Shown here: positions 1 through 64,000 of the stretch, one piece after another | Position numbering within the stretch: the stretch's first letter is position 1 | Layout of the letters: each line of letters starts with the position of its first letter | Sequence record: NC_052659.1 | DNA: 64,000 nt | Direction: 5' to 3' (one strand) | From: Escherichia phage nieznany | Made by a program: the position numbers and the translations under genes | The notes under the pieces: generated by a model | Seen by the model: only the letters and a program-made list of their open reading frames with translations | What the model was told of the DNA's origin: nothing | Databases searched by the model: none

Positions 1-99
1 CCATTTGCACGGATTCTCACTAATCATTGCACACCTCCATTCTTGTTAAGATATTTCGTACTGTACTTCATACTAATCTATAGATCAAGTATTATTTGT

Positions 100-200
100 A
101 CCTGTTTGTTAGATCTAATAATTATTTATTATTAATATTTAATAATTATTAATCTAGTACGGAGTACAGTACTTGAGTACAGAGTACTACATCAACGACC
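100..200. promoter_or_regulatory. AT-rich repeat-containing region upstream of first plus-strand gene (palindromic AATAATTATT x2, GAGTACAG/AGTACT repeats)
   Basis: Seen in sequence: 10-bp palindrome AATAATTATT at about 122 and 149; GAGTACAG twice at 166-195; no ORF. Confidence 0.3.
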
Positions 201-441
201 TAAAACCTTAACTCGCTGCGCTCGTTAATAGATTTCTAGGGTAACATACTTCGAACACAAAAGTCAAGAGTTTTATTAAAAATTATTTTCTGTGTGCAAA
301 AACCTTGCTTAAACAGGTAGCAATAGTATAGCCTATAACATAAGCTTCATAAGAGGCTGTAGAGCAAGTTTACTTACTAGGTAAGGTGATTTATCATCTT
401 ATATATAAAAAGTGCGTCAGAGACGCGTTTAGGAGGCTAGA

Positions 442-765
442 ATGAGATTTACAAGACAAGAGGTAGTTGTACTTGACGAAGCAATGACAATGATCGTCTT
501 TTACTATGAGGATATCTTCTGTGCAGCATATCATTTAAATGATATTCAGATTGAATGGAAGCAGATAGCATTCCTGTTGGACAAGAGTAATCATTTGGAT
601 GGCTTTGAGTATTTGGAGTGGGATGGTGCAAAGGAAGTTAAAATTGTAGGGTTAAATCACGATCAGATTGTTGACATGCAATGTAAGTTGTGTCATTATC
701 AGTTCTCAAACAGAGTCAAACTCGAAAGGCAATTGGAGGTGGTTAAAGATGATAGCACTAATTAG
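442..765 (+). CDS. hypothetical protein
   Basis: ATG at 442 preceded by AGGAGG; 107 aa ORF. Confidence 0.5.
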   Translation: MRFTRQEVVVLDEAMTMIVFYYEDIFCAAYHLNDIQIEWKQIAFLLDKSNHLDGFEYLEWDGAKEVKIVGLNHDQIVDMQCKLCHYQFSNRVKLERQLEVVKDDSTN

Positions 766-861
766 TGAGAACCCAATCCTGGCAACAATTGTTCTGATTT
801 TTGCCATGTGTGTGGTTCACGATGTTCTGGTAAGCTACTTTGACAACAAAGGAGGTAAGAA

Positions 862-1056
862 ATGAAAGACGTTATTCAAATGGTATTCCGTGTAACGCTA
901 GATGGTATACACGTTGTTAAAGGCACACAGAACTACACAGAAGCTAAAGAACACTTCTTAGAGTGGATTGATACATTGAAGACACAAGATGTGTCCTACA
1001 GCCGTGTTACGCTTACTGGCGACCATACCCCAATCATGGAGTACGTAAAGAAATGA
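862..1056 (+). CDS. hypothetical protein
   Basis: GGAGG RBS then ATG; 64 aa. Confidence 0.4.
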   Translation: MKDVIQMVFRVTLDGIHVVKGTQNYTEAKEHFLEWIDTLKTQDVSYSRVTLTGDHTPIMEYVKK

Positions 1057-1292
1057 GCAACTATCCAATTACAGGCGTAACCTATTCTTGTGTAGCAAAA
1101 GGTGGTTTATATACAGTAGTGGAATTTCCAAAACCTGCCGGAATATCTAAAGTGTTTGATCCTGTGGTTATCTATGAAGATCTTAGAACAGGTCAACGTT
1201 ACTGGAGATTTGTGAATGACTTTTTAGATCGTATGGAGGTAGTAAGTGGCGAAAACACCGAAGAAGTTATCAAAGCCAAAGGACGTTACTAA
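1053..1292 (+). CDS. hypothetical protein
   Basis: ATGA overlap with upstream gene; 79 aa. Confidence 0.4.
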   Translation: MSNYPITGVTYSCVAKGGLYTVVEFPKPAGISKVFDPVVIYEDLRTGQRYWRFVNDFLDRMEVVSGENTEEVIKAKGRY

Positions 1293-1593
1293 GAAACCGA
1301 AAAACGAGGTTCTCAAAGTAGCCAAATCAGTTCCTAAGAAAGATAAATTTGATACGGAGGCATTCGTCTTTGACACACCAATCGAGAAGATTGAAGAAGC
1401 GTTGCAACGTCTTGAGGAGCAGGAGGCAGATCCAATGGCTGAACCACTCACGCAGGATCAACTCTACTGGTGGGGATGGTGGGAATTGCACATGCCAGAT
1501 GCAAAAAGACGTGGCATGACTACAGTTCCAATCTGTGCGAAAGAGTCTGCGGTATTGGGACTTTATGAGAAACCGAGAGGCAGGAAGAAATGA
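1246..1593 (+). CDS. hypothetical lysine-rich protein (GTG start)
   Basis: GGAGG at 1236-1240 then GTG 1246; basic N-terminus. Confidence 0.4.
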   Translation: MAKTPKKLSKPKDVTKKPKNEVLKVAKSVPKKDKFDTEAFVFDTPIEKIEEALQRLEEQEADPMAEPLTQDQLYWWGWWELHMPDAKRRGMTTVPICAKESAVLGLYEKPRGRKK

Positions 1594-2261
1594 GGCTAGT
1601 TCATGGCATAGGTATAAATGATGCAGATCATAGAATAACCGTAAATGAGACGATAGGTGGCAAATTAAAACAAACTTGGATTTGTCCTTACTACTCAACT
1701 TGGAAAGGTATTTTAATGCGCACAAAAGAATCATTTTGGTTAAAGAATCCTACCTATCATGGGTGTAAAATAAATAAAGACTGGTTAAGATTTTCTAACT
1801 TCGAAACCTGGCTAAAGGAACAACCTAGCCATGCCGAGTGGTTAGCCAATCCTAAAGATTGGGCTGTGGATAAAGATTTTGTATTTCCTGGAAATAAGAC
1901 TTATTCCGCAGAAACTTGTTGCCTTTTGCCGCGCTATGTGAATAATGCACTCTTAGATAGTTCCTCTATTCGTGGAGAGTATCCGCTTGGTGTTTCTTAT
2001 CACAAGCAACATAAAAAATTATACAGCTCTATAAAGATAGAGGGTAAACAACATTTCCTTGGCTTACATTCTGATACTAAAGAAGCTCATAAGGCTTGGC
2101 AAGTAGCTAAGATAGACGCGCTGAAAGGTATCCTTACAAGATACAGAAAGGAGAATCATTATGATAATCGTATTTGTCTAAGATTGTTGGATGAAATTTA
2201 CTTAATTGAAGAGGATGTTAAGAATGCAAGAGAAACAAAAAGGTTTGGTCGTATGGCTTGA
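1590..2261 (+). CDS. putative homing endonuclease (AP2-like DNA-binding domain), paralog of 16883..17539
   Basis: Shares WLRFSNFETW / AWFTFSNFDNW and KQHFLGLHSDTKEAHKAW / GKHLGYFATEEEAHFAW motifs with the nrdA-nrdB intergenic ORF. Confidence 0.5.
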   Translation: MRLVHGIGINDADHRITVNETIGGKLKQTWICPYYSTWKGILMRTKESFWLKNPTYHGCKINKDWLRFSNFETWLKEQPSHAEWLANPKDWAVDKDFVFPGNKTYSAETCCLLPRYVNNALLDSSSIRGEYPLGVSYHKQHKKLYSSIKIEGKQHFLGLHSDTKEAHKAWQVAKIDALKGILTRYRKENHYDNRICLRLLDEIYLIEEDVKNARETKRFGRMA

Positions 2262-2586
2262 CGATTTACGTGATCCTAAAGACTACGGCTACCCAGAGGC
2301 TATCTGGGTTAAATCAGCACAAGAGATCTGGAGTTTGTATATGACGCTTCAGGTGAAGAGCATGACGAATGAAGTGACTGAAATTCACTTTGACAATGAC
2401 CTCGGCCCTGGGTACGATGGATATTATGTATTCACCAGACTGGAGAGCATGATTGCTGCTGGAGGTTTTAAAGGTTTGCAGAGTATCTATGTGCATACAT
2501 CCAATCCGGCGGCTGCACAGAAATTCATGCTGGCAAAAGAGCATCTTGCTCGTTACGGTATTGAACTGATTCGTAAACACTATTAA
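2224..2586 (+). CDS. hypothetical protein
   Basis: ATG 2224 with GAGGA upstream; 120 aa. Confidence 0.4.
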   Translation: MQEKQKGLVVWLDDLRDPKDYGYPEAIWVKSAQEIWSLYMTLQVKSMTNEVTEIHFDNDLGPGYDGYYVFTRLESMIAAGGFKGLQSIYVHTSNPAAAQKFMLAKEHLARYGIELIRKHY

Positions 2587-2597
2587 GGAGAGAAAAC

Positions 2598-2813
2598 ATG
2601 AAAATCAAAGATCTGCCAGTAGGCACTAAGTACAAACTAGCTCAAGCCCCACGTATGGATACGACCAGTACGTTTATCGTCGTGGATATTAAGTACATGC
2701 AGGATACTTTCGGCATCCTTGAAGATGAAGTTGGTATGAGCTATTGTATTGACAAGAACGAAATCGTTCCGTGGCGAGGTCACGAACTTTGTGAATGCAT
2801 CATTGTAGAGTAA
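2598..2813 (+). CDS. hypothetical protein
   Basis: AGGAGAG RBS; 71 aa. Confidence 0.4.
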   Translation: MKIKDLPVGTKYKLAQAPRMDTTSTFIVVDIKYMQDTFGILEDEVGMSYCIDKNEIVPWRGHELCECIIVE

Positions 2814-2829
2814 AACAGAAGGGGGGGCT

Positions 2830-2961
2830 ATGTACGTTATCTGGGTAGATGAAGGTGATGGGTGGTATATCTATAAAGAAACAGGCCATTGGCCTGATGT
2901 GCAGAAAGCCCTTGACAGTTTCGATTATTGTTACTATGATTCACACTTTGAAGACGAATAG
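2830..2961 (+). CDS. small hypothetical protein (43 aa, below ORF-track cutoff)
   Basis: GGGGGG RBS then ATG 2830; in-frame to TAG 2959-2961. Confidence 0.3.
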   Translation: MYVIWVDEGDGWYIYKETGHWPDVQKALDSFDYCYYDSHFEDE

Positions 2962-2975
2962 ACAGGAGAAATAAC

Positions 2976-3143
2976 ATGTGGAATAAACCCGCACAAGGTC
3001 AACTTCCTTACCCACATCAGGTGGTGATTGCCATCACACCAGAAGGAAAAGAAGTAGAGATGTATCGTGTCGGTAATCTTTGGTTCCCTGCTGGGGACAG
3101 ATGTTATGTCTACTGGACACCTGAAATGTGGAGGGCTAAGTGA
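2976..3143 (+). CDS. small hypothetical protein (55 aa)
   Basis: AGGAGAAATAAC then ATG 2976; stop TGA 3141-3143. Confidence 0.3.
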   Translation: MWNKPAQGQLPYPHQVVIAITPEGKEVEMYRVGNLWFPAGDRCYVYWTPEMWRAK

Positions 3144-3490
3144 AGGATAATATTTGCTACCAACATCTCTATTGGATTCATGACGAAGAGACTTACGCTC
3201 AACGTGTTATCGTATGTGCGGCTAATAAATACATCCTGACAACTGGGGAAGAACTGGTCGTACCTTGTGTCAGACACGCAAATCCGGTATTATCCCAGCA
3301 GATAAAACTTCTAATGGACGCTGGTTTGTTGTCTAAGTCCTATTGTCATCCAGATGATCAAGGGTTTATTGACCAATATTATAATTGGTGGAATCGTGTA
3401 GATGCATTTATTATTGCAGATCATGCTAATCAAATTGATTATGACAGAAATGGTCATTATCGTGAGTTATTTAGTGAGGGGCTATATTAA
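3140..3490 (+). CDS. hypothetical protein
   Basis: 116 aa ORF, GTGA overlap with upstream. Confidence 0.4.
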   Translation: MKDNICYQHLYWIHDEETYAQRVIVCAANKYILTTGEELVVPCVRHANPVLSQQIKLLMDAGLLSKSYCHPDDQGFIDQYYNWWNRVDAFIIADHANQIDYDRNGHYRELFSEGLY

Positions 3491-3984
3491 TGAGAGATAT
3501 TCTTACAGAACTTGGAGTAAACCACTGTAGTCATAAGCTTGAAGATGACTGGTTAGATTTTTATGCTATTAATTACGCTCAAGCACGTAAGAGCTTTAGT
3601 GAAGCTTTATCTCATGTTCAAGAGTTATTTAATGTAAAAGAAGATAAGGTATTGGCTAAAACATACACAATCAGTTCTTATGATTACACTAACCCTGAGT
3701 TTATGTTAAAATTTTGGAGAGATGTTAATCAGTTCATTAAAGAAAATACATCAAAGGACTGGAGTTTTTCCTATATTACTATTGAAGATACTGAAAAATT
3801 CCTAGACCAATATGATGATTTTGGTGAAGATTGTAAAGAAATTAGCGTTTATGCTTATGTTAAAAGCTTTGACCAGTTTACATCACAAGAGCAAAAAGAT
3901 GCAATCAATACAATGAGGTATTATGAGATGAAGCTGAAAGAAGCAAAAGAAGATTTAGATCGCTATAAAAGGGTGGCATATTAA
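3490..3984 (+). CDS. hypothetical protein
   Basis: 164 aa ORF; TAATG overlap. Confidence 0.45.
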   Translation: MRDILTELGVNHCSHKLEDDWLDFYAINYAQARKSFSEALSHVQELFNVKEDKVLAKTYTISSYDYTNPEFMLKFWRDVNQFIKENTSKDWSFSYITIEDTEKFLDQYDDFGEDCKEISVYAYVKSFDQFTSQEQKDAINTMRYYEMKLKEAKEDLDRYKRVAY

Positions 3985-4538
3985 TGTTTGTGACGAGTGA
4001 CCGCCATTTCTGGCACGATAAAGTTCTTGATTTTCAGGCGCATACCCGCCCATTTTCTAGCTTGGAAGAAATGCACGAGGCGTATATTAAAGAGTGGAAC
4101 GCCTGTGCAACTAAACCTGGTGTTAAAATGTATCACTTGGGAGATTTCAGTTTTGGTCTTGAAGAACAGACAGAAGAGATCTGCAAGCGTTTGCAAGGTG
4201 ATATCACCTTCATCGTGGGGAACCATGACCGCAGCTATACCCGTTCCGTAATGGAGAAGTACGGGCGTGTTGTTTGGTACGACGAAGTGAAATACCAGAA
4301 ACATTTCTTTGTATTGAGTCATTATCCTATGCTTACTTGGAACAAATCTCATAAAGGAAGTATTATGCTTCATGGTCATGAACATGGGAATCTTGTTCAT
4401 TTAGAGCACGAACGTGGAAAAACTATGGATGTTGGTGTAGATGTTCATGGTCGTTTCTTACATTTTGATGAAATCATTGAAGTGATGAAAGACCGTCCTA
4501 TGCGTATGGATCATCGTAAATTTAGATCGGAGGAATAA
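3984..4538 (+). CDS. calcineurin-like metallophosphoesterase
   Basis: Motifs DRHFWHD, GNHD, GHEH typical of metallophosphatase fold. Confidence 0.6.
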   Translation: MFVTSDRHFWHDKVLDFQAHTRPFSSLEEMHEAYIKEWNACATKPGVKMYHLGDFSFGLEEQTEEICKRLQGDITFIVGNHDRSYTRSVMEKYGRVVWYDEVKYQKHFFVLSHYPMLTWNKSHKGSIMLHGHEHGNLVHLEHERGKTMDVGVDVHGRFLHFDEIIEVMKDRPMRMDHRKFRSEE

Positions 4539-4680
4539 TAATGGTAACAATGTATGTACTGTTTGCAATTTTTTATTCTGGTAATGGTAATTCAACTTAT
4601 CAGGCAGAGTTTAACTCGCAAGGGGCTTGCATTATGGCGTTAGAGGAAGGTAAGCGTGTGAAGATTTTTGACCGTGGCAT

Positions 4681-4944
4681 GTGTGTGCCGAAGGGGTGAA
4701 AATGAATATTCCAGATGATTTTTATACCCACGAGAACTCGTGGAGAAAGGCTCTTGAACGTCTTATCGAACTGGAGCCTGTAACTGGTGAACCTGACGAA
4801 GATAACCGTGGGTTTTGGGAACATGAATTACGTGCATTCAATCACGCTTATGAGCAACTTCATAAGGGTTGTCCCCATGATGGTGCTACCTACTATGATA
4901 TGAGTGGGCGTGAACGCTGTGGAATGTGTGGAGGTGATATTTGA
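4681..4944 (+). CDS. hypothetical protein (C-terminal CxxC)
   Basis: 87 aa ORF. Confidence 0.35.
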   Translation: MCAEGVKMNIPDDFYTHENSWRKALERLIELEPVTGEPDEDNRGFWEHELRAFNHAYEQLHKGCPHDGATYYDMSGRERCGMCGGDI

Positions 4945-5126
4945 GAAAACTTATTGTACCATGGCTCTATTGCCCTTGTGGGAGCAGTAAGATTGAAGTA
5001 GAGACTGAAAAAGGTGATGAGTTATACCTCTATTATGGCGACAAAGTGAAATGCCTTGTTTGCGGAAATGAAGGTGAAATCGAAACAGATGATTGCTGCG
5101 CGTATGCAGTGTGGGAGGATGAATGA
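4941..5126 (+). CDS. small zinc-ribbon-like protein
   Basis: CPCG...CLVCG cysteine pairs; 61 aa. Confidence 0.35.
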   Translation: MRKLIVPWLYCPCGSSKIEVETEKGDELYLYYGDKVKCLVCGNEGEIETDDCCAYAVWEDE

Positions 5127-5347
5127 GTACAGCTATTTATGTAAGAGGCGTGAGTGAACACGAGCAATGTCTTTTCTCTTTTGGGGAAGGTGTAGAGATT
5201 GAGGATATGTATCAAGAGATTTGCGAAGTCTTGGATAATGAAGGATTCACTATTGTAAACTCTTTTCTTGTTACATCATCTGAATATTTAGAGGTTGATT
5301 TAACACAGATGATGTTTAGTGTCCAAGAAACAGTTTTTGATTGGTAA
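5123..5347 (+). CDS. hypothetical protein
   Basis: 74 aa ORF with ATGA overlap. Confidence 0.35.
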   Translation: MSTAIYVRGVSEHEQCLFSFGEGVEIEDMYQEICEVLDNEGFTIVNSFLVTSSEYLEVDLTQMMFSVQETVFDW

Positions 5348-5356
5348 GGAGAAATA

Positions 5357-6472
5357 ATGCTGCAATTAAATCCTACATTGTATGGTAAAGACACCAAAGG
5401 TAATATTAAAGAATGGTCTGTCTATACGGATGGTGCAACTGTTACAGTTGGTCATGGTCGTCTTGGTGGGAAGATTACTACGAAATCCTATGAAGCTGAA
5501 GCAAAAAACATTGGTCGTTCCAATGAAACAACACCGGAAGAACAAGCTGAACTTGAAGCTTTTGCCAAATGGACAAAACAGTTAAAGAATGGCTATTATA
5601 AAACAAAAGAAGAAGCTGAAAACCATGTTCCTTCCACACCAATGAAATGCCAGGATTATAAAGATTATCCTGAAAGGGTTGTGTTCCCTGGTTATGCACA
5701 ATACAAACTGAACGGGTTACGTTCTATGATTAACATGAAAGGGGAGTGTTTATCAAAAGCTGGGGAAGTGTACAACCTGCCACCTCATTGGAAAGGTATT
5801 CCAAACTTTATTAGTGAAGTTGTTGGTCATCCTCTTGATGGTGAAGTGTTTGCTGGGTTAGGTGTCCTTAGTCTGCAACAAATTAACAGTGCTTGGAAGA
5901 AGCATAATGCAAATACACCTTTGCTGAATTATTACGTATACGATATTCCAGTTCCAGGTCTACCGTTTGAAAAACGTGTTGATGCTCTTGCTGCTCTTAA
6001 GGCAGTAGTTGAAGATTATGGTCTTGACGAGCTTATTTGTGTAGTTCATACAGAGTATATTGAAAACCAAGAACAGTTTGATGCTTTCTATGAAAAAGCT
6101 TTACTTGAGAAAGCTGAAGGTGTAGTATATCGTAATGCTCACGGAGTTTACGAATTTGATAAACGTTCTTATGACGTTATTAAACGTAAGCCTCGCCACA
6201 CCCTTGAAGTTAAAGTAATAAATTCAAAAAGTGATAAAAATGGTGATGGAGTGTTGACAGGTGAGATGGAAAATGGTAAAGTAGTCGAATTCTTAATGCG
6301 TAAAGATGCTCATGAGACTATCAATTATCGTAAAGCAGAGAATGCTTCTACCTTGATTAATCAGTTCGTTGAAATAGAGTATGAAGAATTTTCAGATGAA
6401 GGTATTCCAACAAAACCTGTTGGTGTTCGTATTCGAGAAATGATCCCAGGCACTTGGGAACCAGCAGAATAA
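5357..6472 (+). CDS. ATP-dependent DNA ligase-like nucleotidyltransferase
   Basis: Motif I variant KLNGLR (KxDGxR with D->N), motif III LDGEVF, motif V EGVVYR, KRK near motif VI; 371 aa like small phage ligases. Confidence 0.6.
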   Translation: MLQLNPTLYGKDTKGNIKEWSVYTDGATVTVGHGRLGGKITTKSYEAEAKNIGRSNETTPEEQAELEAFAKWTKQLKNGYYKTKEEAENHVPSTPMKCQDYKDYPERVVFPGYAQYKLNGLRSMINMKGECLSKAGEVYNLPPHWKGIPNFISEVVGHPLDGEVFAGLGVLSLQQINSAWKKHNANTPLLNYYVYDIPVPGLPFEKRVDALAALKAVVEDYGLDELICVVHTEYIENQEQFDAFYEKALLEKAEGVVYRNAHGVYEFDKRSYDVIKRKPRHTLEVKVINSKSDKNGDGVLTGEMENGKVVEFLMRKDAHETINYRKAENASTLINQFVEIEYEEFSDEGIPTKPVGVRIREMIPGTWEPAE

Positions 6473-6525
6473 GGAGGAAAAATGTTCTTAGCTTATCATT
6501 GTGCAAAATACCTGGAGGCATTTTT

Positions 6526-6708
6526 ATGATAATTTTAGCAACAATTATTATGATGTTGATAGCAATTGCTATTATAATTCTGGCATCTTTTCCGGCGGAT
6601 AAATGGTATTTCAATATTCCACGTATGCTTGTTTTCGGTTTCGCAGGGATTTACATGGGTGAGTCTGTAGTAAATATTAGCAACTTTCTAGAAAGCTATT
6701 TTAAATAA
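6526..6708 (+). CDS. small membrane protein
   Basis: GGAGG then ATG 6526; strongly hydrophobic MIILATIIMMLIAIAIIILA. Confidence 0.4.
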   Translation: MIILATIIMMLIAIAIIILASFPADKWYFNIPRMLVFGFAGIYMGESVVNISNFLESYFK

Positions 6709-6717
6709 GGAGTTATA

Positions 6718-7443
6718 ATGATCGAGAATTTTTTTAAAGATATTAAATTCGATACTGAATTTTTCAAAAATGCAGCAAAGCACGTAATTGATTGGAATGC
6801 CAAAGCACGAGGTGGTGAACAACCTGAATTCACTCAAGAGCTATTTATGTCCCAAATCGGGTTCGTTCGTGAAGAGCTTAAAGAGTATGAAACAGCCGCG
6901 AAAGTAAACGATCATGTAGAACTCTTGGATGCAGCAGCGGATATTTTTGTAGTATCCAGTTATCTTACTTACATGTTCTTTGGTGAAGAACATACGATGA
7001 ATTTCTTGGACTATGCTGTAGGCGATGTTTTTACTCCAACTGTGTATACTGATTTTGATGCTTTGGAACAAACATTTACAGAGCCAGTTCAAATGGCACT
7101 AATGGCTGCTGGTATTATGCGTATGTCTCGTGACACTCTAATCCGTTCAAAATATCCAGAAAAGAAAGTTATTAAAGAGGTATTGAAAAGTAATGATTCC
7201 AAGTATCCAACTAAACAACAGTTGCTGAAAACTTGGAAAACTTCGGATATCGATTCAGCCATTGCACAAGAATGCGCTGCAATTGAAGAACGAAATGCCA
7301 ATCGTCCAGAAGGGGCATACACTGGTGTTCATGCTGTTTATAATGAAAAACAGAAAGTGTATGTGTTCTTTGATGATAAAGGTAAGATCATGAAACCATC
7401 GACCTTTGTCAAACCTAATATTGCAGGTATTATTAATAAGTAA
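6718..7443 (+). CDS. MazG-like nucleoside triphosphate pyrophosphohydrolase
   Basis: EE-x-E...ELLDAAADIFVV helical motif typical of MazG/dUTPase-like all-alpha NTP-PPase. Confidence 0.5.
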   Translation: MIENFFKDIKFDTEFFKNAAKHVIDWNAKARGGEQPEFTQELFMSQIGFVREELKEYETAAKVNDHVELLDAAADIFVVSSYLTYMFFGEEHTMNFLDYAVGDVFTPTVYTDFDALEQTFTEPVQMALMAAGIMRMSRDTLIRSKYPEKKVIKEVLKSNDSKYPTKQQLLKTWKTSDIDSAIAQECAAIEERNANRPEGAYTGVHAVYNEKQKVYVFFDDKGKIMKPSTFVKPNIAGIINK

Positions 7444-7499
7444 TGTTGTAAGCCGCCCTTTATGGGCGGTAATGTGAGATGTATTAAATAGGAGGAAAC

Positions 7500-8378
7500 A
7501 TGTTTGTAAAATCTTTTAAATCCGCTCTGCCTATGGTTGTTGGTGACAATGCTTCTGTAGCATCCCTTAACAGCATTACAGATATTCCTCTGGAATTTGT
7601 AACAGCAGAAGGCTCCCAGTCACACACTATCGGTCTTGTTCGTTTCGAAGATGACTCTAAATTTGTAAAAGAGTTTTCAGATCTTGAACTGCTTAATGTA
7701 GGTCAATCTGTGAAGAAGGTAGATAAAAAGAAAGTTAAACGTATTCTGAATGAACGGCTAGAAGAAATGCGTCAGGACATGGAGAGCGAAGGTAAAGAGT
7801 TTTATGTCGATAAAGAAGTAGTCAAAGCAATGAAGGAAGATATTGAATTTGCACTATTGCCTGAAACAGAACCTGAAGATTTCTTTAACTATGTTGTCTT
7901 GGATAAAACTACGAATCTTCTTTATGTTCTTAATGGAAGTAAAAAGGTTGCAGAAGAGATTACTTCTTTCCTCCGTTCCGTTCTGGGGACTTTCCCTTCG
8001 GTAGGTTTTAGTGTGCATGAAGAAGCTATTGTAAAAGGTTTTGGTGAATTGCTGGAGAATCACGAAGCAGATCGTATTACTCTCGGAAATTATATCAAAA
8101 TGGAGGATAGCGAGGGCGTTGTTGTTTGGAGTAAAGAATCCCTATACGAGTCTAAAGCTGTCGAACTAAAAGAAGATGGTAAAGATGTTGTTGCAATCGG
8201 TCTTGAATATGACGGTGTTGTAGATTTCGTAGTGGATAAAGAGTTTAAACTTTCTAAACTACGTTTTCCGAAATATTTTGCAGACGAAGAAGGCAGTATT
8301 GAAGCTTCAGTCCTTCTGTGCTTCAATGAGATTCGAGGTCTGATGGAAGATTTAACCAAAGCAACAATCCTTAAATAA
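7500..8378 (+). CDS. hypothetical acidic protein
   Basis: 292 aa ORF, GGAGGA RBS. Confidence 0.5.
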   Translation: MFVKSFKSALPMVVGDNASVASLNSITDIPLEFVTAEGSQSHTIGLVRFEDDSKFVKEFSDLELLNVGQSVKKVDKKKVKRILNERLEEMRQDMESEGKEFYVDKEVVKAMKEDIEFALLPETEPEDFFNYVVLDKTTNLLYVLNGSKKVAEEITSFLRSVLGTFPSVGFSVHEEAIVKGFGELLENHEADRITLGNYIKMEDSEGVVVWSKESLYESKAVELKEDGKDVVAIGLEYDGVVDFVVDKEFKLSKLRFPKYFADEEGSIEASVLLCFNEIRGLMEDLTKATILK

Positions 8379-8380
8379 GT

Positions 8381-8440
8381 TCTTGACTTGCGGGATTAGT
8401 TATGATATTATGCCTACCTACTTAATGAGGTAGGCTTTTT
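8381..8440 (+). promoter_or_regulatory. sigma70-like promoter (TTGACT-17-TATTAT) followed by stem-loop GCCTACCT..AGGTAGGC + T-tract
   Basis: Seen in sequence; same promoter plus stem-loop architecture as the minus-strand cassettes at 50-57 kb. Confidence 0.45.
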
Positions 8441-8450
8441 AGGAGGCGTT

Positions 8451-8660
8451 ATGAAAAAGATTCTGACAGTCGTTCTTTTAGCTTTTAGTTTCACAGTAGC
8501 AGCAGGTCAAATTACTTTAATCTTGTCTGATTCTGAAGTTAATGGCAATACAAAATATTGCTACTATTCTAACGCTAACCAAGATGAAGTTATAGCAATC
8601 CCGAAAAGTCGTCAATGTCCGTATACTAAAACATTCTCAACAGAGGATGACGATGAATAA
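8451..8660 (+). CDS. small secreted protein (signal peptide)
   Basis: N-terminal MKKILTVVLLAFSFTVAAG hydrophobic signal; 69 aa. Confidence 0.45.
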   Translation: MKKILTVVLLAFSFTVAAGQITLILSDSEVNGNTKYCYYSNANQDEVIAIPKSRQCPYTKTFSTEDDDE

Positions 8661-8672
8661 TTAGGGGGAAAT

Positions 8673-9791
8673 ATTAGCGGTTATATTTTAATTAAACCTG
8701 AAGATCTTCATTTATATGTCAACGAAGAAACAATAGCTGCAATTGATTATGATCAGATCGCTTTCCAAGCAGCGTCTGCATTAGAGAAAAGAACAATCAT
8801 TGCGAAGCACATCCCTTCAGGTGCTCAAAAGGAATTTAAAAATAAGACAGAGTTTTGGGGTAAAAGCAAGACTAAAATTGGAGGTTGGCTAGGAGATACA
8901 AATGCAGAAAGAGCCTCCAAAAACAAACGTCCCTTCACAAAGGAAGAGTTCGAAATCATTGATAAGCAATACCCGCCAGAAGATATCGGACACACCTTCC
9001 AAGCAGCTAAAACAAAAGTCTTAGGTATTCTAAAACATCTACGTTTAGAAAAATATTGCGGAGTTATTGGCGTAGGAAAAACTTTCAGACACGCCTTCAA
9101 AATGCCTGTAGAATATAAATCTGAACGATTAGATATCAAACCACTTCAGCTTTCAGAAACCAAAGATTATCTTGTGGAGTTCCACAATGGTGATGTTGTT
9201 ACTGTAATAGAAGCTGATGATGAGTTAGAGAAGTATGGTTTCCAAGGTTATAAAGATTATAAAAGGACGGGTAAATTTTCTTATATCGTAGTATCTATAG
9301 ATAAAGATAGTTTACATACTCCTAGTATCCTTTTTAATTTCTACAAAGAGGATGGAGTATTTAAAAATCCAGATATAATTCTTATTGACGAGTCTATTGG
9401 CGATATATGGATCGTAGATAAAGGTAAAAAGAAAGAAGTTAAAGGTTGGGGCAGTTACTGGTTAGCATATCAGATGCTAATGGGAGATAAAACAGATAGT
9501 ATCCGACCTTATCAAGATTTTGATATTAAGTTCGGAGATATTACTTGTTTTAATCTTCTTTCAGCTTGTAAAACTCAAGCAGAACTTTTCCAAACAGTTA
9601 AAGATACTTACTACTCATGGTTCCCAGAGGGTGTTAATTTTACTTCTTGGGATGGAGAAGAAGTCCATATGACAACAGATGAATGGATAGAAACAATTTT
9701 CCAGTTGGTATACATGAAACGCTGGGATAATGACGATACAACATTTGAGAGTATGCTTCAGTCATACATCTCACAACAGGAGGCAGAGTGA
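8673..9791 (+). CDS. rnh: RNase H / 5'-3' exonuclease (FEN family, T4 rnh-like); start codon uncertain (no in-frame ATG/GTG/TTG between 8661 and 9101)
   Basis: IAAIDYDQIAF, IEADDEL, VVSIDKD, LMGDKTDSI match the FEN/T4 RNase H motifs recalled from memory; N-terminal catalytic region lies upstream of the first ATG (9102); ATT at 8673 after GGGGG is a candidate start. Confidence 0.55.
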   Translation: MSGYILIKPEDLHLYVNEETIAAIDYDQIAFQAASALEKRTIIAKHIPSGAQKEFKNKTEFWGKSKTKIGGWLGDTNAERASKNKRPFTKEEFEIIDKQYPPEDIGHTFQAAKTKVLGILKHLRLEKYCGVIGVGKTFRHAFKMPVEYKSERLDIKPLQLSETKDYLVEFHNGDVVTVIEADDELEKYGFQGYKDYKRTGKFSYIVVSIDKDSLHTPSILFNFYKEDGVFKNPDIILIDESIGDIWIVDKGKKKEVKGWGSYWLAYQMLMGDKTDSIRPYQDFDIKFGDITCFNLLSACKTQAELFQTVKDTYYSWFPEGVNFTSWDGEEVHMTTDEWIETIFQLVYMKRWDNDDTTFESMLQSYISQQEAE

Positions 9792-10747
9792 GCAGATTAA
9801 CAGAAGAGCAGAAAGCAGATATCCTTAGTATGAGTGCAGAGGGTATGTCTTCTCGTAATATTGCAGCAATTGTTTTAGGTAGTCCAACAAGAAAAAGCAC
9901 AGTGAACGATTTCCTTGCACGATTTGGAGCAAGTAAACAAGAGCCAGTTAAAAAGAAACAACCCGTTATTAAAATTATTGATGTTGAAACTGCACCAGAG
10001 ATTGCATATACTTTCCGTCGATTCAAAGCCTTCATTTCTCCAGATCAAGTAATTCGTAGGGGTTATTTGTTATCTTACTCTTCTGCTGACCTATATACTG
10101 GTGAAGTGGAAGGTAAGAACTTGTCTTCTTATCCTCTTTTTGATATTGATCATACAGATGATTGGGAGCTTTGCCAAGATCTTTGGAACCTTCTGAATGA
10201 GGCAGATGTAGTTGTGGCACACAACGGGTATAAGTTTGACCGTGCATACATTAACCAACGATTTGCATATCACGATATGGCTCCTCCTTCTAATTATGTA
10301 GTTGTTGATACATTGAAGGCAGCTAAGAAACAATTTGCACTTCCTTCCAACTCCCTTAAAGAAATGGGAGCATATTTCGAAACAGAAAGTGAAAAACTGG
10401 ATAACGAGGGGTTCCCTTTATGGAAAGCATGTTGTGAAGGTGATCGTGATGCTTTTGAACGTATGCAGATTTACAATGATGGTGATGTTGTTTCACTCCG
10501 TGATTTGTATATGAAAATCCTTCCGTGGATTCCACAGCATCCTAACTTATCCGCTTATTACCCAGATGAGAAGGTCCGTTGTTCTCGTTGTGGCAGTGAT
10601 CACGTTCACGTTGTTACTGGTAAACAATACCACACTGCGGTAAGTTCTTTCGATATCATTCGTTGTGAATCTTGCGGAGGTTTGTCACGTAGTAGAGCAA
10701 ACACCAGATCCAAGGATAAACGAGCAGCAACTATCATTGGAATCTAA
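9788..10747 (+). CDS. DnaQ-like (DEDD) 3'-5' exonuclease with N-terminal HTH-like region and C-terminal Cys4 cluster
   Basis: Exo motifs IIDVETA, VAHNGYKFD, YNDGD; CSRCG...CESCGG; GTG start overlapping rnh stop. Confidence 0.5.
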   Translation: MSRLTEEQKADILSMSAEGMSSRNIAAIVLGSPTRKSTVNDFLARFGASKQEPVKKKQPVIKIIDVETAPEIAYTFRRFKAFISPDQVIRRGYLLSYSSADLYTGEVEGKNLSSYPLFDIDHTDDWELCQDLWNLLNEADVVVAHNGYKFDRAYINQRFAYHDMAPPSNYVVVDTLKAAKKQFALPSNSLKEMGAYFETESEKLDNEGFPLWKACCEGDRDAFERMQIYNDGDVVSLRDLYMKILPWIPQHPNLSAYYPDEKVRCSRCGSDHVHVVTGKQYHTAVSSFDIIRCESCGGLSRSRANTRSKDKRAATIIGI

Positions 10748-10753
10748 TAATCA

Positions 10754-10806
10754 GGGAGCTTATTGCTCCCTTTTTTATTGACAAAAATTTGATATTAGTG
10801 TATACT
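10754..10806 (+). promoter_or_regulatory. terminator hairpin (GGGAGCTTATTGCTCCC + T6) immediately followed by promoter TTGACA-17-TATACT
   Basis: Seen in sequence. Confidence 0.5.
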
Positions 10807-10833
10807 CTGCTAACCACAATAAAAGGAGGAAAT

Positions 10834-11061
10834 ATGAGCATTACATTAACAGGTAACGAAATTTTCGAACTGTTTGAAATGTTAGGTTTGAACTATACCA
10901 TCAATAAAGATCCAGATCTTCTTGACGTTGAAATAACAATCCAAGAAGATACAGCAATTTATAATGACGATGGTGATATTATCTATCAAGGTAGGGTAGC
11001 TTATTATGCAGACTACCCAGAAGAAGGTGCAGTAGGAATTCAGGAGGAAAATTATGTCTAA
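10834..11061 (+). CDS. hypothetical protein
   Basis: AAAGGAGG then ATG 10834. Confidence 0.4.
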   Translation: MSITLTGNEIFELFEMLGLNYTINKDPDLLDVEITIQEDTAIYNDDGDIIYQGRVAYYADYPEEGAVGIQEENYV

Positions 11062-11455
11062 TGCTTTTGATAATCAGGTTGACGGTGATCACTACACAAA
11101 AATGGCAATGCAACCTATTGAACTAGCTTATTTGGTTGGTGGCACACCTTGTTTTTGCAAATTGGCAAAATATGCAACACGTATTAAAGGTGAACGTCAG
11201 ATTAACCTAGATAAAGCTATTCATTGTATTGAACTAGAAAGAACCCTTATGCAAAATAACACGTATATGGTTCGTGAAAATTATCCATCTATGACAAATG
11301 CAGCTAAACATGATCAAGCTATGCTTCTTATTGATTTCTTCACAAAAGATCCTTTAATACGAGTAGCACTGAAACACATGTATAACTCTTCTTATGTAGA
11401 TGCAATCGAAGCTATTAAACAACTTAAGGAACGTATTAGTGGCGAGCAATACTAA
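11054..11455 (+). CDS. hypothetical protein (DUF3310-like, tentative)
   Basis: GDHY...MQPIE motif resembles phage DUF3310 family from memory. Confidence 0.3.
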   Translation: MSNAFDNQVDGDHYTKMAMQPIELAYLVGGTPCFCKLAKYATRIKGERQINLDKAIHCIELERTLMQNNTYMVRENYPSMTNAAKHDQAMLLIDFFTKDPLIRVALKHMYNSSYVDAIEAIKQLKERISGEQY

Positions 11456-11543
11456 ACAATATGGAGCAGGAGAAGTTTATAAAATATTCAACCGAAAAGG
11501 TGATAAACTTTTACTAACTTTGACTATTCCAGAAACAATGTGC

Positions 11544-11572
11544 AAGGCGGGGTTAGACCGCCTTTTGTTTTT
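11544..11572 (+). terminator. intrinsic terminator-like hairpin AAGGCGGGGTTAGACCGCCTT + T-tract
   Basis: Seen in sequence. Confidence 0.5.
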
Positions 11573-11622
11573 TAAACATAATATCCCACCAGGGGAATAT
11601 ACAGCTAAAAAGGTGAGCAATA

Positions 11623-12198
11623 TTGGCAGGTGAACCAAAAATAATGTGGGGTGAAGGAACACCCTGGAAAACACAAGCTGAATTTTATACTTATCTTAGG
11701 GGATGTTTTAGAAAAGCATGGATGAGACACCCTAATAAAATTAAGGTTATCAATGCAAGGCGTTTTAAAGTTGATCGCGTAGATAAAGACGGCAATGTAA
11801 TGATAGACAAGAAAACTGGAAAACCAAAACAAGTTTGGAATTGTGAGTGCGAAATATGTGGACATAGAGGAGGAATGAAAGACTTCCAAGTGGATCATAT
11901 TCACGCAGCAAAACAACTTCAATGTTTTGAGGATATTCCCCTTTTTGTTTTCCGTTTAATCTATGTGAAAGAAGAAGATTTGCGCATGGTTTGTAAATTG
12001 TGCAACTCTATTCTTGCTTATGCAGATAAACAAGGTATATCTTTTGAAGAAGCGAAAGCTGAAAAAGAAGCAATAGCTTTGTGTAGAGCTAAGAAAGATA
12101 AAGCTTGGTTGAAGAAGCGTAAAATAGAACCTGAAAGCACAGTAGCGAAACGCCGCAAACAAATAGTCAAAATCCTATTGCAGGAAATTGAAAGTTAG
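11623..12198 (+). CDS. HNH-like nuclease domain protein
   Basis: CECEICGH...QVDHIH...KLCN pattern compatible with HNH/EndoVII zinc-binding nuclease. Confidence 0.35.
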   Translation: MAGEPKIMWGEGTPWKTQAEFYTYLRGCFRKAWMRHPNKIKVINARRFKVDRVDKDGNVMIDKKTGKPKQVWNCECEICGHRGGMKDFQVDHIHAAKQLQCFEDIPLFVFRLIYVKEEDLRMVCKLCNSILAYADKQGISFEEAKAEKEAIALCRAKKDKAWLKKRKIEPESTVAKRRKQIVKILLQEIES

Positions 12199-12234
12199 TA
12201 TAAGATAACTATACTAAAAGAGAGAGGAGGTTTT

Positions 12235-12843
12235 ATGCAGATAGTATGTGATTGGGATTTAGTTGTGGCTCCATTAGATGTTGCTTGGTTAGAATGGTTG
12301 AATAAGATTAGTGGACTTGGTGTTAAGATAGACACATTCACAAAAAATGCAGACTATGATCTTACCAACTACTTTCCTGGTTTCAGGGAGGAGTTCAATA
12401 TAGATCCTTACGGATTTCTGGATAATCCTCATCTCTATGATACAATGGGTTTTGTTCCAGGTATGCCAGATTTCTTAAAGTATGTTTCAAGGAAAGGTAG
12501 CAATCTTTTGATCGCAAGTGTGACAAAAGGTGGTCACTTAAGTTCTAAACATAAGCATGTTTTAAGAACATTAGATACGATTGATTTTAGCAAAGGATCT
12601 GGTAACGGCTTTTTTGCTACGAAAGAAAAATACTTATTGCCTTGTGATATAGCAATAGATGACAGGGCTGATAACCTACTATATTTTCCAGATGAAGTGG
12701 TTAAAATATATTTTAATACGCCTTATAAAGATAACCATCTAGAAGAACTAAAGAAAAAACCAAATGTTGTGATCACAGGTTTAGAAGATCAGTGGCTAAC
12801 ATGTTTGGATGTTTTTAACACTTTGAACAATTTTAAAAACTAA
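12235..12843 (+). CDS. HAD-family 5'(3')-deoxyribonucleotidase-like protein
   Basis: N-terminal CDWDLVV (DxD) and IAIDDRADN resembling NT5C-type nucleotidases. Confidence 0.4.
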   Translation: MQIVCDWDLVVAPLDVAWLEWLNKISGLGVKIDTFTKNADYDLTNYFPGFREEFNIDPYGFLDNPHLYDTMGFVPGMPDFLKYVSRKGSNLLIASVTKGGHLSSKHKHVLRTLDTIDFSKGSGNGFFATKEKYLLPCDIAIDDRADNLLYFPDEVVKIYFNTPYKDNHLEELKKKPNVVITGLEDQWLTCLDVFNTLNNFKN

Positions 12844-12852
12844 GGAGAAAAA

Positions 12853-13851
12853 ATGACAAAACAGATTTCGGCTAGTATTATTGCGCATTCCATCACTGAA
12901 GACGGAAAAGAGATTGTAACTTTTGAACTAGAATATCCACGTATTATTCATTCAGAATTGATGACTCACCGCCTGTTCAGTCGTAATGCTGCTTCTAGCC
13001 GTGCTATACCTGTTAAAACACTGATTGAAATGGTGCGAAATCAACCTGCTCGTCCTTATCGTTTTGGGGCTAACCAACCTGGTATGCAGGATAAAGGTGT
13101 TGATCATGACGCTCTTATTGATGCAGGTTATACTGCTCAAGAGTGGTGGGATCTTGCCGCGCTTAGTGCAGCACGTTTTGCAGAAGAATTCTCTTTGGCA
13201 GGGTACCACAAACAAGTTGCAAACCGTCTTCTGGAACCTTTCCAACGAATTAAAACAGTTCTGACAGCAACAGAATATGAAAATTTCTGGTGGCTACGTG
13301 ATGACAAAGAAGCCGATCCTACTATCGAAGCTTTGGCTAAAGAGATGCACAAAGAGTATGAAGGATCTACACCAGAAGTGCTGAAACCAGGGCAATGGCA
13401 CACACCTTATGTAGACCATTTCTATGATACTATTGGCACAGAAGGTGACGATCATTTTGTTTTTGGTGGATACTACGTTCAAGATGAATCTGGAGAAGTC
13501 GTTGTGCTTACTTTGGAAGAAGCCAAAGCTATTTCAGCTTCGTGTTGTGCACAGGTTAGCTATCGTCGTTTAAATGCAACTAAAGATAAAGCTTTAGATA
13601 TCTATGGTCGCTTGCTGACTGGGCGCAAGGTTCATGCTTCTCCGTTTGAACATCAAGCCACTCCAATGCAAGAAACATGCGAACAATATGGAGAGAACTG
13701 TTTTGAAGATTTGTTTATCAATGCTCCTTGGGATTTTAACTCTTGGGAACCAGGTATTACCCATGTAGATCGTAATGGTAAGTTTTGGTCTGGCAATTTC
13801 AAAGGCTGGATTCAACATCGTCAACTTTTAACAAATCATACTAAATGGTGA
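12853..13851 (+). CDS. thyX: flavin-dependent thymidylate synthase ThyX
   Basis: ThyX-type signature HRLFSRNAASSRA (RHR-x7-S-like); 332 aa. Confidence 0.7.
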   Translation: MTKQISASIIAHSITEDGKEIVTFELEYPRIIHSELMTHRLFSRNAASSRAIPVKTLIEMVRNQPARPYRFGANQPGMQDKGVDHDALIDAGYTAQEWWDLAALSAARFAEEFSLAGYHKQVANRLLEPFQRIKTVLTATEYENFWWLRDDKEADPTIEALAKEMHKEYEGSTPEVLKPGQWHTPYVDHFYDTIGTEGDDHFVFGGYYVQDESGEVVVLTLEEAKAISASCCAQVSYRRLNATKDKALDIYGRLLTGRKVHASPFEHQATPMQETCEQYGENCFEDLFINAPWDFNSWEPGITHVDRNGKFWSGNFKGWIQHRQLLTNHTKW

Positions 13852-13865
13852 TCTGTTTAAATAGT

Positions 13866-13940
13866 TATTGACTTTAGTATTAGTTTTAGTATAATATAGC
13901 ACAATACTGGGAGGAGGTGAGTCCTCCCATTCAAAATGAA
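13866..13940 (+). promoter_or_regulatory. promoter TTGACT..TAATAT followed by 5' stem-loop GGGAGGA..TCCTCCC
   Basis: Seen in sequence. Confidence 0.4.
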
Positions 13941-13949
13941 GGAGAAAAT

Positions 13950-14360
13950 ATGTCATTAGTAAATACTACAACTTGGGCTACCGTAAGCATGTCTACTGTA
14001 ATGTCTACCCCTATCTGGAAACTAGAATCAAATAAACACAATGGCAATATCCCACACGAGAAACAAAATGCTGTTATTAGAGCGTCGCTTGTAATGCTGG
14101 GTATGGCTGAAGATTCACACTATTCTGTTGAGCGTAATGTGAATATCAGAAGCAATAACGATAAGCGAGTAGTGTTTGCAAATACAACGCTTTTCACTTT
14201 CCCTGTTTCACCTAATTGTGGTTTTAAACGAATCTATCAAGAAAATGATATTTTTCATTTTGGTGATGAAGAATTTACAGGTTGGGGTGCGTCACATATT
14301 AAGATGGATGATTTCGGTAACTCTTATGATCCTGCGAAAGCAGATGATACTAATCAATGA
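13950..14360 (+). CDS. hypothetical protein
   Basis: AAGGAG then ATG 13950. Confidence 0.45.
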   Translation: MSLVNTTTWATVSMSTVMSTPIWKLESNKHNGNIPHEKQNAVIRASLVMLGMAEDSHYSVERNVNIRSNNDKRVVFANTTLFTFPVSPNCGFKRIYQENDIFHFGDEEFTGWGASHIKMDDFGNSYDPAKADDTNQ

Positions 14361-14611
14361 GAGGGACAATGACTGATAATAAATATGAAGGCTGTGAAAT
14401 CGAAGTCTATTTTGATGAAACTGTTGGTTGTAATGTAACTGTAATTCTAGACACTTCAAAACGTTTATCTCCTAAAAGACAAGAAGCAGACCGTCGAGCA
14501 AAAGCAAAAGGGTTTGATGACATAACTCATTTTGAAGGTTTTCTATATGCTAATGGACTTTTTAATGAAATGAAGTTCGGTTATGATGTAGATGTTTTGA
14601 ATATGCATTAA
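14357..14611 (+). CDS. hypothetical protein
   Basis: 84 aa ORF, ATGA overlap. Confidence 0.4.
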   Translation: MRGTMTDNKYEGCEIEVYFDETVGCNVTVILDTSKRLSPKRQEADRRAKAKGFDDITHFEGFLYANGLFNEMKFGYDVDVLNMH

Positions 14612-14627
14612 TAATAGGGAGGAGAAG

Positions 14628-16871
14628 TTGATTCGTTTTGTAACTAAATCTAATGGTAAGACAGAGGAGTTTAATCCAGAAAAACTTCGCAAGTGGTCTG
14701 AATTTGCAGCAGGTAAACTAAACTGGTCTGAAATTGAATTAGAAGCTGTGAAGCGGTGTTATGACGGTGTGTCTACACGTGATCTGCATAAAGCAATGAT
14801 TGCAGCGTGTATTGACAAGAAAACACAAGCTTATAGTGATATGGCAGGAAGACTTCTTCTGGGTATGATTTACAAACAGGCTCATGGGGGATACCACAGT
14901 ATCCCTTCACTGAATACCTTTTATCATGATATGGTAGAACGTGGACATTGGGCTAAAATGGATTATACTGATGAAGAGATCAAAGAAATCGGTAAGATTG
15001 TAAAGCATAATAAAAATCTAACTTATGGTTATTCTGTTTTACGTCAGATGGTAGATAAATATCTTATTCGAGATGCAGTAAACGATGTGGTGCATGAGTC
15101 TCCACAATTTCTTTTCATTGGTATCGCAATGAAGGTTATGGAGATCCAACCAAAAGAACGCCGTATAGAAGATATTAAAAAACTTTATACTTATGTTAGC
15201 GATCTTAAGATTAATCTGCCATCGCCGTATCTGACAACTCTACGAACTCCAATCAAAGGAAGTGCGTCTTGTTGTTTATTCCGTGCAGACGATACGGCAG
15301 AGTCTTTAGCCATTGCTAATTACTTAGCTCATGAGTATACGTTGAATAACGCAGGTATTGGTGTTAATCTTCAAACTCGTGCCACAGGTCAAGGTGTTAA
15401 GAATAATCGTATTATTCATGGTGGTCTTCTTCCGTATCTGAAATGGATGGAAGATAGTGTTGGAGCTTCGAAGCAAGCAAGCCGTGGAGGTAGTGCTACA
15501 GTTACCTTCACCATACTTGAACCAGACTTCGACGATCTGATTCGACTGAAGAATCCAACAACACCTATAGATAAACGAGTAGACAAACTGGATTATTCTA
15601 TTGTTGTTAACCGTTCGTTCTTGCGTCGAGCAGCAAAAAACGAAGATTGGATGTTAGTTAGTTGTGATGATGCTCCTGAACTTTATGAAGCTTTGTATAA
15701 AAGTGAAGAAGAGTTTGATGCAGTTTATGACAAAGTAAGCCGTCGTCGCATTAAGAAAAAATTTGTTAAGGCTCGTGATCTTCTGACAGAGATTATTGTT
15801 CAACGTGCAGAAACAGGACGTATTTACATGTTCTTTGCTGACAACGTTAACAACCATACACCTTTCTTGGATACGGTGTATCAATCAAACCTGTGTCAAG
15901 AGATCTTCTTACCAACTAAAGCTTTCCACAGTATGCCGGATCTCTTTACTGGTGAGAATACAGAAGATCAAGAATTGGCTTTATGCTTCTTATCTTCTAT
16001 TGTTGCTGGTCGTGTCTTACCTGAAGAATATGAGGATGTTGCATACTACACTGTATTGACAATTGACAACGTTATTGAAACAATGGATTATCCATTTAAA
16101 CATAACGAAATAACTGCTAAAGCACGTAGATCTATTGGTGTAGGTATTACAAACTTAGCGCATTATTTGGCAAGTAATTTTGTAAATTATTCAGATGCTT
16201 ATGCTAAAAAATTAATGCATGAACTTGCAGAACGTCATTACTTTTGGTTGGCAAAAGCCTCTCTGCGTCTGGCTAAGGAAAAAGGTAATGCGGAATGGAT
16301 CGATAAGACCAAATGGCCTCAAGGTTGGCTACCAATTGACACTTATGCTAAAACAGTAGATAGTATCGGTAATTTTGATCTTAAAATGGACTGGGAAGGC
16401 TTACGTGCTGAAATCATTGAACAAGGTGGTATCCGTAACAGTGTCTTGGCTGCTATTGCACCTAATGAGTCCAGCAGTTTGGTAAGCAATACTACTAACT
16501 CTCTGTACCCTGTTCGTGATACTATTATGTATAAACAAAGTCAGAAAGGTAGCGTATTATTTATTGTTCCAGACTACGAAAAACTGAAAATGTTTTACCA
16601 GTCTGCCTGGGATACTCCGGCTAAAGATCTTGCAGAAATGTATGGTATCTTTACCAAATTCACGGACCAAGGAATTTCTTGTGATTCTTGGCTAGATTAT
16701 TCTAAATTGGTAGGTGGACGTTTATCAGTGAAAGCTGAGATGCAGTTTATTCTGAATTTTGCTAGATTGGGTGGCAAGTCGTTGTATTACCTTAATAGTA
16801 GAACAAAATCAGCAGATTCTTTAGCACAAGAAGATTCTGAAGACGAAGGGTGTAGTGCCTGTAAAATGTAG
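14628..16871 (+). CDS. nrdA: ribonucleoside-diphosphate reductase large subunit (class Ia NrdA), TTG start
   Basis: 747 aa; N-terminal ATP-cone-like region and overall NrdA architecture; GGGAGGAG RBS. Confidence 0.9.
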   Translation: MIRFVTKSNGKTEEFNPEKLRKWSEFAAGKLNWSEIELEAVKRCYDGVSTRDLHKAMIAACIDKKTQAYSDMAGRLLLGMIYKQAHGGYHSIPSLNTFYHDMVERGHWAKMDYTDEEIKEIGKIVKHNKNLTYGYSVLRQMVDKYLIRDAVNDVVHESPQFLFIGIAMKVMEIQPKERRIEDIKKLYTYVSDLKINLPSPYLTTLRTPIKGSASCCLFRADDTAESLAIANYLAHEYTLNNAGIGVNLQTRATGQGVKNNRIIHGGLLPYLKWMEDSVGASKQASRGGSATVTFTILEPDFDDLIRLKNPTTPIDKRVDKLDYSIVVNRSFLRRAAKNEDWMLVSCDDAPELYEALYKSEEEFDAVYDKVSRRRIKKKFVKARDLLTEIIVQRAETGRIYMFFADNVNNHTPFLDTVYQSNLCQEIFLPTKAFHSMPDLFTGENTEDQELALCFLSSIVAGRVLPEEYEDVAYYTVLTIDNVIETMDYPFKHNEITAKARRSIGVGITNLAHYLASNFVNYSDAYAKKLMHELAERHYFWLAKASLRLAKEKGNAEWIDKTKWPQGWLPIDTYAKTVDSIGNFDLKMDWEGLRAEIIEQGGIRNSVLAAIAPNESSSLVSNTTNSLYPVRDTIMYKQSQKGSVLFIVPDYEKLKMFYQSAWDTPAKDLAEMYGIFTKFTDQGISCDSWLDYSKLVGGRLSVKAEMQFILNFARLGGKSLYYLNSRTKSADSLAQEDSEDEGCSACKM

Positions 16872-16882
16872 TAGGAGAACAG

Positions 16883-17539
16883 ATGAAGAAGGGTAAACGT
16901 AAAGTTACCGTTCTCACAGAGAGGGGAGAAATCCCCTTGATTGTGGATGTTGAACGTAGATTGTGGGAAGGTGGTGTTATCAATGGAAAAAGGGTTAATA
17001 CATTCATAGATCCTTCCTATGCAGCTTGGAAAGGCATGTTTAATCGTGCATATCGTATGGAAAACATTAGACCAGGTTATAAAGATGTTACCGTGTGTGA
17101 TGCTTGGTTCACCTTTTCAAACTTTGATAACTGGTATCAAGAACATAACGTGGAAGGCTTTGTTTTAGATAAAGATCTTGTTCTTGAAGGAAATACTGTT
17201 TACTGTCCTGAATATTGTAGGTTTGTTCCTCCTTACATAAATACACTTTTAAGTTATGCTAAGAGGTATGAAAGAAAATACTTACTAGGAGCACATGTTA
17301 GGAAAGATGGTAAGATTTATGCCAAAGCTTCTGGGAGCAAAGGTAAGCATTTAGGTTACTTCGCTACAGAGGAAGAGGCACACTTCGCTTGGCTAAAGGA
17401 TAAAGCTAAGTCAATCAGGGAAACAGCGGATCGTTACAAAGAGGAAGAACATTTTTATCAAGAGGTGTACAACACTCTTGTAAACAAGGCGGATTTCTAT
17501 TGGCATCTGGCTGAAACAAAAACAGTGTTTCGAGGCTAA
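16883..17539 (+). CDS. homing endonuclease-like protein inserted between nrdA and nrdB (AP2-like domain)
   Basis: Paralog of 1590..2261; position equals that of mobE in T4 (established knowledge). Confidence 0.55.
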   Translation: MKKGKRKVTVLTERGEIPLIVDVERRLWEGGVINGKRVNTFIDPSYAAWKGMFNRAYRMENIRPGYKDVTVCDAWFTFSNFDNWYQEHNVEGFVLDKDLVLEGNTVYCPEYCRFVPPYINTLLSYAKRYERKYLLGAHVRKDGKIYAKASGSKGKHLGYFATEEEAHFAWLKDKAKSIRETADRYKEEEHFYQEVYNTLVNKADFYWHLAETKTVFRG

Positions 17540-17545
17540 ATATAA

Positions 17546-17567
17546 AGGGGCTTCGGCCCCCTTTTTT
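17546..17567 (+). terminator. UUCG-tetraloop hairpin GGGGCTTCGGCCCC + T6
   Basis: Seen in sequence. Confidence 0.55.
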
Positions 17568-17584
17568 ATCGAGGAGAATTTTAA

Positions 17585-18673
17585 ATGGCAGCAATTAATT
17601 TACACAATGAAGTTTACAAAACAGGAAAATATCCAGTATTTTTAGGGGAACAATTAGGGATCTTTGATTCTGTTAACGTAACTTATCCAGAAATGCACAA
17701 ACTCTACAAACTTCAAAAAGCACAAGATTGGGATGAGAATGAAGTCAATCTGGATCAGACACGTAAAGATTTCGTAGCTTGTTCTAAAAACAACTATGAT
17801 GTTATGATTAAAAACTTATCTTTCCAATGGGAAAATGATTCTCTTGCAAAATCAATCATCACTTTGTTCTCTCCATTCTTGAGTAACAATGAAGCCTGTG
17901 CTATGATGATGAAGCAGAGTGAAATGGAAGTTCTCCATGCGTTAACGTATTCTGAAATAATCCGTCAATGTACTCCAGATCCAATCGAAGTCATCAATCA
18001 GATTATGATTAATGATAAAATTTTCAATCGTATGGGTATCATTGCTGATATCATGGGTCAGTTGGAAGAAGCTGGTCATAAGTATGCTCTAGGATTGATT
18101 GAAGCTAACGATGAACTTCGACTGCTGATTCTTAAAGGGATGGTAGCCCTGATTGGGTTAGAAGGTATTCAGTTTATATCTTCCTTCTCTGCTACTTTTG
18201 CTATGGCAGAACAACAACTGTTTGTTGGAGCTTGTAAACTGATCCAGAAAATTATGCTAGATGAAATCTTGCATGTTAAGATGGATTATGCTGTAATTGA
18301 TGCATTGATGCATGACCCAATTTGGCGTAAAATTTACGAAGACAACATTGAAGAGTTGACTTTGATTCTTGACACTGTTGTTGAACAAGAGGAACAGTGG
18401 TGTGACTACCTGTTTAGTGAAGGGCGTTTTATTGTAGGTCTTAACGCCGAATTGTCTAAACAATGGGTTTATTTCAATGCTGCTCCTATTTATCGTCGAT
18501 TGAAAATGAAAGCCAAGTTTAAAGCACCTAAACATAGTCCTTTAGCTTGGATGGAAAAATGGTTGAATCCTGATTTGATTCAGTCAGCAGCCCAAGAGAT
18601 TCAGTTAACTAACTACAAATTAAATTCAGCTAACAAAGATCTCTCTGATGATGAGGAGCTTGACTTCGAATGA
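17585..18673 (+). CDS. nrdB: ribonucleoside-diphosphate reductase small subunit NrdB
   Basis: 362 aa, ferritin-like di-iron protein immediately downstream of nrdA. Confidence 0.85.
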   Translation: MAAINLHNEVYKTGKYPVFLGEQLGIFDSVNVTYPEMHKLYKLQKAQDWDENEVNLDQTRKDFVACSKNNYDVMIKNLSFQWENDSLAKSIITLFSPFLSNNEACAMMMKQSEMEVLHALTYSEIIRQCTPDPIEVINQIMINDKIFNRMGIIADIMGQLEEAGHKYALGLIEANDELRLLILKGMVALIGLEGIQFISSFSATFAMAEQQLFVGACKLIQKIMLDEILHVKMDYAVIDALMHDPIWRKIYEDNIEELTLILDTVVEQEEQWCDYLFSEGRFIVGLNAELSKQWVYFNAAPIYRRLKMKAKFKAPKHSPLAWMEKWLNPDLIQSAAQEIQLTNYKLNSANKDLSDDEELDFE

Positions 18674-18879
18674 TTTTGAAATGTGTTGGTATAATCGACA
18701 CATTCAAAGACGTTTTTGATAAAGGGGCTTCTTATGAAGCCTCTGAAATGAAGAATGGTTTTTGTGATGTATTCGGTAAACGCCTGAAGAAAAACGGCGA
18801 TCCTTGGCTAGGAGTTATGTCTTGTGGTCATATTATTGTAAATGGTGTTGCCAAGTTTGAAATAATTAAGGAGGAATAG
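18670..18879 (+). CDS. hypothetical protein
   Basis: 69 aa ORF, ATGA overlap with nrdB. Confidence 0.4.
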   Translation: MILKCVGIIDTFKDVFDKGASYEASEMKNGFCDVFGKRLKKNGDPWLGVMSCGHIIVNGVAKFEIIKEE

Positions 18880-19031
18880 TGGCTGAAAAACTTATTTTTT
18901 GTCCTGTGTGCGGTGGGACGGGACAGATGGAAGTGGAAATTATGGTAACATTTCCTTGCCTGAATTGTCATGGTGAGGGACGAGTAGTAGTCTTTGAAAA
19001 AGGAGGGTTGGAGGTAGAAGATGGAGAGTGA
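18879..19031 (+). CDS. small zinc-ribbon protein (50 aa, GTG start)
   Basis: AGGAGG then GTG; CPVCGG...CLNCHG. Confidence 0.4.
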   Translation: MAEKLIFCPVCGGTGQMEVEIMVTFPCLNCHGEGRVVVFEKGGLEVEDGE

Positions 19032-19185
19032 AAAAGAGTATGTCCGCATTCCACGAGAATTAACAGATCACATTGCAGAAGCAATAGCTTTCGAAGCTAG
19101 ATGTTGTGGAGGTATTGCTTACGATATTTATGAAGCAATTATTAAAGCTGCTCAAGAAGAGGAGGAGATGAATAATGGGTATTGA
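19021..19185 (+). CDS. small hypothetical protein (54 aa)
   Basis: Manual translation MESEKEYVRIP...; below ORF-track cutoff. Confidence 0.3.
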   Translation: MESEKEYVRIPRELTDHIAEAIAFEARCCGGIAYDIYEAIIKAAQEEEEMNNGY

Positions 19186-19501
19186 TATCGAATGGCGTAT
19201 GTTACAGGGTGCACCATATGATAAATGGAAAGAAATATTTGGAGACGACCCACAAGTTGAAGACCAGTTCGATGGGGACTTTAATTGGTTTCTCTGTGAA
19301 GGTTTGGGCTTGGAAAACATTTCCCCGTGGTACGATGCAGATCCTGAAGATTGTGTCTTCGGTGTCAAGCTGTGTAGCGGCTGTGGTGCTTGTGCCATAG
19401 ACCTCACAAGCTTAAATAAAAAAGCAAATGAGATCTATTTTGAACTACTTAATAAGTATAATATTGAAACTGAAACATTAGTGTCACAAAACGTCTGGTA
19501 A
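19175..19501 (+). CDS. hypothetical protein
   Basis: 108 aa ORF. Confidence 0.4.
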   Translation: MGIDIEWRMLQGAPYDKWKEIFGDDPQVEDQFDGDFNWFLCEGLGLENISPWYDADPEDCVFGVKLCSGCGACAIDLTSLNKKANEIYFELLNKYNIETETLVSQNVW

Positions 19502-19510
19502 GGAGAACTG

Positions 19511-20503
19511 ATGCGCTATCTGGTAACAGGTGGTCTTGGTTTTATTGGGAGCGCCGTGGTGCGCTCTCTTTGTCAAGATCCTAATAACGAAGTTTTTGTC
19601 GTTGATAAGATGGGCTATGCAGCAGATATTGAGAATGTAGGCGATATCACTCACGTTAAACTAAGCATGACAGATTTGGCAAACGAAACCCAGGTCAAAA
19701 GTTTAGTAGTAGAGTGCAATCCTGACTTCATCATTCACTTAGCGGCAGAAAGTCATGTGGATAATTCTATCAAGAATCCACGAGTTTTCATCGACTCCAA
19801 TATTATCGGTACATACAATTTATTGGAAGCTGCAAGGCTCCTCCCAAAAAATAAACTGAAGATGTTCGTACACGTCTCCACAGACGAAGTGTACGGCGAT
19901 ATGGCAGACTCTGGCGTTCCCTTTACCGAAGAGACAGCTTATGCCCCTTCAAGCCCGTACAGTGCGTCTAAGGCAGCATCTGACCATCTTGTGAAAGCTT
20001 GGCACCGCACCTACGATTTGCCTGTTGTGATAACCAACTGCTCCAATAACTTTGGGCCTTATCAACATCCAGAAAAGCTGATCCCAAAAATCATCACAAG
20101 TATCTTGACGAATAAAGAGATTCCGGTGTATGGTAAAGGCGACCAGGTGCGAGACTGGCTTTTTGTTGAGGATCATGCGCGAGCTATTCTTCAAGTGGCA
20201 ACAGGTGGAGAACCAGGTCAAACGTATAATGTTGGAACACGTAATCCCAAAACCAATATGGAGATCATCTATATGGTTTGTGACTATATGGATACTGTAC
20301 ATCCAGAAGCAGTAACCTACCCTTCTTCCAACTTGATAACTTTTGTTGAAGATCGTAAAGGACATGACTTGCGTTATGAAATCAATCCTTCTAAGATAGA
20401 GTCTGAACTGGGCTGGAGTGCAAACTCTACATTTGAACAAGATCTCTACTCAACGATTGAATGGTACTTAAACAACCCTCAATGGTGGAGTGAGAAAATT
20501 TAA
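19511..20503 (+). CDS. rmlB: dTDP-glucose 4,6-dehydratase (RmlB)
   Basis: N-terminal [11 protein letters not shown] Rossmann motif; SDR-type dehydratase; first gene of rml cluster. Confidence 0.85.
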
Positions 20504-20511
20504 GGAGGGTT

Positions 20512-21390
20512 ATGAAAGGTATTATTTTGGCGGGAGGAAGTGGAACCCGCCTTCATCCGGTAACACGCAGTGTGAGCAAGCAATTGCTCCCTGTGTATGA
20601 CAAACCCATGATCTACTACCCTTTATCGGTATTGATGTTGGCTGACATTAAGGATATTTTAATCATCACCACACCAGGTGATCAGGAAGACTTTGAGTAT
20701 CTTCTCGGAGATGGGTCTATGTTTGGGATAAAACTCACTTACGCAATCCAATCCGAGCCACGAGGTCTTGCGGAAGCTTTCATCATAGGTAAAGATTTTA
20801 TCGGAGAAGACTCTGTTGCTCTTATTTTAGGTGACAACCTATTCTTCGGACAAAGCTTTGGTAAACTACTGATTAACGCCAGTGAGATGGTAGATGTTTG
20901 GGGAGGAGCTTGTATTTTCGGGTATTTGGTGAAAGATCCTGAACGATTCGGTGTGGTTGAATTTGGGAGTAATCGTCAAGCTATTTCTATTGAAGAGAAA
21001 CCTGAAAATCCTAAATCAGATTATGCTGTCACAGGTTTGTATTTCTATGATAACTCTGTTATTCAACGTGCATTAGAAGTAACCCCTTCCGCGCGTGGAG
21101 AACTGGAGATCACTGATATCAATCGCAGCTACCTAGAAGACAGGAAGTTACAAGTGGAAGTTCTCGGACGAGGATTTACTTGGCTTGACACAGGAACACA
21201 CGCCAGTCTGATGGAAGCTGGTCAATTCGTGCAGACTATTGAGAACTGTCAAGGATTGAAGATTGCGTGCCTGGAAGAAATTGCTTTCAAAAAAGGGTGG
21301 ATTTCTTTAGAGACTTTGGTGTATCATGGAAACTCACTGAAGAAAACAGAGTACGGGCAATACCTACTCAAATTAGCGGAGAGAAAATGA
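20512..21390 (+). CDS. rmlA: glucose-1-phosphate thymidylyltransferase (RmlA)
   Basis: N-terminal [18 protein letters not shown], near-identical to the RmlA signature. Confidence 0.9.
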
Positions 21391-21953
21391 AAGTAGAAAA
21401 AACAAAAATTGAAGGTGCGGTAATTATCAAACCAGACGTTTATAAAGATGATCGTGGTTTCTTTCTAGAAACATATAATGAACAAAAATACGAAGATATT
21501 ATTGGTAGACAAACTTTCGTTCAAGATAACATGTCTAAATCAAACTTCGGTGTTTTGCGAGGAATGCACTTTCAAACAAATAACCCGCAAGGTAAGCTAG
21601 TTCGTTGTGTAAGTGGGGAAGTATTGGATTTCGCTGTAGATTTACGTAAAGATAGTCCAACTTACGGTGCTTGGGACGGTGTTGTTCTTCGTGCACGACA
21701 CCATACGCAGTTTTGGCTTCCGCCTGGTTTGGCTCATGGTTTTATAGTTTTGAGTATGGATGCTATCTTTGAATACAAATGCACAACTCCATACGACCCT
21801 TCTAGTGAACAAAGTTTACGTTGGGATGATCCTGATATAGGGATCGATTGGGGCTTCGATATGATTTTTGACGAAGGTTTTAAACCTATTCTATCAACAA
21901 AAGATGCAATGGCTAAATCTTTTCAACAGTTACGTAGCGAGGGTGTATGCTAA
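21387..21953 (+). CDS. rmlC: dTDP-4-dehydrorhamnose 3,5-epimerase (RmlC)
   Basis: ATGA overlap with rmlA; cupin-type epimerase motifs [14 protein letters not shown]. Confidence 0.8.
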
Positions 21954-22789
21954 CATATCTGGTATTGGGCGGTAATGGACAACTGGGACAAGCTTTACGT
22001 AAAGTGGCTCCTTCAAATGTATCTTTAATTTATCCTAAAGAACGTGTAGATATTACAAATTTTGAAGCTGTGCGAAACGCTATTATTGAAGATTATGTAG
22101 ATGGTGTTATTAATTGCGCCGCTTATACGGCTGTAGATAAAGCAGAACATGATTTTGCTACTGCTTTGGCTGTTAATGCGTATGGACCTGCAAATATTGC
22201 GGCAGTGTGCAGCAAACTTAAAATTGATTTTGTGCATATTTCTACAGACTATATTTTTAATTATTCTCATCCTATTTTTGAAGATACTACACCTAACCCA
22301 ATAAACAATTATGGGTATACGAAAGAACTTGGTGAAAAAATGGTGCGAGGAGTTAACCCAAATGCATATATTATTCGAACAGCCTCGGTATATAGCGAAT
22401 TTGGAAATAACTTTCTAAAAACCATGTTGTCTCGCTATAATGATGGACAACGTGATTTTATTATTGTTGCTGATCAGTTCTCTTGTCCAACATATGCTCC
22501 AGATTTAGCAGAAGCTATTTTTGAAGTATTAAAAACAGGTTGGTCAAGGTCTATTAAGACTTACCATTTTGCAGGAAGCCATCTTATTTCTTGGGCGGAG
22601 TTTGCGGAAAAGATCTTGACACAGATGCCAGAACCTGTTAAGATATCGGCGGTATCAGCTTCAACCTATAATGCTCCAGCAGCACGTCCGGTGAAGTCAC
22701 AACTAGTAACCAGTCACTATCTTACAAAATCAGATTTAAATAAAGGTATTGAACAGTCTTTAGCAGTATTACTTAATAAGGAGAGGTAA
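21947..22789 (+). CDS. rmlD: dTDP-4-dehydrorhamnose reductase (RmlD)
   Basis: N-terminal LVLGGNGQLG; completes the four-gene rml cluster. Confidence 0.8.
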   Translation: MLTYLVLGGNGQLGQALRKVAPSNVSLIYPKERVDITNFEAVRNAIIEDYVDGVINCAAYTAVDKAEHDFATALAVNAYGPANIAAVCSKLKIDFVHISTDYIFNYSHPIFEDTTPNPINNYGYTKELGEKMVRGVNPNAYIIRTASVYSEFGNNFLKTMLSRYNDGQRDFIIVADQFSCPTYAPDLAEAIFEVLKTGWSRSIKTYHFAGSHLISWAEFAEKILTQMPEPVKISAVSASTYNAPAARPVKSQLVTSHYLTKSDLNKGIEQSLAVLLNKER

Positions 22790-23049
22790 TGGAATTTGTA
22801 ATTTTTGGTAAACCTAACTGTCAATTTTGTGAAATGTCAAAACAACTATTAACCATGCGCAATAAACAGTTTGAATATTTAAGTCTTGATCAAGACTATG
22901 ATTTAGAATCAATGACTAAAACAGTTGTTGATCTTACCGGAGTTCCTCCACGCACATTTCCACAAATTCTGTCCGAAGTGAACGGGGAGGTAACATACGT
23001 AGGCGGTTTTACCGAACTGCGTGATCTCATGGCTCAAATTGCGGAGTAA
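22789..23049 (+). CDS. glutaredoxin/NrdH-like thioredoxin-fold protein
   Basis: GKPNCQFC active-site CxxC; 86 aa. Confidence 0.6.
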   Translation: MEFVIFGKPNCQFCEMSKQLLTMRNKQFEYLSLDQDYDLESMTKTVVDLTGVPPRTFPQILSEVNGEVTYVGGFTELRDLMAQIAE

Positions 23050-23054
23050 CAATT

Positions 23055-23204
23055 ATGAAAAGTAAACAGAAACGTAAGATCTTTTCTCGTGCTTTGGCAA
23101 ATGAGCTGAAGTCCAACATAAAGAAAACGAAACCAAAACGTGAAACTTCTCCAGAACATCTGTTGTTTAACGAGTTGGATCACGGAGTAGGAGACGACGA
23201 ATAG
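23055..23204 (+). CDS. small basic protein (49 aa)
   Basis: Manual translation MKSKQKRKIF... Confidence 0.3.
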   Translation: MKSKQKRKIFSRALANELKSNIKKTKPKRETSPEHLLFNELDHGVGDDE

Positions 23205-23211
23205 GAAGTAA

Positions 23212-23712
23212 ATGGCTAAAGTAGTAGATGAGTTTGATATGCTACGAGTCGATGAAGGACTGAAGCTTACTGTTTATCAAGACCATCTTGGTTATTGGAC
23301 AGTCGGCATAGGACACCTTCTGACTAAAATAAAAGATAAAGCAAAGGCTATTCAAATCTTAGATAATCTTCTTGGTCGTAAGACTAATGGAGTTATCACA
23401 GAAAAAGAAGCCCGTCAAATCTTTGCTGATGATGTTGCAAAAGTGAAGAGAGACATAAAAAACAGTGCTATCTTATCACCAATCTATGATAAGGTTAGTG
23501 ATACTCGTAAATTGGGAATAATCAACATGGTTTTCCAGTTGGGGTTAAAAGGTGCTGAAGGGTTTCAAAATAGCTTGACTTTAATCAGCAATGCATATTA
23601 TACTCAAGCAGGTAAAAACATGCGTAAAAGCCGATGGTATAGCCAGACGCCAAACCGTGCTGAACGAGTAATTAAAGTTCTGACTTCTGGAACTTTAGAT
23701 GCTTACAACTAA
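23212..23712 (+). CDS. e: T4-type lysozyme (endolysin e)
   Basis: MLRVDEGLKLTVYQDHLGYWTVGIGHLLTK and SRWYSQTPNRAERVI closely match T4 lysozyme as recalled. Confidence 0.85.
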   Translation: MAKVVDEFDMLRVDEGLKLTVYQDHLGYWTVGIGHLLTKIKDKAKAIQILDNLLGRKTNGVITEKEARQIFADDVAKVKRDIKNSAILSPIYDKVSDTRKLGIINMVFQLGLKGAEGFQNSLTLISNAYYTQAGKNMRKSRWYSQTPNRAERVIKVLTSGTLDAYN

Positions 23713-23713
23713 T

Positions 23714-23731
23714 AAAGGGGCTTCGGCCCCT
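23714..23731 (+). terminator. UUCG-tetraloop hairpin AAGGGGCTTCGGCCCCTT
   Basis: Seen in sequence; no long T-tract. Confidence 0.4.
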
Positions 23732-23749
23732 TCTAAAAGGAGTGCTACT

Positions 23750-24508
23750 ATGGGAAATAAAACCGCAGCTAAAACACAACGGCAGAAACTGGCTAATTCA
23801 GCAAAGATTGAAAGCCGTTATGCAGCAAAAGCGGTAGGTAATGACGATTACCGTTTAGATGAATTTATGCCTGAAGGGGACCAAAATAAGATTGTTCAAA
23901 GCATGATTTGGAATGATCTGACTGTTGTAAATGCTCCGGCAGGGACTGGTAAAACCTCTGTTGCTTTATGGAAAGCTTTGCAGATGCTTCGTTCAGGAGA
24001 CTTCCGTAAACTACTTTTTATCAAGAACCCTACTGAAGTCGGAGATGACCAGATTGGTTTCTTGTCTGGAGATAAAACAGATAAACTAGCAGCACACTAT
24101 GAATCTACAAAACGTATTTTCCAGCAATTCATGACAGCCAACAAATTGGAAAACGACATTGGATCAGGTAAGATCGAATTGAATATTCCTAACTATTTGT
24201 TGGGGGCCACCCTGGATAATACAATCGTCATTATTGACGAAGCACAACTTATGTCAACAGAAACACTTAAACTTCTTATTGAACGTGCAGGTATTAATAC
24301 GCATGTTATTGTATTAGGCGATGTTCGCCAGACATATGCAATTAAAAAACGTAGCAATGGTCTGCATCAAATTTTGGAACTTTTATATCCAGAAAATGAA
24401 GAAGGTGTTCGTGAGCCAATTGTAGATTTTATTGGATACGTTGAACTGACAACGGACGATAATAAACGTGGACGTTTGTCTAAACTGATTACTGAAGTGT
24501 TTATTTAA
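23750..24508 (+). CDS. phoH: PhoH-like ATPase
   Basis: Walker A GTGKTSVAL, PhoH-like architecture; start placed at ATG 23750 after hairpin and AAGGAG RBS. Confidence 0.75.
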   Translation: MGNKTAAKTQRQKLANSAKIESRYAAKAVGNDDYRLDEFMPEGDQNKIVQSMIWNDLTVVNAPAGTGKTSVALWKALQMLRSGDFRKLLFIKNPTEVGDDQIGFLSGDKTDKLAAHYESTKRIFQQFMTANKLENDIGSGKIELNIPNYLLGATLDNTIVIIDEAQLMSTETLKLLIERAGINTHVIVLGDVRQTYAIKKRSNGLHQILELLYPENEEGVREPIVDFIGYVELTTDDNKRGRLSKLITEVFI

Positions 24509-24540
24509 TAACATGGCAGGGAAGCCATTTATAAGGAGGA

Positions 24541-25044
24541 TTGATGGGTGTAGCAACAATAGCTATCGGAAGAAGCGGTATAGATGAGTGCTATCAAACG
24601 GGACTCGTAAAACCTAACGAATTTCGTCAAATTTGTGTAAACCATATTGAAAAAGAGATTGCTCTTACTTTAGAGAATATGACCCTCCGAGATAAACTGG
24701 AAATGTTTAAATGTTGGTGTCTAGGAGAAGATTGGCTTTTAAACCATTTTCAAGAACTTTCTGATAGTAAAGAAAGCTTGTTTGATTGTATAATAGGAAT
24801 AGCTGGCTCCGATCCTAGCCTTCTGCACATAACAGAAGAAGAGGCGAAGTTACTGTTCTTAAGTAATTTGTTTAATAAGAAAGCACTGCTTGTTCGTGAT
24901 TGCAGTGATCTTCTTAATAACCCGCTCGCAACGTCTGATCAAATTTTTGTTGACAAAGAGACACTACGTGCGATAGAATACATCTGCAAATATGTGAATG
25001 GCGGGAAAGCGGTTCTTAAAACATTAACAGAGGAGGAAGAATAG
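24541..25044 (+). CDS. hypothetical protein
   Basis: 167 aa ORF directly upstream of, and overlapping, the HslV-like gene. Confidence 0.45.
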   Translation: MMGVATIAIGRSGIDECYQTGLVKPNEFRQICVNHIEKEIALTLENMTLRDKLEMFKCWCLGEDWLLNHFQELSDSKESLFDCIIGIAGSDPSLLHITEEEAKLLFLSNLFNKKALLVRDCSDLLNNPLATSDQIFVDKETLRAIEYICKYVNGGKAVLKTLTEEEE

Positions 25045-25736
25045 TGACGACAATTATTGCAACCAAAAATAAGATTTTGAGTGACGGTAAGGTAACTTTT
25101 GGTGGACGTGTAGATTCTATTAATTTCAAAAAGGTCCGAAAAATTGGAGATTACCTTGTGGGTGGTGCTGGTCGTCTGACCTCCGTGCTTTCTTTCTTTC
25201 AATGGTTTGAACAAAATCTACAGTGCGAAGCAGCACGTGATGCTGTCCCTGGTTTGATGATTCACTCTGATCCAGATAAAGAAGATGAAGAGTTTATTGC
25301 ACTTGTTGTTCATCCAGACGGACGTATTTTCCTGCACGAAGGTAACAACCCAACACGTGCATATCCGATTGATGAAGAATATTATGCGGTAGGAAGTGGG
25401 TCAGACTTTGCTTTAGCTGCTCTTGATGCAGGGGCAACACCAGAACAGGCTATGGAAGTAGCTAAAAAGCGAGATGCTTTTTCTGGTGGTGAAACATTTA
25501 TTGAAGAACAAGACGAGATTATTGAATTAACAGACGATGATTTAGAAAACTTCTCCAAAGAAGAATTGATCAATCTTTTGAAATTCGGTAATCCCTACGG
25601 TGAAGAAGAACCTCGTAACGTGGCAGGCAACGAGGCGGATACTGAAGAAAAATATGTTGCAGAAAACAACTTGACTTCTAAATCTGAAAATATTAATCTC
25701 GTAAATGTGGCGGATTTCGAAGGAACCGCTATTTAA
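25044..25736 (+). CDS. HslV / proteasome beta-subunit-like Ntn-hydrolase peptidase with acidic C-terminal extension
   Basis: GTG start; M-TTIIA N-terminus (catalytic Thr after Met removal), KKVRK, VGGAG and YAVGSGSDFALAA match HslV TTIV...KKVRR...AGGTADA...GSGG as recalled. Confidence 0.7.
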   Translation: MTTIIATKNKILSDGKVTFGGRVDSINFKKVRKIGDYLVGGAGRLTSVLSFFQWFEQNLQCEAARDAVPGLMIHSDPDKEDEEFIALVVHPDGRIFLHEGNNPTRAYPIDEEYYAVGSGSDFALAALDAGATPEQAMEVAKKRDAFSGGETFIEEQDEIIELTDDDLENFSKEELINLLKFGNPYGEEEPRNVAGNEADTEEKYVAENNLTSKSENINLVNVADFEGTAI

Positions 25737-25742
25737 CAAACT

Positions 25743-25756
25743 GCCCCTTCGGGGGC
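25743..25756 (+). terminator. hairpin GCCCCTTCGGGGGC
   Basis: Seen in sequence. Confidence 0.4.
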
Positions 25757-25781
25757 ATTTCTTAAACATAGGAGATTAATA

Positions 25782-26216
25782 ATGTTACAAGTTCCTGCTA
25801 AGTTTGTTGAAGGCGCTATCCACTCTTACCGTCAAACATGTAAGAGGGCAAGAAACTGTTTAGATGGTCTGGTGGCAAAAACCTATACTGTTGAAAAGAA
25901 AAAACGTTGGTTTGGCAAAGATGTTTACGAAGTTAATATTTTTGGTGAACATAAACTAAACCACGATACTCCTGAAAACATGTTAGAAATATTTCTAAGA
26001 GATGACAAAATATCTCCTATGGATTACCAACTTTTAAAATTTTATGATTCTTCTTTAGCTATTGATAAGTTTGTTGAAGATATTCTGTCTAGAAAAACAG
26101 ATAAAAACACTTATCCTCTAGAGGCTGATCAAATAGGATTATTAAACGAGATTTCATCCTTTAAAGAGTTGGATAATATTACAAAAGAGGAGATTTTAGA
26201 TGGCATTAGATTATGA
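25782..26216 (+). CDS. hypothetical protein
   Basis: 144 aa ORF. Confidence 0.45.
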   Translation: MLQVPAKFVEGAIHSYRQTCKRARNCLDGLVAKTYTVEKKKRWFGKDVYEVNIFGEHKLNHDTPENMLEIFLRDDKISPMDYQLLKFYDSSLAIDKFVEDILSRKTDKNTYPLEADQIGLLNEISSFKELDNITKEEILDGIRL

Positions 26217-26709
26217 TCGCCCAACGAGCGATTATTATCCGACACCGCAAAAAGCAATCAACAGTTTGTTTAGTGTTATAGATTTCAAAAATCTAAAGGA
26301 AGAAGGTTGGGTTTTTGCAGAACCTTGTAGAGGTGAAGCTGAAGCGATTTATCGCCATTTTCCTGAAGGTTCAGAATATTGTGAACTTGAAGAAGGTAAA
26401 GATTATTTTAGTCATGAATGGGAAAATCGTCCCGACATTATAATCACAAATCCTCCATTCAAGTTAGCAATGGAGTTCTTGGAAAAGAGCTTAAAAGAGG
26501 CGGATGTTTGTATTTATCTTCTTCGGTTGGGCTTCTTGGAGTCAAAGAAACGACGAGAGTTCCATCAAAAGAATCCACCAACAAACCTTATAGTCCTTTC
26601 AGAACGGCCTTCGTTTGTTGCAGGTGGAACAGATAAGACAGCATACGCTTGGTATGTATACGACCCAAAGAATCGTTTGGGCCTCTCTCAACCATTTTAT
26701 TTTGTTTAA
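26200..26709 (+). CDS. phage Dam-like N6-adenine DNA methyltransferase (small form)
   Basis: IITNPPF motif IV; size about 170 aa typical of small phage Dam family. Confidence 0.5.
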   Translation: MALDYDRPTSDYYPTPQKAINSLFSVIDFKNLKEEGWVFAEPCRGEAEAIYRHFPEGSEYCELEEGKDYFSHEWENRPDIIITNPPFKLAMEFLEKSLKEADVCIYLLRLGFLESKKRREFHQKNPPTNLIVLSERPSFVAGGTDKTAYAWYVYDPKNRLGLSQPFYFV

Positions 26710-26721
26710 GGAGTGTGAACT

Positions 26722-26958
26722 ATGGGTAAACTAATTATGACAGTGGCTATTGATTTTGATGAAGTAGATGAAAGCCTCAACCTTTCACTTTCTACTGACG
26801 TAGATGGCGAAATGGATAATATTGAAGCAGCTACTGCTCTTTTCTTCAAAAAAGCCATTGAAGTTTATGCCGAACATGCTGCAAATCAGGCAGTAGATTA
26901 CGGTGGTATCGTGCGAGCTTTGGTTCACTCTACCGAGGACAATGACTGGGAAGACTAA
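26722..26958 (+). CDS. hypothetical acidic protein
   Basis: 78 aa ORF. Confidence 0.4.
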   Translation: MGKLIMTVAIDFDEVDESLNLSLSTDVDGEMDNIEAATALFFKKAIEVYAEHAANQAVDYGGIVRALVHSTEDNDWED

Positions 26959-27161
26959 TGGCTTACAATTATTACTGCATTTATGCACATGAAAAGAAGA
27001 AAGGTGACACTGGGACTAACGTTTATGCGGAGTCTGAATCTCATGCAAAAGAGATTGGTGCTATCCTTTTATCACGCTGGACTGGAAATAATTACAGTGC
27101 AGAAGATATGTTTGCAGAAGTGGATTCTAGTATCCAAGAAGGCAACATAACAACTACGTGA
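26958..27161 (+). CDS. hypothetical protein
   Basis: 67 aa ORF. Confidence 0.35.
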   Translation: MAYNYYCIYAHEKKKGDTGTNVYAESESHAKEIGAILLSRWTGNNYSAEDMFAEVDSSIQEGNITTT

Positions 27162-27180
27162 TATACTTATACTCCCTTCT

Positions 27181-27206
27181 CGGAGGGAGTATTTTTAAGG
27201 AGGGAT
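27181..27206 (+). terminator. hairpin ACTCCCTTCTCGGAGGGAGT + T-tract
   Basis: Seen in sequence. Confidence 0.5.
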
Positions 27207-27207
27207 T

Positions 27208-27402
27208 ATGCAGAGCGGAGAAGAACTTTTAGAGAAACAATTCTCAACGCGTCAACAAGCTTTAAGTTATATGGTTTTTCTAAGCAATCTTGATGTGAAT
27301 GAGATACTTTTACGGCGCGAAGGTAATTTCTGGAGCGTTAAATATCATGCAACAAGGTCTGTAATCTACCTGGAAGAGGCGGAATTCTCTTTGGTAGAAT
27401 GA
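27208..27402 (+). CDS. hypothetical protein
   Basis: 64 aa ORF. Confidence 0.35.
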   Translation: MQSGEELLEKQFSTRQQALSYMVFLSNLDVNEILLRREGNFWSVKYHATRSVIYLEEAEFSLVE

Positions 27403-27416
27403 TCCGAGGAGTAGTT

Positions 27417-27830
27417 ATGCGTTCAACTTTCACTGGCAAAATAAATGCTGGTTTGATTTTTACAGCAGTAAGCATTCTTAGCAAAAAGTTTAAAGTTGTT
27501 AACCTACCTGTGTGTGTCGATTTTGATCATGTTTTTGATCCTTCGAACCCCACTCGTTGCATAGTAAGGAGTAATGTTGAAAACCCAACAGAAAATCTTT
27601 TTTATGTAACAAAACCATCTCAAAGCATACTTAACCAGGTTGAGGCGAAATTGATACCTAACGGTAAATATTACTCCTTTTTACCTTGTAAGTCGGTTGA
27701 AGTAGAGAATAGCAGTACTTTCGCTAACAACTTGTCTGTATTCGTTTTCTTTGTTTCGCACGAAGATGAAACAGATGAAATGGTAGCAACAGTGAGATCA
27801 CTTTATGACTCTTTAGGGGGTTGTTTATAG
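27417..27830 (+). CDS. hypothetical protein
   Basis: GAGGAG then ATG 27417. Confidence 0.4.
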   Translation: MRSTFTGKINAGLIFTAVSILSKKFKVVNLPVCVDFDHVFDPSNPTRCIVRSNVENPTENLFYVTKPSQSILNQVEAKLIPNGKYYSFLPCKSVEVENSSTFANNLSVFVFFVSHEDETDEMVATVRSLYDSLGGCL

Positions 27831-28000
27831 TCAACAAGTGTGCGAAAATAATAAAGCCTGTGTAGATTTCATTATCAACGGTATTTGTGTTTGTAGAGTA
27901 GAATCTTTTTGGCTGCACGATACATATGTGACTGTAGCAGAGGTTATATCTGAACCAAAATTTAGTCATGCGGTTTCGTTAATAATTTGAGGAGGAAGGA

Positions 28001-28330
28001 ATGGAAATTACTACAGAACAAGCCCTTATCGACGAGGGTCGTAAAATCTTAGAAAAGCATTTAGGGGAGATTCATAAAACTCCTGGCTATTTGGGTTGGA
28101 GAATTGTTGAAGCTGTAGATTTCCTTCCTCGTAACAGTAAAAGCGTCGAAATGCGATCTCTTTTCTTATTAGTAAAGGTGGATGGGGATACACCTTTTAA
28201 AGATGCCGCAGAGCATATTGAAAAAGTTGAAGAGAAAGCTTATGCAGAATTTGCAGATCTTGTTTTAGAACAAGAGATTGAAGGAAAGGTAAATATTTTT
28301 ATTTTCTTAGATTTTGAGGAGGATAAGTGA
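28001..28330 (+). CDS. hypothetical protein
   Basis: GGAGGAAGGA then ATG. Confidence 0.45.
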   Translation: MEITTEQALIDEGRKILEKHLGEIHKTPGYLGWRIVEAVDFLPRNSKSVEMRSLFLLVKVDGDTPFKDAAEHIEKVEEKAYAEFADLVLEQEIEGKVNIFIFLDFEEDK

Positions 28331-29070
28331 TCATACATAGAGAAATTACTGTTAAAAGCGATCAAGATCTTTTTATAATTGGAGATCTACATGGTTGTTA
28401 TAATTTGTATGAAAAAGGAAAGGCAAAGTTAGGTATCCGAGATACAGATGTGGTTGTATCTTTAGGAGATCTTACTGACCGTGGAAAGCAAAACTTTCGT
28501 TGTGTTTTAGAATTTACTCGTAAACACAATCGCTACGCTATTCGTGGAAATCATGAAGACATGATGATTAAAGGTATGCTGGAAGGAGATCGTAGCTACT
28601 TCGAGTGTTGGTATCAAAATGGAGGATATACAGTCCTTGAAGAATGTGGTGAAGAAGGAGCTACAGCCTTAGCAATGATGACAGAAGATTTACCTGTTGT
28701 TCTCATTGTTAACTACAGAGGCATGAAACTTGCGTTTATTCATGGTGGGTATCCATCTTCTTTGGAATATCTCCCTATAACAGATATTCCAGAATACACT
28801 TTGAAGATGACAAAAACACAAGAAAACCGTTTTGCTGAAGCACTTATGTGGGACAGAGATATGGTGGACTGTGCTAAAGAGGGAATGAAACTTCCTGTTG
28901 TGATGGGTGTGGACTATGTGTTTCATGGACACTCTTATGTAAAAACACCTATTATCAATGCGAATCGTGTTTATATGGATACTGGATCTGTGTTCAATAA
29001 TAACTTAACATTTGCTTATTTCGATATGGACGGTGGTCTTCAATTTTATTCAACTCTTGAGGAGGATTAA
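28327..29070 (+). CDS. Ser/Thr protein phosphatase (PPP-family metallophosphatase, lambda-phosphatase-like)
   Basis: GDLHGC, GDLTDRG, RGNHED motifs. Confidence 0.7.
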   Translation: MIIHREITVKSDQDLFIIGDLHGCYNLYEKGKAKLGIRDTDVVVSLGDLTDRGKQNFRCVLEFTRKHNRYAIRGNHEDMMIKGMLEGDRSYFECWYQNGGYTVLEECGEEGATALAMMTEDLPVVLIVNYRGMKLAFIHGGYPSSLEYLPITDIPEYTLKMTKTQENRFAEALMWDRDMVDCAKEGMKLPVVMGVDYVFHGHSYVKTPIINANRVYMDTGSVFNNNLTFAYFDMDGGLQFYSTLEED

Positions 29071-29378
29071 TGTATAAGATTACAATTATTCAAAGTGTAG
29101 GTAATATCCGTAAAGAAGTTATCTTAGAAACAGAAGATGTTAATCTTGTTCGTGAGATTGTTTTTAAGGAAGATAACCTGCAAGCTGTAGAATCGGATGC
29201 ACCGAATCTTATGGTGGATCAAGAATATTCTGAACTTCGTCGTATTTTTGAAGAGATTCAGAAGAAAGAAACACAACCTACCATAAAACCTTTTGGTCCT
29301 TATGATCCGAGCAATCCTAGCAGTCCTTGGATCATGAGAAATACAGAACCATATACACCTTTTGAAATTACTTGCTGA
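29070..29378 (+). CDS. hypothetical protein
   Basis: 102 aa ORF. Confidence 0.4.
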   Translation: MYKITIIQSVGNIRKEVILETEDVNLVREIVFKEDNLQAVESDAPNLMVDQEYSELRRIFEEIQKKETQPTIKPFGPYDPSNPSSPWIMRNTEPYTPFEITC

Positions 29379-29385
29379 GGTGTTT

Positions 29386-29967
29386 ATGGCAGAATTGTTT
29401 TATACGGGAGTTGGAAGTAGAGACATCTCCGAAGAAGAGTGGGCTTTGATGGTAGGCATAGGGAAATGGCTTTCCAACCTTGGATTTAAATTAAGGTCTG
29501 GGAAGGCAGAGGGTAGTGATTCTGCTTTTGAAACAGGTGTCCAAGAGTCTGAAAATCCTACCAACAAGGAGATTTATGTACCTTGGGAAAATTTCAAAGG
29601 TAATCAGATTCCAGGTGATGTTATTGTTCTTGCAAAACCAGATACAATGAACTATGCTATCTCTGTGCAATGGATCAAAGATGTTCACCCAGCTTATGAA
29701 AAGCTTAAGCAGGGCGCTAGAAAATTGCACCAACGTAATGTGCATCAGGTGTTAGGTAAAGATTTGGAGAATCCTGCTCCATCATGTTTCTTGTTGGCTT
29801 GTGCCGATACTGATAAACACGGAGATGCAAAAGGCGGAACAGCTACGGCTTGGAAGATAGCTAAAGCAAATAATGTTCCTTGTTTAAACATTCGTGGGAA
29901 AACAAAACAAGAGATTTACGATTTTCTACGACCTTTGGTAATGAGGGCAATAACAAGTGATTCCTAA
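29386..29967 (+). CDS. DprA/SLOG-like Rossmann-fold protein (tentative)
   Basis: TGVGSRDIS and SGKAEGSDSAFETG resemble DprA GTR...SGxAxGID motif. Confidence 0.35.
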   Translation: MAELFYTGVGSRDISEEEWALMVGIGKWLSNLGFKLRSGKAEGSDSAFETGVQESENPTNKEIYVPWENFKGNQIPGDVIVLAKPDTMNYAISVQWIKDVHPAYEKLKQGARKLHQRNVHQVLGKDLENPAPSCFLLACADTDKHGDAKGGTATAWKIAKANNVPCLNIRGKTKQEIYDFLRPLVMRAITSDS

Positions 29968-30469
29968 ACGTAAACGTGGTGAACAAAGAACAAACTTGGC
30001 AGAAATCTTAGATTACAACATGGTTAATGATGTGACAAAAGAAATTCTCCCTGTTGTAGAAGATATTCTTCATAGAGGGTTACGATTCTGCTTTGATCGG
30101 GTGCATTTCATGTGGACACATAAAAGTGACTCCGCTTTGAATTTCTATCCTTTGGACTATACTCTGAACAATACAGAGATGAAAGATATCAACAAATACT
30201 TAATGGGATATAAAGATATAACCGAAACTGTTCTTGGAGAATTAGCAGAAATCTTGGCTAACGATATCCTTAGAAATATTAATAAGGCTCTTGACAGAAG
30301 CCCAGCAGGAGTAGTAGTATCTTTTGCTGTGCCAGATATGGTTAAATATGAGTCTACAATACCTAATAAAGCTTATGCCTTTCTTCGGAGAGACGTTCGT
30401 GGAAATGTGTTGGAGATGGAGTCAAACTACAAAATTGAGGAGGTTTTATGGCAGAGTTCGGATCAGTAA
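29957..30469 (+). CDS. hypothetical protein
   Basis: 170 aa ORF. Confidence 0.45.
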   Translation: MIPKRKRGEQRTNLAEILDYNMVNDVTKEILPVVEDILHRGLRFCFDRVHFMWTHKSDSALNFYPLDYTLNNTEMKDINKYLMGYKDITETVLGELAEILANDILRNINKALDRSPAGVVVSFAVPDMVKYESTIPNKAYAFLRRDVRGNVLEMESNYKIEEVLWQSSDQ

Positions 30470-30738
30470 CAAGTTTTGAAAGTAACTTCGTTACCGCTTG
30501 GGAAGCTTGGGATGAAATGGGTGTTGGTGAACTTTATTTTTACAATGTAACACTACGCCCAGAGTATGCTTACCTGGTACCAGAAGGTACAGTTCAAATT
30601 GGTATGTATTTGTCTTCTCAAGACGGTGTTGTTCAATTTGAGTTTTATTCAAACACAACGGACAACGAATTTACATATCGTGCATTTCATGTCACCATGT
30701 CTTTAGGAGAGGAGAAATTTTATGACGACCAAGTTTAA
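30448..30738 (+). CDS. hypothetical protein
   Basis: 96 aa ORF. Confidence 0.4.
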   Translation: MAEFGSVTSFESNFVTAWEAWDEMGVGELYFYNVTLRPEYAYLVPEGTVQIGMYLSSQDGVVQFEFYSNTTDNEFTYRAFHVTMSLGEEKFYDDQV

Positions 30739-30919
30739 AACAGTAGAAGAAGCCGTAAAAGCAGCTTATGATGCTTTAGCGGAAGCAGAGCAGTTAGCAG
30801 ACGAGACTGGAGAAGGTTTCCGTTTCTCCCCTGAATATGGGATGGGTGGTTATTATGATCCAGAAGATGAAAATGAGAATACTGGGACAAATTGGCATCC
30901 ATCTTCTTTAAGTTGTTAA
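30722..30919 (+). CDS. small acidic protein ending in WHPSSLSC (paralog family, C-terminal Cys)
   Basis: Shares C-terminal motif with 31206..31424 and 31434..31706. Confidence 0.4.
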   Translation: MTTKFKTVEEAVKAAYDALAEAEQLADETGEGFRFSPEYGMGGYYDPEDENENTGTNWHPSSLSC

Positions 30920-30930
30920 TAGGAGGTAAA

Positions 30931-31206
30931 GTGGGAATCGAAGATATCAAAGGTTATAAGGCGCATACTGACGATAAGATTGGCAAGGTTAACGCTATTA
31001 AAGATGCAGAAGAGCGTTTAGGTTTAATCTTCAAAGCTTTAGAGGAAGAGTATTGTGAAGCATATCATGGGTCTTTTGACGGCACAGAAAAAGAATTAGA
31101 TGTTGCATACGAGCGTATTGATCAAATCCGTTGTGCTATTAAACATTTAAAAGAAGCTAGTATGTGGGCTTGTCGTTCAGTTTTCCAACCGGAGGAGAAA
31201 TACTAA
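30931..31206 (+). CDS. hypothetical protein (GTG start)
   Basis: AGGAGG then GTG 30931. Confidence 0.35.
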   Translation: MGIEDIKGYKAHTDDKIGKVNAIKDAEERLGLIFKALEEEYCEAYHGSFDGTEKELDVAYERIDQIRCAIKHLKEASMWACRSVFQPEEKY

Positions 31207-31424
31207 TGAGTGATCGTAATGTTGAAGAATTAACTGAAAAAGCCCAAGCTATTATGGCTTTAGTGGACGAACTTACAAAAGAAGCTGAAGATGCTGGTTT
31301 TGGTCTTAGTTTAGAAGATAACGCAATCTGTTTTGAGGATTGGCAATCCTCTTCTTGTTATGGTGAAGGTGATGATGGTTTCGTCGTTAATTCTCAAGGC
31401 GTTTGGCACAGTAGTAGCTGTTAA
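31206..31424 (+). CDS. small acidic protein ending in WHSSSC (paralog family)
   Basis: GGAGGAG then ATG 31206. Confidence 0.4.
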   Translation: MSDRNVEELTEKAQAIMALVDELTKEAEDAGFGLSLEDNAICFEDWQSSSCYGEGDDGFVVNSQGVWHSSSC

Positions 31425-31433
31425 GGAGAGATT

Positions 31434-31706
31434 GTGGAGTCTGAAGGCGAACTGCTGATAAAAAAGAAAGTTAAAGAGATGGAACAAGCACAAAGAAAGT
31501 TTCGTAAGGAAATCGAAGAACTTTGTGAACAGTTTCAGGAACAAGCTTGGATAGGTGACTACGGTAACGGAGAAACTTATTACCCTACAGGAACGCCAGC
31601 CGCAGATCACTATATTGATTTCATTTGTGAAGATTATGGTGTAGAGTTGGATGAAAATGGTTTAACCACAAGAGGTGTTTGGATCTCTTCTTCCTCAATG
31701 TGTTAG
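31434..31706 (+). CDS. small acidic protein ending in WISSSSMC (paralog family)
   Basis: 90 aa ORF. Confidence 0.4.
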   Translation: MESEGELLIKKKVKEMEQAQRKFRKEIEELCEQFQEQAWIGDYGNGETYYPTGTPAADHYIDFICEDYGVELDENGLTTRGVWISSSSMC

Positions 31707-31726
31707 TAAATAATAACCCGCTTCGG

Positions 31727-31776
31727 CGGGTTTTTTATTGACAGAAATCTGGAAGCTTGATAAACTTAACCTATCA
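31727..31776 (+). promoter_or_regulatory. terminator hairpin CCCGCTTCGGCGGG + T6 followed by promoter TTGACA-17-TAAACT
   Basis: Seen in sequence. Confidence 0.5.
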
Positions 31777-31796
31777 ACCAATAGAGGAGAAATATT

Positions 31797-32738
31797 ATGG
31801 TGTTAATTGGTAGCCGTGCATTACAAATTCATGCTATGGATATGGGAAAAGACTTGTATCGCCCTTGTGTAGATTTAGATTACCTCTGTACAGAACAAGA
31901 ATGGGAAGAATTATCAAAAATGTTCTCTCAAGATGAGTTTGTTGAACTTGTAGAGCGTAAAGGGAACAAGGGCCATGTCAAAATGATAGCTGGTGCACAT
32001 TTGGAATACGATATTGCTTCTCAAGGAGATAGCACAGAAGCTTTGATTAGTTATTGTGAAGACTCTGATGATATTCGTCGAACTTACGCTGGACACGTTG
32101 TTGCTCCTTTAGATGTGCTCTACCTTCTTAAAATGAGTCATCGTTTTAAAAAGGATAGTCCTCACTTCTTTAAAACTATGAAAGATATTCATTTCATGCG
32201 ATCACTAGGCGCAAAGATCCCAGAAAATCTTAAGAGTATTTATGAGTTGCGTGAGAAAGAAACATACACTTACTCTCATCCAAACTTAAACGTGAGAAGT
32301 AAAGACTTCTTTAAAGGTGATGAGGTTCCGTATGTTTATGATCATGACTCTATTCATGAAGCAATCGCAGTAATGGATGCTCCAGCATATAAATCTTATA
32401 TGAAAGATGGAAGTGAAGTTATGACCAGCAAAGAAAAGTTTTTTGCTCAACCAAAACATGTGCGCCTGTTAGGTGTTTATGAAGAAGCGTGTGTTTTGGC
32501 TTTGGAACGTTCACAAATTCCTTTCGGTGAAGAGATCGGAGGTCCAACCCCTAAGCAAAGTTTTATGATGGCTTTATCTAAAGTTTGCACATCTATCACT
32601 AGTGGTTGGTTTAGGGAATATGCTTGGGAGAACTTTTATATTGTTACTAAACTATATGAAAACATGGGTGAAAACGACTATGTTGAACGTTTTAAAGCTA
32701 ATCGACATGTAGTTAAGCCTTTTGAAGGAGGTTATTAA
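31797..32738 (+). CDS. hypothetical protein; possible nucleotidyltransferase-fold (GS...DxD) - weak
   Basis: N-terminal LIGSRALQ...CVDLDYL loosely resembles a minimal NTase motif; 313 aa. Confidence 0.4.
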   Translation: MVLIGSRALQIHAMDMGKDLYRPCVDLDYLCTEQEWEELSKMFSQDEFVELVERKGNKGHVKMIAGAHLEYDIASQGDSTEALISYCEDSDDIRRTYAGHVVAPLDVLYLLKMSHRFKKDSPHFFKTMKDIHFMRSLGAKIPENLKSIYELREKETYTYSHPNLNVRSKDFFKGDEVPYVYDHDSIHEAIAVMDAPAYKSYMKDGSEVMTSKEKFFAQPKHVRLLGVYEEACVLALERSQIPFGEEIGGPTPKQSFMMALSKVCTSITSGWFREYAWENFYIVTKLYENMGENDYVERFKANRHVVKPFEGGY

Positions 32739-32739
32739 T

Positions 32740-33135
32740 ATGTGTGGATATCTTTCAGAAAGTTATTTCAAAGTGACGCATGAGGATTTAGAAAAAGCAC
32801 GATTGAAATTGACAGCTATTATTGAATACTCTAATACTGTTGATCACAGATTAAAGACTACTAAAGTATCTGTTCCTTGTTGGTTAGGTTTACGGCATAA
32901 AACAATGTCTCAACATGATCATGTTGTTCGAGAGATGCATGGTTGGTGTTGGTTTCACGATGTGGCTTTGCATTTTGGTTATATTACAGAAGAAGAACAT
33001 AGATTCTGTGAACTAACGTATCGTATTCCAACCCTTCACGATCTAGATTTGTGGAAGAAAGCAAACGAGATTTTTCTTACAGAAAGTGATTGGCGTAAAG
33101 TTATGGCTTGTCTTGAATGGAGGGGTAATGAGTAA
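32740..33135 (+). CDS. hypothetical protein
   Basis: GAAGGAGG then ATG 32740. Confidence 0.4.
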   Translation: MCGYLSESYFKVTHEDLEKARLKLTAIIEYSNTVDHRLKTTKVSVPCWLGLRHKTMSQHDHVVREMHGWCWFHDVALHFGYITEEEHRFCELTYRIPTLHDLDLWKKANEIFLTESDWRKVMACLEWRGNE

Positions 33136-33811
33136 AACAGTTTTGTCTATGTTTGACGGATCTGGGATCATGGTGTTACGTTATGCTGAAGCAGGTCACA
33201 AGTGTTTTTGTGTAAACGCTGATGAAGGGGACCACGGTAAATACGAGGTTAGGATGGAGCACCCAAACATAACCTATGTGAATGCTTGGATAGATTCTAC
33301 ATTCAACCCTGAAGATCATGGAATACCTAAACCCGATATTATTTTTGGATTTCCACCTTGCACTATGTTAGCAGGTAGTGGTAGCAAACACGAACGCAGC
33401 ACAGAGGAATTAGATGAAGCTTTAGCTAATATTCGTGTAGTGGAAGCTTTGGGTAACAAATACAATGTTCCTTGGATGATTGAGAACCCAGTAGGTAAAC
33501 TTTCAACCTTATGGCGTAAACCCGATTTTTACTTTGATCCTTATGAGTATGGTGGGTATTTGTTTGAAGAGGAAGGAAGCTTTCATCCTAAAATGCCTAC
33601 CCGCGATGGGTATACAAAGAAAACTTGTATTTGGCACGGGAATGGTTTTGTTCAACCAGTGAAGAAACCAGTAGATCATATAGGCTGCTTCTGGGGTTGG
33701 AAAAGCTTAGGCGGAGCTAGTGCAAAAACAAAACAACTTAGATCACTAACCGCACGTGGTTTTGCTCGTGCAGTGTTTTTGTCTAACAATCTTCTAGATA
33801 AGGAGAAATAA
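33128..33811 (+). CDS. minimal C5-cytosine methyltransferase-like protein (catalytic core motifs, no obvious target-recognition domain)
   Basis: Motif I FDGSG, motif IV GFPPC, motif VI ENP(V)G in canonical order within about 130 aa; total only about 227 aa. Confidence 0.45.
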   Translation: MSKTVLSMFDGSGIMVLRYAEAGHKCFCVNADEGDHGKYEVRMEHPNITYVNAWIDSTFNPEDHGIPKPDIIFGFPPCTMLAGSGSKHERSTEELDEALANIRVVEALGNKYNVPWMIENPVGKLSTLWRKPDFYFDPYEYGGYLFEEEGSFHPKMPTRDGYTKKTCIWHGNGFVQPVKKPVDHIGCFWGWKSLGGASAKTKQLRSLTARGFARAVFLSNNLLDKEK

Positions 33812-34464
33812 TGTCAAATTCCAAACCAGTAGTTGCTTATCAAGTAGATCGTAATGATGGTGAAGGAAGTGTTGTTATTTTCAGTACACACGGTCTTGAG
33901 GCTCGTCGAAAAGGTGCGTATCGTTTAGAATGTGAGTTTGAAGACTGCACAAGCCACCGTGTCAAACAATTTGATCAATATGCAGATAAAGGTTTTGTCC
34001 CTATCAAAGCCTTGCTGGAAGATGGTTGGTGGGTATATTCCGCTTTTGACTACTCAAAGTTGGAGGAGTCAGCTTCGTGCGCATCCGAGATCGAATATGA
34101 TGATTACTATGACACTCTCTACCTTCCAGAATGGCTTGTCTTTTCCCCTGATGAGAGAAGCGTCTGGAAAACTTGGGAAGAAATGGAGAGACATGCATAT
34201 AGCATCAATGAAGCCTTAGATCGTAAAGCTTGGTTTATTGAGGCAGTAAAGGCGGCATACCCTCAATTTTCATTCTGTGATTTCACTGGTGGCCCAGGGT
34301 ACATTACACATACAGCCTCTTTTGAGTTCCCTGGTTCACGTTATAAAGGTAACGTTTATTGGGATTGGGATGAAAATAAACAACCTTCGGCTCAAGACTT
34401 CCGTTGCTATGTTTGCCAAGGTGATCAAGAAGCCCTTGACAAATACCTACAAAGTCTGGTATAG
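33811..34464 (+). CDS. hypothetical protein
   Basis: 217 aa ORF, TAATG overlap. Confidence 0.45.
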   Translation: MSNSKPVVAYQVDRNDGEGSVVIFSTHGLEARRKGAYRLECEFEDCTSHRVKQFDQYADKGFVPIKALLEDGWWVYSAFDYSKLEESASCASEIEYDDYYDTLYLPEWLVFSPDERSVWKTWEEMERHAYSINEALDRKAWFIEAVKAAYPQFSFCDFTGGPGYITHTASFEFPGSRYKGNVYWDWDENKQPSAQDFRCYVCQGDQEALDKYLQSLV

Positions 34465-34522
34465 TGCCAACATCTGAACAAAGCCTCCTGTTTCAGGGGG
34501 CTTTTCTTTTATAGGAGGGAAT

Positions 34523-34996
34523 ATGTTTCAAGTAAATGTCAATGTGCATAATAGTTACTCTGATTGTGAGACGTGTGGCTATAATTCATCTAATGTTGTT
34601 CGTATTAGTGGCGATTTAGGAGAAGCTTCTTTTGGAGAAGAAGCAAGTTGCTTTAGTGGTATGGATGCAGAATGGAACGATATTGCACATTGGTTGGTGA
34701 GCAAACTAAAAGAAAAAGAGAAACCATTTCCTACTCTGCTTGATCGTTCTCTTGTAGAAGATGCAGGTAAAGCATATGCAGACTATGCGTATGCAGACGG
34801 GAAATATTTGGAAGATGATAAGGCTAACCATTTGCTTTATGTTTACTATGAAGCTGAATCTGCCTACGATAATTATTATAGCATGTCTAACATCCTACGT
34901 CTGTTTGCAGAGTTTGATATTTATTTCGAAGTAGAATTTTCAGAAGATGATACTTACGAATATGATTCTTATGATCCATTTGAGGAGGACGAATAA
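34523..34996 (+). CDS. hypothetical highly acidic protein
   Basis: 157 aa ORF, D/E/Y-rich C-terminus. Confidence 0.45.
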   Translation: MFQVNVNVHNSYSDCETCGYNSSNVVRISGDLGEASFGEEASCFSGMDAEWNDIAHWLVSKLKEKEKPFPTLLDRSLVEDAGKAYADYAYADGKYLEDDKANHLLYVYYEAESAYDNYYSMSNILRLFAEFDIYFEVEFSEDDTYEYDSYDPFEEDE

Positions 34997-35796
34997 TGCC
35001 AAGACGTGTATATTTTATTAGTGGTGCGGGACTAAGTGCTGACAGCGGAATCCAAACATTTCGCACAGAAACAGATTCTGGAAAGGCATTATGGGATGAA
35101 TACGATTTAACAGAAGTCTGTGACATTTTCAACTTCCGTGACGGTTATCAGCAAGAACAGGGTATTCCTGATGCTATGGGTGGCTTAGATGTGGAAGGAT
35201 ATAACCTCTACCGTAAAACTCACGACTTCTACAATAAACGTCGCGTGGAATTAGAGAAAGTTGACCCGAATCCAGCACATCTTCAGATTGGAGAATGGTT
35301 CGAAAAATACGGTGCAGAAAGGATTATTAACATTACTACTAACGTTGACGATCTATTAGAACGCGCTGGAATCGATAGAGAAGAAATATTGCACGTTCAT
35401 GGTTTCTTGCCAGAAGTTGTTGTTGATAACAAAATTATCAAAGATGTGGGTTACGCAGCTATTGATGTAGACGATTACAAATATGTGAAGCCTAATGTGG
35501 TGTTTTTTGGTGAGAATGCACCACTCTACACAGACATGTATCACAAACTGGATCAACTAACATCACAAGATATGGTTATCGTTGTAGGCTGCTCTAACCA
35601 AGTAATCAACTTCAACTGGGAACTCTTCCCTGCCCTGAATATTGGGGTTAAGATGGTTGTAGTTAACCCAGGTTTGAATTTTGTAGAACAAACTCTCTAC
35701 GAAGAACGTGGAGTGCTTGTCTACCGAGAGAAAGCAGGAACAGTCTTCAGTGATGAAGGCTTTATCAAAATGGTTGAAGACCATTTAAACAAATAA
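34996..35796 (+). CDS. Sir2 (sirtuin)-family NAD-dependent protein, lacking the zinc-ribbon cysteines
   Basis: GAGLSADSGIQTFR (GAGIS..GIPxFR), TTNVDDLLERAG (TQNID), catalytic HVHG, VVFFGE, VVGCS. Confidence 0.7.
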   Translation: MPRRVYFISGAGLSADSGIQTFRTETDSGKALWDEYDLTEVCDIFNFRDGYQQEQGIPDAMGGLDVEGYNLYRKTHDFYNKRRVELEKVDPNPAHLQIGEWFEKYGAERIINITTNVDDLLERAGIDREEILHVHGFLPEVVVDNKIIKDVGYAAIDVDDYKYVKPNVVFFGENAPLYTDMYHKLDQLTSQDMVIVVGCSNQVINFNWELFPALNIGVKMVVVNPGLNFVEQTLYEERGVLVYREKAGTVFSDEGFIKMVEDHLNK

Positions 35797-35804
35797 ACCA
35801 CTCA

Positions 35805-35822
35805 AGGGGCTTCGGCCCCTTT
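35805..35822 (+). terminator. UUCG-tetraloop hairpin AAGGGGCTTCGGCCCCTT
   Basis: Seen in sequence. Confidence 0.45.
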
Positions 35823-35839
35823 CTTATTAGGAGAATAAA

Positions 35840-36112
35840 ATGACTGAAGAAATCCGTGATTACTACCTTGCACATTACGTTTACTACTTTGCTAATGCTA
35901 CACAAAAAGGGGAAGGTAATCTTTACTTGGCAACAGGACATGGAACAGGTGTTAGGAAATCAAATATTGATAATGCCTTGGCTCAAGTAGCTGCGGGGCT
36001 AGAAGATAAACTTCAAACACCTGTAGTTGCAGTGATGCAAAATATAAGTTACCTAGCAAGTTGTACTGAAACCGAATTTAACGCATCTGAAACGCAATCT
36101 AACGAAGAATAA
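35840..36112 (+). CDS. hypothetical protein
   Basis: 90 aa ORF. Confidence 0.4.
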   Translation: MTEEIRDYYLAHYVYYFANATQKGEGNLYLATGHGTGVRKSNIDNALAQVAAGLEDKLQTPVVAVMQNISYLASCTETEFNASETQSNEE

Positions 36113-36115
36113 AAC

Positions 36116-36140
36116 AAAGGCACCCAAGTGGGTGCCTTTT
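36116..36140. terminator. bidirectional terminator hairpin AAAGGCACCCAAGTGGGTGCCTTTT at the convergence of plus and minus blocks
   Basis: Seen in sequence; flanked by A/T tracts on both sides. Confidence 0.6.
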
Positions 36141-36181
36141 CTATTTTAGAGCGTCTCTGTTCGATTTAGGTGGGTTCTAGC

Positions 36182-36412
36182 TTACTTGTGCAGTGCTCTC
36201 TCGTATAACTCAACAATCAATTCATCCTCTACTGTAATACGCGCCATTTGATCCGTCTTAAGAATTGTTGGTTGGTAGTGATGCATTTCACTATTAATAC
36301 TACAATCCCATTCATCATTACCTAAATACTCTCCTACATGAATCTTAACCATAAACGGAAACGGGTTATCTACCAAAAATGCCATACAACCTTCTTCGAT
36401 TTTATTTAACAC
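36182..36412 (-). CDS. hypothetical protein
   Basis: 76 aa ORF. Confidence 0.4.
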   Translation of the reverse strand: MLNKIEEGCMAFLVDNPFPFMVKIHVGEYLGNDEWDCSINSEMHHYQPTILKTDQMARITVEDELIVELYERALHK

Positions 36413-36503
36413 ACGACCTCCTATTGCTACAGATATGAAAAAACCCGCCGAAGCGGGTTCTATTGCTACGATAGAATCACTATCCTATAGTATTGTTTCT
36501 GTG

Positions 36504-36785
36504 TCAAGCCTTAGCGTAGAAAAACTTCTCATATTCAGCTTTTGTTACGATTGTGGGGCAACCTTTTGTTCCATCCTCGATAACAGGGGCTTCTACCATT
36601 CTGGTGTTGAATAAGCAATAAGTTCCACGCATATAAATACCCAGTTTTGTTTGTACAATGTGCTCTTTACTTACGCTTGAAAACTTAATCTCACCATCGG
36701 AGTCTCTTATAGCAATAAGCGCATGTTCGGGCCAATCTTTTCCTTTTGCTCCTAAAGCATTATACAGTTCTTGAACGAGTTCCAT
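36504..36785 (-). CDS. hypothetical protein
   Basis: 93 aa ORF. Confidence 0.4.
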   Translation of the reverse strand: MELVQELYNALGAKGKDWPEHALIAIRDSDGEIKFSSVSKEHIVQTKLGIYMRGTYCLFNTRMVEAPVIEDGTKGCPTIVTKAEYEKFFYAKA

Positions 36786-36797
36786 ATTACCTCCTTA

Positions 36798-36971
36798 TTA
36801 AATAACAAATTTTTCTTCTTCTGGTTTATCGTAATCTGGAGAATAAACATGTGCAGGATTAAAACCTTTAAAATTTCCGCGACCTTTACGTGGACAATTG
36901 AATGTGCGAGCTTGATGATCCCCAAAAGATTTCCCACAATGCATACATTTAAAATCAGTGCGTTTAGTCAT
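36798..36971 (-). CDS. small zinc-finger protein
   Basis: AAAGGAG then ATG; CMHCG...CPRKG. Confidence 0.4.
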   Translation of the reverse strand: MTKRTDFKCMHCGKSFGDHQARTFNCPRKGRGNFKGFNPAHVYSPDYDKPEEEKFVI

Positions 36972-37134
36972 GCCGTATCTCCTTTTAAAAGGCTGCACCT
37001 ATTGAAGATGCAGCTTTGATAGATTATTTAGATGAGTCTAAAATGTCTTTTACTTTTGCCGTGATAACGTCTTGATATTTGTTAATAAGATAGCCTACAA
37101 CTACACCTACGATAAATGAAACCATTATTTCTCC

Positions 37135-37743
37135 TTACTTAAGTGGTGAGAGAACAATCTCTCGGTTTTTTAAGAACCAAAGCATGTCATCTTGATCATA
37201 ATCTGATCCCTCTGTAGTAGAATTTTTGATAGAATCAAAAAACCAACGAGGTATACCAAAACAACTTCCAGATGACTGCACGTCTTTCTGTGACATTTTA
37301 AATGTGATTGGAAAATCACAATTATCAATCTCTCGAATATCTGCTGAAGATAAGATTGTAACTTCAACCAGTTCGTCGTTAGATGTAGTATCGTTGTCTT
37401 CCTGAATAATGTCAAATGCTTTTTGCACATCTTTTGCATCTAATGTTAAACCTGTGGCTTTCTGAAAAGCCGAAACAAAAATGAGAGCTTCTTCAGAGCA
37501 AGGGGCTTCCAGCAAATGAGCCATAATAGGTGACAAGCAAATGTTAAGATTTTTGTCATACCAACGAACAATCCACACAGGTGTTGATCCGTTTTGTTTG
37601 TCACGAGCCAAAATTGTAACGTGCTGACCCTCTTCTGGTATATGATACAAACCAGAAAAACCAGGGCCTGTAGTAGATTTTTTGACACGTGCTACATGTC
37701 CCACTTCTAAAGGATCTTTACCATCCCAAATCTTCTCTTCCAT
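37135..37743 (-). CDS. hypothetical protein
   Basis: 202 aa ORF. Confidence 0.5.
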   Translation of the reverse strand: MEEKIWDGKDPLEVGHVARVKKSTTGPGFSGLYHIPEEGQHVTILARDKQNGSTPVWIVRWYDKNLNICLSPIMAHLLEAPCSEEALIFVSAFQKATGLTLDAKDVQKAFDIIQEDNDTTSNDELVEVTILSSADIREIDNCDFPITFKMSQKDVQSSGSCFGIPRWFFDSIKNSTTEGSDYDQDDMLWFLKNREIVLSPLK

Positions 37744-37751
37744 ATAACCTC

Positions 37752-38015
37752 CTAAATAACATCTTTGAAATAGTGAATCACTTCAATATTATGATACAAA
37801 GTGCTTCGCTCTTTTGTGTACTCTGTTTTAGTAACAAACACTTTTGCAATACCGTACTTATGTGCTGGTAGGTTTGGATTAGTTTGCATAATTTCTTTCA
37901 CTACGCTTATAGTTTCGTGCTCGGATTCCCAATAAGTGAAGTAACCCTCACTATCAACGATTAAAGACTCGTTTTCAAGATCTACAAAACAGAAAAATAT
38001 TGACGGATGGCTCAT
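37752..38015 (-). CDS. hypothetical protein
   Basis: 87 aa ORF. Confidence 0.4.
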   Translation of the reverse strand: MSHPSIFFCFVDLENESLIVDSEGYFTYWESEHETISVVKEIMQTNPNLPAHKYGIAKVFVTKTEYTKERSTLYHNIEVIHYFKDVI

Positions 38016-38175
38016 TCTTTTTCTTCAACCTTCCTCAAAGCTTTTTGATCGAATATGGCGTGTTGCAATTCCCCGTTTTCATCGAACCAAGTTACTTTAC
38101 AAGATTCACCATAACTTTCTATTACTGTCATTTGTTTGTTTGCACCTTTAAGGCAAACCACATCACCTACTTGCA

Positions 38176-38625
38176 TCATGATTGAGTTCCTTTTTGTTTT
38201 TCAATAGCTGCACGAATTTCTGCTAAAGGTTCTGCTACCAAGTCTTCAACTTCTTGGATTTGTTCATTCATCACATCACGAACCATTTGAATACGCTCTT
38301 CAAGGGAAACAGCAAGTTCATCTGCATAAGCCATATTAAGAACGTGGTAGAAATTTTCTTGTGCACTTAAAGCACCAGATAACAAATAATCCTGATCTTC
38401 CTCTGGTAAAAGCATGTGTTGCTCATATTCAGCAAAAGTGTTTTTGTTAATCTCAAGCAAAGCACCCATCATAACATCATACTGATAATCTTTATGACCA
38501 GGATTGTTTAAAATAATATCTTCAAAGATATTAAGAAGAATCTTAGTAACAAAAGCATTGTTTTCGGCACCTTCCATCTGACGGATTACCGTGATTACTT
38601 CTTTTTCTTTAGCGTTTTGGCTCAT
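38176..38625 (-). CDS. hypothetical protein
   Basis: 149 aa ORF. Confidence 0.45.
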   Translation of the reverse strand: MSQNAKEKEVITVIRQMEGAENNAFVTKILLNIFEDIILNNPGHKDYQYDVMMGALLEINKNTFAEYEQHMLLPEEDQDYLLSGALSAQENFYHVLNMAYADELAVSLEERIQMVRDVMNEQIQEVEDLVAEPLAEIRAAIEKQKGTQS

Positions 38626-38815
38626 AGTGTTTCTCCTCTGATTCTATTTCGATATAGCCTGTGGTTTTGCACGGGTTACACTCGTAAATTTGACCTACAT
38701 CCGCCATAACATATCCTGCACCACCACAATAGGGGCAAGGCATAGGAGGACAAGGTATGGACGTAGTGATTGTTACGACATTATCAATTTCCAACATTTT
38801 CGCCATTATTACCAT
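38609..38815 (-). CDS. small zinc-ribbon protein
   Basis: CPPMPCPYCGG...CNPCK. Confidence 0.35.
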   Translation of the reverse strand: MVIMAKMLEIDNVVTITTSIPCPPMPCPYCGGAGYVMADVGQIYECNPCKTTGYIEIESEEKHYEPKR

Positions 38816-39057
38816 TCCGCTATTAACGTCAAACCAAGTGCATCGTTAAAACGCTCAACATTTGAGTATAGGTATGGAGGGGTTATTTGCTCTAAAATTT
38901 GTGCTGCTTCCACTTGGTGTTCTATGTTTTGAGAAGTTCGGGCATAAACTAAGACACCCATTTTATTCAAAATAAAAACAGAATCAGACCCATCCAGCTT
39001 ATCAACGGCTGCATACATTTTAGTCATATTTTCTCCTGGATTACCATTCAGCAACAA
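38809..39057 (-). CDS. hypothetical protein
   Basis: 82 aa ORF. Confidence 0.4.
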   Translation of the reverse strand: MLLNGNPGENMTKMYAAVDKLDGSDSVFILNKMGVLVYARTSQNIEHQVEAAQILEQITPPYLYSNVERFNDALGLTLIAEW

Positions 39058-39256
39058 GACTAGGATTCATAGCAAAAGCTTTGAAAGTTGTTATGTCATG
39101 ACTAACATTAAAACTAACACCTTTTACTTTCTCTAATATTTGAACTTTCGTCTCTCCGTCCCACGGTAGGATGATAACACCATCTTCTGTGATCAACCAC
39201 CAATGGTTCTCTCCATCTCGTGAATCTTTTGCTTTGTATAGAAAATTGGAACTCAT
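39041..39256 (-). CDS. hypothetical protein
   Basis: 71 aa ORF. Confidence 0.4.
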   Translation of the reverse strand: MSSNFLYKAKDSRDGENHWWLITEDGVIILPWDGETKVQILEKVKGVSFNVSHDITTFKAFAMNPSLVAEW

Positions 39257-39616
39257 TCTTCCTCCTGTTCGGTATTATTCACCTGTGAGACACAATGTAA
39301 CACAAGTTTTGTGAGTTTGTCAAGGATCTAATTACATTCTACAGAAGAAGAGGGTTAATAACTATAGGAATAGTCTTACTATAGGTGCAATACTAGTTAA
39401 GAGTTAGATTGATAGGTAAGACTTATCTTAAACAGATAATTGATAGGTGAGTCACCATTGACTTTTTCAAAAAAGTATGGTACCCTAAACATATGTTTAC
39501 GAGCGATAGCGAGTAGTAGATTTCTATATAATAATGTTTCATGTTACTCACGATAGTGAGGTATGAAACGTAAGTGAAGGTAGATAAACTATGATCATCT
39601 ATCTACCATCTATTAA

Positions 39617-39826
39617 TCAATATAGATCTAATGTTAGACTAACAGTTATCCAACAAACAATAGCAGTCCATATAACAAGTAATGATCTACAAACTACATC
39701 CCATTCGAATACATTGTATGTTAACCATTCTCCCATCACAACACAAGAACCTAACCAACATCCGACAATAACTATAATCCAATAAAAGAATCCTACAGTA
39801 GAGTATACAGCAAAAGCTTTTAACAT
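39617..39826 (-). CDS. small membrane protein
   Basis: GGAGGAAAG then ATG; hydrophobic with Trp-rich TM segments. Confidence 0.4.
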   Translation of the reverse strand: MLKAFAVYSTVGFFYWIIVIVGCWLGSCVVMGEWLTYNVFEWDVVCRSLLVIWTAIVCWITVSLTLDLY

Positions 39827-40053
39827 CTTTCCTCCAGAAGTTGTTCAACAGTTTGACGAGTATGATTGTCCCAGTAAACCTTAGTGAAGTCAAGAGTTCC
39901 TTGTTCGTTTCTCTTAGTTTCGAAGAAGTATCCGCCTTCTCTTTCTACTCTGTCTCTAATGTGCTCTATGAGGTGCTTTTTACAAGATGCTGATAAACAA
40001 TAGTCATACTCCCCACGAAGTAACGCTATAGCTGCAAGTCTGTTATCACCAAC

Positions 40054-40239
40054 TTAAGATATTGTCCAAGAAAGCATACTACCTTCTATACCTAAAGGTG
40101 TTTGTCGAATGGAATATCCACCATGCCGACTGATAGAAATTATGGCAAGTGGTTCTCCTGTTAGAGATCTTCCTAATGCACCTTCTGTTGGACTTCCTTC
40201 AACAATACGTTTGAAAAAAGCTTTGATCTTACCTAACAT
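40054..40239 (-). CDS. hypothetical protein (followed in-frame, after one TAA, by a 77-codon start-less open frame 39823..40053)
   Basis: AGGGGGA then ATG 40239. Confidence 0.4.
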   Translation of the reverse strand: MLGKIKAFFKRIVEGSPTEGALGRSLTGEPLAIISISRHGGYSIRQTPLGIEGSMLSWTIS

Positions 40240-40256
40240 AAGTCCCCCTTAAAAAC

Positions 40257-40391
40257 TTACTTGTTTAAAGTATCTCTTACTTGTTCTGCTTGACGTTTAG
40301 TAATAAAAGTCCCAACCGAAACGTTAAACTCATTGACTACAGAGAACGATCCATCACGGTTCTCACGAATATTAAACAATTTCTTACTCAT
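40257..40391 (-). CDS. small hypothetical protein (44 aa)
   Basis: GGAGGAGG then ATG; manual translation MSKKLFNIREN... Confidence 0.35.
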   Translation of the reverse strand: MSKKLFNIRENRDGSFSVVNEFNVSVGTFITKRQAEQVRDTLNK

Positions 40392-40587
40392 TTCTACCTC
40401 CTCCGATGCTTTGTGCCGTACCATCCCAAGCCATTAGAATATTTGCCAATAGTTCACGAGGCTCTTTAAACCAAACTTCCATTTCATCAAGAATCTCGTC
40501 CGTGTCGTAAGTATAACCTGGAACACCAAGTTCACATTTCTTAAGATAGCTTTCTAACCAGCGGTGATAATTCTTAACCCCATTCAT
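40384..40587 (-). CDS. hypothetical protein
   Basis: 67 aa ORF. Confidence 0.4.
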   Translation of the reverse strand: MNGVKNYHRWLESYLKKCELGVPGYTYDTDEILDEMEVWFKEPRELLANILMAWDGTAQSIGGGRNE

Positions 40588-40912
40588 ACTGTGCTACCTT
40601 TTCTTTTACCCAATCTACACGATCTTTATCATAATGTTGAGTGCCAAGGAAAAGACCATTGTGGAAACTTTCCTCACCGAAAGGATAAATCGGATCTAAA
40701 CCATCTTCTTCAAATAACATTTTTAGTCTCTGTGATGTAGATTTCTTAGTTTCTGAGTTGTAGCTTGTGGTTATAAGCCAATCTTCCAAACAACGACACA
40801 AACCTTGACGAGAATCCCAAGGAAAAACACAATCTCCGACAGGAGCTTGTTCAGCCCATTTCAACCAGCCTTTAAAAAAGTTATACAGTATGTAGTCTTC
40901 AGTGTAATACAT
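40574..40912 (-). CDS. hypothetical protein, member of 3-copy paralog family (GLC..PF..RVxWVKxRV)
   Basis: AAGGAGGAG then ATG 40912; motif RVDWVKEKV. Confidence 0.45.
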   Translation of the reverse strand: MYYTEDYILYNFFKGWLKWAEQAPVGDCVFPWDSRQGLCRCLEDWLITTSYNSETKKSTSQRLKMLFEEDGLDPIYPFGEESFHNGLFLGTQHYDKDRVDWVKEKVAQYEWG

Positions 40913-40963
40913 TATCTCCTCCTTTACGTATACAATAACACCCCGAAGAACGGGGTGCAACTG

Positions 40964-41575
40964 TTATTTAATCTGTTTGAAAATTTCGTTTGGAACGGTA
41001 CCGTTTAAAATACCTTCTACGATCTCCTGTGCAGATGTGTAAGAGAGTCCAAAAGAAGCTACGCCTAAAATTGCCTCCTTCAAAGGATCTGGCAGGGGTT
41101 CAAAATTACCTGCAACAAAGCCACCTGCACAAGCAGCGCCTTCATCATCCCAGAAAACAACTGCTACATCGTTACCATGCGAAGTTGTGCGATGTGCAAT
41201 AACTTCAACTTCGGTGCCTTCTTTAGGAACAGAATAAGAACTGTCCCAAGAATATCTTTCCAAATCAGGAACAAAGATAACCTTTTCACCTACTGGCGGC
41301 AGTTCACAACGATAATACCAAGAATTTTTTTCGTTCATTGTTTTATTTTCCTCCACGTCTTCAAAAGTAACGATCCAATCGTAGCCGTAAGAAAACGGAT
41401 ATTTTAGATCTAAAGAATAAGTTTGACCTAGATCGTCCTCAACAAGAACCATCCTGTCAAAGTTTGCGATGTTAGGATTATGTTTAATGATAGGGTATGT
41501 TTCCCCTACAGTAAATTGTCCCAAATGGTAAAGTTCATCTCTCCAAGTAATTTGGATATGAGTGCATTGAATCAT
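40964..41575 (-). CDS. hypothetical protein
   Basis: 203 aa ORF. Confidence 0.5.
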   Translation of the reverse strand: MIQCTHIQITWRDELYHLGQFTVGETYPIIKHNPNIANFDRMVLVEDDLGQTYSLDLKYPFSYGYDWIVTFEDVEENKTMNEKNSWYYRCELPPVGEKVIFVPDLERYSWDSSYSVPKEGTEVEVIAHRTTSHGNDVAVVFWDDEGAACAGGFVAGNFEPLPDPLKEAILGVASFGLSYTSAQEIVEGILNGTVPNEIFKQIK

Positions 41576-41579
41576 AAAA

Positions 41580-41852
41580 TCACCCCCAAGAAATATTTAT
41601 ATATCTTACAATGTTTGCACTGTCTAAAGCCATGTTTGCACCACACCCACGCTCGCGCCAGTAACTAACAATACCTTCACAGATACTTTCTTGTATCTTC
41701 TTATCACTTGGCATTTCTAGTATAAGACTTGGGTTGTGGATGTTTATGTTATAATATCCTTCCTCTGCGGCTTGAGCTACCAATTTACTTACTTTTTCAA
41801 AGTACGGGGAATTAGTGGCATCTGCCATTGTTTTTAAGGTTTGTCTATCCAT
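41580..41852 (-). CDS. hypothetical protein
   Basis: 90 aa ORF. Confidence 0.4.
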   Translation of the reverse strand: MDRQTLKTMADATNSPYFEKVSKLVAQAAEEGYYNINIHNPSLILEMPSDKKIQESICEGIVSYWRERGCGANMALDSANIVRYINISWG

Positions 41853-42217
41853 TATTCTGCCTCATCATAGAAGAAATCCAACTCTTGTTCCAGTTGTTTA
41901 ACTCGATCCTTAACCCACTGTACACGTTTTTCATTAAACATGCAACGTTTTTCCTTACACTCTTGCTCAAAAGATTTTGCTGTGTTAAATGGGAAAGTTG
42001 TATCTAAGCCAGCGTTTTCAAAACTGGCTAATTGCATACCATAAACAGAATATGCTAAAGAATGATCGGCTCGAAATTCATCACTTATATACATACGTAG
42101 ACCTCGGCATAAGCCAACATCAGCGTAACCACTTTCTCGTGGAAAGAGACGGAGGTGTTCTAACCAATTATTATAGAAATCTAAAAGAATCCTTTTACAC
42201 TTCAAATCAATTGTCAT
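41852..42217 (-). CDS. hypothetical protein, paralog family member (RVQWVKDRV)
   Basis: AAGGAG then ATG 42217. Confidence 0.45.
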   Translation of the reverse strand: MTIDLKCKRILLDFYNNWLEHLRLFPRESGYADVGLCRGLRMYISDEFRADHSLAYSVYGMQLASFENAGLDTTFPFNTAKSFEQECKEKRCMFNEKRVQWVKDRVKQLEQELDFFYDEAE

Positions 42218-42617
42218 AAAAAGTTTCTCCTTCGTCGAACAAGTTGGCAAGATTGTTCACGGCAATCTGCGTGGAAAGAAGACAACTGTTTGCAGACACA
42301 TAAGCACGAGCTATTTTGTAAACATAGGCTTTCGTATTACAATTGTCCAGGATCGGAAGACTTTCGTCGATAGCATCTATAACACTAAACATCACATCTA
42401 AAACTTTAATGGTGAGTGTTGTATTTGTATCTTCGTAACCTTTTTCAATCCGACCTGAATAGAAAGCATAGTCCTCAACAGTTCGTCGTTTAAACTGCCG
42501 CATAAAATCGGAACCATCTGTAGCAGAATTGAACAAATTTTCAAAAAATACGTCCCATCCGGCAAAAAGGGCTGACAGCATGATTAAGTGATCTACAGAT
42601 TCATTTTCTTGTTTCAT
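42207..42617 (-). CDS. hypothetical protein
   Basis: 136 aa ORF. Confidence 0.45.
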   Translation of the reverse strand: MKQENESVDHLIMLSALFAGWDVFFENLFNSATDGSDFMRQFKRRTVEDYAFYSGRIEKGYEDTNTTLTIKVLDVMFSVIDAIDESLPILDNCNTKAYVYKIARAYVSANSCLLSTQIAVNNLANLFDEGETFYDN

Positions 42618-42625
42618 ATCCTCTC

Positions 42626-43303
42626 CTATTTAATGTTAAGTCTGGCACACAAACGAGAAACAGTTTTAGCATCCCATTTACCACCACGTGCTGTTGCTAT
42701 TTTCTTACTATTGAATTTTTCAGCAATAGTTTTGTAAGGTGTATTTAAATCTCTAAGGATCTCCAAGCGTTCACGGAATGTCTCTGCAAAAGCGTCTGCT
42801 TTAACAGAGTTGTATTCCATTTTTCCTTTTCTACGTGCAGCGGCAGTTTTAGGATTAGCACTACCTAATAAAACACCTTTACTTTTTGCTACAGCAAGAC
42901 CCTTTTTAATGCGATCAGCAATGCCTCTAACTTCTTGTTCAGCCAGAACAGATAGAAGTTGTATAACCATTTTATCTGCGTCTGGCATGATGGCTATCTT
43001 AACATCGATCATTTCTAGAAGAGTTGCTACGGAGGCGTTGTTACGACCCAAGCGGTCAACTTTAGCTACCAATAAAGTTGCTCCGGTAGCTTTACACATT
43101 TCAACCGCTTTAACCAGTTCCTTACGTTGCTTCCAATCGCCCTTACCCGAATAGTATTCAGAAAATTGACCAATAACTTCAGCATCAGGCACAGAGTCTA
43201 AGAAGTAACGGATATCGTTCTCTTGGCTCTCCATACCATATTGTGCCTCACCTTTTTTCTGTTTAGAAAGACGACTGTAAACAACAAACTTTTTCATAAC
43301 CAC
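42626..43303 (-). CDS. serine recombinase (resolvase/invertase family) with C-terminal HTH
   Basis: VYSRLSKQKK (catalytic Ser region), VAKVDRLGRN, C-terminal HTH-like KTIAEKFNSKKIATARGG; own TTGACA-17-TAAAGT promoter. Confidence 0.75.
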   Translation of the reverse strand: MVMKKFVVYSRLSKQKKGEAQYGMESQENDIRYFLDSVPDAEVIGQFSEYYSGKGDWKQRKELVKAVEMCKATGATLLVAKVDRLGRNNASVATLLEMIDVKIAIMPDADKMVIQLLSVLAEQEVRGIADRIKKGLAVAKSKGVLLGSANPKTAAARRKGKMEYNSVKADAFAETFRERLEILRDLNTPYKTIAEKFNSKKIATARGGKWDAKTVSRLCARLNIK

Positions 43304-43367
43304 TCCTAAACCATTGCTGTATTCTCACTTTACAAAACGAATAAACACTTGTCAAGGTATTTATTAT

Positions 43368-43580
43368 TTACAGCCATTCTACTCTTAAGCAGTATTCCTC
43401 GACATGTTGTTTACGCTTGTTTTTATCTATGTAAGTGTATTCAACAAATGTTCCAAGATAGTCCTTGTCTACATTGTGTGGGCTATTGATTGGACATTTA
43501 GTACGACAAACCCGTTGCCACTGACGAAGAATTACGGCTTTGTTTTTAGGATCAAAGGGATGAGGGTAATGTACCTTCAT
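43368..43580 (-). CDS. hypothetical protein
   Basis: 70 aa ORF. Confidence 0.4.
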   Translation of the reverse strand: MKVHYPHPFDPKNKAVILRQWQRVCRTKCPINSPHNVDKDYLGTFVEYTYIDKNKRKQHVEEYCLRVEWL

Positions 43581-43904
43581 TCACGCCTCCTGTTTTAGTC
43601 GAAAAATATTTTGAATAACTAGAGATGTATAGTTATCACTTAGTCCCATAAGTTCTACTTCCAAGTTTCGAATATCTTCTACTGTAGGAGGATATGTTGG
43701 TAAAAATGCTTGAGCATTACCAGATCCAACCTCATTGCTGTAAGCAGTTGTAAAATTGTAAGATACAAAACATGAAACACCTTTTTGTCGGTACCCGATT
43801 AATCGACGAATACACCAGATAAGAGCCAAACCTATGAGAACACCTCCTAAACCAGCTAACAAGAAGGATAAGTTCATAATAGCTTCGTTAACAACTGCTT
43901 GCAT
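43581..43904 (-). CDS. membrane protein (one N-terminal TM helix)
   Basis: LSFLLAGLGGVLIGLALIWCI hydrophobic segment. Confidence 0.4.
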   Translation of the reverse strand: MQAVVNEAIMNLSFLLAGLGGVLIGLALIWCIRRLIGYRQKGVSCFVSYNFTTAYSNEVGSGNAQAFLPTYPPTVEDIRNLEVELMGLSDNYTSLVIQNIFRLKQEA

Positions 43905-43914
43905 TCTTTTCTCC

Positions 43915-44214
43915 TTAGTTATGTAAACCCAAATGTGCTACAACTTCTCTACGATAAGATAACTGCATAGCAATTTTATAGCCAGGATGAAAACCATTTA
44001 CATCAATGTCATCAAACCAAACCTCAAACGAACCGTGCTTAAGAGTCATTAAGTTGATATACCATTCGATAATATAATGATCGTCAGCAATACCTTCGAT
44101 GTAAAATTCTCGGCAACAGTGAGATAGGTCTTCACTTGTTTCACGTTTCCAGTCCTTGATAGCACCTTTCTCTTTGGCTTCATTCAAAATTTTGATCAGG
44201 TCTTCAACTTGCAT
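43915..44214 (-). CDS. hypothetical protein
   Basis: 99 aa ORF. Confidence 0.4.
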   Translation of the reverse strand: MQVEDLIKILNEAKEKGAIKDWKRETSEDLSHCCREFYIEGIADDHYIIEWYINLMTLKHGSFEVWFDDIDVNGFHPGYKIAMQLSYRREVVAHLGLHN

Positions 44215-44267
44215 ATCTATCTCCTTTGTGGTTAATCTTTATATTTTAAATATTGTACCGTCTTCTA

Positions 44268-44681
44268 TCAAATAGCCTCTTTCTCTAAAACAACTCTTTG
44301 GATCACAACATCTTCAATGTTTGCCAAACAATGACCCAAAGTCAATCCTGCCTTGAAAGGTGCTTGTAGTTTGGACTCGGCTTCTACGCGAATAGAATGT
44401 TCCGCTCCACACATCGTGTAATCTACACGGTAAACGTTTAAACCTAAGAACATAGATTCTTCTTCCTCACAACAAGGATTGAGTTCAGCCCATTCCCAAG
44501 CATCTCCTTCTAAAGCAAATGGAGTGTTGTAATTGAAGAAAGTGCAGCGCGGATACTCCCCGTTGAAAGAATCTTTCAACAAGATATATTTCTTACCGTT
44601 TGCGTGGAAGAGTTCTCCTTTGATAACCTTGCCTACAAGGATATCACTGTTAGTAGAACGGGTGCAGATAAACTTTTTCAT
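44268..44681 (-). CDS. hypothetical protein
   Basis: 137 aa ORF. Confidence 0.45.
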   Translation of the reverse strand: MKKFICTRSTNSDILVGKVIKGELFHANGKKYILLKDSFNGEYPRCTFFNYNTPFALEGDAWEWAELNPCCEEEESMFLGLNVYRVDYTMCGAEHSIRVEAESKLQAPFKAGLTLGHCLANIEDVVIQRVVLEKEAI

Positions 44682-44743
44682 GATTTTCTCCTCTTTGTTT
44701 TGATGAGATGATTATGACAAAGACAGATCCTTCTGTCAACGAT

Positions 44744-44965
44744 TTATTTCCACTCGCCTTGATGTTCTTTGATCTCGTAAGAGTAGTATTCGAACATGCT
44801 CATACAAACCACACCTGCCATTTCTAAACAAAGAGGTTTGTCATTATAGAAGGCACTTACTGCTCTTCCTGCTTTATGTGCTGCTTCTTCGGAATCACAA
44901 CCGCAAACGTTATGCACCCAAGGATCAGGGCCATCATATTTAAGACGTACAATCCACATGATCAT
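44744..44965 (-). CDS. hypothetical protein
   Basis: ATGA overlap with upstream gene. Confidence 0.35.
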   Translation of the reverse strand: MIMWIVRLKYDGPDPWVHNVCGCDSEEAAHKAGRAVSAFYNDKPLCLEMAGVVCMSMFEYYSYEIKEHQGEWK

Positions 44966-45189
44966 TCTTCCATCTCGAACCATTCAGGGAACACTTTGTG
45001 GAAGACACGTGTTGTTTCTAAGAGAAATTCCAACTCTTTTTCCAAATCTGCGTTCCAACCGTTTATTTTAACACGGATTGCCAATGCACTTGCACGGCGA
45101 CTCAATTCTTGACAGATTGGATCACGCAGAACTATTGAGTCATAAAACTGACAAACAGCCTCAAGTTCATACCAGTTATAATCCGACAT
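44962..45189 (-). CDS. hypothetical protein
   Basis: 75 aa ORF. Confidence 0.4.
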   Translation of the reverse strand: MSDYNWYELEAVCQFYDSIVLRDPICQELSRRASALAIRVKINGWNADLEKELEFLLETTRVFHKVFPEWFEMEE

Positions 45190-45515
45190 TATTCATCCTC
45201 CTCTGCAATACGATCTCTTACCCAATTAATCCTGTCCACGTTCAGGTGACATACCTTTGCATCTGATTCTAAGACATATGCATCGTAGTTCTCATTGAAA
45301 GGGAGTTCTTGACTCAACCCTTTGTGGTAAAACTGTGCGTGCATTTCATCTGACAAGGTTGTTATAATGGGGTTGTAATTACCTCTGTGCACATAATCGA
45401 ACAAGTTGGCACACAAACCACAATCCCGCCGAAAAGGTTTACCATCAGGAGCACCAACATCAATCCATGCTAGATAAATTTTATAAAACTCCATCAAATC
45501 TTTACTTGTTTTCAT
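45189..45515 (-). CDS. hypothetical protein, paralog family member (RINWVRDRI)
   Basis: 108 aa ORF. Confidence 0.45.
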   Translation of the reverse strand: MKTSKDLMEFYKIYLAWIDVGAPDGKPFRRDCGLCANLFDYVHRGNYNPIITTLSDEMHAQFYHKGLSQELPFNENYDAYVLESDAKVCHLNVDRINWVRDRIAEEDE

Positions 45516-45859
45516 TATTTTACCTCGATCACGTTGATAAATACATCTTCACGACAATCTTTATCGTCCCCGTAGATTTGACCTAATCGTACACATGCGT
45601 TAAAGGCGGATTTTGCGGGAATTTGATATTTACGGACAGGACCATTGTCTTTTGTGTAGGAAACCTCAAAGAGACGAATAGTGTCATCCTCAATTACATG
45701 AAACCGACCACAATCCATAATCAAAGAGATACACAGGGTATCCCCTTCTTCGTCTGTAATATAAAACAAACCTGGATTATCTATAACTTGGGAAGCTAGA
45801 TACTGCTTACCCTCTTTAAGGAACTCGACAGAAGACTCTGCACATAAAAGTTTAATCAT
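45515..45859 (-). CDS. hypothetical protein
   Basis: 114 aa ORF. Confidence 0.45.
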   Translation of the reverse strand: MIKLLCAESSVEFLKEGKQYLASQVIDNPGLFYITDEEGDTLCISLIMDCGRFHVIEDDTIRLFEVSYTKDNGPVRKYQIPAKSAFNACVRLGQIYGDDKDCREDVFINVIEVK

Positions 45860-45920
45860 TTTTCTCTCCTTATCTGTGTTGATAATGTATGTATACCATA
45901 CATAAAAGAAATGTCAAAGT

Positions 45921-46121
45921 TTATCGACACAGATAGTTGTAACGATCCGCTTTATCCTCTGCTTCAGCAAAGTCAGCAATCAAGGAAGTTTTGAGTTCTT
46001 CCAACTCTTTCACCCAAGAGTCGTAATCGTTCTGTGTTTCTCCAATAGTTTGGAGAAAACAATCGTCGTAGCCAATAGACATGGCTAACTCGATAATACG
46101 TTCCAGTTTTTCTTCCATCAC
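45921..46121 (-). CDS. hypothetical protein
   Basis: 66 aa ORF. Confidence 0.35.
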   Translation of the reverse strand: MMEEKLERIIELAMSIGYDDCFLQTIGETQNDYDSWVKELEELKTSLIADFAEAEDKADRYNYLCR

Positions 46122-46480
46122 TTCTCTCCTTCTACAGACTTCTGTTTAACATAAAAGTAAGCACCACGAGCAAGATACAAATCATGTTCAATATCGCTCA
46201 CAGGAAAACCATCTGGATTTTTAAAACCGTCTTCTACAGCCAAAATGAGAGATCGTAAACTGATAGCTAACAACTCCATTTGATCTTGTAGTTTTCTATT
46301 TTCTGCATAAAGGTTTTTGCATTTTTGTTCTGCATTTTTCCATTGTTCTAATGCATGATCATAGTTTCGCATAAGGATAGCTTTTTCTTGTTCACGTTTA
46401 AAAGTTTCTTCACAAATGAAACCTGTGCCTAAACCAGTTTCTTCATCTTTGACAAACACTTCAACAAAATCTTTAGACAT
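46118..46480 (-). CDS. hypothetical protein (coiled-coil-like)
   Basis: AGGAG then ATG 46480. Confidence 0.4.
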   Translation of the reverse strand: MSKDFVEVFVKDEETGLGTGFICEETFKREQEKAILMRNYDHALEQWKNAEQKCKNLYAENRKLQDQMELLAISLRSLILAVEDGFKNPDGFPVSDIEHDLYLARGAYFYVKQKSVEGEK

Positions 46481-46481
46481 A

Positions 46482-46745
46482 TTATCTCCTATTTGCTTTT
46501 GGATACTCCCAACCTTCTGGGAGATCTTCTTTACACATCCACTCAAAAGGCCAGCGACAATAACTATGCCACTTTCCATCGAGATATAAGCAATCTTCAT
46601 CCACTGGTCCACAAGGATTGATAACTACAACACACCCTTTTGCTCGCCAATATTGAACTATTTCGGGGTAAAAACAAGAAACGTCGGTCCACTCCCAGAT
46701 ACGTTCATCATTCAAACGATATGCTGCTGGCAATGTTTCTTCCAT
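46482..46745 (-). CDS. hypothetical protein
   Basis: 87 aa ORF. Confidence 0.4.
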   Translation of the reverse strand: MEETLPAAYRLNDERIWEWTDVSCFYPEIVQYWRAKGCVVVINPCGPVDEDCLYLDGKWHSYCRWPFEWMCKEDLPEGWEYPKANRR

Positions 46746-46749
46746 ATTA

Positions 46750-47196
46750 TTAAACCTCTGTCAAAGAGAAACGCCAATCCTTACTACTACCTACACCAAG
46801 GAAGATATAGTCTCCGGTACTAACGGAATATCCCCCAGCGGGAATCCAATCAGGAATCTCTGGCTTATGGCTGTAGCCATAACGCTCGCCACTCGAATCT
46901 GTTGCAATATAATTAACAAATTCAGGAACCTCTAAAGTTTCACCTTGATACTCTACACGCTTGAAGCCATCTTCCACTTCTTTCTCACCTTCTACCAGAG
47001 AAGCAAGAAGTTTGATGTGAGGGCAAGTGAAATCTTGTCCTGGATAACGTGAACGGATATCAGTTAACAATGCGATCACAGCATCAGATAACTCTTTATA
47101 ATCCTCATATCTTACAAATGTGCCTTCTGTCGGATCATCAGGACACAAACGCCAAACATCATTGCAGTTTACAGCATAATGTCGCACTTTAGTCAT
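46750..47196 (-). CDS. hypothetical protein
   Basis: 148 aa ORF. Confidence 0.45.
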   Translation of the reverse strand: MTKVRHYAVNCNDVWRLCPDDPTEGTFVRYEDYKELSDAVIALLTDIRSRYPGQDFTCPHIKLLASLVEGEKEVEDGFKRVEYQGETLEVPEFVNYIATDSSGERYGYSHKPEIPDWIPAGGYSVSTGDYIFLGVGSSKDWRFSLTEV

Positions 47197-47206
47197 AAAT
47201 ACCCCC

Positions 47207-47605
47207 TTATCGTTGCGTACAATCAGCTTCTAGAGTAAGAACATTCGTTATTGTTTTATCATTTTTTAGAAATGCAAACCAAGCTAAAGTGTCCCGATAT
47301 TCTGTGCGTAGCATAACCACTTCAGTAGTGCCAATAAATTGTTGTGAACCGTACATAGCACTACCATCTTTACTTTTTTCTCCTGTGTATTGCAGAATGC
47401 CACTCATCAAAGCACCACCTGAATTTTTAAGGATAAAGGAGTTATCTTTATTAATGACAACAGAAGCCATTTTCTTAGGACCAGAAATCACTTCACCTTT
47501 CAGATTTTTAACAACCACATCTGACACACACTCATAAACTTGAGACGCATTTGCTGTTCCAAGTGATGCAATGAGTAACAAGAAACCTACGATGATCTTT
47601 TTCAT
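47207..47605 (-). CDS. secreted/periplasmic protein (signal peptide)
   Basis: MKKIIVGFLLLIASLGTANA signal. Confidence 0.45.
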   Translation of the reverse strand: MKKIIVGFLLLIASLGTANASQVYECVSDVVVKNLKGEVISGPKKMASVVINKDNSFILKNSGGALMSGILQYTGEKSKDGSAMYGSQQFIGTTEVVMLRTEYRDTLAWFAFLKNDKTITNVLTLEADCTQR

Positions 47606-47701
47606 ATAAACTCTCCTCTTTGTTTACCCGATGCGCCCCCTGTTGGGCAGAAAGGGTTGTACGCAAAATTTTTAGCTCCAATCGTCGGGTGTCCCGACTC
47701 C

Positions 47702-47908
47702 TTACGCTTTTAATGTTTTAACAGAATGACAAGCTTTGCAAACAATAACCGGAACAAGTTCATCTCCATTATCCGCATAAATCACTGTTTTCTTCATTCT
47801 GCCACCGCATGAACAATACTCTGTATGATCCGCAGGAATATTAAATATTCCGTAATCACTTTCATACTGTTTCTTACATATGGACACTGCTTTCGTAAAA
47901 CAAGACAT
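47702..47908 (-). CDS. small zinc-ribbon protein
   Basis: CSCGG...CKACH. Confidence 0.35.
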   Translation of the reverse strand: MSCFTKAVSICKKQYESDYGIFNIPADHTEYCSCGGRMKKTVIYADNGDELVPVIVCKACHSVKTLKA

Positions 47909-47910
47909 GC

Positions 47911-48132
47911 CTACTCCGCAAGAACCTTCACTTCGTCAGAGAAGAATACGTAATCACAACCTTCCCAAACATCTTCTTCAAACCACTCCCATCCCTCGAC
48001 TTTGGACATTTCTTCTATCGTAACAAAGAATGTTGTCATATCCTCACTAACAAGATGTGCTTCAACAACAAAAGGAATCTGAACATTCTCAAAACCAACA
48101 TAACCCAATACATCACAAACTCTAATTTTCAT
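47911..48132 (-). CDS. hypothetical protein
   Basis: 73 aa ORF. Confidence 0.4.
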   Translation of the reverse strand: MKIRVCDVLGYVGFENVQIPFVVEAHLVSEDMTTFFVTIEEMSKVEGWEWFEEDVWEGCDYVFFSDEVKVLAE

Positions 48133-49780
48133 ATTATGCTCCTTTGTAGATTATGTTGGTGCGTTCACACTCTGCCACCAGCAAGCCAAGCTTTGTAAAA
48201 CTTCATTAGACGTAAGCTACTCAACGGAACATTTTTACTCTCTTGCATGATAATCTCCTCTCATCGTTAGCCATCTTTCATGGCAATCATCAATCACCAA
48301 CATCATACGATCAATCTTAGGGAATTACAATCGAATTATCATAGGGGATTCCTATCAATTATCCCCTATATACCGATTATTTTTGACACCCCACTCTTGT
48401 ATAAAAAGTAACCCAAAATATCTACGGGGAGAGATTATTTCGGGACACCCTGTTTCATGGCAATCATGGCAAGAATATCTAATAGAATCAATATCATATG
48501 GCAAAAATCATGGCGCATACGTAAGAAGTGCTTAACGCGAATTTTCGGGCCGTCAGGTCCACGCAGCGACAATTCCCAAATATCATGCGAATGAGAATAA
48601 TTATCATTCGTATTCAATGACTTATGCAAAGCTCATGCCAACGTAGCGACAAGGTGGGCCACTTGATTATAAATCACACAAACACTTATTTATCAATGGT
48701 TTGGCAACCTCATCATATGACGGAACAATGTCAACTAATCCCGCTCATGACAAGCAGACTATTATTTATATGAGAATGATTATTATTTAAACGTTTATTA
48801 ATATAAAAACTAGAATAAATCAAGATTATTCTGATTTTATTTACGTTTAAGAGAAGGTGCTCAACATATCGCGTAGCGATAGTATTCGCCCCCCAAAAGA
48901 TTAGCCTTTATTTTCTTGTATGTTTATACACTATGTGCACACTATGCAACCTGTCGCTATTCGCTCATGTTGCTACGTGCAATTATTCATCTTGCTAATG
49001 ATGATCACACTGAACGATAGTGATAACTCTTGTAATTACCACAATGATTATTGTTATTGCGCTAATGTTATGATCTTGGTAATTACATATAATGCTAATA
49101 ATAAGCCAGCGCAATAAGTGTAAGCGTCATTACGCTTGCAATTATTGCAAGCTACGCAGTAACAAGAAATAACCGTCACCGATGGTTATGATTGTTGGGG
49201 TGTAGTTGGCTTATTATTAGCTCGCTATGTGTCCGGCATAGCGTGCTAATGATGACTCTGTGAATGATTAGTTTTGTAATGATTTCATTCAGGCACTATT
49301 TTGCTAATAGTTATTATTTTAATGGTTTCGTTTGTTATTGTTCGTTAGTTGGTTGTTTTGTCATGTTATCGTTATTTTGCTTAGTATTCATCATGGTTTG
49401 ATTGTTTGTCGTTATCAATCATCTTGCTATTATTCCTTTGATTATGATTAGTTTGCTTATTGTTTTATGTTGTTTGTTGGTTAGTTGTTGCGAACTATTA
49501 TCAACATTATAGTTATGCACTTATATTGCATAGATAAACATGGATAGATGATAATGGTTATCATTGCACCAGAAAGGAGGTAAAAGGGTGTTTTTGATGG
49601 TTTGTTGTTGGTTGTTGATCGATTTTAACCGCTTTAAATGGCTCTCTAACAGCCTGTAACCCTGGGATGTATGGTTATTCGTTTGCTGGTTGATTAGCTC
49701 GATACCACGATTTATTCAGTTTTGTTCTGTGTCGGTTTTTCATAGGCGAAAGCTATCAACATTGTTCGGGCAAAAAGAAA
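48133..49780. other. 1.65 kb noncoding, repeat-rich, strand-compositionally skewed region (G/T-rich tract 49300-49520; repeated GCTAAT(G/A)(A/T)T and CGTAGCGAC motifs)
   Basis: No convincing ORF; low-complexity GT-skew; at least five GCTAATGATGA-like copies (about 48991, 49058, 49092, 49243, 49303) and CGTAGCGAC-like copies in both orientations. Confidence 0.5.
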
Positions 49781-49797
49781 GGGCGCTTGGTGCGCCC
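49781..49797 (-). terminator. terminator hairpin GGGCGCACCAAGCGCCC followed by U-tract on minus strand (same element repeated at 52132)
   Basis: Identical 17-nt hairpin with AAAGAAA/TTTCTTT flanks at 49781 and 52132. Confidence 0.55.
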
Positions 49798-49813
49798 CTT
49801 GTTTTGTTGTCGA

Positions 49814-50047
49814 TTATAACGCTTCATAGATTGAGTAGATCCGGTTTGCCAGGTCATTACGAAAGCGGAATTTTTCATCACGTTTGATCATCAGATCCTT
49901 AAAACCATATTCTTTCAATGCTTCATTAACTTTATGGCGGCAAACGTTCATATTATCCTGCGCGTCACCAATAAACTTATTACTGTGATGCATTGCTTTG
50001 ATCTCTTCCTCTAATACCAGGGCAACTACTGCGATCATCTTTTTCAT
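49814..50047 (-). CDS. hypothetical small protein (PeSL-array gene)
   Basis: ORF preceded by stem-loop and promoter cassette. Confidence 0.4.
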   Translation of the reverse strand: MKKMIAVVALVLEEEIKAMHHSNKFIGDAQDNMNVCRHKVNEALKEYGFKDLMIKRDEKFRFRNDLANRIYSIYEAL

Positions 50048-50101
50048 GCGTCTATCCTCTTCCTATTGCGTTTAATGGGGCGTTACCGCCCCGCTTATGG
50101 T

Positions 50102-50338
50102 TTATTGATTGATGTTATGATGAAAGTTATTTTCTTCAATAGCTTTTAAAATAAAAGCCGTGATCGCTTTCGTGTCTACTTGTTCGAACGTATCAGAATA
50201 AGCCCAATAATAATCATCCCCTACTTTCGGCGGGTAAACCTGGACAAGGAGATCGCCACCTGGTTGATCTATAAGCTCAACATGCAAGCCGGATGATTCA
50301 GCGGTTTTAACGGCGTTTAATACTGTTGCAATACTCAT
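50102..50338 (-). CDS. hypothetical small protein
   Basis: 78 aa ORF. Confidence 0.4.
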   Translation of the reverse strand: MSIATVLNAVKTAESSGLHVELIDQPGGDLLVQVYPPKVGDDYYWAYSDTFEQVDTKAITAFILKAIEENNFHHNINQ

Positions 50339-50382
50339 AATCTTTTCCTTTCTGATGTGGGGCGTTGCCGCCCCTTTGTTGA

Positions 50383-50682
50383 TTAGATCGCTGTTTCCAG
50401 TAGTTCGGCTAACGTCTTACCGCCTGATAGTTGGTCTAACGTTTGCTCTTCTGGCAAGAAATTAGCTGATATTAAACCGACTTGATTCCCTTTGTGCCAG
50501 TTAGCCTGGCGGATGATTCCATCCTTTAAGGATTTTACCGCCATTGTGCAACCGTCGCCAAATGATTCATTTTTATGGTCCATCACTTCATAAGCGCCCA
50601 GTTTGCTGCTGTTAGGCACCATTAACGCGAACACATCACCAACAACCAGTTTTTCTACGGTAACAATAGCGATAGTTTCCAT
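50383..50682 (-). CDS. hypothetical small protein
   Basis: 99 aa ORF. Confidence 0.4.
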   Translation of the reverse strand: METIAIVTVEKLVVGDVFALMVPNSSKLGAYEVMDHKNESFGDGCTMAVKSLKDGIIRQANWHKGNQVGLISANFLPEEQTLDQLSGGKTLAELLETAI

Positions 50683-50758
50683 TTTATTTTCCTCATTATC
50701 GGCGGCACCATTGCCGCCCTACAAGATACATATTACCAGACTAAGCCGACTTGTCAAA

Positions 50759-50869
50759 CTATTTTTTCTTTTTCTTTGCTTCCAACCGTCTAAGGTTACG
50801 GCTGGACTTATTACGCAAGGCGCTCAGATCGTCGTACCCTTTCCATGCTTGCATATCTTTCGGATTCAT
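50759..50869 (-). CDS. small basic peptide (36 aa)
   Basis: AGGGGGTAAC then ATG; manual translation. Confidence 0.25.
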   Translation of the reverse strand: MNPKDMQAWKGYDDLSALRNKSSRNLRRLEAKKKKK

Positions 50870-50878
50870 GTTACCCCC

Positions 50879-51079
50879 TTACTTGTTAGCCGGATCATAT
50901 ACCAGGACCGCGCCACTTGCTTTCACGCTTTCCGCTTCATAGTTGCGCAAATCGTTTTCTGTAAGATTGAGCGCGATCACTTCCTCGATCTCGATACCAG
51001 TGGCAAGGGCGATCTCTTTGATAATGTCTGCTATTTTCATGGTGTGTACCTTATAAGATGATTGATAAGATAGTGACAA
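50879..51079 (-). CDS. hypothetical small protein
   Basis: 66 aa ORF. Confidence 0.4.
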   Translation of the reverse strand: MSLSYQSSYKVHTMKIADIIKEIALATGIEIEEVIALNLTENDLRNYEAESVKASGAVLVYDPANK

Positions 51080-51267
51080 CGAAAGCGATTATACTGATGG
51101 CAAATGTCATCTTTTTACCTTCGGATACTGCCGGATTCTCTACCGTGTATTCTACTGTGTACTTGCTCATCGTGTAATCCTCTCGTTTGCTTTGGGGACT
51201 ATTCCCGCCGCCCTATGAATTAAATATACACTATCTCAAAATGATTGCAAGCCTTTTTCTAAATTAT

Positions 51268-51582
51268 TTATGCAGTAAACAAACCATCATTTACAACGGC
51301 GGCGATGATCTCCCGTGCCATTGATTCAGGGAAAGGGGCGCTATAGTCCTGGCTTGTCTCGTCGGTGTCAGTGATACAATGATAAGCTAACGAGTAAAAG
51401 CCTTTACTAACTGTTTTCAGTGAGACGATGATCACTCGGTCAAGCTTATTGGTGAATGTTGCCGTTAATGTGTTACCCTCCTGCGTCATGTTGGACAAGT
51501 AAGCGAGATCATTAATCAGGGAAAACATTAGCACGGTGTTAGCTTTACTCATGATTGCATCCTCAAAGGGGCGCGGCACCAT
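51268..51582 (-). CDS. hypothetical protein
   Basis: 104 aa ORF. Confidence 0.4.
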   Translation of the reverse strand: MVPRPFEDAIMSKANTVLMFSLINDLAYLSNMTQEGNTLTATFTNKLDRVIIVSLKTVSKGFYSLAYHCITDTDETSQDYSAPFPESMAREIIAAVVNDGLFTA

Positions 51583-51623
51583 TGCCGCCCTACACGATAA
51601 CTATAACACAATGTAAAACAGGA

Positions 51624-51830
51624 TCAACCTTTATTTTTCCACGGTGTCAGCTTGTTAATCATTGGTGATAAATAGCGTTTACCAACGTAAAACAGTACGC
51701 CAACTGATGCAACGGCGGCGACCTCATGCATAGCCGACGGGAAACGGGTATCATAATAAGATCCAATAATAGCGATAGCGGCAACGGCTGCAACGTCGAT
51801 AATGATTTTTTCTTGTTTTGCGGTGATCAT
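51624..51830 (-). CDS. small membrane protein
   Basis: hydrophobic segments VAAVAAIAIIGSY. Confidence 0.4.
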   Translation of the reverse strand: MITAKQEKIIIDVAAVAAIAIIGSYYDTRFPSAMHEVAAVASVGVLFYVGKRYLSPMINKLTPWKNKG

Positions 51831-51915
51831 AATATTTACCTTTTTGTATGGTGGGGAACTATTCCCCGCCTGATGTAATACAGTTTAACAGGTCCGGTTA
51901 TGGTGTCAACCGTTT

Positions 51916-52101
51916 TTAAAGATATTTTATGCTAATAACGTTTTCCGGTTTAACCTTGTTATAATGTGCATCAACATAGATCAAACCATCGTCAGAAAAG
52001 CCCAGGATCACGCCCTGCGCAATAAAACCGTATTCGTCACGGTAACGCACGGCTATTTTTAATGTTGCGCTGTACGCTGTTTTAAGCTCGTTTAAAATCA
52101 T
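51916..52101 (-). CDS. hypothetical small protein
   Basis: 61 aa ORF. Confidence 0.35.
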   Translation of the reverse strand: MILNELKTAYSATLKIAVRYRDEYGFIAQGVILGFSDDGLIYVDAHYNKVKPENVISIKYL

Positions 52102-52156
52102 TTTTGTTTATCCTCTACATGTAAAAAGAAAGGGCGCTTGGTGCGCCCTTGTTATG

Positions 52157-52303
52157 TTAATCCTCTAAATCCATCCAATTATATTTGTCACTCTTCCCGC
52201 GCTTTGTTTTATTACGCTTGTCGCCTTTGCGGATCACTTCCTCGTTCCAGGCCTTGCGGATCTTGGAAGATTGAATTTTTTCTGCGCGATTAGATGTATT
52301 CAT
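52157..52303 (-). CDS. small basic protein (48 aa)
   Basis: Manual translation MNTSNRAEKIQSSK...; terminator hairpin immediately downstream. Confidence 0.3.
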   Translation of the reverse strand: MNTSNRAEKIQSSKIRKAWNEEVIRKGDKRNKTKRGKSDKYNWMDLED

Positions 52304-52382
52304 TTTGTTTCCTCTTCATATGAGCGGCACCATTGCCGCTATATTGTTAATTTAAACTGTTTTGTAAAATTGTCAAGGTTTA

Positions 52383-52736
52383 TCATTCATAAGAGCAAGC
52401 AAGGATCACGCCTGCAATATAAAGCCAATAATTTTCCCTTTCTCGTTGGATTTTATCATCGCGGCTATTCTCTTTAATGTATCCCCAGGATGTTAACAGG
52501 CGATCAATTTCCCAATATTCGAAAGCGATATTGATATCTGATGGCAAACCTTGTAACCATGATGCAAGTGCTTTAACAATACTATAATTAAAACGTGATT
52601 GGTTATCAGGGTACCAGTACTCGGAATTAAAACGGCGCATCAATTCCGCGATCTTCTCTTTTTCGGTTGTAATACCGTAATCATTAAAATCGATAGCGGC
52701 AAGGATGTACTCTTTAATTGCATTTTGTGCTTTCAT
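52383..52736 (-). CDS. hypothetical protein
   Basis: 117 aa ORF. Confidence 0.4.
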   Translation of the reverse strand: MKAQNAIKEYILAAIDFNDYGITTEKEKIAELMRRFNSEYWYPDNQSRFNYSIVKALASWLQGLPSDINIAFEYWEIDRLLTSWGYIKENSRDDKIQRERENYWLYIAGVILACSYE

Positions 52737-52815
52737 GGTCTTTCTCTCTTTTTGAGCGGGAGCTATTCCCGCCCTACGTGTAACAGTTTACTGAAAATTA
52801 AATCCGTGTCAAGCT

Positions 52816-53037
52816 TTATTTTGTTACTACCATTTGGTACCCTGTTTCAATGTTAGTAAATACTGTTATCCCGTCCTGGCGTTCACTCATTAGCATACAA
52901 GGCGCTAACATCCTTTCTACTGCCTTGCACTCGTTGTAAACGGCGGTTATATCTCCTGCGGCCTTGTCTTCTGTAGTAAATGTCTCGTTTACGTAAACCT
53001 GACCAGCAACAACGGCGACAATAGCAAAAGTGATCAT
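52816..53037 (-). CDS. small secreted/membrane protein
   Basis: MITFAIVAVVAGQVYV hydrophobic N-terminus. Confidence 0.35.
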   Translation of the reverse strand: MITFAIVAVVAGQVYVNETFTTEDKAAGDITAVYNECKAVERMLAPCMLMSERQDGITVFTNIETGYQMVVTK

Positions 53038-53116
53038 AATGTTTTTTCTCTTTATGTGTTTCGTTTCAATTAGTTGATAATACAGCAATTTGCAGATTAG
53101 TCTTTAGCAATTCATG

Positions 53117-53335
53117 CTATTTACTCACAACAATATCGAAAACAAATTTTTCTTTGTTGTCTAAGCTCACGTATCCGATTCGACCACGCAATCCGAGAGT
53201 AGTGCCGTATTCGTAACCATCAAGACCTTTAACCTTCCAATCCATGCCCATTAAAACCGCATTATATTTCTGACCAACTACAAAAGCGCCACCAGTTGAT
53301 TCAATGCAAACAACTTTAATTTTACGGATTGCCAT
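53117..53335 (-). CDS. hypothetical small protein
   Basis: 72 aa ORF. Confidence 0.4.
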   Translation of the reverse strand: MAIRKIKVVCIESTGGAFVVGQKYNAVLMGMDWKVKGLDGYEYGTTLGLRGRIGYVSLDNKEKFVFDIVVSK

Positions 53336-53413
53336 TTTCTTTCTCTCTTTCTGGTGATTGGTTTCTCTTCTCTATAGCGCCCATTATAAGGCGCTATAAC
53401 GAAAAGTCAACGA

Positions 53414-53581
53414 TTATTTTTTAAGGCTTAAAGTACCTAACTTGTCAGCATGACGTAGACCAGGGAAGATCCATTTTCCTGATTCATCTTTTACAGGGGC
53501 TTTAAGCGTAGCGCCCAGGTTGGCGGCGTTAACTTTACGTGCAACGTTGCGAGCGGCTTCACGGGTAGCGAAAGTGATCAT
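53414..53581 (-). CDS. small hypothetical protein (55 aa)
   Basis: GAGGAAA then ATG; manual translation MITFATREAARN... Confidence 0.3.
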   Translation of the reverse strand: MITFATREAARNVARKVNAANLGATLKAPVKDESGKWIFPGLRHADKLGTLSLKK

Positions 53582-53676
53582 GATATTTTCCTCTTCTCTT
53601 TGTTAGGCGGTGGACCATTCCGCCGCCTTGATGTAATACAGTTTACTCTTTTTCTTTCCCGTGTCAACAATCTTTT

Positions 53677-53904
53677 TCAGATTAATTCATCCAGGCATAA
53701 CAGGCGATCAACGTTGAGATCGGTCAGGCTGATGGTTGGCACCTGGTAGGATTCGATGTACTCGACGCTTGCATATTCCCCAAAATTAGCAATAGCCCAC
53801 TTATTCAAGATCTCACATACATCATTAATCTTTTTGTTTGTTACAACTGCAATAACCTGGGAAGTGCCAACGGTGCCGGATACGCGAACAATATTGATAG
53901 CCAT
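53677..53904 (-). CDS. hypothetical small protein
   Basis: 75 aa ORF. Confidence 0.4.
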   Translation of the reverse strand: MAINIVRVSGTVGTSQVIAVVTNKKINDVCEILNKWAIANFGEYASVEYIESYQVPTISLTDLNVDRLLCLDELI

Positions 53905-53995
53905 AATCTTTAATCTCTCTGTTGTTGGCGGGAAACCACTTCCCGCCCTATGTGATACATCTTACACTAATTTTAAACGTTGTCAACTGTTTTTA

Positions 53996-54235
53996 TTACA
54001 TTCCAACCATCGCGGCGCGGATCGCTGTAGTGCTATACTTGAAACCGTCTGGAGTTTTATCTTGTCCAGTTTGTTCCAGGAATAACATCATATCACGGGC
54101 AGCATCATTACGATTAGTATTAGCGGCGATAAATTCTTTCGCCAACCGATATAATGATTCATCGTTATTAATCCAAAGGCTTACATTCCAGTGAGTTTTA
54201 TTTTTGTGACCTAAGAACATTTTTGATTTAGCCAT
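53996..54235 (-). CDS. hypothetical small protein
   Basis: 79 aa ORF. Confidence 0.4.
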   Translation of the reverse strand: MAKSKMFLGHKNKTHWNVSLWINNDESLYRLAKEFIAANTNRNDAARDMMLFLEQTGQDKTPDGFKYSTTAIRAAMVGM

Positions 54236-54324
54236 GATATTAATCTCTTTTTCAGTGAGGCGGGAAGTATTCCCGCTCTCTATGTAATACAGTTTACTCT
54301 TTTTATTCGTGCTGTCAATGCTTT

Positions 54325-54690
54325 TTATAAATCTTTTTTACGTTTAACATCGCTCGCATGACTGTATACAGTGATCCCATTGTCACGGCAAAAACGGGAA
54401 AGATACGCGCCGCGTGAAAACTCTTTACCTTCCATATTAATAACCTTGCTAAATTCTTCCAGGGCGACGGTATCAAAATGATCACCATAGCCATATTGAA
54501 ACGGAACGTTAACCACCTCGATCAGTTTACCGCCGATCTCAACGTCAACCATTAAAGAAAAATATGTGTTACCGTAAGACTGTTGAAACCAGCGACGGGC
54601 GCTAATGTGCACCGCTTCAATGCTGGATAATTCAATTTTAGCCGTGTTAGCCAGGGTAGCATAAGCGGAAACATTGATATTAATAGCCAT
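54325..54690 (-). CDS. hypothetical protein
   Basis: 121 aa ORF. Confidence 0.4.
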   Translation of the reverse strand: MAININVSAYATLANTAKIELSSIEAVHISARRWFQQSYGNTYFSLMVDVEIGGKLIEVVNVPFQYGYGDHFDTVALEEFSKVINMEGKEFSRGAYLSRFCRDNGITVYSHASDVKRKKDL

Positions 54691-54787
54691 GATGATAATC
54701 TCTCTTTTTGGTTAGTGGGAAGTATTCCCGATAAAAGTTATTATGCTTATACTATCACTCATTGTCAATAGTATAAGACTAAAACTT

Positions 54788-54967
54788 TTAACGATAATCG
54801 TTATAGGCTTTATTGACCTGGCGAATGTAACATTCGAAAGCAAGATCAATGTATTCGTATTCACGCACATAATCACCATAGGTCACTACATACATTTTTA
54901 AAGTTTCCTCATAAGCCAGGAGGATCGAATCTAAACCTATAATCTCAGTTTTTGCAATGATAGCCAT
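54788..54967 (-). CDS. small hypothetical protein (59 aa)
   Basis: Manual translation MAIIAKTEIIGLDS... Confidence 0.3.
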   Translation of the reverse strand: MAIIAKTEIIGLDSILLAYEETLKMYVVTYGDYVREYEYIDLAFECYIRQVNKAYNDYR

Positions 54968-54987
54968 GATGTTAACCTTTTATTGTT

Positions 54988-55044
54988 GGCGGCACCATTG
55001 CCGCCCTACGTGATAAACTATACCAGAAGTTTAAACAGTGTCAA
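54988..55044 (-). promoter_or_regulatory. exemplar PeSL cassette: -35 TTGACA (55044-55039), -10 TATAGT (55023-55018), hairpin GGCGGCAATGGTGCCGCC (55005-54988)
   Basis: Seen in sequence. Confidence 0.6.
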
Positions 55045-55050
55045 CCGTTT

Positions 55051-55413
55051 TTATTCGTAAATTTTACCGCTTTCGGCCCATACCATAACGCGGCGCATAC
55101 TATCCCAAGTGTTTTGATCCAAGTTTAAGCCGTGCAACTCTTCGGTACTTCCCAGACCAGGTACCGCTTTGTTGTAAGTCGCATATAAGCGCCCTTGATA
55201 CTCATACGCCAGAGTAAGATCCGTTTGAATCATCTTTTTAAGCATAGCATTAAGCATCATATTAGCGGCATGTTGATCACGTTTTAGCGGTAACATGTCA
55301 ATAAGGGCGCGATAAGCTGAAACATGAATATCAACCGTTTCACGTGGTAAATTTTTCATATCATCGCGGAAAGATACCAGATTAAACATGATAGTATTGA
55401 TTTGCTTGCTCAT
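55051..55413 (-). CDS. hypothetical protein
   Basis: 120 aa ORF. Confidence 0.4.
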   Translation of the reverse strand: MSKQINTIMFNLVSFRDDMKNLPRETVDIHVSAYRALIDMLPLKRDQHAANMMLNAMLKKMIQTDLTLAYEYQGRLYATYNKAVPGLGSTEELHGLNLDQNTWDSMRRVMVWAESGKIYE

Positions 55414-55681
55414 TGTGTTACCCTTTTTTGTTTTGGCGGGGAAGTATTCCGCCGCCCTATGTGATACATCTTATCAGATTAAAAAACGTTGTCAAGAATA
55501 TTTTTAGAAAATAATAGCCGCTACTACAACCCAAAATGGAACGGCTAGAATGATAGCGTTAATCGTTCCAACCGTCAAGCTATTTTCTTTATTAATCATT
55601 GTAAGCCTCTTGCATAATTTCACTATGAGCGGCACCATTGCCGCCCTACGTGGTAAATATTATGCCAGTGGCGGCGATATG

Positions 55682-56248
55682 TCAAAGACTATTTTCAAAG
55701 TTTTCTAGTGCGATCCTTTTTTCTTCCTCTGTCGGCTGATAATCAGGAAAAGCATCAACACACAACAACGGCGGGATCTCTTCGTACTCTTCCTCTTCCG
55801 TTGTCTCCTCGTCTTCCTCCTGGGCTATGGCTGCAATTTTGGCTAATTTTCTTTCAGCTTGAATCAATTTACCATCAAGTACGTTTTTTGCCATGTTGTA
55901 AGCGGTCCAGGTGATGCGCTTACTTTCCAGGGCCTGATCGAGCGCCGCTATCTTGCTGGGGTATTCATCCAGGACACGAAAAGCTGGATCAACTTTGTAC
56001 AAAGGATTATCTTTCGCGCCGTCGCTCGCATCTTCCGCACTGGATAAATCAGCGTTACCATTTGCCAGCCAGCCAGGGCGCACATAACGCGCTTTTACGT
56101 TGCCGTTACTACGTGCTAATCTGTTACCTATTTGCTCACCACTATATCCCGTGGATTCATCGATAAGATGATCGGGAATGATGCGCGGATCATCTGCTTC
56201 ATGTTTTACCCAAGACTGGATCACATATTCGCGGCCCATATTAACCAC
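55682..56248 (-). CDS. hypothetical protein with acidic C-terminal region
   Basis: 188 aa ORF. Confidence 0.45.
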   Translation of the reverse strand: MVNMGREYVIQSWVKHEADDPRIIPDHLIDESTGYSGEQIGNRLARSNGNVKARYVRPGWLANGNADLSSAEDASDGAKDNPLYKVDPAFRVLDEYPSKIAALDQALESKRITWTAYNMAKNVLDGKLIQAERKLAKIAAIAQEEDEETTEEEEYEEIPPLLCVDAFPDYQPTEEEKRIALENFENSL

Positions 56249-56498
56249 CTTTTTTCAACAATTGGCATACTTTAAAAAGACTTGCTGAATCCTTGCAAGG
56301 GTAGAAAGATGTACGATAATCACGTACGCCAACCTTGAGGATCTCGATGTTCTCGCATGTTGTTTGATCAAAGATATTTATTTCATCACGCCCCCTTATA
56401 TAAACATAGTGGGGATGTATTAACGCATATTTTGCTAATCTGTAAAAAGCGTTATCTTTGAACGCGATCACGTGACCTTTTAATTTGATGTAAAACAT
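56241..56498 (-). CDS. hypothetical small protein
   Basis: 85 aa ORF. Confidence 0.4.
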   Translation of the reverse strand: MFYIKLKGHVIAFKDNAFYRLAKYALIHPHYVYIRGRDEINIFDQTTCENIEILKVGVRDYRTSFYPCKDSASLFKVCQLLKKGG

Positions 56499-56574
56499 TC
56501 TACCACCTTACAAATAGCGGGAACTATTCCCGCTTTATGTAACATATTAACAAATTATTCGTTAATGTCAAGCC

Positions 56575-56847
56575 TTAAAGCAAAAACGCTACATCTTGCG
56601 CTTTTAATGTAGTGTCAACCATTTTCGGGCTTTTATAATCAACAAAGCGCGCGGTTTTTTCAATAGCAAAACCGAGATAATCTTGTTTATTGAATTTACA
56701 TTCTTTCTTAAATGTTTCCCGCGCCACGGTGATCGCTGCGTCCAGGGATAAACGCCCGTCAATATTGATATTAGCGAAAGATCCGCCACCGCTCATAGGT
56801 TTACCAGTTGTGCCAGCTACGATCATTGTTGCGCTATATGATGCCAT
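56575..56847 (-). CDS. hypothetical small protein
   Basis: 90 aa ORF. Confidence 0.4.
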   Translation of the reverse strand: MASYSATMIVAGTTGKPMSGGGSFANINIDGRLSLDAAITVARETFKKECKFNKQDYLGFAIEKTARFVDYKSPKMVDTTLKAQDVAFLL

Positions 56848-56937
56848 GATGATAATCTCTCTTCTGTTACGAGCGGGAAACCACTTCCCGCCCTATGTGA
56901 TACATCTTATCAGGTTGTTGTTTGTTGTCAATAGTTT

Positions 56938-57135
56938 TTATTCTATTCCTGCAATTTGATTAACGCGCTTGCATTTTGTAGCGTGCTGGTCTTCTGTAAT
57001 GACTCCCATTTCTAACAGGGAATCAATGAAAGATAAAACCGTTTCATGATCATCCTGGGGGTGACTGAACTCAGTAAAACCGTTTACCACTACGTTGATT
57101 TGTCCAGCTTTCGCCACAATGTGCAATGTTGCCAT
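56938..57135 (-). CDS. hypothetical small protein
   Basis: GGAG then ATG 57135. Confidence 0.35.
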   Translation of the reverse strand: MATLHIVAKAGQINVVVNGFTEFSHPQDDHETVLSFIDSLLEMGVITEDQHATKCKRVNQIAGIE

Positions 57136-57321
57136 GATCTTAACTCCAAATAGTGAGCGGCACCATTGCCGCCCTACAAGATGAATACTACGCCGCCGTC
57201 TGGTTAACGTCAACCATTTTTCAATCTTTTTTATTTTCTTTTTGCTTGCTATATATAAAGAAAAGGGCTATTATCTTTCTACCGCGCCAACCAGGGCGCA
57301 CAACAAAGAAAGGGCGATACC

Positions 57322-57585
57322 ATGACAACTACATTACACCTTATGCACTCATTGGGCTGGCAAGGCGGCACGGTGCACCAGGTAGCAAGCGCAACGGGCT
57401 TAAAGGTTGAAACAGTTCTCAACCTGGGCGATCATAGGGTGGAAGAAATAGATCATTTTGATACGTTCGCAAATGGTTATCTATGGGCTTGCAGTGGCGG
57501 CGGGGAAAGCAAGATACCACCAGGGGCGCGGGGCGATATGTATTTTTGGTTAGGTGTCCTATCCTGGCAAGAAAACAAAAAATAA
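57322..57585 (+). CDS. hypothetical protein in GC-rich island (plus strand, opposite to neighbours); coding status uncertain
   Basis: 87 aa ORF with AAGGG upstream; local GC content visibly higher than surrounding phage DNA. Confidence 0.3.
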   Translation: MTTTLHLMHSLGWQGGTVHQVASATGLKVETVLNLGDHRVEEIDHFDTFANGYLWACSGGGESKIPPGARGDMYFWLGVLSWQENKK

Positions 57586-57587
57586 TC

Positions 57588-57616
57588 TTGACAAGCCCAG
57601 GGATCGGGCTTATACT
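57588..57616 (+). promoter_or_regulatory. near-consensus sigma70 promoter TTGACA-17-TATACT on plus strand
   Basis: Seen in sequence; spacer AGCCCAGGGATCGGGCT is itself an inverted repeat. Confidence 0.5.
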
Positions 57617-57845
57617 GTTTTACATACAGAAGAGGAAGCGCCACCCCCACGGCGTAAAGGCGGGGCTAACATACCAGGGGGCACTGGTTGGAAGGTTGAT
57701 CGCCGGTAGGCTGGGCGCTATATATTTGTAAAGAAATGTAAAGATAAAATAATCGCTTGCTTTCCTAGCTGGATCTGTTATTCTTATTACATGGCGAGGG
57801 GACACGGGAGCGCGAGACAAACACCGCCCCTGCGCGTCATTCTCT

Positions 57846-57953
57846 AAATGAGATTGATTCTTATTTAATAAGGTAAATGACAATCATTCTCATTTATAAA
57901 CTTAAATGCGAATCATTATCATTTGCATTTCCATATGAGAACTCTTCTCATTT
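57846..57953. repeat. four 21-bp palindromic sites (AAATGAGA-N5-TCTCATTT type) at exact 29-bp periodicity: iteron/operator-like array
   Basis: Sites begin at 57846, 57875, 57904, 57933. Confidence 0.6.
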
Positions 57954-57975
57954 TCACCTGCATAAAAATTTTTGT

Positions 57976-58152
57976 AAACTTTAAATTTTGCTTTTGTACT
58001 TTCATTTTTGTAAAAGCAAAAAAACTTTAAATACTGTGGGCGCGCAAAATTTTTAAAATTTTCCTTGACTTTTGAGTTTTGTTTTGTATCTAACATTTTA
58101 AGATAATTTTCCTAAACTTTAAATTTTGGTTTTCAACTTTCACTTTTGTAAA
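57976..58152. repeat. two copies of a 39-bp direct repeat AAACTTTAAATTTTG(C/G)TTTT..ACTTTCA(T/C)TTTTGTAAA (57976-58014 and 58114-58152) in an AT-rich noncoding region
   Basis: Seen in sequence. Confidence 0.55.
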
Positions 58153-58394
58153 TTCTTAAAAAGTTTAAATAATTTGAGGGATTTTTGAGATAAAAGATAG
58201 TGGGAATTTGATATAACCTTTAATCTTATTGGTAAACCTTCAGGAACCCACTCAGATCGAATCCTAGTGATGCAAACTGAAAAAGACAAGGGTTTGTATA
58301 GGACAAAATAACAGGCTCTCTACGGTGCTGTAGGAGCCTTATTTCTGGGCTACAAAGTGACACCTTTGTTCTAAAAATGAAAAAAGTTAAAATA

Positions 58395-58937
58395 TCACAA
58401 ATATCGTCTTTGCGGTATTTTGTCTGGGAAAAGTATTTCGATCAGTTTATTATGATATTTGCCTAAAAGATTCTGCCCTTTCCAGGTAGCAGGGTTTAGC
58501 ACCCCTGGTTCATACATTCCCATTCCAATACCGTAAACCTTATCGTAAGGACTTGCTTCAACAAACGTTTTGTATTGGTAAAGGTGTAAGTCTGCATACA
58601 AATCTGGATTCTGTACATATTTCAAGCATAAGCCTCGCATAACAATACGCTCACGGTTCTCTTCCCACATATCATTATTAAAACCAGATACCGCTCGACC
58701 CATACGTTTGTAGTATGCTTGTTTCCTCTCGTTGTCACGTATAGTTGAGTGATCAAGGATAGCTGCTGCAATCGCATGATCCTTGAACAGCAAAGCCTTA
58801 CGCCACATCATATATTGCTCAACACAACAGAAAGTCTCATTGTAACCTGGTTCAGTTTCTGTAAAGGGTGCAATATACCAATTACTAAACACATCTTTAT
58901 GTGAAAAGAAGAATACATATTCATCAGTTATTCTCAT
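58395..58937 (-). CDS. NADAR / YbiA-like (DUF1768) domain protein
   Basis: N-terminal YVFFFSHKDVFSNWYIAPF and EQYMMWRKALLFKD resemble the NADAR family signature. Confidence 0.5.
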   Translation of the reverse strand: MRITDEYVFFFSHKDVFSNWYIAPFTETEPGYNETFCCVEQYMMWRKALLFKDHAIAAAILDHSTIRDNERKQAYYKRMGRAVSGFNNDMWEENRERIVMRGLCLKYVQNPDLYADLHLYQYKTFVEASPYDKVYGIGMGMYEPGVLNPATWKGQNLLGKYHNKLIEILFPDKIPQRRYL

Positions 58938-59149
58938 TTTTTCATGCCTTCTAAAACTTTAGCTTGCCCGTCTTGAAAAGCTTTCATCAGAACTATCTTA
59001 AGATTGACTTCCAAACGTTCTTCATCCTCTCTATAACAATCCAACACTGCTTTAAGTTCATCATAGTGGTTCAGAATAGGTTTAAAGATTTCATGATCTG
59101 CTAAACGTGCCATAGTTTCTCCTTTGTTAGTCCATCCACCAGTAGCCAT
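58934..59149 (-). CDS. hypothetical protein
   Basis: 71 aa ORF. Confidence 0.4.
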   Translation of the reverse strand: MATGGWTNKGETMARLADHEIFKPILNHYDELKAVLDCYREDEERLEVNLKIVLMKAFQDGQAKVLEGMKK

Positions 59150-59492
59150 AAACTGCGTCTGCGTCGATGAGTTTGTGTTTGTTGTTCCGCATGTAGTCTA
59201 AGATAAGTAGACGTTTATTGTATCTGGAGAGATTATGACCCTCTTTTCCGCCATAGTCAAAATATTTTGCAAGATCTTTACACTCAAACAAAATCAGTTC
59301 GGGAGTTTCTTCACACTGGTCTGTCTGGTACACTTGACGAATGATCATGTATACATCGTCGTCTTCCGCTAAATGCTCTACTGGTCCACATCCAGCAGGA
59401 ACAAATTCATAGTCCCATCTGATCAGATGTTTCTCTACTGCTTCAAAGAAATCCATCCTTTCATTGCGCATAATTTGAACGTCAACTAACAT
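59127..59492 (-). CDS. hypothetical protein
   Basis: 121 aa ORF. Confidence 0.4.
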   Translation of the reverse strand: MLVDVQIMRNERMDFFEAVEKHLIRWDYEFVPAGCGPVEHLAEDDDVYMIIRQVYQTDQCEETPELILFECKDLAKYFDYGGKEGHNLSRYNKRLLILDYMRNNKHKLIDADAVYGYWWMD

Positions 59493-60946
59493 GTTTCCTC
59501 CTCTCTCATTATTCCACCTGCTTGGTTGATAGCACTTAAGACGATAGCCAAATCCTCGCGCAGGAAGGTTTCACTATGACCATCTTTCATGTGCAAGCGT
59601 TCTACACAGCCAATAGACGGTAGAATCTGATCAGTCTTAGACTTTAGCTTACTCTCTAACGCCCTGCAAGCTTGGTAGGACGGCAGATCGAACAATGCTA
59701 TACGGCGCATAGAGTAATTGTTGTTTGCATTCTGCCCTTTGATCCTGATATCACTGTCCTTTGCAATCCCCAACTTGTAAGCTCCCGTGTCTTCTCCGTA
59801 CTCATCAAGAATAATATTGATGTAAAATTCTTGCATATTTCTGTTCTTACAGCCTGGACAACCTTTCCCATTGAGATAATCGGTAGGTGTGATCGTTTGC
59901 TCTCCATGCTCCCTACATAGATATTTAAACTTGCTGTTATTGCTTACCTTATCAATGAATCCTATAAATTGATCCCCTCGTTCCTGGCAAGCTTTGGTCA
60001 TACGGTAGGCCCATTGTTCAGGAGTGTAATGATAATATTTAGAACAACGGCAAGGAAGGCCACCCCTTTTCAAATGACTCATCTTCATCTCAAATTTATT
60101 ATCGCATAAGCCTTCTTTACAATAATCATCCTCTGCACATATAGGACATTCTACAATCCAGTAAACCTGACGACCTAATCTATCTACTCTATCGCTACGA
60201 TAATATTTACGCTCTACATTATCAGGACAAGCTTTTATAAAATCTTCAACATGTTGTTTATCCTCCATAGTATTCCTTTGTTTCGTCATTTCTCTTTGAC
60301 AACTGTAGCATCCAGTCCCTTGTTTAGCACTGTTTACAGTGGTAGTGCACCATTGACCATGAACCTTACACTCACAAATCAACTTAGTGCGGGAACCGTT
60401 CCACGGTTCCACATAGCCTCTAACAATCCAGGGTTTTTCTTTATAAGCTTCTTCTACTTCTTCTTTATGTTTCTCCCATGCAATCGATGTTCTTTCTCTG
60501 TTTGCTTCTCCCATACACTTCCTGCATCCACTCCCGTTTTTCGCAGAAGATATAGAAGTAGACCTCCACTCCCCATGTAAAGCACAACAACAAACCAGTT
60601 TAGTATTCCATCCTTTCCATTCTCCGTGCCATCCTGTAACAGTCCAAAACTTACCTGCCTGATTGTAAGTGGTTTGCACTTCTTCTTTATATTGCTCCCA
60701 GGTTTTTGATTTGTTTATAGATACTGCTTTACTTATAATCTCCCTACCGCATTCTGGACAACCCCTCCCTAGTTTAGCGGTATTTATGCTTGTTGTTTTC
60801 CATTCTCCATGCAGAGCACAGATGCATCTAAGTTTAGTTTTATTGCCGTTCCACGGCTCAATATAATCTACAACAGTCCAAGACTTACCTTGATAAGCTT
60901 GTTTTATATCTGTTTTATATTGTTCCCAAGTGACTATTTTTGGCAC
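59486..60946 (-). CDS. zinc-finger repeat protein (three or four about 65-aa Cys/His modules) with possible C-terminal GIY-YIG-like nuclease domain
   Basis: Repeated W..Y.EPWNG..TKL.C.C..HGEW.T....AK.G.GC..C modules; C-terminal FYINIIL-x9-YKLGIA-x6-R resembles GIY-(10)-YIG-R. Confidence 0.35.
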   Translation of the reverse strand: MPKIVTWEQYKTDIKQAYQGKSWTVVDYIEPWNGNKTKLRCICALHGEWKTTSINTAKLGRGCPECGREIISKAVSINKSKTWEQYKEEVQTTYNQAGKFWTVTGWHGEWKGWNTKLVCCCALHGEWRSTSISSAKNGSGCRKCMGEANRERTSIAWEKHKEEVEEAYKEKPWIVRGYVEPWNGSRTKLICECKVHGQWCTTTVNSAKQGTGCYSCQREMTKQRNTMEDKQHVEDFIKACPDNVERKYYRSDRVDRLGRQVYWIVECPICAEDDYCKEGLCDNKFEMKMSHLKRGGLPCRCSKYYHYTPEQWAYRMTKACQERGDQFIGFIDKVSNNSKFKYLCREHGEQTITPTDYLNGKGCPGCKNRNMQEFYINIILDEYGEDTGAYKLGIAKDSDIRIKGQNANNNYSMRRIALFDLPSYQACRALESKLKSKTDQILPSIGCVERLHMKDGHSETFLREDLAIVLSAINQAGGIMREEETC

Positions 60947-61034
60947 ACCTCCCCCTTTAGCTATTAGTGCGAGCCTACAACAAAAGAATAACTAAAATCC
61001 CTCCATAACAAATGCCCCTTGCGGGGCATCTTTA

Positions 61035-62174
61035 TTAGAACACGCTACCAAGTGTAGTGGAACGTTGTGTTACAGGCTCCAGCACCACTCGCAAAGTGTT
61101 TCCTGGTGTAGTGCTCATAACCAGAATCTTACCACCTTCAATCAGATCACAAGTTAGACCATCAGCCGTTGCACATAGATCAATATGTGGATCACCATCT
61201 TCATCCAGGATAACATAACTGTTGGTTTCCATTGCTTCCACTTCATCATCTTTCAAACTTTGTAGATAGATGTTCAGGGAACAAGCACCCGACAAAAACT
61301 TAGTAGGGGTGAAGTCGTGCCAGTTATTGATCCAATTCACCTTCAAGGTTTTGCCATTAGCTACGATAGAAGCCACATTCCATTTAGCATCGTTCCCTAA
61401 AGAAATACCCATCATTTCAAGACATTCTTTAAAAGTCATTTTTGGATAGAAATTCAATTCTTCTACAATGCCTTGAATAACATCGAAAGACAACTCTGTG
61501 CTAACATCCCATAAACGTTGGAAGTTATCTACGTGCTTTTTATTTACCAAGTTCTTATCCAAGTAATCTAACATAGTTTCACTAGACAGTTTATCGTAAT
61601 TGAAACTGTAGTAGATACGACTAGGACGGTTTACAAAATATTCCGAGATATAACCACTATTTTTAGTGAGGATGTAAAGTTTATTCCCACTTCCTGTTCC
61701 ATCCAACAAGGTCAACAGTGCTTCCTGATCTTCTTTCTTAGCGTACACTTTATCAAATTCGTCAAATAAAACAACAGCACGATCTGTAATTTTACTCATA
61801 AATTCTAAGAAGCCAGCATCTGTGTAAGGCTGTGTAACCAAAATGGTTGGAATACCTAAACCTTCTGTGGACATTAGAGACATGCTAATCAGTTTAGCTA
61901 ACATCGTCTTACCACTGCCTTTTGTCCCTGTCAGTAACACCCCAGTATTTTTACCTTCTTTACTACGACGAGCAAATGTTTTAATAACATGTGCGGCGCG
62001 ATTTTTAGTTTCCCCATAAAGAGTGTTCGGAAGAGAGAAACTTTCACCACGCACTAAAGAGTAGTTACCGTGCGGATCGCAGTTGACAACCCAAACTCCA
62101 GCAGGAAGTTTATTAGCTTCAACGCCATATTCCTTATTTACAACAGCTACATCTCCAAAAATAGTGTATTTCAT
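61035..62174 (-). CDS. AAA-family ATPase
   Basis: Walker A GTKGSGKT, Walker B VVLFDEFDK, sensor-1-like ILTKN and RPSRI. Confidence 0.6.
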   Translation of the reverse strand: MKYTIFGDVAVVNKEYGVEANKLPAGVWVVNCDPHGNYSLVRGESFSLPNTLYGETKNRAAHVIKTFARRSKEGKNTGVLLTGTKGSGKTMLAKLISMSLMSTEGLGIPTILVTQPYTDAGFLEFMSKITDRAVVLFDEFDKVYAKKEDQEALLTLLDGTGSGNKLYILTKNSGYISEYFVNRPSRIYYSFNYDKLSSETMLDYLDKNLVNKKHVDNFQRLWDVSTELSFDVIQGIVEELNFYPKMTFKECLEMMGISLGNDAKWNVASIVANGKTLKVNWINNWHDFTPTKFLSGACSLNIYLQSLKDDEVEAMETNSYVILDEDGDPHIDLCATADGLTCDLIEGGKILVMSTTPGNTLRVVLEPVTQRSTTLGSVF

Positions 62175-62530
62175 TAGAACGTTTCTCCTTTTAAAATAAT
62201 TACTGTAAACTTTGCAGTTTTTTCACTCTTAATATTCTTGACTAATAAGTATTCTCCTCCAGGGGCATCTTTGTATTGTTTAATAGCTACTATTTCATTT
62301 TTGCAAGTAGCTATAATCGAATAAAAAGGACGTTCCGTGTTATCTTCTTTTCCCGTATATGCCTCAACATCTTTACACTCTTCTAGAACACCATTCCCAG
62401 GTGTATAGTAAAACTTGTTGCCTGTGATCACAACATCTTTACCAATATCTGTTTTAACTGCTACAAATTTTTGAGCGTAAGTGGTGAAGCTTACGGTAGC
62501 CAGCAATGTGGCTAAGATTAGTTTTTTCAT
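62174..62530 (-). CDS. secreted protein (signal peptide)
   Basis: GGAGGGAAG then ATG 62530; MKKLILATLLATVSFTTYA signal. Confidence 0.45.
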   Translation of the reverse strand: MKKLILATLLATVSFTTYAQKFVAVKTDIGKDVVITGNKFYYTPGNGVLEECKDVEAYTGKEDNTERPFYSIIATCKNEIVAIKQYKDAPGGEYLLVKNIKSEKTAKFTVIILKGETF

Positions 62531-62541
62531 AAACTTCCCTC

Positions 62542-62706
62542 CTATTCCCACAACATACAAATCGCAGCGACAAACATATTAGCAATAGCCGCACCAAGAA
62601 CTATAAACATCGCCAGTTCAGAACAATATTCACCAACCAAAGGGGATACTATTGCACAGAGTAACCCCAATGTCAAACACAAGTTGATGATGAAGTTTAA
62701 AATCAT
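62542..62706 (-). CDS. small membrane protein (54 aa)
   Basis: AAGGAGAGAAT then ATG; hydrophobic manual translation MILNFIINLCLTLGLLCA... Confidence 0.3.
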   Translation of the reverse strand: MILNFIINLCLTLGLLCAIVSPLVGEYCSELAMFIVLGAAIANMFVAAICMLWE

Positions 62707-62715
62707 ATTCTCTCC

Positions 62716-62907
62716 TTACAACCAACCTTTTGCCTGATAGCCTTTAGAAAATCCATCTTCCCATTCTTCGAATTCCTTTTTGTGTGTCATTGGACAATAT
62801 GGATTTACTTTATTAAACATACCAAACTTGAACCCTGCGGTATACCCCTTCTTAAAAGCTATTGATTCTAAAGAGATCATATTCTTTCTCCTCTTAGAAC
62901 TCGACAA
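62716..62907 (-). CDS. hypothetical small protein
   Basis: 63 aa ORF. Confidence 0.35.
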   Translation of the reverse strand: MSSSKRRKNMISLESIAFKKGYTAGFKFGMFNKVNPYCPMTHKKEFEEWEDGFSKGYQAKGWL

Positions 62908-63145
62908 TGATTTTGTCTAAGTGTTCTGCTTCAACTTGGGATAATGTTAACACCTGCACCAAACCTCTGTCAATACCAATTTTAATGACTTGCAAATAAT
63001 CACCAAAAAGATCTGATAAAGAAATAGCATGTTCCGTAACTACAATAACTTCATTACCTTTAGTGTATTCTTTCCACACCCGACCACATTTATAAATGTA
63101 ATCTTTTTGATCTTCAGTAATCATTTTAGGTTTGATACTTAGCAT
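62894..63145 (-). CDS. hypothetical protein
   Basis: 83 aa ORF. Confidence 0.4.
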   Translation of the reverse strand: MLSIKPKMITEDQKDYIYKCGRVWKEYTKGNEVIVVTEHAISLSDLFGDYLQVIKIGIDRGLVQVLTLSQVEAEHLDKIIVEF

Positions 63146-63483
63146 TAAAGACTCCCGTATTCTGGTTCAATATTATGTTTACGACAAATAGTATCCCAAC
63201 GTTCATTACCAAAACTTCTTCCATGTAGAGCGTTAAATGCGAAATGCTCTGCCAACCACAATACTACATCATCAGGATCTGTGTCAAGAGGAATTCTAAA
63301 CTCTCGATCATAACGCATACGCAGAATAAAATCCTTATCATCTTCAAGGAGATACATGTGACTTTTAGCCCGTGATGCCAAATCAAAGAAAGGAGGCTCG
63401 TCTTTCCAAACGTGACGCTCAACTTCAACACCATGATCAACTACCAGAGTAGCGATCACCTCTCTCATTTCTTTACTAAACAT
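63145..63483 (-). CDS. hypothetical protein
   Basis: GGAGG then ATG 63483. Confidence 0.4.
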   Translation of the reverse strand: MFSKEMREVIATLVVDHGVEVERHVWKDEPPFFDLASRAKSHMYLLEDDKDFILRMRYDREFRIPLDTDPDDVVLWLAEHFAFNALHGRSFGNERWDTICRKHNIEPEYGSL

Positions 63484-63493
63484 ATTACCTCCA

Positions 63494-63682
63494 TTAACCA
63501 ATTAGTTCAACCGATTTGCAAATGTAGATCCAAACTGGAGTGAGCATAAGAGCTATACCGAATGCACAATTCCACTTAATTCCCATTTCCTCTATTAGAG
63601 ACATGATTAAGCCAACAGCACTAATAATCAGATAGATCCCTAAGAAAGCCATTGTGAAGAATTCAGACATATTTAGCTCCAA
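63494..63682 (-). CDS. small membrane protein
   Basis: hydrophobic MAFLGIYLIISAVGLIMSLI. Confidence 0.35.
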   Translation of the reverse strand: MELNMSEFFTMAFLGIYLIISAVGLIMSLIEEMGIKWNCAFGIALMLTPVWIYICKSVELIG

Positions 63683-63984
63683 AGATTATCAAAATAATTA
63701 GCGAATAAAAGACGGCCTTCTAATCGTGCCTTCCTTTGATCTTCAGCATACACGATTTCTGGATTACCACTATCAATAAAAGCATTCTCCATCTTTTCTA
63801 AAATATTTAACCACTCTCTTCTACCTGTCTCCTCTTCTTCATCTGTATACGGCGCACTTCTATTTGGATACAAAACACGCATCAGTTTAGTTGGGATCAT
63901 GACAAACGTGCTATTGTTTGCCTTCTCACGGAAGGCTTTAATTCCTGCATAGATTACCTTCCCCAAAGCTGCATCCAAATCCAT
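63673..63984 (-). CDS. hypothetical protein
   Basis: 103 aa ORF. Confidence 0.4.
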   Translation of the reverse strand: MDLDAALGKVIYAGIKAFREKANNSTFVMIPTKLMRVLYPNRSAPYTDEEEETGRREWLNILEKMENAFIDSGNPEIVYAEDQRKARLEGRLLFANYFDNLWS

Positions 63985-64000
63985 CAGGTCACTTTCTTCT

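Follow-up and report, generated by a model that had tools for sequence, protein, structure and literature searches.

The ATPase gene and its protein

We analyzed a 64,000-nucleotide stretch of the genome of Escherichia phage nieznany (NC_052659.1), referred to below as the window. The ORF at positions 61035..62174 lies on the minus strand, starts with ATG and encodes 379 aa. It is a genuine and intact gene for an AAA-type ATPase, carried by a Phapecoctavirus coliphage. The product is 100% identical to the 'putative ATPase' Schickermooser_00251 of Escherichia phage Schickermooser; the gene is already annotated, and is an ordinary one whose kind is well known but whose subfamily is uncharacterised. 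Its start codon (62172-62174) shares bases with the TAA stop codon of the preceding ORF (62174-62176) in the sequence TAATG, suggesting that its translation is coupled to that of the upstream ORF. The hairpin past the stop codon is a probable intrinsic terminator, with which the ATPase gene would close its transcription unit. Within the auxiliary, non-structural portion of the genome, the gene is translationally coupled and stands last in a block of small ORFs that run leftward. The features of the gene are as follows.

61035..62174, minus strand: ATPase coding sequence, 379 aa plus stop, member of family PHROG 2376
62185..62190, minus strand: Shine-Dalgarno sequence AAGGAG, 10 nt upstream of the ATPase ATG
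61012..61029, minus strand: GC-rich hairpin ATGCCCC-GCAA-GGGGCAT, followed by TTGTTAT, 5 nt past the ATPase stop codon

The protein has a single AAA module and no fused protease. Its parts, in order along the polypeptide, are the following.

62031..62174, minus strand: N-terminal small beta domain (aa 1-48), five short strands, pLDDT 81-93
61407..62018, minus strand: AAA+ alpha/beta core and four-helix lid (aa 53-256), placed by Pfam, PDB sequence matches, the AlphaFold model and Foldseek
61905..61928, minus strand: Walker A GTKGSGKT (aa 83-90), family signature GxKGSGKT
61818..61832, minus strand: pore-loop-1 position QPYTD (aa 115-119) between beta2 and alpha2, family motif P-[YFW]-x-G
61749..61763, minus strand: Walker B DEFDK (aa 138-142), D138, E139 and K142 invariant
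61659..61673, minus strand: strand beta4 and sensor-1 ILTKN (aa 168-172), T170 and N172 invariant
61614..61628, minus strand: arginine-finger segment RPSRI (aa 183-187), counterpart of the classical-AAA 'RPGR', with R183, P184 and R186 invariant
61065..61406, minus strand: C-terminal alpha/beta domain (aa 257-370), family-specific, modelled with pLDDT above 90
61038..61064, minus strand: flexible C-terminal tail (aa 371-379), ending TTLGSVF-COOH, pLDDT below 50, conserved terminal Phe

The four motifs cited in the initial annotation (GTKGSGKT, DEFDK, ILTKN and RPSRI) were all found and are invariant or near-invariant in PHROG 2376; their occurrence is not due to chance. In a weighted alignment of 193 homologues, conservation is 1.00 for G83, G86, G88, K89, D138, E139, T170, N172, R183, P184 and R186. 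The Walker B strand reads VVLFDE (aa 134-139). In the AlphaFold model (pLDDT 85.9), strands beta1-beta5 precede the four lid helices; according to the model and the alignment, sensor-1 N172 lies at the end of beta4, with R183 and R186 in the segment after it. A degenerate pseudo-ATPase is ruled out by the invariance of all catalytic residues.

An aromatic residue (Y, F or W) occupies position 117, the pore-loop-1 position, in 96% of the weighted sequences, and position 119 is G in 68%. The residue between them is T, S, H or A; the motif, [YFW]-x-G, departs from the canonical aromatic-hydrophobic-Gly, and the connection between beta2 and alpha2 has 6 residues without a helical insertion. Because of this short connection and the noncanonical motif, polypeptide threading is plausible but not assured. 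The connection from alpha3 to beta4 also has 6 residues and no hairpin, and no domain is inserted in the core. The lid reads [SN]229-F-D231 and lacks a sensor-2 Arg in the alignment of the 193 homologues.

The domains on either side of the core had been called unassignable by eye, and profile searches against Pfam, NCBIfam and PADLOC likewise gave no assignment. Conserved residues of the N-terminal domain are G7, G17, G26, L40 and P49, followed by an invariant Y53-G54 linker. The sequence of the C-terminal domain diverges quickly among PHROG 2376 members; this domain has no structural relatives in the PDB and matched only the C-terminal domains of other family members. The tail is predicted to be disordered. 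Across the family its last residue is Phe in 33% of sequences, compared with a background of 4.9%, and hydrophobic in 78%, which makes the tail a candidate docking motif. Some members from Gram-positive and crAss-like phages are only 259-272 aa long and lack the C-terminal domain, and the short Gram-positive members that we checked have no Phe tail. Hence, docking by the tail cannot be universal.

Class of the AAA module

In its sequence and its predicted structure, the core is of the classical AAA type and is neither a clamp loader nor a helicase loader. The initial annotation had placed it in the classical class and asked for a profile search and a structure prediction, both of which located the core among classical AAA proteins. 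Pfam AAA (PF00004) matched with an E value of 8.7e-7 and 29.9 bits against a cut-off of 21.2, and was the sole Pfam family clearly over its gathering score; RNA_helicase (PF00910) scored exactly at its cut-off. In a PDB sequence search the best matches were Rix7, Afg2 and p97. The best 50 Foldseek matches in the PDB were all classical AAA proteins (Bcs1, YjoB, Rpt1-6, NSF, FtsH, Cdc48, Rix7, Afg2 and Mpa), with no clamp loader, DnaC or DnaA among them. The two-arginine second region of homology is present as an invariant N-R183-P-[SG]-R186. Among the ORFs of the window, the ATPase alone matches the AAA-core profile of its family, in line with the earlier view of it as the only candidate unfoldase there.

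We compared the protein with the classical AAA proteins (FtsH, p97/Cdc48, Rix7/Afg2, NSF and Rpt/PAN/Mpa). It shares with them Walker A and B, the sensor-1 Asn and the double arginine of 'RPxR', an 'LLxxLDG' helix ahead of beta4, an S-x-x-D motif in the lid together with the lack of a sensor-2 Arg, and a conserved aromatic at the pore-loop-1 position. There are also clear differences. Its identity to them is low (14-21%), its beta2-alpha2 and Walker B-alpha3 loops are far shorter than theirs, its Walker A has GxKGSGKT where theirs has GPPGTGKT, and neither its N-terminal nor its C-terminal domain is related to any of their domains. The top Foldseek matches, Bcs1 and YjoB of Bacillus subtilis (E 2e-8), also carry a single AAA module after a compact N-terminal domain. 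However, the TM-score is about 0.4 and identity 15-16%, the N-terminal domains are at best putative homologues, and the phage ATPase has no membrane anchor and has a C-terminal domain and tail that are absent from Bcs1 and YjoB. Resemblance to the proteasomal ATPases PAN, Mpa and Rpt is likewise limited: the NCBIfam PAN and Mpa models scored 12-15 bits against cut-offs of 500-750, the C-terminus (...GSVF) has neither an HbYX motif nor a penultimate Tyr, and the model contains no coiled coil.

Clamp loaders, DnaC and Hda resemble the phage ATPase in having a minimal AAA+ core with short loops, and their profiles gave weak matches restricted to the N-terminal part of the core. In NCBIfam these matches reached 14-19 bits against cut-offs of 190-280, and the RFC and DnaX models 12-15 bits against cut-offs of 250-969; no curated NCBIfam family scored near its cut-off. 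PHROG matches to clamp loaders (E about 1e-4), DnaC-like loaders and Hda ranged from about 1e-4 to 3e-3. An SRC motif, a sensor-2 GDxR and a collar domain were sought and not found, with SRI standing in place of SRC. The reading as a clamp loader or helicase loader was ruled out by the profile scores and the structural neighbours. PADLOC defence profiles also gave no score near a cut-off; the best was mad8 (E 4.5e-5, 21 bits), and the remaining matches cover short stretches, mostly near Walker A.

Family distribution and gene neighbourhood

The ATPase belongs to PHROG 2376, a very large, uncharacterised and phage-only family named 'ATPase', which it matched over its full length (E 4.2e-111, residues 1-372 against profile positions 1-358 of 363). 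It shows no difference from this family, to which no function has been assigned. At 50% identity PHROG 2376 comprises 2,948 clusters (E<=1e-30). Lengths are uniform (345-440 aa), there are no fusions among the top 150, and the common architecture consists of the N-terminal beta domain, the AAA core, the family-specific C-terminal domain and the flexible aromatic tail. We retrieved 735 homologues at E<=1e-5 and found the family in 393 phage records, at least 170 of them from Gram-positive hosts; it occurs in coliphages, jumbo phages, phages of Gram-positive bacteria and crAss-like gut phages. Our literature search found no experiment on, or study of, any member, and the Bas60 papers deal with genes other than the ATPase.

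We next looked for genes that accompany the ATPase, using all-versus-all BLAST clustering of the ORFs at 80 related loci from 26 lineage groups. No conserved protein-coding neighbour emerged from these loci. The commonest neighbour family, a metallophosphoesterase, occurs in 8 of the 26 lineage groups at scattered positions, and in a Pfam search of 251 neighbour proteins from the 26 lineages, each family was limited to about 5 lineages or fewer and no peptidase recurred. The ATPase is a solo gene without a conserved protein-coding partner. Its homologues occur in auxiliary, replication or counter-defence regions, and apart from tRNA genes and auxiliary or counter-defence genes no neighbours recur. 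This genomic company suggests that the ATPase serves in the early or middle phase of infection, in host take-over, counter-defence or nucleic-acid metabolism, and not in virion assembly. The gene context is heterogeneous across lineages and points to no specific target.

Some of these neighbourhoods raise the possibility that the ATPase is a replication or recombination accessory that loads or remodels a replisome component, with the aromatic tail serving as a sliding-clamp-type or similar docking peptide. The gene lies between primase/Holliday-junction resolvase genes and an exonuclease gene in the crAss-like cr109_1, is flanked by RecJ and resolvase genes in Staphylococcus phage 6ec, and follows helicase, primase and RecJ genes in Lactococcus phage AM1. 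One record annotates a homologue as a 'putative DNA replication protein', and tails such as ...KFNFDAF may resemble the C-terminal clamp-binding peptides of T4-like phage proteins. The weak matches to clamp-loader, DnaC-like loader and Hda profiles would also fit, but they extend only over the N-terminal part of the core, while the structural neighbours are of another class and the hallmarks sensor-2 Arg, SRC motif and collar domain are absent. Moreover, the ATPase gene does not lie beside replication genes in the nieznany window or in most lineages. We consider a replication role unlikely.

The association with tRNA genes, which lie within about 500 bp of the ATPase gene in 7 of the 26 lineage groups and within 10 kb in 11, could mean that the ATPase acts on the translation, tRNA and RNA-repair axis or counters a host defence directed at it, for example by dismantling an anticodon nuclease or another defence complex. 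The gene is located inside a tRNA array in Enterococcus phage EfV12-phi1 and among tRNAs in GAP32. An RNA ligase gene lies directly upstream of it in Proteus phage 3H10_20, and PNK, RNA ligase, NAD-salvage, macro and Ro60/TROVE genes are near it in several lineages. In the nieznany window, a probable homologue of the Bas60 anti-DarTG1 NADAR is encoded 2.1 kb downstream. However, the 64-kb window contains no tRNA genes, and profile searches detected no RNA-binding domain in the ATPase. The association is one of position, which shared early/middle expression or clustering of accessory genes could also produce; the null expectation for tRNA proximity is a rough estimate, and the lineages are not fully independent. 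A role on this axis appears very unlikely.

Candidate partners and a proposed mechanism

The initial annotation had speculated that the ATPase could partner the HslV-like peptidase encoded at 25044-25733 (plus strand). The hydrophobic tail would then dock onto the peptidase ring in the manner of HslU and the ATPase would feed it unfolded substrates, forming a phage two-component protease. HslU is indeed an AAA+ ring ATPase with a hydrophobic C-terminal tail, and this tail docks into HslV. The start of the peptidase, (M/V)TTI..., fits an N-terminal Thr nucleophile, and the protein matches Pfam Proteasome. On the side of the ATPase, the pore-loop aromatic is conserved and a hydrophobic residue or Phe closes the flexible tail. 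The nieznany genome carries both genes, as does the Phapecoctavirus/rV5-like clade throughout, where they share contigs, and 105 Escherichia phage records contain the ATPase family and 105 an HslV-like gene. In an unrelated Ochrobactrum phage, a 'proteasome component' gene lies 9 kb from the ATPase homologue.

The comparative data do not support such a partnership. In nieznany a distance of 35.3 kb separates the two genes, which lie on opposite strands and belong to separate gene blocks, and the neighbour analysis recovered no recurring peptidase. Their occurrence is discordant: most phages with the ATPase show no HslV-like gene, many phages with such a gene have no ATPase of this family, and co-occurrence is limited to the Phapecoctavirus/rV5-like clade and the one Ochrobactrum phage, and our IMG/VR scan of close relatives for an HslV-like gene covered that same clade only. 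HslV-like genes are found in 28 Caulobacter, 17 Vibrio and 88 Salmonella phage records, groups in which the ATPase is absent or rare. Conversely, only two of the HslV-like records listed in our two peptidase searches came from Gram-positive hosts (both Geobacillus), indicating that most Gram-positive phages with the ATPase lack an HslV-like gene, and the conserved tail is also present in lineages without any such gene. In the protein itself, a 110-aa domain separates the AAA ring from the tail. HslV works with an ATPase from another AAA+ clade than that of PHROG 2376; relative to HslU and ClpX, the model of the phage ATPase lacks the pre-sensor-1 hairpin, the I-domain and the sensor-2 Arg, and no HslU, ClpX or other Clp-type profile was among the matches listed in Pfam and NCBIfam at the E-value limits used. 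The hydrophobic tail could, in principle, dock onto a ring partner in the Phapecoctavirus/rV5-like clade, but an HslV partnership is very unlikely. The attractive idea of a phage-encoded HslUV-like protease is left without comparative support, and for the window the result is mostly clarifying.

We conclude that the ATPase is an AAA+ protein of the classical type, predicted to be catalytically competent and ring-forming, and, on balance, most likely an ATP-driven protein remodeller. Its protomers would assemble into a hexamer-like ring, because trans-acting arginine fingers make sense only in an oligomer. ATP hydrolysis and the aromatic pore loops may then grip and pull a polypeptide segment of a target protein, and the pulling would remodel or disassemble that protein. 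The target could be chosen by the ring of N-terminal domains, the variable C-terminal domain or both, and the terminal aromatic tail may dock on a partner or on a neighbouring protomer.

A more specific and quite unlikely version of this mechanism is that PHROG 2376 is a phage-specific AAA+ disassembly machine, whose aromatic tail docks on a ring-shaped or oligomeric partner before the target is dismantled or degraded. The partner might be a host complex involved in defence or related to translation; in the coliphage clade, it might instead be the HslV-like peptidase encoded by the phage itself. If true, this would explain why the ATPase gene is repeatedly found in tRNA arrays and beside genes for RNA repair, NAD salvage and anti-DarT activity in phages that are not related to one another.

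As a class, AAA+ remodellers are powerful machines, and PHROG 2376 comprises nearly 3,000 diverse clusters. Finding its target would fill one of the larger gaps in the gene set shared by big virulent phages and could expose a new mechanism of host take-over or counter-defence.

The ATPase gene and its classification

The window derives from a Phapecoctavirus (Stephanstirmvirinae) coliphage and contains the following gene:
61035-62174, minus strand: ATPase ORF, 379 aa
An AAGGAG Shine-Dalgarno sequence is located 10 nt 5' of the start, the ATG overlaps the stop codon (TAA) of the ORF before it, and a GC-rich hairpin followed by TTGTTAT, marked as a terminator in the Schickermooser record, lies 5 nt 3' of the stop codon. 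Hence, a leftward block of small ORFs in the non-structural genome region ends with the ATPase gene, which is translationally coupled. The coupled upstream ORF (62174-62560, minus strand) encodes a 128-aa product with a signal-peptide-like N-terminus (MKKLILATLLATVSFTTYAQ), for which a Pfam search gave no match. The ATPase is 100% identical to Schickermooser_00251, a 'putative ATPase', and 62 more phage records encode a protein with at least 98.7% identity (61 of the 63 at 99% or more). The gene is already annotated and of a known kind, and its subfamily, PHROG 2376, is uncharacterised but very widespread.

The initial annotation had assigned the protein to the classical AAA type, rather than to clamp loaders or helicases, and proposed profile searches and structure prediction as checks. 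All four motifs on which it relied are present (aa 83-90, 138-142, 168-172, and 183-187), and both analyses bear out the assignment. The Pfam family AAA (PF00004) scored above the gathering score and all other P-loop families were under threshold, save RNA_helicase (PF00910), exactly at the cut-off; phrog_2376 'ATPase' matched the full length of the protein (E 4e-111). Searching PDB sequences gave weak matches only, all of them to classical AAA domains (Rix7, Afg2/SPATA5, p97/VAT), and NCBIfam and PADLOC profile searches gave nothing close to the cut-offs. AlphaFold2, with a 41-sequence alignment, produced a confident model (mean pLDDT 85.9, pTM 0.72) with these domains:
aa 1-48: small, five-stranded N-terminal domain
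aa 53-256: canonical five-stranded AAA core with a four-helix lid
aa 257-370: C-terminal alpha/beta domain
A Foldseek search of the PDB with this model returned 724 matches (E≤1e-3), of which the best 50 were classical-clade proteins (Bcs1, YjoB, Rpt1-6, NSF/Sec18, FtsH, Cdc48, Rix7, Afg2, and Mpa) and included no clamp loader, DnaA/DnaC, RuvB, or HslU/ClpX-type protein. The window thus encodes an AAA+ ATPase of the classical type that is intact and strongly conserved. The sensor-2 arginine is missing from the lid across the family, as it is in classical AAA proteins. Unlike in the textbook classical clade, the modelled beta2-alpha2 connection has just 6 residues and no helical insertion, and the loop from Walker B to alpha3 is short; we therefore describe the protein as 'classical-AAA-like, minimal core'.

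Alignment of 193 homologues with position-based weights revealed the following invariant or near-invariant positions:
Y53-G54: N-linker
G83-x-K85-G-S-G-K89-T90: Walker A (aa 83-90)
D138-E139-F-[ED]-K142-x-Y144: Walker B
Q150, L154, D158-G159: single positions and a pair following Walker B
T170 and N172: sensor-1
N182-R183-P184-[SG]-R186: arginine-finger segment, 'RPGR'-like
Y189: tyrosine following this segment
[SN]229-F230-D231...E238-E239-x-N241-R-Y243: lid motif
In 96% of the weighted sequences, position 117 holds an aromatic residue (Y, F, or W), which belongs to a P-[YFW]-x-G motif; this pore-loop-1 site lies between beta2 and alpha2. Aromaticity is kept and identity is not, a pattern that would be expected of a substrate-gripping pore loop.

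Family distribution and the C-terminal tail

A profile search over 1.84 billion cluster representatives identified 4,898 proteins at E≤1e-3, of which 2,948 reached E≤1e-30. Nearly all of the best 150 matches had a length of 345-440 aa, each had one matched stretch starting near the N-terminus, and none was fused to another domain. The family is huge, phage-only, and fixed in its architecture. Among isolated phages it is present in 393 records, and a second, very divergent query gave the same record number and organism breakdown. Carriers include Phapecoctavirus and rV5-like coliphages, GAP32-like jumbo phages, Aeromonas, Proteus, and Salmonella phages of ∼90 kb, Herelleviridae of Enterococcus and Bacillus, large Lactobacillus and Lactococcus phages, Staphylococcus 6ec-like phages, and crAss-like phages.

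The rV5-like phages (Vequintavirinae) encode two diverged paralogues, which share ∼64% and 43-44% identity with the ATPase of the window, whereas the Phapecoctavirus window has a single copy. Paralogue pairs share contigs at the homologue-bearing loci L009/L018, L010/L019, and L011/L015, and the second paralogue ends in ...GAGYNY or ...GGRSY, not ...SVF. Salmonella phage SeKF_80 (locus L003, OR863363.1) encodes an intact homologue of ∼400 aa (MEQQHFVARGKN...ERLFS) at ∼4940-6150 on the plus strand of the locus. For the same DNA, the record instead lists a 438-aa 'hypothetical protein' on the other strand, probably a strand mis-annotation.

We also modelled the C-terminal domain alone (aa 256-379; pLDDT 86, core >90). 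The sole BFVD matches were C-terminal parts of ATPases of the same family, from Erwinia, Salmonella, Proteus, and Lactobacillus phages, and the sequence diverges very fast (∼22% identity beyond the immediate clade). By its predicted structure, the domain is a family-specific fold. The last 9 residues of the ATPase are an unexpected feature: they are predicted to be disordered (pLDDT <50), yet contain a conserved motif with a Phe that is invariant in the 41-sequence alignment. Endings across 26 lineage groups include ...NFFDAF, ...NYWGAF, ...DRDAF, ...FRGAF, and ...LSSVF. Among 139 independent cluster representatives at 50% identity, the last residue is Phe in 33% (background, 4.9%) and hydrophobic in 78%, position -2 is Ala or Leu in 51%, and positions -4 to -7 are enriched in aromatic residues. 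Judged from these sequences, the tail looks like a candidate short docking motif. Among homologues from Gram-positive and crAss-like phages, those inspected have no such tail, and two of them (259 aa and 272 aa) also lack the C-terminal domain.

The HslV-like peptidase

The initial annotation had speculated that the ATPase partners a peptidase encoded elsewhere in the window:
25044-25733, plus strand: HslV-like peptidase gene (Pfam Proteasome)
Its product, which carries a long acidic extension at the C-terminus, begins with (V/M)TTI..., consistent with a putative Thr nucleophile at the N-terminus. The gene is located 35.3 kb from the ATPase gene, in a separate gene block of opposite orientation. 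Relatives of the peptidase are present in 213 phage records (Escherichia 105, Caulobacter 28, Vibrio 17, Aeromonas 15, Klebsiella 10, Rhizobium 10), and an HslV-like query from Ochrobactrum phage OC gave 163 records, mostly from phages of ∼110-125 kb that infect Salmonella (88) or Escherichia (27). Among phages, genes of the HslV type are widespread and occur, for example, in phiCbK and other Caulobacter phages; the genome of one jumbo phage is reported to encode HslV but no HslU (PMC7823757). Gram-positive hosts account for at least 170 records of the ATPase family, whereas the organism summaries of both peptidase searches list just two such records (Geobacillus), and the peptidase-rich Caulobacter, Vibrio, and Salmonella phages have fewer than 8 ATPase records each. 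Across 26 lineages, the ATPase neighbourhood contains no recurrent peptidase. Given the distance, the discordant distributions, and this lack of a recurrent peptidase, the partnership is unsupported as a family property. Both genes occur together in one related clade only (Stephanstirmvirinae, Vequintavirinae, and close relatives) and in the Ochrobactrum phage, 9 kb apart in the latter. In the clade of the window, the partnership has some contextual support and, given the pore-loop aromatic residue and hydrophobic tail, would be conceivable, though unlikely.

Gene neighbourhood and possible roles

All-vs-all ORF clustering of 80 loci identified no conserved protein-coding neighbour; the ATPase is a solo gene in auxiliary regions. 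The sole recurrent neighbours are tRNA genes: 11 of the 26 lineage groups have them within 10 kb of the gene, and 7 have them within ∼500 bp. By our rough estimate, which is not a computed null, the adjacency expected per lineage is ∼5% or less. Several loci have arrays of 17-33 tRNAs within 10 kb, some of which abut or enclose the gene; in Enterococcus phage EfV12-phi1 (L004) it lies inside a tRNA array and in GAP32 (L006) among tRNAs. Array-associated homologues from unrelated lineages are located at L013, L034, L036, L056, L064-L067, and L085 (IMG/VR) as well as at L004 and L006. Other recurring company is of the auxiliary or counter-defence type: NAD salvage (NAMPT, NMNAT/NadR, NUDIX), PNK, RNA ligase, macro and Ro60/TROVE domains, and metallophosphatases. 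In the window, the following gene lies 2.1 kb downstream of the ATPase:
58395-58937, minus strand: NADAR protein (Pfam E 3e-35)
At its N-terminus this protein reads MRITDEYV, a close match to the MRITDKYV encoded by the cloning primer for NADAR^Bas60, which is reported to counter DarTG1 defence (PMC11257639). The window gene is a probable anti-DarT gene. This company lends some contextual support to a less likely, rival reading of the ATPase as a tRNA/RNA-repair or defence-related remodeller, although the 64-kb window has no tRNA gene. Another rival reading, a role as replication accessory factor, is also less likely but has some contextual support as well, from crAss-like, Staphylococcus, and Lactococcus phages, in which the gene lies within the replication and recombination module.

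Elsewhere in the window, a 486-aa protein (59486-60946, minus strand), named 'endonuclease' in the nepoznato record, has three CapR homology domain matches (PF21817, E 1e-28), which correspond to repeated Cys-rich HGEW...GxGCxxC units, and a distinct C-terminal part. A stretch of ∼2.1 kb (∼19290-21378, plus strand) absent from phage nepoznato contains ORFs of 330 aa and 292 aa that, by eye, look like dTDP-glucose 4,6-dehydratase (RmlB) and glucose-1-phosphate thymidylyltransferase (RmlA); if so identified, they would enlarge the dTDP-rhamnose gene set annotated nearby. GC skew flips from positive to negative at ∼36 kb, coinciding with the switch from plus- to minus-strand gene blocks.

A literature search found no publication on any member of the ATPase family. 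We propose that the ATPase assembles into a ring that would act on a protein target, remodelling or unfolding it by means of ATP and the aromatic pore loops, with the N- and/or C-terminal domains and the terminal tail possibly providing targeting or docking.
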